Notes under the pieces: model-generated | What the model saw: only the letters and a program-made list of their open reading frames with translations | What the model was told of the DNA's origin: nothing | Database searches by the model: none | Shown: one piece after another, positions 1-64,000 of the stretch | Layout: every line of letters starts with the position of its first letter | Numbering within the stretch: position 1 is the first letter of the stretch | Position numbers and translations under genes: made by a program | From: Yuukianura sp. NJ FZ-2021 | Taxonomy: Eukaryota | NCBI GenBank assembly: GCA_046563655.1 | Contig: CM102287.1 | Coordinates: forward strand, 6,882,001 to 6,946,000 | Length of the DNA stretch: 64,000 bases | Reading direction: 5' to 3'

Positions 1-1785
1 GAAGAAAGTTCTGCGGACGAGGGAAAGTATGAAACTCAATTAAACGAACACTCCCCTCTCCCTACAGTACACAATGTCCAACGACACAAAGATCCACACT
101 TTCTCTATGTTAGGTTAACCTAACTTCTAGAGTAGAAACTACAACGCTGGAAGAAGGGGACTTTCCTTGGAAGTGAAACTAAAAATAGGGAAGAGGGGAA
201 AGTGTAATTTAGTTATCCATGTGGATCTGACGTGATCTTTCTCTCCCATTTCTCACCATCTCAAGGGACATGAGCACATCAAGAGAAAGTCTTTTTTCCA
301 AAAATAGAAACTCAAAACTTATTTGAATTTTAAAATGATTCTTTCCTTTGAAGTTTTCAAAAAAAAAAGTTTTCAAAGTCAAGAGAAAGCGCTCAAGCCA
401 AACCTCAAAAAATATTTCCATATTTTATTATTTCAAGAATCGAAGGAATTAGTCACGGTCAAAGTTTTATTCGCGCGGATTTAAAAAGTCTTTGAGTTAA
501 GAGTTTTGGTGAAAGTAAAAATGTTACAAAATTTTGCAATGGAAACGTTTTTTTTTTAAGTAAGTTTGGAATGCTGAAGTGTCTGAATTTTCTGACGGAG
601 AGTGTTTCCTTTCTGAGTGTGGAAGCTGAGGAGAAAGTTGGTTTGAGATTGAGGTGGAAAGTGTTGATTTTGATTTATTTTGATTTTGATTGTGTTGATT
701 GTTGGAGTGGAAGGTGGCTGGTCAAACAAGTGGAGTTTCAGCATCCAATTTCCAGTGGCAGAGTCAACATGCCTCTCCCCTCTTCCTAAGTTAACGTTAG
801 GTTGGAGAGAAAGTTAGGTGCCGGAAGGGGATCGTGGAAATGGAGGAAGTTGGAATTGGAGAAAATAAAGTTGGATTTGGGCGGGAGAAAAGAGATAAGA
901 GAACTTTCTCCTTTCACTTGACTAACTTCAACTTCCACGTTCTCCCTTCCTTAATTGGAACCCCAACACCATCTCACACTTCCAACAATCCATAAATCAG
1001 ACTCAACCAGAAGATCCACACAGGCACTGGACCCACCTCCCCCTGCTCCACCCAACCCCCTCACTCAGCCCCACCCCACCCCCTGTCAGCCCAAAGTGAA
1101 AGTGTTGGTCCAACTCCGCCAATTACTCACAATTACCACCTCCATTCACTCCCAAAACCTACACTTAAAAGGAGATGAAAGAGAAAGCAAATAAGTAAAA
1201 ATACAATTCCATAGATCTATCACACAGACCAGCTGGTCAACAGCAAAGAAATCCACAGGCAAACAGTTCAACGGCAAAAAATCGACAAGCAACTGGATCA
1301 ATAAAACTTCAAAAAATGAGGCCTTATTTTTCTCATAAAAATGAATCAAAGATTTTGAGTTATTCGAAGGAAATTGTTGGAATTTGAAAGCAATTTTAGA
1401 GTTTTTTGGGGCCTTTACTTAGCGCTATGATTCATGGAAAATTGAATAGATTCAAATGACTTTCACTTTCCAGATTTTGCTTTAATTCCTCCATTGTTCT
1501 TGTGCAACACAGAGTGTTATAAGGGGAGGTAGAAAATGAATTTCCGTTTTCCGTTGGAATAATCAACTAATTCCGCATGTCAGTAGAAGGTGTTGCCACG
1601 AGTTCAATTCACAAATTAGCACTTGCTTTCCCCACACAAACTCCATTGGAATCCCAGAGGAAAGTGGAGAATAATTAAAGGGAGAGGAGACAACGCTGTT
1701 CAGCATCTAGCAGATGCTGCAGCGGACGCTGTTTCCAATTTTTAAAAAATGGAGAAAGCCAGATGTCACACTCTATCCCCGCCTC

Positions 1786-1839
1786 ATTCAAATTCACTCT
1801 CCATTTTCACTTTTTTAAAAATGGAGAGTGAATTTGAAT
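1786..1839. repeat. Perfect 22-bp inverted repeat with a 10-nt loop
   Basis: ATTCAAATTCACTCTCCATTTT (1786-1807) and AAAATGGAGAGTGAATTTGAAT (1818-1839). Confidence 0.9.
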
Positions 1840-3211
1840 TTCCACTTTCTTAAAAATTGCTTTTTCTAAATAAGTTTTCTCTCATACGTATCACTTTCAG
1901 GAAAAAAAAACAGTTTTTGGCATTCGACATTCCAAGTCCAAAATGTGTTTTTGATTGGACGGAATTTTTGGCGCTTTCACCACGTTTAGATTCAGTTTTA
2001 GGTCATGGAAAAACGACCTCTTGAGTTTTTTTTTTTTCGATACCAATCATACTGTTTTCCCTTGAGAATATTTCTGTTGGCAGGACTCATTTCTGGAGTT
2101 ATTGGTTGTGATTGAATGGAGCAACTGAGTCATGTCGAGACGTGGGGTCAGGGGCTTGGGTCCCTTGAGATAGGTTAGGTTAGGCATAGCTGGGAAAGCT
2201 GAAATGACAAAGTGAATGGGATTGGACGCACTGCACCACTTAAAATGACAACTTCAATCAGAGTCCTGGTGACACGGAAAGAGTCATTCCCAGTGTCACC
2301 TTGTCGTCACTACTAAGAAGACGGAGGTCATGACCTCCCTTGACGGAGAATCCAGAATAATTGAATGATTTCATTGGATGGAGACTTGGAATAGCTTAGG
2401 TAACTTGAAACTGGAATGCCCGTGGTGCCTGGAGAGAAAAGATAAGGAAATCCAGGAGGGCAATTACAGTGGGAACGCAGAGAGAAAGAAATCGGTCCAT
2501 AAAACTTTCACATCAATCAGCATCAACTCTCTCTGCTTTCTCCACATCAAGAAAACAGAACGCCACAGAAGAAGAATTGGGAATGTCAAAAAGTAAAAGA
2601 AACATTTGTGTTTGAACTTTCTTCTGGAACGGAAGGCTAATCACTGATACGCTTTGATGTTTTAGTGTTTTCAGAAATATACAAAGTCGTGGCGTATATG
2701 AACCGTAAAACCGCGACATCTACCGCCCGTACAAACTATGAAGCGGCTTTATTTTCGCGAATACGCACATTCTGAAATAAGTCAAGCTGGAAATCGTAAT
2801 GGATTTGATCGATTTGAAGCCTGCCGCCAATAAAGTAATCTCAACAGTTCTGTATATCTTCTTGAAAATGGACAATGAAAGTATTATATTACAAATTACA
2901 ATTAAAACTATTTATGTTGTACATCAATACAAGAATGGGCATTGTTATTATTATACTAAAATTCTTAAAATGTTAAATACTGTTAGAGTACTTATATTGT
3001 CCTCAAATTTTTAAAACTTGTAGTCCGCAACTGTACGAATGCAGCAAACTTAATATTACCATATTCTAAAAATAATTCACCAACACTATTCAAACAAGCT
3101 TAAATTATTGTGCGATCTTCAATTCTTGTTTAATTATCCACACCTATTATTCGTTTCTGGTAGTCGGTCAAATGGAAATGAACGTTTGGATCCAAATGCA
3201 TGACTTCCTGA

Positions 3212-3644
3212 TTAAGGAGTCACGGATTCTTCCACAAAAGATTCGACCACATCTCCGCTCATGCCATCATCTTTAAAAACAAATTCCAAATTATTAGATT
3301 TCAAAAATTTGTTTAAAAAAAAACGAAAATGTCAAAACAGCTTATTAGTATTACCACTCGCTTACCGTTGGTGGCAAATTCCTGTTCTTCAATTTCAATA
3401 TTCGCTATTTCATCACTGGCAACAGTTGAAGTGAAAGTGGAACTGATCGTCGCCTTGATATTATGCGTACTCTTCAAATGATGGTGAAGAATTGTAGTTG
3501 ATCCATCGTACATTTTATAAACTCTGGACTCTCCATTTTCATTGCAAATGTTGCATTGGGCTTTGCTTGATTCCCAATCCCTGAATTTGGTAAAGTAGTT
3601 CCATATTGCACTTTTGTGGGAACTCCGACGACGCTGTTTCCTCT
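3212..3644 (-). CDS. BED cassette 14, most distal (exons 3644-3366, 3270-3212)
   Basis: ttttcag|AG phase 1; KSAIWNYF..AQCNIC..GSTTILHHHLKSTH; donor G|gtaagc joins a short acidic tail exon DDGMSGDVVESFVEESVTP*. Confidence 0.85.
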
Positions 3645-3885
3645 CTGAAAACATACAAAACCAAACGATGTTTTAAAAACTATACATCCAATAAAATTAC
3701 AATATCGCTGCATCTTTTTTTTACACAAATGAATCAAACGATGCAAACATGTATACCATTTTTTCTGAAACGTTGTGTTTTATTTATCCAAAAAAAAAAA
3801 ACTATACAAATGAAGTACAGTAATGTAAGATACGCATGGAAAAACTCAAGAGAAGTGATATCTTAGTAAGGAAAATTTGGGAAAT

Positions 3886-4166
3886 TTATTGAAACTGTGT
3901 ATCAGTGATGTCGAAAGAGTCTTCAAGTTTCGTCGAACTGTCGTGCAGTAACGCAGCAATTTGCATTGTGTGCTCCGTAGTGGTGTTGTGTCTCTCGTAA
4001 TGTTGTCTGAGCCTTTCCACTTTAGAACTGACGAGTGTATTGCATGTAAGACACTTTTGCTTCAACATTCCGTCAACTACTACTTCTGTGAATTTAGTCC
4101 AAACCGGATGTCTCCCTCTCGCGGGTCTCCTGACTTCTGGCCTGTTAGGCCAGTCAAAAATTTCAT
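3886..4166 (-). CDS. BED cassette 13 (related to cassette 3)
   Basis: gttgcag|AT phase 1; GRHPVWTKFTEVVVDGMLKQKCLTCNTLVSSKVERLRQHYERH..FQ*. Confidence 0.82.
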
Positions 4167-4430
4167 CTGCAACGGAAAAAAAGTTTCAAAGTAAAACAAG
4201 CGTTTTTTAAAGTTTCTCCAAATTTTTAAACGTATTATGTAATTAAAACTGTTAAACAAATTAAAACTAATGGAAAAATACCGCCGTAGTCGTTTCATCC
4301 GAATGAACGTCACTAGTTAGGATAAACTAATATTTATTGCTATATTTTGCTAACAAAGGTGATCCAAATAACTGTTTAATTTTTGAAAAAGTGATGTATT
4401 TACATTGTGTTTTAAAAGTTGACAAAACGT

Positions 4431-4712
4431 TCATAATTTGGTAGAATTTTCCATGAGTCCGGGATGAGCACTTTTTAAATGCAGTAGGGCTTTTGTGTTA
4501 CTTACGTGAGCTTTGCCCATTTTGTACATTCGTCGAATTACTAAATACTTAATTACAACTAATTCAAAAAATGCGTTTGATTTGTGATATGGTTGCTTGC
4601 ATGGCTGTACAAATGTCACACACTGCTACTAATTCTTCTCCATCAACTGTTTGCAAACTGAAGTACTTCCAAACTACGCTATGAGTCGAGCAACCTCTTA
4701 CCGTTTTTGAAT
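4431..4712 (-). pseudogene. BED cassette 12, internal splice sites degenerate
   Basis: HSVVWKYF..AVCDICTA / MYKMGKAHVSNTKALLHLKSAHPG. The homologous donor reads gcaagc and the homologous acceptor reads gacg; nearby AGs are out of frame or hit stops. Confidence 0.65.
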
Positions 4713-5023
4713 CTGTTTAAATTCTATTGAATTTTTAACTTTTTAGTAACAAACAATCTTCGATCTCATTTTACATTGATTGTGTGATTTGCGGCACTTT
4801 GGAAATATTTCAACTAAGCAGCAGAATATTATACCAGAATCAGAATTTAACGAAGATTAGCAATTCGCTACGCAGAAAATAGAACTTTTAATTACAAGCA
4901 TCAATTATCAATTTGTAAATTACAAACAATAACTGGTAAATTAAGATTCGAAACGTTACATAATACAATTCAAACATTTAGTAAATGTAGAAGTGTGCAT
5001 GTAACAGTGCTAACACTAAATTC

Positions 5024-5350
5024 TTATTCAGGAATGCTTGTCGAGTTTTCCAGTGTTCCTGGATGAAATGTGTTTAAATGGCGTCGTAGGTTCGAAGTAC
5101 TCCCGTCAGCCTTAGACATTCTGTACATTCTGTGAAAACAACAATTCAGACATTATAGGAATCTGCAGAATTACTAACAAATAATTTATTGCAATTAACT
5201 AAAAGATACCCTTAATTTTTGAATTTTAAGCTTACACATCTGGACAAATGTTACAAACTGCAAATCGTTCTCCCTCAATTTCCTGTTTACTGAAGGAGTT
5301 CCAAATTGGATTACGAGTTGAATAACTTCTTGAACGAGGTCCCTTCGAAT
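5024..5350 (-). CDS. BED cassette 11 (two exons)
   Basis: ..TRNPIWNSFSKQEIEGERFAVCNICPDV/MYRMSKADGSTSNLRRHLNTFHPGTLENSTSIPE*. Confidence 0.88.
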
Positions 5351-5651
5351 CTGTCCAAATTCGTATTTTGAAGGTTTAGCAATAAGAATAACATTCGAAT
5401 TATCATTTCAATTTGATTAAGTTATATTTCCGACACCTTGGGAAAATATCAAATAGAACTTTTCAAAAATCAAATAACGATTCGCAATTCAGTATTCCGT
5501 AAAATGGCAAAAAGGCTTTTATTATAAACATTGCAAACAATTGCTCACCTGAGAAGTAAAGCGCTAAACCTTACAAGATACACAGAGAACCAAAGGTGTG
5601 CACTTATTTCTGACAACAAATTTAAAATTTTAGGAAATGTTAATTGTTAAT

Positions 5652-5957
5652 TCAGTTTTCCAACGATCCGGGATGAACTTTGATGAGATGCCGACGCATG
5701 GTTCCAGTACTTCCGTCTTTGGGCATCTTGTACATTCTAACAAAAATAAATTCAGGTATTAAAAATTAACCTTCTAATTAGAATTTAGTTAGGTAAATTC
5801 GTATAAACGTTAACTTTGATTTTAACTTACACATCGGAACAAATACTGCAGACTGCATGTCGTTCTCCACCAACTTCCGTGAGACTGAAGAACTTCCAAA
5901 CTGGACTCTGATGTTCGAGACTTCTTTTTCCAATTTGTTTGGCAAAACATATCGAAT
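5652..5957 (-). CDS. BED cassette 10 (two exons)
   Basis: ..HQSPVWKFFSLTEVGGERHAVCSICSDV/MYKMPKDGSTGTMRRHLIKVHPGSLEN*. Confidence 0.88.
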
Positions 5958-6411
5958 CTGTTCCATATTTGTTTCAAAAATTTGAAGTTATTTTTTGTCC
6001 AGAAATTATATTTTACTTAAAACCTTTAATTCACGCCCTCCCCCATCCCATTTAGAGCCGCGTCGCTTTGGTCAAGGATTCGGGTAAACGAAGAATAAAA
6101 AAAACATATCCAATTTTTGTATTGCACTAAACTTTATTGATTTTGTCAGACAAAAAATACAATGTATAAAACAACATATTTTTTAACTAACAGCTAAATA
6201 GAGAGTGGTTAAATAGCAAACAAAGTAAATACACGGATCTTTATCAAACATTTATACACGAATCTAACAGAATTTAATATAAACAGCATTTACTGTAGTA
6301 GTGTTTTGTATATATCATCCGCGTAATATTTACAATTTTCAGAATGATTTCAAAATTTTTTGATTTCATCAAAATTATTTCTGGGATGGGTGCTCCACAG
6401 AAAGGAAAGCA

Positions 6412-6720
6412 TCATTCGTTTTTACTCTCTTGAAGTACTTCAGGATGAATATTTTTCAAATGTAATAGCAAGATAGTAGTAGGTCGAGTAGGTTGAAGTT
6501 TGTATCGTCTAAAAACAAAAATATTATTACATATTATATTACAAAATTATGTACAATTATTATATAAAATTAAATGAAAGCGAAACTTACTTGTCTGGGC
6601 AGAGGTTGCAATAAGCAAAGGCAGTTCCATCAGTATTTTCTTCTCGGAAGTGTTCCCAGACTGGACTGCGTTTCTGGACTCCACTTTGCTTTCGTCCTCC
6701 AACTGTACCAAATTTTGAAT
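6412..6720 (-). CDS. BED cassette 9 (two exons, paralog of cassette 8)
   Basis: ..QKRSPVWEHFREENTDGTAFAYCNLCPDK/RYKLQPTRPTTILLLHLKNIHPEVLQESKNE*. Confidence 0.88.
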
Positions 6721-6996
6721 CTGTTTCAATTGGGAATTCACAATTTGTCATTTTCGAAATGAATCAGATGTACTTGTACTAAAACCACAATAAATTAACC
6801 ACCGAGCATTTCACCACCTCAAATCTCCAGCTTGAATGTGATTTCCCCCGAAAATATTTCATATAGTGATCCCATTGGTAGAAAAAGAAAATGAATTTTA
6901 TTGAATCCAAAAATTAAGACGTGTTTTATAAAAACCAAATAAATTTGCTAGACTTAAATAGTTAATATTAATTTAGCGTTTTGGTTGAAACTGGTT

Positions 6997-7338
6997 TCAA
7001 GCTGGGTTATGGCGCGATTCGCCAAATATTCCGTCATAATCTGCAAGTATTCCTGGATGAGCTCCTTTTAAATGGAATAGCAAGATAGAAGTAGTTCTAG
7101 AAGATGAGAGTTTGTATCGCCTAAAAAAACAGATCGTCATCAATATTCATTGCAGTTATACTTATTAAAAATTCATTCTTTTTAAATACTATAATGTAAA
7201 CTCACTTTTCTGGGCAGTGGTTGCAATAAGCAAAACATTGTCCTTCGATATTTCGTTCGATGAAATGATCCCAAACCACGCTGCGTCTCAGTCCAAGACC
7301 GACTTGCTTACATCGTCCAATTTCATCCAATGTTGTAT
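6997..7338 (-). CDS. BED cassette 8 (two exons)
   Basis: ..GLRRSVVWDHFIERNIEGQCFAYCNHCPEK/RYKLSSSRTTSILLFHLKGAHPGILADYDGIFGESRHNPA*. Confidence 0.88.
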
Positions 7339-7480
7339 CTGTTCGAATTTTCAATTTTCAAAACTCAACTCAACAACTTATGAAATACGAATGCACACCG
7401 ATTTTGAAAAACGTAAAACAAAGGCAGCAAGTTTTCCACACAAAATACCGCCGAAGCGAACTATTACCTACAAGTCTGTG

Positions 7481-7569
7481 GTACCCATAAGGACGTAAAA
7501 AGTACCCATAAAATAAATGTGGTACCCATAAATAAAGTTGTACCCATAAAAGAAATGCGGTACCCATAA
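7481..7569. repeat. Five copies of GTACCCATAA at 18-21 bp period
   Basis: Copies start at 7481, 7502, 7522, 7540 and 7560. Confidence 0.9.
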
Positions 7570-7771
7570 AATTTAGCTGAAAGGTGAATTTCCTCCTTGC
7601 CCAAGAGGAAAAAGAAAAAATCCTTTGGAATTCGAGAAGAGAAAAAAACTTATTTTTATTTTAAACTTCCATTCTAAACATATAAAAAGTGAGACATTTT
7701 TGAAATGTGGATAAATTAGACTACAAATATTAATACAGCACAAATGTAGATGCTGAAAAGATGTGTTTTCC

Positions 7772-8092
7772 TTAGTTACTAGTATTTTCCACAACGTCCG
7801 GGTGAAATCTTTTTAAATGCCGCCGGAGAGGTGTGGTGCTTCCATCCGCAGCGATCTTGTGAACGCTATAATAAAAATTGGTTTTAGTGACACGAAATTC
7901 CCGAGCTACGGCTACGTATCTTCTTGTAACGAATTAATTTAAAGTTATACAAATGAATGTATACTTACAAGTCTGGACAAATGTTGCAAACGGCTGACCG
8001 TTCTTCGTCCGTTTCGTTGCGCTTGAAATAGTACCAAACTGCACTCCTATGGCCAAGGCCCCGTCGCAGTTTTGTGACTTCCGATTTGCAAT
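7772..8092 (-). CDS. BED cassette 7 (two exons)
   Basis: DCKSEVTKLRRGLGHRSAVWYYFKRNETDEERSAVCNICPDF/VHKIAADGSTTPLRRHLKRFHPDVVENTSN*. Confidence 0.88.
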
Positions 8093-8422
8093 CTGTTTTC
8101 CAAATTCGCTTAATTTAATTTTTAGTCTTCAAAAATTAATTTTGGTGAGTCAGTACAAGTACAACTCCACAAATGCTTCTTTCAACAACTAAACTGGCAT
8201 TAGAAGTACAAAAGGTCAACAATAAATCAACTATATCAATAAATATCAATAAATCATATTATCCAAAAACGAAGAGCTCTAACCAGCCTATAGTTTATTC
8301 ATAGAGAGTTTAAGGAAAAGCGTAGTCAATCAATCTCTTAATTATTAATTAACAATAGGAAGTAATAAGTTAATTTGCTTATTAGCATTTAGTTTTCTTG
8401 CGGAACTACCAGCTTGTTAAAT

Positions 8423-8741
8423 TCAATTCCCAATGACCTTGCTGTGCAAGTTTTCTTCTGCAATTCTGGGGTGGACCTTGGCCAAATGCCGAAGCATGTT
8501 TCCAGTACTTCCGATACGTTTGCCCAACTTGTAGGTTCTATCAAAACAAAAGCAGTCAGTTAATCAATGATAACTTTCGTTAATTGCAGCTTTGATTTAA
8601 CACAAATTGGTCTTAAGATCACTTACACGTCACAACATAGGTCACACGTCGCATAGTACAGTCCGTCACTTTGGGTTGTGAGAGTAAAGTGATTCCAGGC
8701 AGCACTCGCAACTTTTTTGTCCAAAGGCAAGGACGTCAACT
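8423..8741 (-). CDS. BED cassette 6 (two exons: 8741-8627, 8537-8423)
   Basis: Phase-1 acceptor and an internal phase-2 GT-AG intron; ELTSLPLDKKVASAAWNHFTLTTQSDGLYYATCDLCCDVTYKLGKRIGSTGNMLRHLAKVHPRIAEENLHSKVIGN*. Confidence 0.88.
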
Positions 8742-8934
8742 CTGTTCCAAATTTGGTTTCGTAAGTTTAAGTTAATTAACTAAATGAATTTTTAGTGTCC
8801 CATGTGTGATTTATCCTAAACGCTATGGGGCAATAACGACGCTAGCACAATTTCTGAAGTGAAGAATAATTATTCAAGTTATTTTATTTAGTTAAATAAT
8901 TTTGTTACACGAAACTAATTGAAGAATTGTAACT

Positions 8935-9170
8935 TTAAGATGAAATTTTCTGCAACTTCTCTGCTTCATATATTTCGTATTCTGCGGGATGGTATCGCTC
9001 CAAGTGCCTAACCATACCCTTGGATGAGGAGCCCCTTCCAATTCCATGCCAAACTTCAGCCTTACAAAAGCATTTTGCTTTCTTTGGATCGGATGCTTGC
9101 GTAAAAAATTTCCAAATAGGACTTCTAAAGCTGCCCTTCGATCTCGGTTTCGTATTGCTTGACACATCAA
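8935..9170 (-). CDS. BED cassette 5 (paralog of cassette 4)
   Basis: gaattgcag|TT phase 1; RSPIWKFF..AKCFCKAEVWHGIGRGSSSKGMVRHLERYHP..*. Confidence 0.85.
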
Positions 9171-9671
9171 CTGCAATTCAATCCAAACATACGTCACGAT
9201 GTTTAAGAGTTTCCGCTTCATTTCACAGTGAACTTTACTACAAACACTGGCTGTAAGCAGCAAGCAACCCGCAATGTAAGTTTTATACCCCCTCCCCATA
9301 AGTAATCATTTACCAAAATGTTTAGAATATACGTAAATTCATATATTATTGTACATGTAACAGTATAAGTACTAACATATTAAACAGATATTGGACATTA
9401 CATGTACCATGCACATCTAATACATATCAAATATATCATATTATATTATAATTTATTAGTATTACGTAGTAATATTACAATAGTGCACAATGTGATCTGA
9501 ATACTACACATTTACAACTGAAATCAGTAAATTGCAGATTCATCATGTTAAAAATTGCCGAGACTACTCTAGTATCAGAAACAGTGATAAAAAACTGAAC
9601 ATTCAAATATTGAAAGGAGCGAACCGTACGCTACCAACTTCGTTCAAATTGAGATTCAATCAATTATTGTT

Positions 9672-9946
9672 TCACTCAGGTTCCTCCTTAGCCTTCACCC
9701 CACAAATAAGTCCTGTTACTTTTTCTTTCTCTGCAGCGTAAAGTTCATATTCATCGGGATGACGGCGCTGCAAATGCCTGGCCATATTGATGCAAGTAGC
9801 TCCACGCCCAATTGCACCACGAGAAATTTCCACAGAGCAAAAGCATGTCGTTCTCTTGGGATCGTCGGGGCATTCGGTAAAGAAGTTCCAAATCGGATTT
9901 TTATACTTCCCTGGCTGTCCTAATCGTGGCACCTTTGGCCCCTCAA
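9672..9946 (-). CDS. BED cassette 4
   Basis: gaattgcag|TT phase 1; KNPIWNFF..TTCFCSVEISRGAIGRGATCINMARHLQRRHP..*. Confidence 0.85.
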
Positions 9947-10641
9947 CTGCAATTCAAAATCACAAATAGAGTTGTCCTTTAGTTTTAACTCACATTCAAC
10001 GCCATTTTCGGCACAATTTTAACCTTGAATTTGGATCAACTGCTTTACTGTGGAAATTTCTCTGGCAAAAGCATCGCTCGCCGTTCTAGTTTTTTTTTTA
10101 ATTGAAAAAACCGAAACCCGAAAGCAACCCCCTCCCCGCCCCGCTAGCTCGTTGATTGATTGGCTTTGTATACTAAAAATCCCCATCAAACGAAGTATAT
10201 GGGAGCAGCGCAAGAATGTGGAGCAGCTAACTGTGGAGATTAGACTGGTAAAACAAGCTTCCCATTTTGGATTCCTGCATCTCCAGTATTCCTGTCCACT
10301 TGAAGCCGTTTTATCGAAAACGTGCCAATGGTAGGTCACAAAAATTTTTTTTTTATTTCTTTTTGTAGTCCTTACTACTTATGTACTCCTAAAATAAAAT
10401 AAAATTCGGATTTAATAATAAAACCACGCTAGATATCATTTAAAGAAACGGCAACAAATCACACAGTGCTTGTGTGTAGGGAATTTAAACTTAGCGTGAA
10501 ATAACGAACTTCGTGTGTTCGGTTGACACCATAGCTGTTCAAGAGGTGATACTGGATTCGCAGGTGTATATAGAATCACTTCCTCCAGAACCTGAAAAAT
10601 AATACAAGTAAAGTAAGTACGAACGAAGAAAAGCAGTAAGG

Positions 10642-10892
10642 CTAGATTGAACATAAAATCATTAAGACTTGCCTTTGGTCGTTGATTCGTGTCGTAGCTT
10701 TTGTACATTTTTGGAAGTGTGTCCGGAGTCGGTCAGCCTTAGCACTCACTTTATCACCACAGTTGATACACTGTTGGATTTTTTTGGTAATGCCACTTGA
10801 TTCTGTGACAGTAATTTCTTCATAGTTAGCCCAAACCGGGTCTTTCCCATTGCCAGCACGTAGGCGACGCGCTTTCCTCAAGGCTACTTCAT
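10642..10892 (-). CDS. BED cassette 3 (C2HC type)
   Basis: ctttttag|AT phase 1; GKDPVWANY..QQCINCGDKVSAKADRLRTHFQKC. The 3' end is uncertain (possible GC donor AAG|gcaagt). Confidence 0.8.
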
Positions 10893-11133
10893 CTAAAAAG
10901 TCAAATTTACCCAAGTTCTGTTCATCACCTAACGTCGACAATTTAGTCGATGGAAGCCCAGGAACTTAACCACTAAACTAAGCGAGTCCTTGCATCTCTG
11001 TCACTTATCTAATGCAAAAGTAACATTTTCTGGTGTTAAATGGATTCTTATTCTGACTTTGACCTAAGATTGTAAACAAAAAGATTTGACAGTTCTCAAA
11101 GGCTGAGTACTGTGCGGAGTGTTGTACAATGCG

Positions 11134-11274
11134 TAGTGATGCAACGAGTACGAAGTACTACTTCGTTACTTCGTGCGAGTACATGCGAGTACGAGTACTC
11201 GCCATTACTCGTACTTCGCATCTGCAGTACTTCGTACTCGCAAAAAATTCAACGAGTACGAGGCAAGTACTTGC
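11134..11274. repeat. GAGTAC/GTACTC-rich patch, possible DNA-transposon subterminal remnant
   Basis: Ten GTAC cores in about 140 bp, with the motif in both orientations; starts with TAGTGATG. Confidence 0.6.
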
Positions 11275-11421
11275 TTTAAGCCAATAGCCAATATCAACTT
11301 TATTTTTAAATTTTTCTTCAAAATCCTTAAATTGACTGTGGAGAAAGCACGATTCTCTTTTGTAGGGTGAAAGTGAAAGTCCCAAGCAGTCTTTGTGAAG
11401 CATCCTTTGTAGTCCTTTGGG

Positions 11422-11645
11422 CTAACGTTGGTTTTCAGATTTAAGCAGTTGTGCGTAAATCTCCTTGTGTTTGAACTTTAAATGATTACGGAGACTGCTC
11501 GTAGCAATTCCATTCCCGAACTTGCACTTAACCTCGATTGAGCAGGCGTTACACTTCGCTTGGTCGGCAGTACGTTTGAAATAGTTCCAAATCTTGCTTA
11601 GCGTGCGCTTTGAGGAAGATGACCCGGGTTGTTGACATCGACCGT
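11422..11645 (-). CDS. BED cassette 2 (alternative last exon, contains no Met)
   Basis: cttatag|AC phase 1; DGRCQQPGSSSSKRTLSKIWNYFKRTADQAKCNACSIEVKCKFGNGIATSSLRNHLKFKHKEIYAQLLKSENQR*. Not in the ORF track. Confidence 0.9.
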
Positions 11646-12213
11646 CTATAAGTTGATTTCAATTTACAAAGGGCATAAGAAATAAACCGGTTGTAAACCG
11701 CACATAAAAAAGTAGCTTTAGTATTTAGGTGTTTTTTGTTTAACAAACTGACCCGTCGTAACAATGGGTCACACATTTAAAAATTGTGACACAAAAATTC
11801 TAATTATGCTTCGAAAGTAATCACAAAACAGCAGAAATGCCGAAAATTGCACGACTAGTGCGGAACTGGCAGGATATTTAGCGGATGTGAAATCAACTGC
11901 CATTTTCACATTGTGTGGTAACAAATCCTTCAGCACAATTTCGAATCAAACACCTTAGCGGTAAATTGCTCCTTGGTACCTCCTTCGGGACGTTTCAAAC
12001 GTATTATGTCTGCCACGATTGGACAGCCAGACAGACAGACAAAGTCGTACGTGTAATATCCCGAGTGGATCAGTACTATTTCCAACCTCCCACTCCCAGA
12101 AAAGGCTTAATTCCAAGCCTGGTTTCAAGCGGGATTAACAGACCCATTTCCCAAGTGATATTTTACCATAAACGAATACGGTTTTTGATGGATTCAAGGA
12201 AAACGGGACTTAC

Positions 12214-12563
12214 TCACTTATTATCAAACATTAAAAGACATTCGTTACCTGTAGATGTTTCTGCAGCCGAACCTCCAGCCTCCGATTCCTTCTTCAATGG
12301 GACTAAATCGACGGCGAAGTCAGCGTGCTTAAACTTGAGATGTTTGTGGAGAACCGATGTTCCATGTCCTTTCTTTACTTTCAAAATAGTTTGTACTCCG
12401 CCTTCATCACAAAGTTTGCATAGTGCCGACTCCCCATTCTCCTCTCGTAGGTAGTATTTCCAGATCGGAGTTCTGGTAACAAGCTGGCCCGGCTTCGCGG
12501 GTTCCTCAGAGTAATAATTCACAAACACCTTTCTTTCCAGAGTGGAATCCTCATTGCCTTCTT
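12214..12563 (-). CDS. BED cassette 1 (alternative last exon)
   Basis: catttag|AA phase-1 acceptor; RTPIWKYY..ALCKLC..GTSVLHKHLKFKH. The 3' end could splice further. Confidence 0.85.
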
Positions 12564-12648
12564 CTAAATGAATTAAAGGATTTCGATGTTGAAAGTTTGT
12601 TTTCCCTCACTGTTTTACTATAAGTTAACACATGGGTAGGCTAAATAC

Positions 12649-13520
12649 CATTGTTATTCTCCCCATCAGCTTCAGCATCTCCAGTGCCAGTATCGTCTTC
12701 ATCCATAAAAGTATCAAATGGAATTGGATCCTCATGTGGCCCAGCATCAGAAGCAGATTCCGAATCAGATTCAGCTAAGAGAAAACGAGCCGTTGAGGTA
12801 GACGTAGAGTTGAATGAATATGAAATTTACCAAATCAAGCAACCAGACAAATATTTAAGACAATCTTACCACCTTCTCGATGCCTAGTTTTCACTTTCTT
12901 TTGACGATCCCTCCTTGCAGAGGCACTCGACGCCTTCCGTTTTGGGAATGCTCCTTGCCCGGTGCCGGGACGCGATTTCTCATTAGCTTTGTCATCAGCA
13001 ACAATGACATCAACAACGTCATTGTCCCCATCATCAGTAAACCTCAGGGAGAGCCCAGTGGCAGCCAGATCCGGAATGTTCTTCCAATGAGACAACACAC
13101 TCTCATGAAGTGCTTGCTCTCGTTCTATCAGTTTCTTCTGAACTGTGAACATTTCTGCAAGATTAAAAGAAATGGGGGTTAGGCGGACTGCAATTCATTA
13201 AATAACAAAGTAATAAATAAACTGGCATTATTACTAACCATTTCTGGTTGATAAGATCTGCTGCATGATGCTCATTTTCATGTCAACCTCTGCTCGGAAT
13301 TTTTTGAGTGTGTGTTCGAGTTGGCAAACTTTATCTTGCAAATTGACATCCTTTGTACTTCCGGAATCAGAAACGTTTTCGTCGTACCGCGTCTTGTCAA
13401 AACGATTCGACGATCTCAAGCTCATCGTGCTCGGAATAAATGCTTCTTCGGAGACTTCGTCTTCTGTTTCTTCGTTTTGCCCTTGTTCCCCCCTTGTTCT
13501 TTCGTTTTTCGTCAAGACGG
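12649..13520 (-). CDS. Shared (constant) exons of the multi-isoform BED zinc-finger gene: 13520-13239, 13154-12870, 12774-12649
   Basis: Three GT-AG bounded exons of 282, 285 and 126 nt, all phase 1-1, splice in frame. They encode a coiled-coil-like segment (LQDKVCQLEHTLKKFRAEVDMKMSIMQQIL..MFTVQKKLIEREQAL), a basic NLS-like patch (PKRK..RRDRQKKVK) and an acidic linker (ESDSES..DEDDTGTGDAEADGENNN). Last donor is AATG|gtattt at 12649/12648. Start uncertain: ATG at 13425 or an upstream exon. Confidence 0.8.
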
Positions 13521-13775
13521 CTGAAATAAAACAAAATAAGCCTTATAAAGTCCAAGTCTTATAACTTATACACAGAAATTCTCCGAACCACTTGCATTTG
13601 CATCTTACTGGCTAAACTACATTTTGAGAAGCCTTTTTTGTCCGACTTTGCAATAGTAATAAATAGAATGTATTTACTATATTACACAATTGTATTATAC
13701 AACAATAGTAACTTAGTAACTAAGTAAGTACTACAATTAGAATTAGTTCATAAATTCTTCCATGAACCATTGGCT

Positions 13776-14024
13776 TTATAACCACCGAATAAAATGGTCA
13801 CATGTTGTTTTACCAAGATCAACTCCATGAACAACTTTTAAATGAGATCGGCATCCTTTCGTAGAACCATCACTAGTTTTCAGTACTTTGTGTCCACAGT
13901 CAGCAAATTGACATTTTGCTTCACCGCCTGTTTTCTTTCTCCAAAAATAATGCCAAATTGAGTCCACCTTATCACATTTGTCTGGCACTACTTCAAATCC
14001 TGGATCTGGATCCATCGTCATCAT
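13776..14024 (-). CDS. BED finger ORF upstream of the shared exons
   Basis: MMTMDPDP..DSIWHYF..AKCQFADC..DGSTKGCRSHLKVVH. It has its own ATG with an in-frame stop just before it, and a possible phase-1 donor CTTG|gtaaaa at 13814/13813. Confidence 0.75.
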   Translation of the reverse strand: MMTMDPDPGFEVVPDKCDKVDSIWHYFWRKKTGGEAKCQFADCGHKVLKTSDGSTKGCRSHLKVVHGVDLGKTTCDHFIRWL

Positions 14025-16897
14025 TTATTCAATCAACTCCGATTCGGACGAGAAATCAATTTCTAAGTACACCCCGGCCACTTAAACTTAAACAAACAAC
14101 ACTACCACTTGTATATCACTGATTTTTTTCAAACTTAACTTCTAACATCTGCACCACTCTCTTCCGTACTTCTTCGCTTTCCCATTTTCCCCTTTTCAAT
14201 GCCTTTAAACTTCCCTTCGCTCGCAAGTTGAGAATCTCAACGCGAAAGAAACCCCTCTTCTGCAGCAAACCAGACGCGGCTATAACCATACCAAAAGAGC
14301 CAAATCGTGTCGTGGTGTTGTTTTTCCAAATCTCAATGCCGCTAACTTCTTTAAGTACACACAGACACAACACAGCATGAGATAAATTCGGGCATTAATA
14401 ATGTTTGAATCCCAATTGTTTTGCATATCCCTGACTCCTGACTGATACATCATCTTTAACAAATTCTTGTCGACGTAGCTTTAACGAACGAACGAATGTA
14501 AAAACAAATTAAAGATACTAAAGTGAAACTTTGCAATTCTAGAACTCTACTTATCGCCATCGCCATTCTTGTGCTATAGTCCATATTTTCAGCAGAGATG
14601 CTTTCGTATAACCTGTCGTTCATAATTCATTATTATTACATAAATACTCCACTAATAGTAATACTCCACCTTAAACCTCACCTTTCAAAATGGCCAAAAC
14701 AGATCACCGTCGGTAGGTTCGATTCGATACAGAAACGTACTTCCAACAGATTCCAGTTCCAGTTTCACTTTCAAGAGGAATTAAAGTGTGACAAACGAAA
14801 CCCGCCGAAGACAACACAGCGTCAGCCACACAGGCAGAGGCAGGTTACGTACACGGGAGAGGAGGAAGATAGAAACTGTCCGAACAAAACAATTGGTTAG
14901 AGTAAACCGGAGTTGCCACCGTTGTACACCACAGTGTAACAACGATATCTCTCACAATTCGGAAGGTTTCATCTAATTTGGGCAAAAAGTGAAATGAGCA
15001 AAATTGAAAAGACCAGAAAAAAGACCAAAAAGGAAAATGAAACTCAGGTAGCCTAACCTAAGGTCTTTTAAATTCTGGCCTTTTCACTTTTGGACCGAAT
15101 AAGAAATTATACCTTGCTTGCGTCGAATTATCTCTTTCACCATGAAGTCGCAAATACGTCATGTTTTTTTTTGCATTTTTTACCATCAAGTCATAAATAC
15201 CTGGGGAAACTTGAGGTTAACGGGGGCAGAAGTGGCTTACAGCCCTCATCACATTTCAGTTTTAGCCAAATTTTTGTGGTCATTTCATTGGAAATTTCAC
15301 GGAATTTTGGGATCCGAATATACTGTAATGCGGTAGCTCTCATCTGTTACTGAAAATTAAATTTTAGACATATAATTTTGTCTTAACTTCGAAACCCGTT
15401 TGTTTTGACCAGGAAAGTCCGAGCCGCATGTACTCTTTATCGTTTTTCGGAAGTGGCAATAACAAGTTGATGAAAGGTAGTTAATTACCTAAAAGCAAAT
15501 CTACCATGCATAGGCAAATCTACCAATATTACAGCAACAAAAGTACCGTGTGCAGAAGAAAACTCTCATTTGGCGCTTTATTCACCTCGTCCTATTATTC
15601 TGCGAAGTAGTTATAGAAGTTCGAAACAAAGAGAAGTTCATTGCCTCATTGTAAAACGGTCAGCTACTCCCTTGCAACCCGAAACATTGTAAATACTGCC
15701 GGAATAGCCAACCGAATGCGTTGTTGATTCTGATTGAGTCGTGTGATTACCAGCATGCAATTTTCGTCTCATCCAACCACATAAATTGATTCGCCTGCAC
15801 AAAACTATACCGCGTCATCCCTAACCGTCACCTACCATCCAATGGCTGGGCATGAAATGACGAAATAGTTATACATATATACTATATATTATGTTATTAT
15901 CAGCATTATTATATTCTATAATATCACTGTTATTATTACGACTGGAGAATTAAATTATTAAGCTATTCACCTTAAGATTGTAATTTCTATTCCATTTAAA
16001 TACATTTAATTGCAAATCGTATTAATTGCAATTTCAAATTTTGAAACGCTACGTATTCGGATAAGTTACAAAAAGTTACCCCTTCCTTGCGCAAAATTGA
16101 AGATTGACGGTTGTTTGTTACACAATTAACAATTTGTTTATTTATTGTGTTCAGGATTCTAGGTCAAGGGTAAAATTTAGTTAGTAAAGTCATCATCATA
16201 CAACTGCCACTTAATTCCATTAAGGCTGAAATTTTGAATATTAGTATTACTTTTTGTATGGATCCGCAGCTTATAATATGAAATCAAATGCTATAACATA
16301 ACGGCGTAGCTTTAGTTAAGTAAACAAGCGTCCCAATCTGGCCCTGGATCATGTCCTTGTGCGTTTTCGCTGTACGTATGTCCAATCATCTACCGAACAA
16401 AGTATGACTAGAGTCCAAGAGTCCATAGGTTTCAACCTTCCCACCATCCCACCATACAAATACTGCGTATGCATGCGCCTATTAAAAAAAAAACGCACAT
16501 GCATTTTTAGAATTTCCGATTTTTCCGATTATTGCTGCAACTTTTGTCGAAATTTTCGAAATTGATCATCTTTATTTAACCCAAACATTCATCAACATCG
16601 AATTTTCATCGACGACGTTGCAAAACTGGGACAACAATGTCGCAATTCTAACTAATATGCAGCGTAATCGTACAGCGGTATACTCACTATAACAGAAAAA
16701 CGTGCAAAATGCAACAACAAAACGCTATTAAGATGGGGGATGATGGATCTGCCTAACAACAAATGTAAAAGAACAGAAAGTAGGAATTGATAGATAGGTA
16801 TTAATTAATTTTTTAACAGAGTTTTTTAAAATTGTCATCACTAGGCTTTTTGCTCTCGTCAACTAGGAGTGATGCTGATGGATTGTTTCCTTTTGTG

Positions 16898-16918
16898 CAA
16901 CGTGATGGTGTCACGTTG
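16898..16918. promoter_or_regulatory. Paired non-canonical E-boxes (AACGTG-N7-CACGTT) upstream of the period start codon
   Basis: CAACGTGAtggtgTCACGTTG with 8-bp palindromic arms, about 300 bp before the ATG. Confidence 0.55.
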
Positions 16919-17220
16919 ATTTGATGAAAATGTGACTTTTGGGTTATTTCCTTTTCAGTTTAATTTTGCGTTGCAGGAAATTTGAGTCGATGTCGGACGC
17001 GCAGAAAGTATATTTCCAGATGGAGAAAGTCCGGAGGAAAGCAAGCGGCAGAATTCAGTGGATCCGCAGACGCCAAAGCTCATACATGTCCATAGAGATC
17101 GCTGAAAAAGAAATTCAGTTGCTGAACTCCTTTGACATTCAATAAAACTTAGTAAAGGAAAGGCCATTTGGAGACCTTTAGAAAGAAAATCAAGAGAAAT
17201 TCGAAGTTAAAGAAGAGAAA

Positions 17221-20200
17221 ATGGGAGAATCGGGTAATGGCGTGACCTTAGCCCTCTCTCTGCAAAAACTGATGTCTGACTCAGGCTACGGGTCAAACAA
17301 GTCCAACAGCAACACGCAATCACCACGCAGGTGAGAAACAAAAAAAAATTGTGACATTCAATACACAGTTTAGTTTCTCGAAGGATTCCGAAATACAGTT
17401 TCGCAAATATTTTTCATAAGTTTTTGAAACATTTTATATTCCTTGTAATAAGTGGAGCAGCGAAACATATAGTTTTAAATATAAAATATTTGGCGAAAAC
17501 AGAGAATTCAAGATATTTACAAAAATTCTAAATATTTCACGATATTTTATGCCATTCTTGACAATCAAGTGCTTAACGTGATATTTTGACGATTTTTTCC
17601 ATGTTAAGTCAGTAGTCAGTTAAATTCATGAAAATTTCCGATCTTTTTAATGCAAAATAACCTTTTTCCCATAAATACTGACCATTTTATTAAATATTTC
17701 CGAGTTTTGATAGTAGATATTAAATAAATATTTCATTGGTTTTAGCACATATTTTTGGCAGCCCTTGTAATAAGGTCGAAATAATTTGCGCCCTGATTTC
17801 AAAATAGAGGTGACGAGGTCATGACGAGTTCAAATTGCGTTTTCCAATTCAGAGTCAATCGCAATTTCCACCGTCATGTCCCCGTCGCCCGTATTTTGAA
17901 CTTCGAGTTTGAACTCGCCAACTAAAGTCCGGTATCGTAGCCGAAATTCCAGGCAAAAAGTCCATAGGATTTGCATGCCCAAAACGTTTGGGCCGTAGCA
18001 TTTCGGTGAATATTGGAGGATTTTCCATTCAAGTCCAAAAACGCGAATCTGAATTACTTTCACAAGAAATACTTGAATAAGTAAAAAGAATAAGACATGT
18101 TATATTTGGAAGACAGTCCTCATTCCTAAATTGGTAAGTGGATACTCTGCTAAAACATCAAAAGGTTTCATTCTATTCTTGCACTTCGACATTCATTCTC
18201 ATTCTAATTTGCAAATGAAAGCGAATATACTATACTATTTTTAAAAAATTTGACGCAATTATATAGTACTTTAATGTATTTTCTTTACCCCAATGTTTTC
18301 TAAATTCTATATTTTATAGAAATTCAAAAAAACTTCAACATCAAGCTTATGAAAAGATTTTCAAGAAATTTAAAGAGTTAAATAAACAGTTAAGCTATAC
18401 TGCACTGAAAAATATGACGCTAGTGCGTCCATGTTTGTGCATGAGGCAATGCCTCATTGAGGCATATGGGTAATGAACGTGACAAAAGAGAAAGTGCGAC
18501 AAGTTCGCTTTCACTATAGCACATGCAGAGGAGCGTGACTGTGTTACTTGATTCTTTAAAATTAATTGGTTCGAACATACAGCCAATTAATTTCGGATTA
18601 ATTTTAGAAATTGAACGCGCAATTATGTTTGAATCTTGTAAAAAAAAAAGTTGAAAAAGCAATTTGAAATTCTCGTGTTTCAGTTCGGGCAGTAGCAAAT
18701 CCCTCTCAAGCGAAGGTCAAGACTACTTGGAGTCACCCTCTTCAAAGGGAATGTAAGACTCTGGAAATCAATTTGCAAAGAATTTACAAACTCTGAAGCA
18801 AAAATTCACCAAGCTTTTTCAATTTTGTTCATGATTGACAAAATAATTATGCCTTCCCGCTGGTTTTAGTCCGCTTGACCCAGCTTCAAATCCGCAACAA
18901 AAGGACAATCGTAGACGGAACAGCAGTCAACCACAATTTCCAACCAGCAATCAAAAGAACGTACTTTTGACACTCGGTGTGGATCATATTGTGACCCCAA
19001 GGTCAGCCGGGGTCACCGGCCCGTCTCTACCATGTACAAAGACCGAAGAGTGGAAGATAAGCAACTGGAAACAAATTGTTGAGCAATTGAAGGACGACAC
19101 AGAAGCTTCTACTTCAGTAAGTGAAACACTCACATGCTCACATGACCTTGAGTACGTGTTGACCTTTGACCTGTGACATTTCAGATTGAATTTATAGTCG
19201 TTCTCACCCTGGAAGAAGGTCGCGTGGTGTACTTTGACGATACCATTTCCAAAGGGCTGCATTCTGACCAGTGGTTTGGAAAAAGCTTCGTTGACCTCGT
19301 CCATCCCAAGGATCGAATCTCCTTTGCAGGTCACGTAGCTGATTCTCGGCGACCGAATTCGCCACCATATTTTTGCAGTAATATTCAAATGAATTAACAT
19401 AAATAAAACAATGAAACAGTAAAGTTTATATAATTAGTTTGAATAAATTTGTAAGCCAATTTTTTGTATAACATCCTTTGCCAGGAATACAACAATCGAC
19501 GGAGTCGGAACCAATGGTTTACGTCACGTTTAAGTTAAACGTGACTCTGAAGGAAGTTGACTTGAATGATGTCCATGTCAATATCAATGCAGGTCAGAAA
19601 ACACAGGATCAATTAGGAAATTGTCAGTGTCATGCGGACTCCACTCTGATTTTGACGTATCTCATCATTGGAGCGACTGCTGTCAAATCAGCGTTTACGC
19701 GTAAAAAAAAATTCTTAAAAACAAGTTAACATGATAACTTTGAGTTAAAATTTTTCAACAAAAAAAACTCACATTCTTTTTAAACTAAAATGAAATTCAG
19801 AACCTGACGAGCGTTTGGAAAGTCCTGCGAACTTTACCACACGTCACTTGGCGTCATGCCTCTTTGGCCATTTGGATACGGAAGGAATTCCGTACGTTGG
19901 ACATTTGCCGCAAGATGTATTTGGAACGTCGATTTTGGACTACTACCACCCTGAAGACATGGACAACCTAAGAGACATCTATGCTGAAGGCAACAATAGT
20001 TTCAGCTGAAAAAAATGAACATTTTAAGATTTGAAAATTTTAAAATCAAATTTTGGATAACTTTTGCAGTGATGCTTCAGCATGGAAGGCCATTTCGAAG
20101 CAAACCATATCGATTTCGTGTTTACAATGGAACATTTGCATGGATGGAAACTGATTGGTCCTGTTTCATCAATCCATGGTCTTGGAAGCTGGAATTTGTC

Positions 20201-23200
20201 ATTGGACAACATAGAGTGGTCAAGGTCAGCTGAAGTGTTTTTGGCATGCTCAAACAACTGCTATATTTTAATGCAACTGAAATGTATTTTACGCCTCTAG
20301 GGTCCCCCGATTCCAAACGTATTTGTGCCGCCAAACGAAAACGGTTTAGAATTTTCCAACGAAACGATGGAAAACTGTAAAGCAGTACAGAATGAAATCA
20401 GGACGATTTTGAGTGAGGTAAATTCAAATGTCAACAAAATTTAAAAAGTCACGTGGAATCAAGTTTTTCGTAACTTCTTAAGTTATTTTGAAAATTTTTG
20501 AAATTTTTTTTCCAAATCTTCTTGAACAAGTTTTGAAGATAAGTTAGCTACCCTTAAGTTTGTCTCCACTTCATAATCTCTGTCCTTAGACTATTAGTCG
20601 ACGATCGTCGGAGTGGAAGCGACGAAAGAGCTTGACGACGCAGTGGGATTCGACACAAGAGCCAATCGGAGCCTCCGACACAAAGTCCCAGTCAGAATGC
20701 AGCGACACTTTTTCCCTCTTGGTAGGAAGTATAGACTTCATTTTTGCAAATTAGAACTTAAACCTAATGTTACTAGGTTTACTTTAAAAAACAAACTTAA
20801 CCTTTGACCTCCAGTGAACTCCGGCTTCTATTTTGAACTTGATTTTCTCATAGGCAAAGGATACAGTGATGCTCGGAGAAATTTCTCCGTACCACGACGA
20901 TGACCAATCAGGAAGTAACGAGAGCTCGGAGACCCCGCCGAGTTATGGTCAACTGAACTACAGAGACAACATTGAAAGGTCAAAAGTTTCAATTCAGCTA
21001 TAGCGTAGGTGGAACTAGATGAGTCTGAGTTCTGTTGATAATTTTGACCTGTCTTCTCTAGATTCTTTCACAGTCACCCGAAGACAACGCATTCCAACGA
21101 ATCTGCTGAGAAAATGGAAACCAATCGTTCAAGCAGTGACGAAGATTCAAAGATTTCGCCCTGTCCAGACTACAGTTCAGGGTCGAACTACGGGTTAGAA
21201 TTTAAAATAAAATTGAGTTTTATTTAGACCGTTGTAAAAATTTTGTATGCTAGGAATTGGAGTGGGAGCAATGAAAGCGGAGATGGAGATGGCGCTGGTG
21301 ATGCGTACTTGACAGAAGAACTGCTCTCAAAGTCAGTTTGGTTTTGGTTATCTATAGTAGTATGGTTGGCTTTTGATTAAAGTTAAATCAAAGTTTGAAT
21401 TAATACTTTTTATTTTATTAGACACAATCAGACAATGGAAAAGTGTTTGACACAGCGGCACAAAGAGCATAGACCAAAAAGACAACACCATGTCAAAGAC
21501 GCATCAACTGGCCAGAAGGAACGTCTAAAACACGCAAGTCACGTAATGGTATTTCCAAATCGAAATTAACATGAAACATACCAAAAAGCATTTCAAAATA
21601 TACTTTTGCGGAAGGTGCAGCATCCAACTCTGAAACGAGGAATACACTCGGCAGAACTCGGAAAAGCTTCAAAGCGTCCACATCTAGATAGTAACCGGTT
21701 TTCAGCGCCATTACCACATAGCTGGCGCCCTAATCAAAACCATTCCGGCTCTCCTTCCGCCAATCAGAAGTAAGGCGATGGTCCCCATATGTGATTGCCA
21801 TACGTTATGTTATGACTTGTTGTGTGTTGTGTAGATCAGCGGTTGTTGGGCAGGCCCAAAAAGGTACGTGATTGCGTCAGTTGACCTTAATTTGACCTTA
21901 AATTTCGTCTCTTTGTGAATTTGGTTGCCGAAGTAGAGCATATTAATTTGTACAGTTAGCTGATTACAAAATTAAGTTTTAGCAGCAAAACACTCTCCCT
22001 ATTGGTTGGTGGATTAGCAGATTTGACACAATTCCAGCTCCGACCTCTGACCTAGCTGACTTAGCTCTTACGCAGGCGTAGAGATGAGGGTTGAGCAATG
22101 TGGTTGGAGCCAGGTAGGTGTTTTACTAAAAAGGTTACTAGAAAGTTCATGTTAAATCCGAAAGCGGGTAAGTCCAAAATTAGTATTCGCAAGTTGTGGA
22201 AGTCGCTTTATTTAAACATAACTTATAAATCCACAGAATTATCGATTTTTTTCTCTTATACGTAGTATCAGTTTTGGCTTGTAAATTTTGTTTTTTTGTA
22301 ATTTTGGTTATTCTGTCTTAAGTTTCGACTTCCATTCAAACTGCATTTGGGATATCCCATACTATATTATTGTTCACTTTGTTCATGTATTCTCACGATG
22401 CCCCGCTAAATTTTTCCGTGAGTTCATAAGTCGCATGCAAGAAATTGCATAAAACGTTTCACTTCTATGCATGAAACAAGAACATAAAAATGGCGGCGAA
22501 ATTTTGGCAACTGGCTTCTCTATGACAAAAAGACACTATTAAAGTGCATGCTGAATTTTGATGTCCTTGAAAAAGGTGAAGACATTGGAGGAATTATTTG
22601 TTTGTTTAATTTCAGTTAACCATGACGTATTCAACCAGTCAAAGGACCAATCTGCAAACGATTACGCTGGTCAAACACATGAACCAGCTATTTTGAACGA
22701 CACAATGAAGTCCCCATTACTTGTGTTTCCAAAACGCGTTCGGCCAATACCTGGTTTGGACACAGCGGAGATGAAAAACAACAAATTAAAACTTTGCGCC
22801 AATTTTTGTTTGAGCAAAGACGAAAATCGATCAACTGATGGGTCACGGTCGTTAACATCTCAAGAACCGGACGAGTCATGCTCTTCATCAATGGCATCTC
22901 TACTTAAAACAGACACAAGTGCAACAGACGACAGCGCTGCGCATGGAATCTGCAGTTGTTGCACTGCGCATGACCACCAGCTGTACTCAACCGGAAAAAC
23001 AGGACCAGGCCAGGAAGCCAGTCAGGAACTTCTGTTGAGGTTCCGATTGTCGGGTGACGAAGACGTAACACAAATTTTAGCAAAGGATTTGAAAGCTCTT
23101 GGTCTTTTTGGAAAAGTAAACCAATATTTTTGGCATCTATTGGTCAAATTATGCTAAATTCTAAAAAGTTTTCTAATAGTAACTTTTGTTTGAATTCTAA

Positions 23201-23538
23201 AGCAATCGAGTATAATCAACGAACAACTGAATCGACTTTACTCGGAACTCCGAACTGAAAACAGAGTACCGCATCCGCTTTTGGAGGATGAAGGTACGAC
23301 GTCTTCTGGGAACGAATCCGTAACTTCGGACGTCAAATTTTGCAGCAGAGAAGCAGTAAGGTTATAATTCAATTCCATTAACCTTGTTCCCAGAATATTT
23401 TCAGCCTTTTTTCAAAAACTTATGAAATTTTAGAACGCTGAAGGAAATTTTAAAACATGTTGGGAAAACTGTGACCCCGGAAGAACCGTTTCTCTATTTG
23501 GAGAAAATTCCAGCCTCCCACCGCCCTTGATTGCTTAG
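17221..23538 (+). CDS. per: Period circadian clock protein (multi-exon)
   Basis: N-terminal [25 protein letters not shown] ([15 protein letters not shown]); PAS-B/PAC ([47 protein letters not shown]); per-short region [46 protein letters not shown]. Exon structure at 21.5-22.6 kb is uncertain. Confidence 0.93.
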
Positions 23539-24006
23539 ATTTGAACATGTTTTGCGTTGCTTTTTCAAAAGCAAAAGATTAACGTTTGCTAAACTTGAAA
23601 ATTAAGAAATTGAATGTCTAAAATATCCGAACTACGTTGTTATAAATCAAGTTAAAATTATGTTATAGACATCGTCAAAATATTAGTCGGTTCCATTAGG
23701 GTAGTATTCATGAGTATATTTAACTACAGGATAGACAACTAACCTAGGATAGTCGAGTTAAAATTAAATCGTTTGATTGGCGTATTATTTCCGGTTTTCT
23801 CTTAGCATTGAATCGTTTTTTGATAGATGTGACGAAATTCGTGAATTTTTGTTAGCCCCAACAATTTTTTTAATTGAGCAACTCCTGTGACTTGTAGAAC
23901 TCTTCGGAAGCTGAATTCCAAGGAAAGCAAATAGGACATGTTAAAATTTAAGTTCTTCAATTTAAAACAATAAAACAAAATGTGTTGAAAGTGGATCCGA
24001 GTGGCT

Positions 24007-26196
24007 TCAGTTTTTCTTATACTTTATAGAAACTTTTTGATAGACGTCTGGAAAAGCATCTCGGCAGTTGAGTTGTGTTCGGAGCTTTTCGTAAAGGCTC
24101 CTATCAAACATTTTGTCAAAATCTTCCGGAGTCAGGAAACAATCCGTGTACATTCCCTGAAATCTGTGAAATCAAAAAGAGATTTTCAGCATTTTTACTT
24201 GTCAAAATTTTGAATTTTGTTCTAACCCGACACATTTGATCGTAAATTGCTCAAATTGTTTAACTGCCTCCTTTGCATTTCCACCGAGTCGTTGTCGCTT
24301 GTCGCTGTTAACTGAGCCGTAGATTCCAACGTCAATGTAGGCGACGTCTCCTTCATCACGACATCGAATGAGTCCTGGGCACTTTGAAATTTTACACGGA
24401 CAGAACCAAAGCGGGTATATCTAAAGTTAAACATCAAAAATGGTCAATGACGAACTACATGCTCGAGTGAAAACGTTCGGTCATCTAAGAGCATTTTAAA
24501 TTACGCCGGTAAGCCGATCGCCGATTTCAACTGACTCGCGGAGTTTATCAAGTGGAACAATAAAGTCCTGAACAATGTTACGCTTTGTAACCCAGTCGAT
24601 CGCAAACTTGGGCATAGGAATGAGCGATTTTATGAAGGCAAAATTCGGCGGAAAGCTCCATCCGACGAGGAAAATGTATAGTCGGGAGTGTGTGATGGCT
24701 GCTGTTGTGGTTATCCAAAAGTAGGATCGAGTGTGTCGGTGGTAGTAGTCGCGAGTTGGAATGTACTCTACTACAACCTCGGGGTTATGAAGAAAAGACT
24801 CCACGTACTTGTAGAACCAGTTTTTGTACCACCGATTGATATAGTTAATCTGAAAATCATACAAATTCAAAATATCCGAGAAATTTAAAACTTTGGAAAC
24901 ACTTTTGTTGTACCTTTTGTTCCTCGGCAGTGTCCGAAAAATTTCCAAGCATAATAACGGATTCGTCTTTGGAAAAGGCAATGCCCTCGATGAACTCATT
25001 TTCAGTTCGACTCATCAGCGCCTGCGCTTGACTGATGCATTTGGCTGCATGGTATTCCAACTTAACATACCTGTAGCCATACAAAATAAAATGGCACTTT
25101 TGTCCTGTTCTAAATTGTTGTTTAATTTTTTAGTGTTTGTTTCGAACTAACTTTCCTGCTTTTATCAATGGAAATTTGACGCAGGTCATGAATCCTAGCG
25201 TTCCGTAGGCCATGGGCATTGCGTAGAACAAGTCCGAGTTCTCTTCCTGGACCAAGAACATTATAATGTTCCGTTTTTAATTTGTTACAAGTATTTGTAT
25301 TCATACTTCCACTTTTTTTTCTACCTTTGAGCATGTGACGACAGAACCATCAGCAAGCACAACTTCGTATTCGAGACAAGTAGCAGCGAAGAGTCCGTAC
25401 TTGTGAGAAGACGTCTCCAGTCCAGCCCCATTGATAACCCCGCCTAATAAATTTCACAAGAAACAAAAAGATTTTGAAAACATAATTTCTAAAGTTATTT
25501 GCAAAGTTAGACCTTGAAAAAAGATTCTGGGTAATGCAAATACCGACTGTGAGTGTGTCAAATTCTGGAATGACGGGTAGAATGACGCCGAGTGGGAGGA
25601 GCTTGTGCGTCAGCGTCCCCATTTGAATGCTGGGTTCCACTCGAATTGTCTACAATTTTATTTCCGCAAATTTAGTTTTTTTTTTGTTTTTTTTTTTCCA
25701 AAAAAATACTATAGTTTTTAAGTACCATGTTTTTGAGGTCAATGTCAACGATGTCGTCCATCTGGTCTAATTGAATCTGCGTGTACTTACTCTTGTCAAT
25801 GTTCCGAATGGACAGGCTTTTTCCGGCGCTTCTCGCCGAACACATTCGTTTTTTCCTTCCTTCGCTGTTCCATTTTTGGATCTAAAACCCGAAAAGTTTG
25901 TCCTTACACTCTTAGAATTCTCAAAGTGTTGCTATAAATTTTGATAATTTTTAAACTTATGTTTCGATCTGGATGCAAAACACTTTTGACTTTACCTGTT
26001 CCTGGATCCGTTGCACTTTTTGGCTGTGAACTTTGGGCGAATTTTCTCCTCTGCAGAAACCGGGATTGTAGATTGTGAAGTATTCGTATATGTAGTTAAA
26101 GGGGAATAGGAACGGAACGTATACGAATAGATACAATGCATAAAATAGGTTGTTTAAAATTGTAGCGAAGAGGTCACTGCAGCTACCACAGGCCAT
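24007..26196 (-). CDS. DHCR24: Delta(24)-sterol reductase (FAD-linked), multi-exon
   Basis: [93 protein letters not shown]. Confidence 0.93.
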
Positions 26197-26389
26197 TTCA
26201 AGGTCGTTCCCGGGACTTCAGGTTAAGTTAGGAACACTCTGATGTTGTGAAACTACGTTCACTTTAATTGCAACTTCTAGTCACACGCACCGCTGGAGCT
26301 ATAGACCTCTATGGCAACCCTAATCGTCCGTCCAGGTCAATTCAGGTCACGGCAACGCTACCGGGTCAACAAAACTTTACGTCACGCTA

Positions 26390-26405
26390 CAGTTGACGTC
26401 AACTG
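26390..26405. promoter_or_regulatory. 16-bp perfect palindrome containing a full CRE (TGACGTCA)
   Basis: CAGTTGACGTCAACTG in the divergent interval between DHCR24 and the mGluR-like gene; half-site TACGTCA just upstream. Confidence 0.5.
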
Positions 26406-27422
26406 CAACTCGTCGACTGATCCAAAATTTGGTAGGTAATGATGCAGAGACTGCTAACTGTAAGTTGAAGTTTCTTTGCTATATATGTCCATTTTATATT
26501 TCCAAATCTTTTCTGTCAATCTCACTGAGAAGGTAAAACAACATTAAATTTTGGTAGGCCTTAAGGCTCATCTTGGGGAATGATTTTTAGTGAGGTGGAA
26601 ATCACTTGGTGAGGCTTCAGTTAATTGGATGTTGTGCAATATGAAACACGTTAAAGGCTGTTTATTGTTACTTCTCTTCATGCCTGACACCAATGCATTT
26701 GGTGACTGTTTGGAAGAATAAAGACGTTTCTGCTATTGTGCAATTTGGATCTTGACGGGTGAGTTTTTCATTGCGCCAGTTAAACCCCCAGTATGAGACG
26801 ACTTTCGAAATTTCGCAACGATGAGCTCGTGGACACAATCACGTTTTGCTTTGTGTCACGTTGATGGTCTCGACCGATATTGACACTTTCTCAATGTAAG
26901 GATTTCGAACAGGAAATGATATCAAAGCATCAGTTTGAAAAAGTTGCAAAATTTGAATTTGAATTTTAACTCACACTTTTAAAAAACAGCGTTTGAGGAA
27001 GTTCCGGAGTAGAAAAGTAATTGGAAAGATTGGTGAATAATTTGTTGGATTTTTGGTGAAACCTGAGTCCATTTGTAAGTAACTTTGCCCAGAGAAATTT
27101 GAACGCTGTTGCGAACTTTCTCCGAAGCAGAAACTCGGATTACAAAAGATGTGCAAAAAGTGTGGCTCCAGATGTGAACGAAGTCAGTCTTGTCCAGGAC
27201 GACGTTGGAGCCACAGCTCCTCTTTCCATAGAATTCTGAATCTAAAAAAAGCTAAACTTGCGTCTCAAGCTTCGAAGTTTTTTGCAAAGTTGTGCCAATT
27301 TGGTAATACAAACAATGGAGTCGGAGTGTGTGACCTCCTGAGTTTGACCGTGTCACACTTCAAGTTGTTTAGACGGAAAACTGGTTCAACGAGTCACATT
27401 TTCGCTAAACTAAAGTGAAGTC

Positions 27423-45660
<18,238 letters not shown>

Positions 45661-46018
45661 TCACATATGTCAAACACTACTTACTCGAATTATACGTTAG
45701 ATTAGAACTGACTGGACACAGGCATTTCGTATTAAATTCTCGTACCTAAACTGAAATACTTTTCCAAGAGTCCAGCCGACCTAAGCCAAATGTAAAATTG
45801 TTCTACTTTATCATTCCAGAGATTTTAATAAAACTGATCTAATTTGTTTCCAAAAAAAAACTAAGAAAAGCGATAAAACTGAAATAAAACTCGGGCTAAA
45901 TGTGAACTAGGATTGTATTACGTTTTTACGTTTTTCACCGGCAATAAAAACTATGAAGATGAAGAAGGAAATCCAGTATGACGGGAAACGGACACTAACG
46001 GACTGTTTTCCATACCTT

Positions 46019-46812
46019 TTAAAAGAAAGGTTCCGTATCTTCAACAATAGTAGTTTCGTTTGTGAAGGAAATCGGAAACGTGTCGGAGGAAACATTGAGC
46101 CGCGGGGCATATGGAGGAGCGGTAGCTTCGTCTTTAGCTTTTTCAACGGCTGCGAATTGTCTGAACATATCTCGAACGGTGAGATTCTTCGTATCGAATC
46201 CTGCCGTTGGTAAATTTTGTTCCACGTTGACAGTGTTTCCTGTTCGGCAGATCAGCGGTCCTCGGAAAGCTCGACATTCCGGTGTAATTCGTCGCATTGG
46301 AGAAAATAAAGGGACGTCCGCGATTGTCATAACGTCTCTCCTGAATTAAATAGATCTCAGAATTAACGTCCTTTCTATCATTCCGCACTGTTATTATTGT
46401 TTTAACCCTACTTTACTTTGACACTATAAGGTAGAGCGCTGAATTGCCATGCGTAAAAAGATAGTACTTACTGACTAGACAGAAAATTTCTGCTGTGCGA
46501 TTGGGATGTGGATGGTGTTTGCGGAGGCGGTGGACCGAACTGATAAAATCCCGCGGAAGTAACAGCGGTACGAGATGGTAGTTGTCTACTTAAAGTTGTC
46601 ATCGGCTGCTGTTCACTTGCGATAGTCCCAGGTCCAGCTGACTCGTCACGAACTCGAACGATTGTGTCTGAAGAAACCATACCCCAAGCATTGACGTATC
46701 GACGGGTAGGGGTCGTGGGGCGGTAGTAGTTCCAGTTAAGCCATCTACGACGACGTCCGAGAATACTGGCCACCCTTGAGCTTGGAGTCGCCGGTGGGCG
46801 TGGCCGATCCAT
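46019..46812 (-). CDS. Hypothetical two-exon protein of about 220 aa, no recognised domain
   Basis: ORF MDRPRPPATP.. ends CA|gtaagt and joins in frame at ttcag|G to RDVMTIADVPLFSP..EPFF*. Confidence 0.5.
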
Positions 46813-47625
46813 GATGAACTTTTAAAATCCGTCGTCACGGGCAAAGGATTAATCCAGAACCGTAGCTCGGCACTTCTACTCCGCTCCCGTTCCTCCGATC
46901 TCAAAAACCCCCGGGATTGCACTCCCGCTCCCCGTGCTTCGTGGAAGGTTGAAGTAGACCAAGCCTACAACAGCTGTAACCATCCGCCCTATAACTAACT
47001 ATTACTTAATATATTATAGTTAAGAGTAATAAATTAATTCCCTTTAGGATGGCGGCTTATCTGGACGGCAACAATTATAATTAGGTAATTGTTTTACCCA
47101 ACACAATCTAACAAATCCACACCGGTTTGCTAAATTATGTATAATTTGTTAAAGTTGCACTCATTTAGTAATATAGGTTAAGGGAATGCGAGCCGGCATT
47201 CAAATTGAAGCACGATTTCCGTTAAAACGAGAAACCAAAAACGGCCAAAAAAAGAGCTATTTACAGCACAAAGCGAAGCTTTAAAAAAATAAAAACGCTT
47301 TTTTCTTTGTGGAACACTGGGTTTGATTTACCTCCCAATCATTCAAAAGTGGTATTTTAAATTTTAACAACATCCTGTACAATACATGGAAAACCTTTTG
47401 GCAGTTTTGTTTTGGATAGCCTGACGTATCGTAATCGTGCCGCCCAGGCCCAAGCCTGGTTCTGCAGAAAATGACGTTGTAAGGATTACGCTCATGGCCA
47501 TTACTCAATGGCTCATCGCCTGTAAACCTTCGATCTAGTAAATTATTCTTGAATCCTAAATTTTCCTAGAGGTCAGCCAGAAGACGGATTGCCAGAAGTC
47601 GAACGGTGGGCGACAGAGACGAAAC

Positions 47626-48830
47626 ATGTTGTCCAAAATTTCAAGTCAATACTTTTTTCTAGTCTTAAAGAGAGCAAGTCAAACGTACCAATCGCCGTTG
47701 GTGTGGGACTCAACGCAGCACAAATTCCGCTTGAACGAATCCACTACCTACGTAGTACTCTCCTCGCTGGTACTTGCGCTCGATGCATTAGGTGCCACCA
47801 CCGTTCTGCCGCTGGCGATCGTCAATCATAGATTTGGGTTCTCACCTGTCTTCACTTGTGTCCTGATTACCGTGTTTCCAATGTCAACATTCAACGTCTT
47901 TTTGGACTTGTTTACCAGTCACTCTGCGTTGGAGATATTATGCCTTTTAAACAACTTTCTCGTCATCTTTCAGCCGTCTACTGGTAAAATATTGCTAATA
48001 TTTCAATAAATTGTTTCTTTAAGTTTAATGCCTAAAGAATAATAACAGGCCTATACTCAATACCTGAAGATGTTGCAAAAGAAGTCGACTGGTTGGTGAA
48101 AACCATTTGTCAATTTGGCGTAATGTTGGCAATATCAGTAGTTCTCAATTTATGCTGGTTCATCTCCGACTTTTATAACCTGAGTGACGCCATCTTGACC
48201 TACTTGTGGGGAACGCCAACGCCAACGGTGTTGCCGGTACTGCTCACCACTCAAGCCCTATTGTACTGCTGTATATTGGTATATTTGTCGACACACAAGT
48301 GGAACGTGTATTCCACCCTCGCTGTTGTGTTATTGCATCAGGCAAGGTCCAACATTACTTGGATGTCACACCGACAGTTGGACGTGAGAAAGCGCATACA
48401 AGGGTACAAGTCAATCTACCTCTTCACAAACTTGGCCAACGAAGTTTGGGCCGCGGTAATCCTTGCTACAAAGATTGGCCTGGTTTGTTTTAGTTCATGT
48501 GGTTTTACCCTGTTCATCATCAAGAAAATGTCCTTGTTCGGATGGGCCATGCTTGTGGTATCCATCTTGCTGTTGATAATAGTAAATTTCATTCTTGTGT
48601 TTTCGGCAGAGGTGTACGAACGGTCCGTAAACTTCATTGGGTTGTTACGACAAGACAGGGTATGTCGACCAGAAAAATTTTTTCAGACAATGATTGAATC
48701 GATAAGACCATGTCGAGTTAACTGTGGCTCGCAATATTTCATGGACAGAGGAGTTCTAGCGAACACCAACCATGCTATTCTAGTATACACTATCAATAAT
48801 GTCTTAACGTTTAAGACATTGAAACTTTAA
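47626..48830 (+). CDS. Divergent 7TM chemoreceptor (gustatory-receptor-like), two exons
   Basis: About 380 aa with multiple hydrophobic helices and one short intron near 47984-48048; C-terminal IRPCRVNCGSQYFMDRGVL..ILVYTINNVL. Confidence 0.65.
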
Positions 48831-49612
48831 CAACTTTATGCCTTAACGAGCAACCTAATAATGTAACTAATGTACTTAATAATAAGTCCAATCTCAGAAT
48901 ATTTCTACTTGTAATGCTATCAATTGTACCGACAAAAAGCAAAAAGTGTAGTTCGCTATGTTGCGTTTAAGCTGTAGCATGAGGATGGCATCTTGGCATC
49001 ATCATTTTTGCAGCCACCTACTATTTAGAAATTAGGCGAGTTGCTTTTAGTTATATTACGATATTCTGAAAAATATATAATTTTGCAATAGTAATCCCAA
49101 TAAAATAAATGTAATTGATTGGAAAACGTTACCACTGTTAAGTACAAATAGTTTACAAATGGATCATGCGTAGTATAACTTTATTAGAAAGAAGGAAGGG
49201 GATAGAAATTTATTTTAGCTTGATCTTGAAACCGTTACTACGTGAAGACGGGTTTTCAGGAATGAAAACATAGAGAGAGCGAAACTTTTGCACTGCACTG
49301 CTATTCTGAATGAGAAGTTTACTCTAAAAATTCTAAGGTATGATATTGATTAAATTAATAAATGAATTCGGTTGACTTTGGGTTTTTTTTGTTTTGTTTT
49401 TTGACATTTTGCCTTGAACAAATATAAAAAAAACTACTTTTGCTTTGTTGAATGACGACTTGAAGAAACCCACTTCAATTAAGGAATTGCTGCTTAGAAC
49501 TCCCGAAAGTGTAGAATTCATATTCCACATTTCCTGTACTAATTCCAATTTATAATTCTTTGGATACTTCATATTCAACTTCATCAGTGGTTCCGTAAAT
49601 AAACTGCATGTG

Positions 49613-51140
49613 TTAATTGTTTGTTGCCTTGAGTTGTAAAATAATTATGATGTAGGACAGCATAGTGCTCATAACCTATTTAATACCACGAGTTAATTTC
49701 AATAATCAATAAAAGTTTGAAGCAATTTGCCAAAGTAGTTTGAGTTTCTGTATTCACCAAATTCAAAATTCTGTTTACCGAGGGTAGGAGTCCAAGATCC
49801 ATCCGAAATATCCCGTTGGCTGTGAACTTCCATTTCCAACTGCGGAATAATTTAAGAATCACGTAAGCCTAGCAAAAATGCCAAGAAAAAAGTTATAGAC
49901 ACATTTTTTTTTTCGAAATCGACCACCTCATGGAAATAAACTTGACTGTTGACATGAGAGTAGAGTTTCATATCTTACCTCATTCGGGCGTGCATTGCCG
50001 ATGTCATGTTGTAGTTTGAAATTTATAAGATGAATGTGGGCTCTCTCTTGGGCATTCCGAACCTAAGAATAAAAATATTTCACAAGTTTTAGTTTTTGTG
50101 CGGCAACATTTAAAGTATTGTTGCCTTACCGCTCCTTGCATTAAACTTCCCAATGTAGTCAACGCTACTATCTGAACTGCATAATCCACAATGTAGCAAA
50201 TGTCATATACTAATCTAAACAAGTCATCCGAACTTAAGCTGGATAACGCCGTGACGGTATACAGAGCTCCGCTAACCAGAAGTGCTCCAGCGTATAGCCC
50301 ACCAACTCTTTCAAATTTCTTGAAAATCGTTTGTAACTTTTGAACTCCTTGGAAATTTTTGTCCACAACAGCCCTCAGTTGGGCCAAGGTTTTGCGACTA
50401 CTCGGTTGCTCCTCGTCATTGGTTGGCGTCATTAGTTTGTCGTACCTGGCGACTGTCATCAACGACTTGTCAACTAAATTTTCCAGAATGGCAACCAACT
50501 CTCTTCCGCAAAACGTAACGAAAGAGAAGGTGAAGAACGAAGAAAATAAGCCAAAGACGTCTGTAACGACAGCCAGGAGAAAAACGAAGGCATTCATCCA
50601 TGGATTCGCAAGCGGTTCAATGTCGTACCTGAACAAATAGAAGTCGACAAGTTGAAGGACGTAAAATGCCGCTGTGCCGAAGGAAATGACACATCCGACC
50701 CAATAGGACTTGCCCTTTGATCTACCCGCAGGATGCTGATTGATAAAGTTCAAGATTTCCACTGCATCTGCGCAGTACATAGGGGAAAGAATGCGCAGAC
50801 TGACATCTGTAGTGTAGTAAAAGATTCCTCCATTGAGAGCATTTGTCAAAAATGAAGACAAAGGACTCGTGATACGCATTCTAGGAGTGTAGATTATGAA
50901 TACGATCCCCGCGACTATGGTATTGATACCTAGCAGAAGAGACCGAAATGATGCCGTTTTGGATTTGCAAAGTTCACTTCTGAATGGATTTTCAACTGGA
51001 AATACGCCACTTATCCAGCCACTTAGGAGGAAGCAGTGGCGCCAAATATTGGACAATGCAACTTCCACTCCCATTTTCGGATATAACACTACTCTATAAC
51101 TGAATATTTTCAACCTCCATCCTGGACTACTCATCGACAT
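49613..51140 (-). CDS. Gustatory receptor
   Basis: Long first exon plus short 3' exons; WKFTANGIFRMDLGLLPS/VMSTMLSYIIIILQL matches the GR TM7 TYhhhhhQF motif. Start may be the internal Met (MGVEVAL). Confidence 0.85.
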
Positions 51141-51981
51141 GTAAAAGTATTTTTCAAAAATCTACTTTTCGAAAACAAAAACATATTTCGAAAAATTGGA
51201 CTCTTTGGTGAAAGTAACTCCTGCCACTCCCTTCAACTATACGCTTTAATGAGATTCAAAATTTGCCGCTTTTGTGTTTTAAGTTTTAACATAATTAAAA
51301 AAAAACAATAGAATTTGTCAAAATGAAATTAATTTCGTAATGCTTTCTTTTAGTTACTTTCTTTACAGAAGGTGGAGCAGGTTTATTTGAAATTTCGGTT
51401 TTGCTAGAAAACGATGTATTTCACGTTAATGCAACACCGGGACTGTAACTAATCGACTTTCGTTGATGTCCTTTTTTCAATTTTTTAAACAAACATTGAA
51501 TGGGAATAGTTTGGGGTCAGAGGTCACTCTACTAGGGCGAAAGCTTCTCCTTAACATGTTGTTCTCAATTAACTTTTCCCATTAATCCTCAACGAATTCA
51601 GCCCATTTCAACGCTCTTTCACTATTCAGGGTTACATTTGACACTTTGACCATTGAGACACTTAGTAAACGCCTCAGGGGAAGGTAACCACAATTTGCTT
51701 TGAAAACTATTTTTACAATGAAAAATGTTCAAACCGCAATAACTTCCACAAATCTTGTCTGCTTGTCCAAAATTAATAAGACACAAATTCTTATTCATTT
51801 AACATTACATAGTACATTACAAATTCCTAAACCTATCGCCTTCTCAAAAAAAAAGTTATCAAACGAAAACTTTTTTTAAACAAACCTGCTCTACCCTCTG
51901 TGCAAGTAGTGTTTACTGTGTAGCATCTCAAGCACATGTATTCGCCGTTTATTCAGCACTTTCCATGATTTACATCAGTTT

Positions 51982-54900
51982 TTAGAAAACCACGGTCATT
52001 TCCGTTCTGTTTCTGCTCAGTTGATCATCAGCGGTAAGCATCACCTTTTTTTTTTAGAAAAAAATTAAACAAATATTAACAACTTTTTAATTCACTGGAG
52101 AGTTTTTGTAATGAAAAGTGCGCTTACCATGAAAGTAAAGAACCAGGCGGGTGCAGCCAGCCAATGGTACATATCAAGTGCATCGTAAATCCCGACGATA
52201 CAAGGTGTGAACTTTTCCTGCAAAAATATTGCAGGCAACTCCCACGCATCCAACGATGTTACTAAAGCAGTCAGCGACAAAACCCAGAAAAGCACAGCAA
52301 GAACCAAGTAGATCAGTGGCTGCCACGAAGTGAACTTTGAAAACTCGTGGTGACAACCCTGGACAATCATGCACAACATTCTTAGCTTTTGTTCTGCCAT
52401 AAACATTACTGTGTGATTCCTAAAAAGTATATTTACCTTATGAATTATAAAGTATGAGATGAAGTCGAGATGAAAGTTGGCTAGTACAAGGATGTACATG
52501 CGCGTAGTGAAATGATTCTCCGTCATGCCCAGCCAAATGAACGTGAGGATTCCGACGTTGAGCAAAAAACGTAACACTGTCCAGAATGTCCTTCGTTTCC
52601 ATTCAGGGTAAAACAGTGGTAGGATATTCCAAGAACAAAAGACGCTTCTGAAGAGCGCTGTTGGTGCGTTGACTAACTTTGTATTGTTTGCAGTTGGTTG
52701 ACACGCTGAAACGCTTCTCGCTCTGCGTTTAGGCGTAGGATCTGCAACAAAGCAGGAAAGTATTTCTAACACTTTTGTTCACTTGAAAATATTCAACATT
52801 TTGTAACATTCTTACCTTCCATTTCAGTTTCTGCTGCAGTATTGGGCGTTGGGTGGACATCCTCCTCCAAGTACCCGGCGGAGTGGAGGATCAATACAGT
52901 AAGCTGAATCCAGAAGCTAAGGAAGACTGAAACGACAATTTGAAAAGTTCTGTCGGTGATCAAATACGCCGCTGTGATCACCCCAATCACCAATCCGGTT
53001 GACAGAAACGTAAAGTTGCTGTTGCATTAAAGAAATTTAAACGTAACTCAACAAATAACAAAAGGGAAAGTTTGTCCAGAGTATACTCACTCGGTGACCA
53101 TACAAGGATGTCTTAGGTTGTAAATCTTAATTTGGCACAGAACGACGATGATGAACATGAAAGTTAGTCCTGGAAAGCAAAAACAGATTTCATTGATTAC
53201 ATGTTGTTTTAAAAAGGAAAAGTTACACCTTCTTCCACTGTTTTTTACCAAAGAAAGTCGTGTCCTTGCTGGGACAAGTGTTGTAAGCCATTTTCATTAT
53301 TCCAACAAACATTAGCGCGAATCCCAGCGTATAGAACGTTCCGAAGTTCTGATACGCTCCGTAGACCGTTCCTGTTAGGTTGACCCGACGGAAGCGACAC
53401 CAACGCCACGGGTTAGCGTCCAAATTTTCTCCGAACATTGCTCCGCCATGAACCTCGCTGACGACCAGTTTCGTGGCACGGACATGAACCAAAACCATGA
53501 AAGTGATTCCGGCTATGACAAACCCAATGCAAGAGTAGACATGGTTGAAGCTCACGAAAATCCATACAGGATAGGAACAAAAGTAGTTAAAGTGGCAAAT
53601 ATCCAGGTCACCAGTCTTGGCAAACTAAAAACAAACAAACTTAAAATTGATTAGTTAGTAAGGGGGTTCGTAAAATGAGTTAAAAATTTGTATTGTCCAT
53701 AAAATAAAAGAAAAAATTACGCCCTGGTGGGGAATCTAATAAAATTAAACAAAATTTTGTATTTTCATAAAATGTAGAAAAAAATTACTCCCCGGCGGGG
53801 AATCGAACCCCGATTTCCCACGTGACAGGCGGAGATACTGACCATTATACTACCGAGGACCCGGTTGGAAGCTCGAGCTCAAATTCTTATACATGACTTA
53901 CACACTTCACAAAATGCGGAAAGAGGAGAGATGAGATAACACAGTGCGTTTAAAAAGCATGTACAAACTCCTCACTTATCTGTTAAACCAAACGTTTTTG
54001 AAATCACAACTTCCTCAAGCACTTAATATATTCAAACTATTTAAATTGATTTCCGCATTTAGTTTACTCGCTAACCTTTTTTAGAACACACATTTTTCGG
54101 TTTCACTCAAGACTCAAGTTAAAATCGTTTCACGTTTGGGAGTGGGAAACGGGAAAGTAAGAAAAAGTTCAGATGTGGGACGTGGAAATTCGAACTTTCA
54201 CTCTGGAAAATCAATAGGCAATGCCAGCAATGAAAATTGAAGCTACATGACGTGACGCCTAGCGAATTCCAGGCTCTGCGATTGGAAGTGAAGCTAAAGA
54301 AATAAATTCAGTCTTACGTTAGTTAGAGTCAGTGAAAGCAGAATGACTGGAAGGCCATAGAAGAACACAATCGTAAGAATTGTCCAAATGTATCTGTACG
54401 AATTGGCTTTCAAGTACTTGTACAATTTCGTTTCAGCAGTGAAACTCTCAACGCGCAGACGCGTCTCACAGTAGTTCACAGGACAAAGTCGATTTATAAA
54501 TGCAGGGGTGAATTCTGGATTATGAGCACTAGGCAAAAATTATAAAGTTGAAAATTCAAAATTCTACTCTCAAATCTCTCAAATTAAAATAGGGTGGACT
54601 GTCATGCGCATTTGCCACATTTACCCGACATATTGATGGTGACAACATGAAAACATCAAGTGGACGAGGAGGATCACTAGAAAGTGGATGAGGATGGGAA
54701 TCCAGAAGGATGGTATAACCACTTGATCTTCGTCTGGTGGCCCCAGAATCTGAAACGAGATCGTTTCAGACTTCGAAGCAACGTTTCTACTAACGTGCGA
54801 ATTCAGGCGTGGATCAGGCAGGAACAAGAGGATGAAGCCTTCCGGATAAGTTTCTTTCTGAAGTTTCAAAATCAAAACACTATATTTGATTAAAACGCAA

Positions 54901-55959
54901 AAAAGAAAGTACTTTTTTGGTGAAAGTGAAACTAACGCGGACGATGAGCGCCGTCCTTTGTGACATTGTGTGCCAGTGTCCACTGTATTGAATATTTGAC
55001 AGTTCATCATTAACAGGGCACTGCAATGCAAAAAAAAATCATCATTTCGGAAAACATAACGGTGCTTTTTTTCTATTTACCCCTGGCTTCTGAATGGAAA
55101 TCACTGTTTTTGAAGCAGTAGTGGAATTTGCAATGATTTTCACAAACGAAACATTTTGAGGAAATCCAAACCGGTAAAATATTGGGGCTGTTGAGGAAAC
55201 ATTATGGGCCACTTTAGGTTCGTCATTCAATCTGCGCACAATTTGTTCAAAAATGTTTAATTTTTGTTTTCATGTCTCGTTTCTGATTGGTGTAAGAAGT
55301 GAATCTTAAATAGTACACAAATAATTATGTATACTTACTTTATGATGTATCCCTTCCTCATGGACAGATTGAAGGAGTAACGGACATCGTCCAGGTTGCA
55401 AGTGGAAACAGTTATGAAAACGGAGGAGGACCATTCTTCCGGTCCAAGGCACAGGTTCCGAGCGCCATTGTATATTGGTCTGAAAAATGGCGGGAAATTT
55501 GAACCGAAAAGTTTATTGTTATTCCGTTGTTTTCTAACTTACAGATTTGTCGCTTCATGACTTTGTGGAAGGGCGATCGTTTGCACTTCATTTCTTTGCC
55601 TGATGATAAAATATACGGGACACCTCTCGTTGGAATTCAGAGCCGCGTTGAATTCAACACGAATGTAGGAGTCCTGAAAACGTGTACAAAAATTAAATAT
55701 TAAGATATGTAACTATTATAGTTTTTTTGGTAACTGTACTAACGTTTGTGTGTAACTGAGGAATATTAAACCCGTAAACGTTTTGGAGGCTGATGTTAAC
55801 TTTGCCCTCAATCCAAGTATTTGTTTGGCTTTCTATAAATTCCAGTTCCAAGGTCACTCCATCTTGAACTTGAGTCAACACAATAAGGGAAACTAACGCA
55901 ACCACACCAATCCCCTGCGCCAAAAGTGGCGTTGACAATTTTGACACTGTGCGTAACAT
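51982..55959 (-). CDS. SID-1 transmembrane family protein (divergent)
   Basis: Signal peptide and N-glycosylation sequons in the ectodomain; YIWTILTIVFFYGLPVI; FNHVYSCIGFV; YGAYQNFGTFYTLGFALM; AYNTCP; IYNLRHP; YFIIHK; C-terminal MLTADDQL..VVF*. Confidence 0.85.
53788..53859 (-). tRNA. tRNA-Asp(GTC) in an intron of the SID-1-like gene
   Basis: TCCTCGGTAGTATAATGGTCAGTATCTCCGCCTGTCACGTGGGAAATCGGGGTTCGATTCCCCGCCGGGGAG, 72 nt, with A and B boxes and a downstream oligo-T terminator. Confidence 0.93.
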
Positions 55960-56829
55960 TGGCAAAAATGGTCAAGAGACACAGCAAACATAAATTTGAA
56001 TTTGTTCACTTATCATAATGCACAGTTTAAGCACATTTTGTGTGTCCTAGTTTGACTTTATTGTAGTTTAATGTAGTGTACAAAAACCTAAAGTTTATGA
56101 TGTTTTGTTTTTTGCTTGAAGAGAAGACAACTTTGCCGAAATAATATGCGAGTGACGCCGTCCATGTCGAGACGTTTGTAGTAACGGACCATAATAGCTT
56201 TAAGTCTAGTATTGGACTGAGCAGTGGAAAATTCAGTTAGTTTAATCGTGGTGCAACAACCAAGGTTTTATTTTTATTTTTTGCTGACATTGGCATAACT
56301 AATGCAAAGTTATTCTTTTGAGTGTAGCAAGCAAGTGCCGGTCCAGGGATGAGGCGAGGGGTGATGTTTTAAGCTTGCCAATTTTTCTGGAGGAAGAGGG
56401 AGGGTGGGCATAGGAATTCATGGCTTTAACGCTATTTTCCAAGCACTCACAAATGCAAACGAAAAACATAGGTTGACTCACGTATTTATCTTTCTCTGAA
56501 TGATGAAGTTAGTCATCTCAACTTGGATTGGTTTTTATACACCAATTCTCGGTAGTAGCTGTGCTAAGCATTTTTAAACAGAAGTGGACTGATTAGTTAT
56601 TTACACAGTGTAAAGTGTAAATTACACTTTCGAAATATTCGAAACACACGCACGAGTACGTGAGAAAACCTAAAGCGAAGTTGTAAAAGCTTAAAAGCGA
56701 AAAAGCACAAAAGAAACAGCCAAGAAAGTTTAGTTGTTTTTGTGAATTATTTTTGACTTGGATGGATTCCTGGATGTACGCAGAGCTAAGCCAGCTTTGA
56801 ATCGTTTCAGTTAAATTTTTTTTTCGAAG

Positions 56830-58538
56830 ATGACAAGAGGCGGATTCGACTGTCCAATTTGCCTTGACTTTTATTCTGGTAAGATTAAACTTATGATTGA
56901 TCCATCAAACTAAGATTAAAGATCAATATTTGATGATATTGAGAAGATGTGTTTACTAAAGTGTTCCAAATTTTTTCGAACTAAATTCAAACGTTAATTT
57001 TTTTTAATTGTCGATTGCAGAAGAACCGGACGAGGATTACTTCGTGTCTACGAATTGTTCCAAGAAACCAACTAGCATAAACCCTCTTCAAGCCCAAATC
57101 AGTCCAGATTCTGCAGGTCACGTCTTCCATTACAAATGTCTCAACAGAAGCGTACGACTGCGGGAAGGAGGAGCTTTCAACTGTCCAATTTGTCGCCATC
57201 GTAATCACTTCGTTACACTACGAAAACTGAACAACATTGACGTTCAACCCAAGCCGGATGTGAACATATTGTGAGTTTAGTTCAGATGGACTTAATAAGT
57301 GTTAGGATATTTTCTTCATGCTGATTATATTAAACGCTACAGTGACTACGAATTCAAAATTGTCGTACTTGGAAAATTTAAAGCCGGAAAGAGCTCTATT
57401 GTCAAGAGATTTGCAGTAAGATAGTTTTATAAATTGAGACTAACTTTACAAATTGCGATGTACTAATTTTCACTTTCTATGTTAAACTTTAGCGAAACGT
57501 CTTCTCTGAAGAATATGAAATTACAATCGACTGTGATTATGTAAGAACATATTGACTTTTACTTTTGTTAAATATTCGCGGTTTTTCATTGGAAGTGCTT
57601 TAAAAGCGGTTGTTTACATGGATGCGCAATTGGTGCTAATTGAAGCTTTGCTTTAAACGCGGGGAAGCAAGAGTACGTTGCTGGTGAATTAAAACTGATC
57701 TTGAATGAGGAATAGAGTGGACCAAGCCTACTAAAATTAAACTTGACGTTGCAATATTTCCGTACGAAATTCGCAAGTTATGAAATAAGTTGTTTGTTTT
57801 CAGTTTGCCAAGTCTGTCCAAATAGGAGACAAACGGATAAAGCTGAATTTGGTAAGATTCAAATTTAGTAAAATTCAAAAAACAGCAAAAATTCTGTAAT
57901 TTTTAATTTTTAAATTGTTGCTTTCTGTAGTGGGACACTGCAGGTAGGCGTTGCGAATTTGAATTCGCAGTATTTTCAAAACTTACCAAAAACCTTAATT
58001 TAGATGTACAACTTTTTTTGTATTCTGAGAAGGGCAGGAACAGTACCGAAGCGTAGTTACCACTTATGTACGCAATGCATTCGGAATGATATTCGTGTAT
58101 GATATAAGTGATATGTCGACGTTTCGTGCACTTGAAGACTGGATTTTATTTGCCAACGATAATGGTCCGAAGGAAACCAAACGAATTATCGTAGGGAACA
58201 AATCGGATTTGGAAGAACATCGAGAGGTTTCGACTGCAGAGGCGGAGGTAAGAGAACATTTTGAATTCGAATTACAATTGCAAAAAAAAAAGTAATAATA
58301 GTAATGTTTTTGTTTTGTTTTGTAGGATTTTGCAAGGACCGTTGGATATCCATTTCTTGAGTGTTCAGCCAAGGAAGCCACAAATATTTCAACGATATTC
58401 CGAACACTCACGGCGGAAATGCTTGACGAACCAAGAATTCTGAATGCAGCAGACAAATTGTACAACTCGATGAGACTAGAAGAAGAGTTTAAAAAGTTGC
58501 CATTCACGGACAAAATAAAAATGACTTGCTGTCCTTAA
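56830..58538 (+). CDS. RING-H2-like finger fused to a Rab-family GTPase
   Basis: CPIC..AGHVFHYKC..CPIC spliced in frame (TT|gtgag..ctacag|T) to FKIVVLGKFKAGKS, WDTAGQEQYRS, VGNKSD, ECSAK and C-terminal TCCP*. Confidence 0.85.
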
Positions 58539-58849
58539 GTCATGTAGATTTTATGAAACCTTATACTTAAGTAGTAACTCTATAAAAATGCTTGATCTGC
58601 TCAGTTCTACGTGCGAATATTAAAAGCATAAACCAATATTTCAGCCACCTCCGTTGTTGTAAGTTGAATCATGGTTTGCAAGAACAAACCGACAACTTTG
58701 TGGCTTTCTTCTTTATCCTGATTTTAAATAAGGATAAAATATAAAATTTTAAATCAGTGATTTACTCAAAGTCTATTTGGCTACTTTTTCCTGCAGTCTC
58801 ATTTACTTTTCATTCCAATTTTTCACAATTTTTGTGCTCTGAAATCGAA

Positions 58850-60897
58850 ATGAACACGGTAAAACAACTTCCTTTTACTAAAGAAAAGTTAGAATTGAAT
58901 ATTTAAAAATATTGAAAAATTTGTTTCAGTGCGTCGAAGATTGGGGAAGCTGCAACCCATTCGATCTCGTGAGGAAGTGCTGTTCTGGTCAATGCAGCAG
59001 TCCGACCATAAGAGGAGCCCCGTCCGGAAACTGCATACCAGGCGACACTCCAAAACCAACCACACCAATTCCAAAAGTACGTTCTGTTGTTTTCCATTAT
59101 TTTAAAAATGAAATTTCAGTCTAAAATGTTTATTTTATTAAACGTTTTTTCCTTGTTAGGATTGTATCGAAAATGGCGAAGTATGTAAAAGCGATGGATC
59201 GATGGGATATTGTTGTTCCGACTTTTGTTTGCAACAACGAACGTCCGAAACTGGATTTTGCAGGGATCTCAATGCACCGACTGTCACAACGAGCACAATT
59301 AAACCACCTACCGATCGTGTCGTGGTACCAAGCAGGCCAATCCCGAATGGCACGAGCACTTCCAAACCAACGCCTTATGATGGAGGAAGCAATGTTGGAT
59401 TGGTCGTTGGCCTAACTTTTGTGGCCATCGTTATTGTCGGACTCCTCGTCGCTGTTTTGTTCTTGCTTCTCAAAATGAGAAGAACAATGATGACAAAAGC
59501 AGACGTGTATCGCTTTCTGCGTGGTGACCCTGGACAGGGTGGTCGTGACCTTCCAGTACACGAGAAAGTGGACAACCTGCCCTACGACGCATCATACGAA
59601 ATACTACCATCGCGATTCACAATTGGTTAGTGATGCCAGCAAATCAAACATCAGCATATTTTAACAACTTAGGAAAGGAGTGAAGGATTTTCTTTGTTTT
59701 CAGACAATCACATCCTGGGAAGCGGACAGTTTGGAGTGGTGAAGCGAGGAAGTATTAGACTACTGCCCAATAGTGATGCACTGCCAGTAGCAGTGAAAAC
59801 GACGGCAGAGGGCGTGGAGCTTCGATATTTCAAAGCTCTTTTGTCAGAACTCAAACTTATGATCTACATAGGTAGTCACGAAAATGTCGTCACTCTGCTT
59901 GGAGCTAACACAACAGACATGAAAATGGGTGAAAATAGTTTTTGAAAAATATTTGATGAAATACTTTCAAAAAAAATTTTACAACGTTACGTGGAATTTG
60001 ATTTTAGGACGAGCCTATTTGTTCCTAGAATTTTGTAAACTTGGAAGCCTCGAAAGCTTTCTCCGCAAGAACAAACACAGCTTCACAGCAGTCGGTGAAA
60101 GTTCAAGGTACCCAAAAATTTTTGTGCGAAAATTTTTAAAACGTGAGAAAAAAAATTAAGAATTAAATTTTCACACACTTTTTATCCATATGTAAGACCG
60201 TACGCCAACGATCCTAAGTACCTAACAGTCGAAAGCTCTGAACATCCTTTGACGACCTTCGACCTCTATCACTGGTCTACCCAGATTGCACAAGGATTGG
60301 AGTTCTTGAGTACCAAGAAGGTTCGGGAAGTGAAAAGAATTTCAAAATTTGTGCCCAGTAATCAAAATTTCATTTTAGGTCGTTCATGGAGATTTGGCTA
60401 CAAGAAATATTCTACTTGCAAGTCGCTCGCTGGCTAAAATTAGTGACTTTGGCCTATCTCGCAGGGTCTACGACTATACAAACTATGTCAAGAAACACCA
60501 AGTCAGAAAAACCTTAATTTCAAATTACTCAATCCTAAAATTTTTAAAAGATTCAGTTACTTCTTAAATATTTTGAATTTAGGAACCACTTCCATGGAAG
60601 TGGATGGCTATAGAGTCACTGCAGGAGTTGACTTTCTCTACACAGTCTGACATATGGGGTTACGGTGTGACCATTTGGGAAATTTTTTCACTTGGAAGTA
60701 CTCCGTACCCAGGGCTCTCTTGGTCATCTAACTTTGTTCAAGAGGTCGTCAAGGGCCTCAGACTGCCACTTCCTCCGCATGGAACTCAAAAGCTGTACGA
60801 GCTTCTACTGGAATGTTGGAATTTAAATCCAGCACTGCGCCCGCGCCCTGAAAATATCCTAACAACCTTGGCATCGATTAACTCCACTCCTTCGTAG
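58850..60897 (+). CDS. Receptor tyrosine kinase (PDGFR/VEGFR-like kinase) with two knottin-like extracellular modules
   Basis: TM helix [27 protein letters not shown] juxtamembrane; [38 protein letters not shown]. 5' end and signal peptide not resolved. Confidence 0.88.
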
Positions 60898-61811
60898 GAT
60901 ATTAATAATGGATATGGATAAAGGATGTTAATAATGATCGTCGTTCTATTTGTTTTTGAAAATGCTCCTTTCAAAATAAAATTTCTCCAGGGATGGATTC
61001 TTTAGACTTTAGGGAAGACTTTAGGGAATGTTTCGTTTTAAAGAGCTATTTCAGTTAATTTTTTTTTTGGTTTTTGGATGATTGTTCGCTAGCTTGTTTC
61101 CAAAACGTCAACTTATGTCAGCGACATGTGCAATACTTTGATTTTACTTCTCATTTCAGCATTCAGTTTTGTTGACAGCGGCATGTTTTAGTCGAAAGCT
61201 TGATACTTGTCTCAACGATTAGTAATTCTGTGAAATGCGAAGTTATCATTGAAAACTTTGATACAATTTTCATTCATTTGTACTTCGAACCCGAAGAAAA
61301 AGTGTGGGAAATGTTTGGGATGACCTCTGAGCTCAGGGAGTGACCGTAGGGGCATAGTCCACAGGACAAAAAATATATTCCCCTCATGATTCTGAAAAAC
61401 TTTCATAGAGGTCATTTTTGAGGTCGTCAGGGGTACCAACTTGCCCTCTTGGACTTAGAAAAATTTTGAGTCAAGATTTTGAAAAAAATGGGAAGGGGGG
61501 ACCCCTGGGGTCAAAAAATTTTTTTTGCTCCAAACGTTTGAAACCTCATGAAATGTGAAAAAAACGAAAAAAAAATTTTCAAAAATTTTGCCCAAAAAAC
61601 TTAGAAAATTTTCGACTGCGTTAAAGTTGGTCCATTCCACCCGTCATTTGCCCTGCGACAAGGTAATCTTAGTTAGTCAATTACTGATTAACGTCGAGAA
61701 TCACCTGTGCTGGGACACTGGGACAGGGATGTGGATGTGGAATTCAGAACTTGGTGCTACCTGCTACGTGTTTCTGGTTTGAAAAATGGTTTGATTCATG
61801 TTCTTTTTCAG

Positions 61812-62005
61812 GTGAATTGGAATTGGAGAACGTACCACTAAAGAAAAACATTTTCAGAAGTTGGGGATTGCCAATTGAAGTTACGTCAGGAATTGTTGGA
61901 AGGATTAAAATTGAATTCAATCGTCTGAAATACTTCCGTAATGAGCCGGTTCTTATCACTATCGAGAATGTCTACCTGGTTGCAGTTCCACTCAACTTGG
62001 CTGAG
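61812..62005 (+). pseudogene. Isolated exon resembling the VPS13 chorein-N domain
   Basis: ttttcag|G..GELELENVPLKKNIFRSWGLPIEVTSGIVGRIKI..EPVLITIENVYLVAVP..|gtagga; no convincing neighbouring exons. Confidence 0.6.
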
Positions 62006-62088
62006 GTAGGACACATTTACACTCTTTCTAAATCTGAGTGTTTAGAGCGTAAGAATGTTGTGTGTCGTTGTTCGGCGGAAATAAATAT

Positions 62089-64000
62089 CTACCTCTCGTG
62101 GAAAATGAGTTCATGTGGCTTTGGGCTAACGACAACGGTAGGAATGGGAGTCAAACTAGGCGGCGGACGTCCTGGGTTTGGTGTGACACGAAAATTTTGA
62201 AAAATACTAAAAATTTCAGAAAAACTGTTAAATTTCAAGCCACGACTTTTCATAATTTTGGTAACAAACAAATACGTGTAGTGATACCTGGTGATAAAAA
62301 GAAAGAGTTCCTCTTTTGCTAATTTCTCGCCTAGAATTCGAACGACAAAACATTTAGGAAATGATAGAAAAACTCTTCACTTTTTTGATTACCGAGGCAA
62401 ATTCGTTTTCCAAATGAAAATGGAATAAATGATTGGTGTGACTTGTTCGCAGTTCCGTCGGGGTTTAGGAATCTCTCCGGCCGGAAAACTCCCGGGTCGC
62501 CCCAAACTTCGGGATCGTGCATTGCAGCATAGAGATTTGGCGTGAAGACTGTATCCTTTGGGATACGATACCCACCAATGACAACGTCTGTTGTTGTGCT
62601 GTGCCAAATTGAAAGAGGAGCAGGGGCGACATATCGAAAAGCCTCCATCGTGACACACTCCGTATAAGGCATGTCGGGTCGGTCGCGTAGTTCTGGCGTT
62701 CTTTCGAAGCCAACCACCCTCGAAATTTCGTCAAACATTTTCTCTTGAATATCCGGAAATACAGCCATCAAGAGCAGAACCCATGTCAGCATTGTTGATG
62801 TCTAAACATATCACATCACACGTTAACAGTAACAAAAGTTAAAATGTAACCAAAACTAACCGTTTCTGATCCTGCGAGGAACAAATCTTCCAAAGATTTT
62901 ATAACTGACGCTTCTGAGAGTTTTAAAGTTTTTGTTAGTTTTCAATTTCTGTAAATGAAAAGTTTGACCTTTGACCTTTACCTCCTTCATCCTTGTAGAA
63001 AGAGGAACCTGGGTCGGTCGTTCGCGCCACTTCTTCGATCAAGGCGTCCATTAAATCCCGTGGTTCTCCTGCAACAAACGTTGCCTTGTGATTCCTGTAC
63101 TCTTCGGCGACGAAAGCATTCACAGCATTGTGTCCAGAAATAAAAGAGTTGTACCCAGTCCACTCCGAAAACCATTCGCACAACTTTGGAAAGACGAATA
63201 TAACGGGGGAGGAAATTTCACGTAAACTATTACATAATGGATAAATTGTAAAATTGAATTTTGAATAACTTGGAAGTAGTAGTTAGTACTAAAGTAAACT
63301 GTTTTACTTGGTCACTAGTTTGCAGGCTTCGGCAAGAGTCGGGTCGTCCTGTGATGATCGACTTCCGGCGCAAATTTTCCAGAGAGCTTTTACTATCGCT
63401 GTACAAAGCAAAACCAAAGTCCTTTTTCCGTGAAAAATTACTTAACAATACAAAAAACTGATTAACCAAAAAACCTCGGACAAAATAATACGGCTGAAAT
63501 GGCACAAAGCACAAAGTTTTCATCATTGAAAATTCAAATATAATTTAAATAAAATAAGTAAAATACTTTAAATTTAAAAAATGTGAGCCATGAGATCACT
63601 CCATGACATGACTGAAACTTTAGTTTAAAAAAAATAAAAGTGGGTTTTACCAGTGCTAAAAAGCCCATCCGTCACAACGGGGACTCCAGTGCGTACGCGT
63701 ATTCTTTTTAAGAATTCTTGGATTTCTTCTTGGATGATCCCCTCCATAGAACTTTTTCCAAAACCAAAATCTCCCAAACTTTTTAGTACAAATCGACGTT
63801 GTTCGTTCCAGTGCCGTAACTCAGCGAAAAGAATTCCACGACAATATTTTGCTCCCGGTTCAGTTCTTTCCAAAAATACAGGGAATTTTGGTCTTCCCGA
63901 CAATACTGGATCGTTGAGGCATTGCTTAAGCAGTTTGAGGTCATTGACCACAATAGAACGGACTGATCCATAGTCGACGCTAAAAATGCCGCCATACTTT
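62089..64000 (-). CDS. Cytochrome P450, CYP2 clan (5' end outside the window)
   Basis: WNEQRRF, DFGFGK, AGSETT, EAFR (ExxR), PERF and heme motif FSFGKRICLGE; last exon ends ELIFHER*. Confidence 0.95.

Follow-up and report, generated by a model that had tools for sequence, protein, structure and literature searches.

A candidate RING–Rab gene of Yuukianura sp. that joins a RING-H2-like finger to a prenylatable Rab domain

To our knowledge, Rab GTPases are almost always single-domain switches, and the links drawn so far between small GTPases and ubiquitination involve an ARF domain (TRIM23), Rab40, indirectly through a SOCS box and Cullin5, and Rab7, served in trans by Rabring7. A locus of Yuukianura sp. 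NJ FZ-2021 (assembly GCA_046563655.1, contig CM102287.1), lying in a 64,000-nt stretch of the forward strand (positions 6,882,001–6,946,000; hereafter the window, whose numbering we use throughout), raises the question of whether a RING finger and a Rab can be made as one protein and, if so, whether the finger could act as a ubiquitin ligase. We favour, with a probability of about 0.6, one invertebrate-type animal gene that encodes a finger (residues 8–75), a 24-residue linker, a divergent, complete Rab and a di-cysteine motif, and whose product would act as proposed below. A single fused product is very probable on the present comparisons; given that product, the chance that its RING is a working E3 falls slightly short of even.

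The gene spans positions 56830–58538 of the + strand in eight exons, with a 909-nt CDS and a translation of 302 amino acids that runs from the RING-H2-like finger through the 24-residue linker to a complete Rab domain (G1–G5) and a CCP tail; these coordinates, and all others in a first-pass annotation of the same DNA, proved correct when the window was reread. Exon 1 (56830–56878, ending in phase 1) carries the ATG and, in CPIC, the first two zinc ligands (Cys8, Cys11), and exon 2 (57021–57270, 250 nt, ending in phase 2) the rest of the finger (in translation, Cys29, His50, His53, Cys56, Cys71 and Cys74, then Arg75) together with the conserved linker. Intron 2 (57271–57342, GTGAGT...CAG) forms the RING/Rab junction and splits a Phe codon. 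The Rab domain starts in exon 3 (57343–57415), which contains the P-loop GKFKAGKS (about 57371–57394), and continues with switch I, TIDCDY, in exon 4 (57493–57540), the strand before switch II (KLNL) in exon 5 (57804–57851), a 13-nt micro-exon 6 (57931–57943) that supplies WDTA and the first base of a Gly codon, and switch II (GQE) and G4 (GNKSD) in exon 7 (58033–58247). Exon 8 (58326–58538) ends the gene with G5 (SAK), the hypervariable tail, TCCP (Cys codons at 58527–58532) and a TAA stop; all of these features lie on the + strand. No second copy of the gene was found in the window.

Much of what follows depends on an independent metagenome contig, L001, which carries an orthologous RING–Rab gene, the comparison being one of two species. 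The in-frame, canonical splicing from RING to Rab that had been called from the letters is supported by GT–AG ends in all seven introns and by the same intron phases in L001. Splicing of the micro-exon yields WDTAGQEQYRS, which L001 encodes without interruption; the micro-exon exists because of the 89-nt intron 6 (57944–58032), which is present in the window and absent from L001. No further copy of this intron occurs within the window, where it is not a repeated element, and on the two-species comparison it is a lineage-specific intron gain or loss.

The reading frame itself ties the Rab to the finger. In-frame Met codons of the window protein fall only at positions 1, 179, 188, 264, 281 and 298, with none between RING and P-loop, none in exons 3–6 and the first after Met1 already past switch II, so that, within the window, the early statement that the Rab has no separate ATG stands; in L001, by contrast, the finger itself contains in-frame Met codons, at positions 36, 52 and 66. 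The length of exon 2 (window 250 nt, L001 229 nt) leaves a remainder of 1 on division by three in both species, so that skipping this exon would break the Rab frame. The lack of any Met between Met1 and residue 179 and the length of exon 2 together therefore make the Rab dependent on the RING exons.

Read against the general definitions of the G motifs, the translated Rab (GKFKAGKS, TIDCDY, WDTAGQE, GNKSD, SAK and a TCCP tail) has G1–G5 all intact, as GKFKAGKS, the Thr of TIDCDY, DTAGQ, NKSD and SAK, and L001 keeps them as GKFKAGKT, TEDCDY, DTAGQ, NKLD and SAK, followed by TCCQ. Pfam Ras (PF00071, cut-off 21.6 bits) matched exon 7 at 58.6 bits, exon 8 at 22.1 bits and the L001 exon at 77.1 bits, while exon 7 reached 20.2 bits against Arf. 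Among solved structures, the best 60 of the 230 relatives of exon 7 at E ≤ 0.001 were Rab, Sec4 or Ypt entries, a few of them generically named, the closest among the matches listed being Sec4, Rab3 and Rab8; for exon 8, 20 of 25 were Rab1A or Rab1B and five were Sec4, and the nearest solved relative thus varies by exon. By these sequence matches the GTPase resembles Rabs more than it does Ras, Rho, Arf or Ran. It is nonetheless a divergent Rab: nine Rabs retrieved from the protein library are 33–40% identical over the domain, and the Rab-specific RabF motifs IGVDF, KLQIW, RFRSIT, YYRGA and LVYDIT are matched only in part, by IDCDY, KLNLW, QYRSVV, YVRNA and FVYDIS, the same variants occurring in L001. 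The atypical switch I reported in the first-pass annotation is indeed TIDCDY, a conserved variant given the TEDCDY of L001. Rab P-loops usually have Ser-Gly where GKFKAGKS has bulky residues, and the GTPase cycle may accordingly be atypical. CCX is an accepted Rab geranylgeranylation motif, and the di-cysteine at the C terminus (TCCP, or TCCQ in L001) predicts prenylation. The earlier description of a complete, prenylatable Rab domain is upheld by the G motifs, the Pfam scores above the cut-off and the CC tail kept in L001.

The finger is less regular. The RING-H2 consensus has eight ligands, C-x2-C...C-x-H-x2-H-x2-C...C-x2-C, and the translation shows CPIC (exon 1), then STNC, SAGHVFHYKC and CPICR, with seven of the eight ligands in place and conserved in both species and the third occupied by Ala48 in the window and Thr in L001, a departure from the canonical eight-ligand spacing. 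Profile alignment agrees with the initial observation that the third ligand is Ala; that observation needs qualifying, since a conserved Cys, Cys29, lies 19 residues upstream of this position (13 in L001). A conserved Asp45 sits four residues before the His. Between Cys29 and Gly-His50 lies an insertion of 19 codons in the window (57059–57115, +, the canonical third-ligand position being its last codon, Ala48) and 13 codons in L001. With Ala or Thr at the canonical third-ligand position, we propose that the conserved Cys29 (or Asp45) probably supplies the missing ligand of zinc site 2, with the insertion looped out. Also kept in both species are the Pro of CPxC, the Arg after the last Cys and the Ile of CPIC (Met in the second CPxC of L001), positions that in RING domains have roles in E2 binding. 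A 60-nt in-frame GT–AG segment within exon 2 (57057–57116) was considered as an extra intron whose removal might restore a canonical finger, and was rejected: its excision would put Cys directly next to His, in L001 removal of the corresponding 42 nt would turn the Cys into Trp, and the segment is conserved as coding sequence (SPDS).

Family assignment of the finger points to RINGs at low scores. Pfam was run on single-exon peptides, and the finger is split across exons 1 and 2; the exon 2 peptide alone, which holds the second half, reached 22.2 bits for its best family, zf-RING_2, against a cut-off of 27.3, and L001 exon 2 reached 22.5 bits, also below the RING cut-offs, the best matches in both being RING families and all sub-threshold. 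A local profile built from seven RING-H2 domains matched both halves of the finger, at 3.3 bits and, over residues 47–76, at 32.2 bits, and the ten best named Atlas clusters were all RING clusters. An AlphaFold2 model of exon 2 only had a mean pLDDT of 61.8, with values below 50 at exon-2 residues 16–30. With this model, the top ten Foldseek rows were all RING E3 domains at non-significant scores (best E 0.37, 0 of 97 at E ≤ 0.001), and VIA-align matches to RING domains were likewise non-significant (best Z 3.6, none of 96 chains at Z ≥ 5).

Every exon is recognizable in L001, in order, by tblastn of the gene model, with E = 5e-77 for the Rab exons, a correspondence well beyond what chance would give. 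The RING exon is about 61–63% identical (63% over residues 1–82, E = 5e-33; exon 2 against exon 2, 63%, E = 4e-39), exon 1 matches L001 4810–4857 in 14 of 16 residues, the exon 3 region matches L001 5477–5560 at 81% DNA identity, exon 5 shares 12 of 16 residues and exon 7 is 87% identical. The L001 ORF is intact at 296 amino acids, with RING–Rab order and intron phases as in the window gene and a Phe codon likewise split at the junction (TT/T in the window, TT/C in L001); whole proteins are 78% and linkers 79% identical. DNA similarity is confined to exons and begins exactly at the ATG, and the flanking genes are kept, with SID-1 upstream on the opposite strand and a knottin–TM–Tyr kinase gene downstream. 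On this evidence the L001 gene is a deeply diverged orthologue of the window gene. The other seven of the eight metagenome loci (L002–L008) encode ordinary RINGs, with the GHVFHYKC stretch in common and no Rab attached.

Synonymous sites are saturated between the two genes (pS about 0.9), and in Fisher tests of window against L001 the RING part (pN 0.167, pS 0.879, pN/pS 0.19, p = 1e-23), the linker (0.103, 0.949, 0.11, p = 4e-8) and the Rab part (0.125, 0.928, 0.135, p = 1e-69) all show few non-synonymous changes. The low pN against saturated pS in RING and Rab therefore shows that purifying selection acts on both, as a single reading frame. With exon order, phases, split codon and neighbours kept in L001 and both halves under selection, the annotated in-frame joining of a RING-H2-like domain to a Rab holds. 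The window as a whole has the gene content of an animal (SID-1, a 7tm_3 GPCR, a P450, a receptor-type tyrosine kinase and VPS13). Solved relatives of the SID-1 exon were SID1 transmembrane family members 1 and 2 in 13 of 13 cases, and a protein-library search with the VPS13 neighbour gave one match, at 82%, which said nothing useful about database coverage.

These data bear directly on whether the locus might instead yield two products, a RING-only protein from exons 1–2 and a Rab that starts from an unrecognised first exon, the in-frame join then being an artefact of prediction. In both species, translation past the exon-2 donor adds a Leu and then stops (window TTG TGA, L001 TTG TAA), intron 2 contains ATTAAA, and short ATG-to-GT segments of phase 2 lie upstream, for example at 56500–56507 and 56947–56960. 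A stop right after a phase-2 GTRAGT donor is, however, expected from the donor consensus itself; none of 24 candidate first exons listed as alternatives has a GTRAGT donor or lies in DNA conserved in L001; exons 3–6 of the Rab offer no Met, the first after Met1 coming past switch II; and junction phase, split Phe codon and linker (79% identity, pN/pS 0.11) are all conserved. We regard separate products in place of a fused one as improbable. Retention of intron 2 may still give a 99-amino-acid RING-only protein in both species, and so separate isoforms. More improbable still is a pseudogene, that is, a decaying or unexpressed copy whose open frame is a relic. Its case is that, compared with L001, the WDTAGQE codons are broken up by the 89-nt insertion and that the best conserved exon has no library relative above 49% identity; yet the insertion has GT–AG ends and its removal restores the conserved protein sequence exactly, the ORFs are complete in both species with no stops or frameshifts, all G motifs are intact and purifying selection is strong.

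The more serious competitor accepts one fused gene and takes the RING-like domain to have degenerated into a zinc finger or U-box-like fold without catalytic function, which would provide a lineage-specific Rab with a module for binding, dimerisation or autoregulation. Neither species retains the canonical third ligand (Ala, Thr), an insertion of 13–19 residues modelled at low confidence sits inside zinc site 2, exon 2 scores under the Pfam RING cut-offs, structural matches to RING domains by Foldseek and VIA-align are weak, and library matches of the RING exon are only to generic RINGs, at E ≥ 1.4e-4. Against such decay, seven of eight ligands, Cys29, Asp45, the CPxC Pro and the Arg that follows the final Cys have been kept despite synonymous saturation, and the RING pN/pS of 0.19 is near the 0.135 of the Rab, which fits a working finger and is no proof of catalysis. 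We consider a non-catalytic finger unlikely, though far from negligible.

How unusual the favoured architecture, a finger and a Rab on one chain, may be was judged by searching for further examples. Against longer proteins in the protein library, the RING exon gave seven candidates, none at E ≤ 0.01, and exon 7 gave 32, of which nine reached E ≤ 0.001, none with a RING family; these nine are plain Rab-size proteins (176–223 amino acids, 41–49% identity). A phmmer search of 1.84 billion representatives with the RING exon returned six matches at E ≤ 0.001 (best 1.4e-4), none with a Ras domain: four RING proteins, three of which have a double RING-H2 and an IQ motif, and two large bacterial-type proteins. 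None of 26 pattern stretches matched in a genome-contig scan with the Rab profile, and none of 57 matched in a viral-contig scan with the RING profile, was confirmed. No described RING–Rab architecture was found in the literature searched, where a search by exact name gave only the Rabring7 paper and the passages found in PMC4327156 and PMC3166285 were not relevant to it; supplementary domain-architecture tables (for example those of PMC8358228 and PMC4327156) might list such proteins. The first-pass statement that no standard RING–Rab family is known fits these library and literature searches. By analogy, the combination would be one of GTPase and ubiquitin-ligase module, a kind known from TRIM23 and Rab40, in a direct RING–Rab form undescribed in the literature searched.

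If the favoured reading is right, the Rab part would alternate between the cytosol, in its GDP form bound to GDI, and a membrane, to which its GTP form would be held by the prenyl anchor, and this cycling would carry the RING module of the same protein to a single membrane compartment. At that site the RING could recruit E2~ubiquitin and ubiquitinate the protein on which it resides or others bound to the switch regions of the Rab. Taken further, and tentatively, the protein could be a self-contained ‘Rab-E3’: a geranylgeranylated Rab with its own catalytic RING, in which GTP loading at one membrane places the ligase and the switch regions choose its substrates, and which belongs to a new invertebrate-lineage Rab subfamily with its own conserved switch I (T-x-DCDY), its own P-loop (GKFKAGK) and a third RING ligand moved across a looped-out insertion.

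A direct RING–Rab fusion, if true, would be a natural ‘Rosetta stone’ that presents the Rab as a targeting and substrate-selecting ligase subunit, and would offer a compact, genetically simple system for nucleotide-state gating of ubiquitination at a membrane. The finger would also be a test case for how far RINGs tolerate relocation of a zinc ligand. Should it prove inactive, the gene would still represent a new, selectively maintained multidomain Rab subfamily.

Several known systems share one part of this design. The best solved relative of a two-species RING profile was the RNF4 RING (E = 3.7e-4), with the common pattern CPIC...ST.C.GHVF...CL..S...CP.CR, a weak likeness that extends to the finger only; RNF4 is a C3HC4 protein with a normal C-x-H pair of third and fourth ligands, SUMO-interaction motifs and no GTPase. 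Rabring7 (BCA2, RNF115) is a RING-H2 ligase that was isolated through its interaction with Rab7 (PMC3738576), a partnership of RING-H2 ligase and Rab that the window gene looks to repeat as a fusion. Rabring7 differs in being a protein distinct from its Rab, with a BZF zinc finger at the N terminus and a canonical RING-H2 at the C terminus, and it was absent from the matches of the RING exon and the RING profile, which gave no specific sequence relationship to it. The large Rabs Rab44, Rab45 and Rab46 likewise place accessory domains N-terminal to a Rab (PMC7818423, PMC3425129); a review counts just three Rabs that carry an extra domain, Rab44 and Rab45 among them (PMC3425129). The accessory regions of these large Rabs consist of coiled coils and of EF-hands, which bind calcium, whereas that of the window protein is a RING.

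Two further parallels are TRIM23 and Rab40. TRIM23/ARD1 is described as having both E3 ligase and GTPase activity and carries an N-terminal RING module and a C-terminal Ras-superfamily GTPase on one polypeptide, a layout in which ubiquitin ligation can couple to a nucleotide switch (PMC12075517, PMC8358228). The TRIM23 RING was among the weak Foldseek and VIA-align matches of the exon-2 model. TRIM23 consists of a RING, two B-boxes, a coiled coil and an ARF domain anchored by an N-terminal ARF helix; the window protein, in contrast, has a RING-H2-like finger with a displaced third ligand, a Rab-type GTPase and a predicted C-terminal geranylgeranyl anchor, with no B-box or coiled coil detected and no Pfam B-box match in exon 2. 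Rab40, which recruits Rbx2 along with Cullin5, has no catalytic RING of its own and carries its SOCS box after the Rab, whereas the window protein has a RING-like finger before it and no SOCS box by Pfam (exon 8 matched only Ras at E ≤ 1, and L001 only Ras at E ≤ 0.01). Rab40 binds Cullin5 through the SOCS box to form an E3, and what the two would share is that a prenylated Rab is itself part of a ubiquitin ligase and its Rab domain is able to select substrates (PMC9070665, PMC8129794). Any ligase activity of the window protein would, by this analogy, be direct and single-chain, unlike that of Rab40, and the mechanism proposed here would be a single-chain counterpart of Rab40–Cullin5 or of TRIM23.

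As judged from sequence, positions 56830–58538 (+) of the window most likely hold a real and selectively maintained RING–Rab fusion, found so far in two species. The locale is eukaryotic, animal-type sequence with a surrounding GC content of 33–38%. Reading of positions 56500–58900 and assembly by the proposed coordinates gave eight exons (56830–56878, 57021–57270, 57343–57415, 57493–57540, 57804–57851, 57931–57943, 58033–58247 and 58326–58538), separated by introns of 142, 72, 77, 263, 79, 89 and 78 nt, all seven with GT...AG ends, and a coding sequence of 909 nt for 302 amino acids. The finger opens with CPIC (Cys8 and Cys11) and a long first loop containing Cys29, and closes with SAGHVFHYKC (His50, His53 and Cys56) and CPICR (Cys71, Cys74 and Arg75); 24 residues then lead to a Rab domain with GKFKAGKS, TIDCDY, WDTAGQE, GNKSD and SAK, and a tail of approximately 35 residues ends in TCCP.

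Several features of the gene bear on whether the Rab could be made alone. In-frame methionines lie at 1, 179, 188, 264, 281 and 298, so that Met1 is the sole possible start for a Rab that includes its P-loop. Exon 1 ends in phase 1 and exon 3 requires phase 2; since exon 2 is 250 nt long (1 mod 3), skipping it disrupts the Rab frame. Among all ATG-to-GT segments between 55500 and 57340, 24 could serve as alternative phase-2 first exons; all of them lack a GTRAGT donor, and GAA/GTTAGT (56500–56507) and AAA/GTGTTC (56947–56960) are the best candidates. On this gene model, no Rab would be produced without the RING exons, and the gene occurs only once in the 64-kb window.

With the RING exon as query, eight loci were recovered from metagenome contigs; seven of them (L002–L008) were set aside as ordinary RING proteins with GHVFHYKC and no Rab. 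The eighth, L001 (10,225 nt examined out of an 18,231-nt contig), was 63% identical over residues 1–82 (E 5e-33; BLASTP E 4e-39), and tblastn with the spliced model placed all remaining exons on the same strand and in order. Its seven exons (4810–4858, 4999–5227, 5482–5554, 5621–5668, 5734–5781, 5862–6089 and 6169–6384), with GT-AG introns throughout, give an 891-nt coding sequence and an intact 296-residue reading frame ending in TCCQ. Exon 1 measures 49 nt in both species, exon 2 of L001 (229 nt) is also 1 mod 3, and a Phe codon is split at the RING/Rab junction in both (TT/T in the window, TT/C in L001). Syntenic flanks lend further support to the orthology of the two genes, with SID-1 exons upstream on the opposite strand (40–70% identity) and a knottin–transmembrane–kinase gene downstream (47–70%).

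Five of the six L001 introns match the window in codon position and phase. The sole difference is the 89-nt intron 57944–58032, which produces the 13-nt micro-exon and is missing from L001; there WDTAGQEQYRS runs uninterrupted, identical to the spliced window product, which supports the micro-exon. By this comparison, the gain or loss of the intron postdates the split of the two lineages. The intron sits at a CAG/G site, is bordered on either side by GCAGG and contains, close to its 5′ end, a 7-bp palindrome (GCGAATT..AATTCGC); it could be a recent gain, and the window has no further copy. The first-pass annotation had described a RING-H2-like domain spliced in frame to a complete Rab without an ATG of its own, a WDTA micro-exon and a CC tail, and each of these elements holds in the window gene, with the RING–Rab arrangement kept in its orthologue.

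Over 295 aligned codons the two proteins share 78% identity, with 72% for the RING part and 81% for the Rab part. For residues 1–99, the RING part, pN was 0.167 and pS 0.879 (pN/pS 0.19); for the linker, residues 81–99, 0.103 and 0.949 (0.109); for the Rab part, 0.125 and 0.928 (0.135); and for the 12 aligned codons of the insertion within the finger, 0.289 and 0.791 (0.365). With pS at 0.79–1.10 over all segments compared, tail included, synonymous sites are saturated, so that dS is not estimable and these ratios are upper bounds. Fisher tests on changed versus unchanged sites gave p = 1e-23 for the RING part, 4e-8 for the linker and 1e-69 for the Rab part. In nucleotide sequence, only exon 1, the 3′ portion of exon 2, exon 3 and exons 7–8 resemble L001; introns 1 and 2 and the upstream DNA show no similarity. 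Low pN relative to pS together with exon-confined similarity shows the RING exons to be coding and to have long been kept in frame with the Rab. This shared-frame conservation is the strongest evidence here, short of RNA, for what would be a single fused product.

Domain searches used single-exon peptides rather than the spliced protein. Both exon 7 (58.6 bits) and exon 8 (22.1 bits) exceeded the Pfam Ras cut-off of 21.6 bits. Among solved structures, exon 7 had 230 sequence matches with E ≤ 0.001, of which the 60 listed were Sec4, Rab3, Rab8, Rab14, Rab2, Rab11 and the like, and exon 8 hit Rab1A/B (20 of 25) and Sec4 (5 of 25). Exon 2, from which the first half of the finger is missing, found 13 Pfam families at E ≤ 1, 12 of them RING-type, the best being zf-RING_2 at 22.2 bits, below its 27.3-bit cut-off. 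Its best ten named ESM Atlas clusters were all RING (top score 0.94, with 158 of 256 features in common; same-family matches typically share 170). A local profile of seven RING-H2 domains, drawn from library matches, aligned to residues 7–17 (3.3 bits) and 47–76 (32.2 bits) of the spliced protein, and the best solved sequence relative of a two-species finger profile was the RNF4 RING (E 3.7e-4).

Both species retain seven of the eight canonical zinc ligands. In the local profile, as in a MAFFT alignment, Ala48 occupies the third-ligand column, as the first-pass annotation had proposed; L001 has Thr there, so the canonical residue was already lost in the common ancestor. As the zinc site is non-canonical, the finger may well lack catalytic activity. 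A Cys directly precedes the insertion in both species, in matching short contexts (window STNC, L001 ATTC), and removing the following 19 or 13 residues, respectively, would yield an ordinary C-G-H-V-F-H finger. The insertion varies in length and keeps a conserved end (SPDS); it is predicted to be disordered (pLDDT < 50 at exon-2 residues 16–30). Ligands three and four of the RING cross-brace share one zinc, and the geometry can therefore accommodate a loop between the two. We think that Cys29 still acts as the third ligand; Asp45, four residues before His50, is an alternative candidate. The structure model of exon 2 is poor (mean pLDDT 61.8, pTM 0.46), and its resemblance to RING structures falls short of significance: the best Foldseek E was 0.37, with 0 of 97 matches at E ≤ 0.001 and the top ten all RING E3s, and in VIA-align 46 of 96 chains reached Z ≥ 2 and none Z ≥ 5 (best 3.6). 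Both species have the features that we take to be E2-contacting or activating in RING E3s: a hydrophobic residue in the first C-P-x-C, Pro in the last and Arg following the final Cys.

Neither species has lost any G motif of the Rab domain, and the catalytic Gln is retained. Rabs usually carry GDSGVGKS and TIGVDF; here the P-loop reads GKFKAGK[ST] and switch I reads T-[IE]-DCDY, the switch I departure having been remarked on in the first reading. Both forms are conserved between the two species and are thus family features rather than decay. Bulky residues at the Ras Gly12/Gly13 positions may, we assume, slow GAP-assisted hydrolysis. Nine library Rabs matched by exon 7 share 41–49% identity with the exon and 33–40% with the whole domain, a between-subfamily level at which no named Rab subfamily is assignable.

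A SID-1 (dsRNA channel) homologue (window 52092–55971 (−); L001 249–4284 (−)) lies head-to-head with the RING–Rab gene, with approximately 870 bp (window) or 530 bp (L001) between their start codons; as this arrangement is conserved, the two may share a bidirectional promoter. A tRNA-Asp (GTC) at 53788–53859 (−) falls within the SID-1 span, presumably in an intron. Just downstream of the RING–Rab gene (59160–60897 (+); L001 6828–8507) lies a gene for a receptor kinase whose tiny ectodomain is one knottin (Pfam Antifungal_pept, 47.1 bits), linked through a Ser/Thr/Pro-rich stalk and one transmembrane helix to the tyrosine-kinase domain. Pfam further identified a 7tm_3 class-C GPCR fragment (44382–44870 (+)), a VPS13 N-terminal exon (61688–62200 (+)), cytochrome P450 exons (62334–63999 (−)) and a possibly transposon-derived BED zinc finger (3316–3672 (−)). 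Two long reading frames of multi-pass-membrane appearance (48036–48830 (+), 264 residues; 50004–51161 (−), 385 residues) matched no Pfam family and may be lineage-specific receptors. At 33417–33967 all six frames are open (160–181 residues on both strands), which suggests a low-complexity or simple-repeat block; Pfam gave no match.

The RING exon matched none of the longer proteins of a 5.8-billion library at E ≤ 0.01. Exhaustive phmmer against 1.84 billion representatives gave six matches (E 1.4e-4 to 7.8e-4): four RING proteins without GTPase, three of them double RING-H2 plus IQ, and two unrelated large proteins, none with a Ras domain. Neither prokaryotic genome contigs nor viral contigs gave a confirmed match, and full-text literature searching for the architecture found no description of such a protein, in agreement with the initial view that no standard RING–Rab family is known. 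The orthologue turned up solely as raw metagenome DNA, so this animal group may be poorly covered by the libraries.

Related themes are on record. TRIM23 is treated in one account as an unusual RING-plus-ARF protein, and the same source has ARF-family GTPases repeatedly acquiring ubiquitination-linked domains (BTB, F-box) in single lineages (PMC8358228). Another counts only three Rabs with an additional domain, Rab44 and Rab45 among them (PMC3425129). A SOCS box is described as letting Rab40 form a Cullin5 ligase (PMC9070665, PMC8129794), and Rabring7 as a RING-H2 E3 that was isolated as an interactor of Rab7 (PMC3738576). Beside these, RING plus Rab is most likely a new domain combination within known themes, and by analogy with TRIM23 and Rab40 its product could plausibly act as a membrane-delivered, nucleotide-gated E3.

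Follow-up and report, generated by a model that had tools for sequence, protein, structure and literature searches.

A springtail gene model joining two knottin-spaced modules, one of the antifungal-peptide family, to a PVR-type receptor tyrosine kinase, with no signal peptide found

The window analyzed here, a 64,000-nucleotide stretch of contig CM102287.1 from the springtail Yuukianura sp. NJ FZ-2021, carries a 502-codon, eight-exon open gene model with a predicted first exon; it encodes two six-cysteine modules, a stalk, a single membrane-spanning helix and a tyrosine kinase of the PVR type (HGD). We read the product as a PVR-derived kinase in which Alo-type knottins have taken the place of the Ig domains, and which would reach the cell surface without a signal peptide and act as a sensor whose clustering is driven by a ligand from microbes, most plausibly from fungi. 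We put the probability of this reading at roughly 45%, and microbe sensing, our best guess at the function, stands at the same level. An antimicrobial peptide has, on this view, likely been turned into the external sensing tip of a receptor. If the reading is correct, an animal receptor tyrosine kinase (RTK) uses a tethered antimicrobial peptide as its ligand-binding module and presents it at the surface without a signal peptide.

All features of the gene lie on the plus strand, and GT-AG introns of 58–89 nt join exons 2–8 into a single open frame ending at position 60897. Exon 1 (58850–58858) is the predicted first coding exon, comprising Met-Asn-Thr and a phase-0 donor without a signal peptide; its ATG is the only one within 58539–58929 with a clear phase-0 GT donor, and the named homologues likewise begin with Met-x(1-5)-Cys. 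According to the splice model, exon 2 (58930–59076) is symmetric (phase 0-0) and encodes knottin 1 (58930–59034) and a Pro/Thr linker. After a phase-0 GT-AG intron, exon 3 (59160–59625) also starts in phase 0 and holds knottin 2 (59163–59261), a stalk of 51% Ser/Thr/Pro with one N-glycosylation sequon, a single transmembrane helix of 26 residues (59394–59471) followed by Lys-Met-Arg-Arg, and a juxtamembrane segment with an LPYD motif. The ectodomain measures 130 residues. Exons 4–8 (59704–59928, 60008–60107, 60197–60320, 60379–60501 and 60583–60897; 59704–60897 overall) encode a PVR-type tyrosine kinase with a short insert and a very short tail, with PF07714 found on the three kinase exons tested. 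No Ig domain was matched by Pfam in exon 2 or exon 3, and no plant DUF26 domain (PF01657) in the receptor. A previous sequence-only reading of this DNA had described two C-x6-C-x8-CC-x3-C-x(10-12)-C modules on separate exons, followed by a stalk, a transmembrane helix and an intact PVR-like kinase without Ig domains; this layout is confirmed, with the first knottin exon starting at 58930, one base before the 58931 given there. The option that the knottins form a separate gene was ruled out by the location of knottin 2 and the helix in the same exon.

Module 2 is assigned by its sequence to the antifungal-peptide knottin family. It scores 51.4 bits on the Pfam family Antifungal_pept (PF11410, cut-off 22), and its best PDB sequence match is the beetle peptide Alo-3 (1q3j, E = 2.2e-6), followed by PAFP-S (1dkc, E = 2.1e-4), which bears out the kinship to such peptides proposed earlier. 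Its spacing, C-x6-C-x8-CC-x3-C-x10-C, fits exactly the Alo motif C-x6-C-x7-9-CC-x3-C-x10-C given in the consulted part of PMC10051947. Module 1 is a divergent six-cysteine module with the spacing C-x6-C-x8-CC-x3-C-x12-C, its last loop being 12 residues long. It matched no Pfam family above the cut-off, PF11410 included, and no relevant PDB chain by sequence; on a custom profile of 17 related knottins it scored 12.1 bits, a value reached by 28 of 500 shuffles with fixed cysteines. A single-sequence structure model of module 2 (pLDDT 68.3) gave a best fold match at Z = 3.7 (rmsd 1.9, 35 aligned), and the model of module 1 (pLDDT 78.8), which was built on an 8-row knottin alignment and is hence biased, gave one at Z = 4.2 (rmsd 1.7, 37 aligned). 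The fold matches of modules 2 and 1 (42 and 50 rows, respectively) were mostly cystine-knot peptides, all with Z below 5, so that both predicted models resemble cystine knots at low Z. The suggestion that both modules are antifungal-peptide-like, for which Pfam profiles and structure prediction had been named as checks, therefore holds for module 2 on Pfam and PDB matches; module 1 has knottin spacing and a predicted knottin fold, but no Pfam match places it in the antifungal family. A loose knottin pattern applied to all six frames of the window produced 13 matches, two in the receptor and the other 11 within a single tandem repeat around 33.5 kb, compared with a single match in 100 base-shuffled windows.

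Searching 1.84 billion representative proteins with exon 3 returned 14 matches: four strong over the helix region, five secreted knottins and five weak (low-complexity or helix). A separate exon 3 search for longer homologues yielded none among 1186 candidates. The representative search recovered Orchesella dallaii CAL8095589.1, in which four PF11410 repeats precede a helix and a kinase; O. dallaii CAL8095592.1 has the same build. With the O. dallaii ectodomain as a query, O. cincta ODM96773.1 was found to carry five knottin repeats; the protein atlas gave no usable match for this ectodomain. The kinase of CAL8095589.1 retrieved 56 proteins at E <= 1e-60. In Folsomia candida, XP_035702786.1, which is among these 56, and its isoform XP_035702785.1 (identical to OXA63171.1) have an N-terminal module that counts as one knottin by cysteine spacing only, with a seventh cysteine and no Pfam score. 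All named homologues of the fusion belong to Collembola. Their database names are automatic and silent on the knottins, ODM96773.1 being called “VEGFR3” and the F. candida protein “VEGFR kdr-like”.

A metagenome scan added one locus, L058, where the same gene lies in synteny behind the same RING-Rab gene. Its kinase is 68% identical to that of the window and has the same intron phases, and the kinases of Orchesella are ~50% identical to the window kinase. L058 retains one intact knottin, which shares 19 of 33 residues with knottin 2 of the window, 12 of these 19 through a different codon. The number of knottin copies per receptor ranges from one to five across the five gene models. The first knottin exon of L058 looks decayed, a pattern that was chosen after the fact and recurred in 7 of 5000 shuffles. 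This decay would fit knottin exons that were remnants of a separate or dead gene, or were never translocated, and had no function; however, a single exon encodes knottin 2 together with the helix and juxtamembrane segment, and five genomes retain the fusion, all six cysteines included, with synonymous divergence, which leaves such an artefact with a negligible share of the probability.

Phylogenetic reconstruction was performed as a quick tree of 74 rows and a careful tree of 38 of those rows, with no characterized PVR or FGFR included. The trees recovered the window and L058 kinases as sisters with full support, within a set of Ig-headed springtail kinases whose VEGFR names are automatic. In the quick tree, this pair joined the Orchesella pair weakly (SH-aLRT 86), and in the careful tree six kinases with long ectodomains fell between the two pairs (86/71), with F. 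candida unplaced. The AU test did not reject a single clade of all five knottin receptors (p = 0.364), which does not amount to support for one, so that a single origin is neither demonstrated nor rejected.

None of the five gene models (window, L058, O. dallaii, O. cincta and F. candida) has a signal peptide at its N-terminus. The best 8-residue N-terminal hydropathy was 0.5–1.2 in all five, as against 3.9 in L005, a secreted knottin of the window genome. The distance between the stop of the upstream gene and the intact knottin exon is only 391 nt in the window and 461 nt in L058, and a scan of the 49 ATGs in the window and 51 in L058 that lie back to the divergent promoter revealed no signal-like exon, with the signal of L005 recovered as a control. 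The four database models, from three named species and two of them with annotated isoforms, all begin with Met-x(1-5)-Cys. The missing signal-peptide exon assumed in the sequence-only reading is thus probably an error, and such an exon likely does not exist; since the five models are alike in this respect, the absence of a signal peptide does not refute the receptor. A hidden signal exon or a non-AUG start would turn the protein into an ordinary type I receptor, altering the topology and leaving the ligand question as it is. A GTG at 58757 shares its frame with the exon-1 donor, and initiation there would give the protein a mildly hydrophobic stretch (8-residue mean of 2.3); many Ig-headed relatives also possess signal peptides. 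However, L058 has nothing that corresponds to the GTG frame, and neither the short upstream space nor the uniform start of the database models leaves much room for such an exon. We regard this variant as improbable.

A signal-less receptor inserted by a type III signal anchor, as in BCMA, is the simplest and likely reading; TACI, BAFF-R and XEDAR are further type III TNF receptors. The flank charge over 15 residues of the window helix is 0 on the N side and +4 on the C side, predicting an N-out/C-in signal anchor. In all five receptor proteins, basic residues directly follow the helix and one or more sequons precede it, and the 15-residue flank charge favors N-out in four of the five, being even in O. 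cincta. The reversed topology, with the kinase in the lumen, was ruled out by the flanking charges together with the conserved kinase. Two-copy prediction of the helix region scored 0.05 against a mark of 0.32. Ectodomains span 64–246 residues across the receptors, and those of Orchesella, at 209 and 246 residues without a signal, are long for type III insertion. Because the cytosol does not allow knottin disulfides to form and the linkers are of low complexity, the ectodomain should remain fit for threading, with the knottins reduced before the ER. The helix would accordingly serve as the N-out signal anchor; the knottins, still reduced and unfolded, would be threaded into the ER along with their disordered linkers and oxidized there.

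All ten kinase motifs sought are present in the window protein, including GxGxFG, VAVK, the helix-C Glu, the activation-loop tyrosines (three in number) and PWKW, and from these motifs the kinase looks active. The kinase insert of ~30 residues contains a Tyr-x-Asn motif (60201–60209), aligned in all four rows compared (window, L058 and both Orchesella proteins) and not seen in the F. candida kinase insert. Tyr-x-Asn is the docking consensus of the Grb2/Drk SH2 domain, making the motif a candidate docking site. The catalytic loop HGDLATRN (60385–60408) contains HGDLA, which the consulted part of PMC11024359 describes as a mark of pancrustacean PVRs, and the stretch KISDFGLSR...PxKW resembles the decapod PVR2 consensus in the same source. 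The earlier assignment of the kinase as PVR-like is upheld by the HGDLA loop, PxKW and the intact motifs. The loop is of the non-RD type, as it is in 21 of 21 paralogues in the window genome and, among database proteins whose loop could be read, in 51 of 52. We considered this feature as a sign of pattern recognition and dropped it, as it is the default of ordinary PVRs and of the whole family; being inherited from PVR, it carries no weight for an immune role. Given an apparently active kinase, its three activation-loop tyrosines and the insert motif, signaling would be expected to proceed by ligand-driven clustering: a multivalent ligand would gather receptors, their activation-loop tyrosines would be trans-phosphorylated, and the insert Tyr-x-Asn would recruit Grb2/Drk and lead to Ras-MAPK signaling.

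Two stand-alone knottin exons elsewhere in the window genome, L005 and L062, both follow a phase-0 acceptor. L005, which scores 24.1 bits, has a signal exon ahead of its knottin exon; L062 was the only lead from a DNA pattern census of genome knottins that proved too loose, with 911 matches against 513 in a reversed control. Exon shuffling, as proposed earlier, is supported by the shared phase of these exons and the 0-0 phase of exon 2. The data fit the capture of a phase-0 knottin exon unaccompanied by its signal exon, and later duplication or decay of exons. In such a scenario, the knottin exon of a secreted Alo-type gene would have been captured in front of a membrane-helix exon, with the signal exon left behind, and duplication of the symmetric exon would then have given rise to the one to five copies.

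The last kinase exon, used as a query, found 41 matches in the genome at E <= 1e-10, and the upstream DNA of 21 of the 40 other kinase matches was examined for head domains. The heads of these 21 paralogues comprised Ig, GH17-like (two of the 21, below the Pfam cut-off), LDLa behind a trypsin-like frame (identified by eye, with no Pfam match) and ANF-receptor domains; profile search revealed no second knottin-headed kinase in the upstream DNA of these 21 of 40 matches. The heads among 54 database relatives included c-type lysozyme (two), destabilase lysozyme (one), LDLa (two), trypsin (one), PAN (one) and crystallin (one). The window kinase is, as judged from sequence, a member of a springtail PVR expansion with swapped heads. 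A broader proposal, that springtails built a plant-style array of pattern-recognition kinases from PVR with antimicrobial effectors (lysozymes, glucanase-like domains and an antifungal peptide) as heads, is tentative, and we would not call it probable.

To compare the receptor knottins with stand-alone ones, we calculated the net charge of their cores. Receptor cores ranged from 0 to −3 in 13 of 13 cases (0 for knottin 1 and −3 for knottin 2 of the window), none being positive. Stand-alone cores were positive in five of eight; the difference gave p = 0.006 with repeats that are not independent, and p = 0.07 once two cationic Beauveria repeats were left out. The two stand-alone knottins of the window genome itself have net charges of −3 and 0. 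The antimicrobial plant relatives are described as cationic and non-chitin-binding in the consulted parts of PMC5743680, PMC4695807 and PMC9865768. As the positive charge of killing peptides has been lost, the receptor knottins are more likely to bind than to kill, and the same loss argues against binding in the manner of the killing peptides.

For a microbial ligand, our best guess by analogy, speak the family of the module, the variable copy number, the sister heads of lysozyme and glucanase-like type, by which the family context favors microbe sensing, and the precedents of plant CRKs and nematode OLD-1. The neutral or acidic cores argue against it, as does the fact that most heads of the family (Ig, LDLa, trypsin-like, PAN, crystallin and ANF-receptor) have no microbial link. 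These last two observations would suit a receptor of the same build and topology whose knottins serve as a generic scaffold for an endogenous growth, wound or matrix ligand, with a PVR-like role in migration, survival or repair. The PVR motifs kept in the kinase point the same way, and the fold matches include agouti-related protein, evasin-3, amylase and protease inhibitors and IGF-binding modules. However, the module belongs by sequence specifically to the antifungal-peptide family, and one to five copies with fast-diverging heads would fit foreign surfaces better, so we consider an endogenous ligand rather unlikely, if worth keeping in view.

The coexistence of secreted knottin genes in the window genome raises another option, namely that the tethered knottins are decoys or guards that resemble the Alo peptides which the animal itself secretes and signal the presence of microbial proteins binding or cleaving them, or that they pair with free Alo-type peptides. 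Mj-AMP1/2 are reported as native dimers (PMC4695807, consulted in part), the entomopathogenic fungus Beauveria encodes two-domain PF11410 peptides with cationic cores, and the acidic character of a receptor knottin would suit a partner that is cationic. The secreted knottins of the genome are, however, distant from those of the receptor (25% identical to knottin 1) and not cationic, which makes a decoy or pairing role a poor bet. Even less probable is a membrane-tethered antimicrobial precursor, from whose stalk the knottins would be shed while the kinase reports the cleavage or signals independently of a ligand. The long unstructured Ser/Thr/Pro stalk and the linkers would allow shedding, and the modules come from the family of antifungal peptides, but their cores are not cationic and OcinAlo3, a published peptide identical to one of the O. 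cincta repeats, was scored in silico as “Not Active” against all listed microbes in the consulted part of the PMC10051947 supplement, although that prediction also rates two full-length secreted Alo peptides as inactive against fungi.

The receptor also bears on the published inventory of springtail antimicrobial peptides. A survey of these peptides (PMC10051947, consulted in part) counts 12 Alo peptides, eight of them missing both ends. OcinAlo1, OcinAlo2 and OcinAlo3 are, letter for letter, repeats 1, 2 and 4 of ODM96773.1; these O. cincta Alo genes are thus repeats of one receptor, and the published Alo count therefore needs revising, a correction that holds whatever the function of the receptor. 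Five other Alo peptides without ends, those of Sinella curviseta and Holacanthella duospinosa, may likewise represent repeats of such receptors. The words “kinase” and “transmembrane” are absent from the main text of the survey.

The component parts of the receptor are already known, and the proteins are present in databases under VEGFR names. What appears to be new is how these parts are combined, the absence of a signal peptide and the connection with the published list of Alo peptides. A full-text literature search, with most subscription journals outside its coverage, found no description of the receptor or of a head-swapped springtail PVR family, and the main texts of the genome papers for O. 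cincta (PMC4987106) and F. candida (PMC5490193) leave the family undiscussed, “kinase” occurring once and never, respectively, and “VEGF” in neither. The use of an antimicrobial peptide as an animal RTK's ectodomain would parallel the origin of plant CRKs from a secreted antifungal protein and would offer a small candidate for microbe detection by fungus-feeding soil hexapods. Should its knottins prove to bind something fungal, the receptor could also be used to find the targets of Alo-type peptides, and a signal-less RTK with up to ~245 residues outside the membrane would put type III membrane insertion to an unusual test.

Among the closest known counterparts are the receptors of O. cincta, O. 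dallaii and F. candida, which have the knottin or knottins (five, four and one, respectively), stalk, helix, PVR-type kinase and Met-x(1-5)-Cys start of the window receptor. With Alo-3 (1q3j), PAFP-S (1dkc) and Mj-AMP the receptor modules have in common the six-cysteine spacing and a predicted three-strand knottin fold, with module 2 above the Pfam cut-off; those peptides, however, are made as a secreted signal plus mature peptide and are mostly cationic (PMC5743680, consulted in part), whereas the receptor modules are arranged in tandem, membrane-tethered, neutral or acidic and signal-less. Pancrustacean PVRs possess the same HGDLA loop, KISDFGLSR...PxKW stretch and split kinase, but the window receptor differs in having no Ig domains, signal peptide or canonical PVF-binding ectodomain, a short insert and almost no tail.

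Plant CRKs provide an analogous build, in which duplicated copies of a secreted antifungal domain became joined to a helix and kinase (PMC6368629, consulted in part), although their DUF26 fold is unrelated and the kinase is a receptor-like kinase rather than an animal tyrosine kinase; their ligands are reported to be still poorly defined (PMC13058244). The KIN-16 family of C. elegans (OLD-1 and FLOR-1) is likewise a lineage-specific RTK expansion, with a role in recognizing a filamentous pathogen; it is nematode-specific, and the consulted part of PMC10523662 mentions no knottin head. Finally, BCMA resembles the receptor described here in its cysteine-rich N-terminal ectodomain and the lack of a signal peptide, but differs in having no kinase and an ectodomain of 54 residues as against 64–246 in the knottin receptors (PMC13420781, consulted in part).

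Three loci elsewhere in the Yuukianura genome carry either a stand-alone knottin or a frame with matching cysteine spacing. At L005:1352-1623 (G000:C4), a secreted stand-alone knottin gene consists of a signal exon, a phase-0 intron and an exon matching PF11410, the Pfam antifungal-peptide knottin family, at 24.1 bits. A stand-alone knottin exon immediately preceded by a phase-0 acceptor lies in L062:1-1630 (G000:C1), where the upstream DNA, read by eye, looks like a fragment of a LINE-type reverse transcriptase. The third locus holds a further knottin-spaced frame (L090:2026-2115; G000:C2), which a signal-like ATG precedes by 325 nt. Eleven matches to the cysteine pattern at window positions 33482-33923 fell in three frames and were rejected as spurious products of a tandem repeat. 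Among database proteins, the P0005 cluster contains a secreted protein of Beauveria species with two cationic PF11410 repeats.

The window receptor kinase gene adjoins a RING-finger–Rab GTPase fusion gene on the plus strand (56830-58538; eight exons, 302 aa, open frame), in which the RING is N-terminal to the Rab and the predicted protein ends in a CC prenylation-type motif. The same fusion is located upstream of the orthologous receptor kinase in the metagenome-contig locus L058, which also contains the SID-1-type-looking exons found in the window at 54294-55560. These minus-strand exons, which lie upstream and were read in frames, may encode a SID-1-type membrane protein, and those downstream (62331-63999, minus strand, likewise read in frames) belong to a candidate cytochrome P450 gene; both labels are putative and come from motifs.

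At L058:4784-4930, a C-x6-C-x8-C pattern is interrupted and followed by stop codons, and this remnant is in frame with the downstream donor. It is apparently the first knottin exon in a decayed state, and the L058 protein would start at a Met within the linker of this exon.

Other heads were encountered on PVR-type kinases. Six unnamed kinases (P0062, P0066, P0069, P0071, P0074 and P0059) form one clade in the tree, weakly placed beside the window gene. The long ectodomains of five of the six gave no Pfam match; in the four kinases read by eye, each ectodomain seems to contain two GH17-like repeats. The PVR-type kinases P0036 and P0046 of Orchesella and P0068 of Allacma have predicted c-type lysozyme or destabilase ectodomains scoring above the Pfam cut-off.
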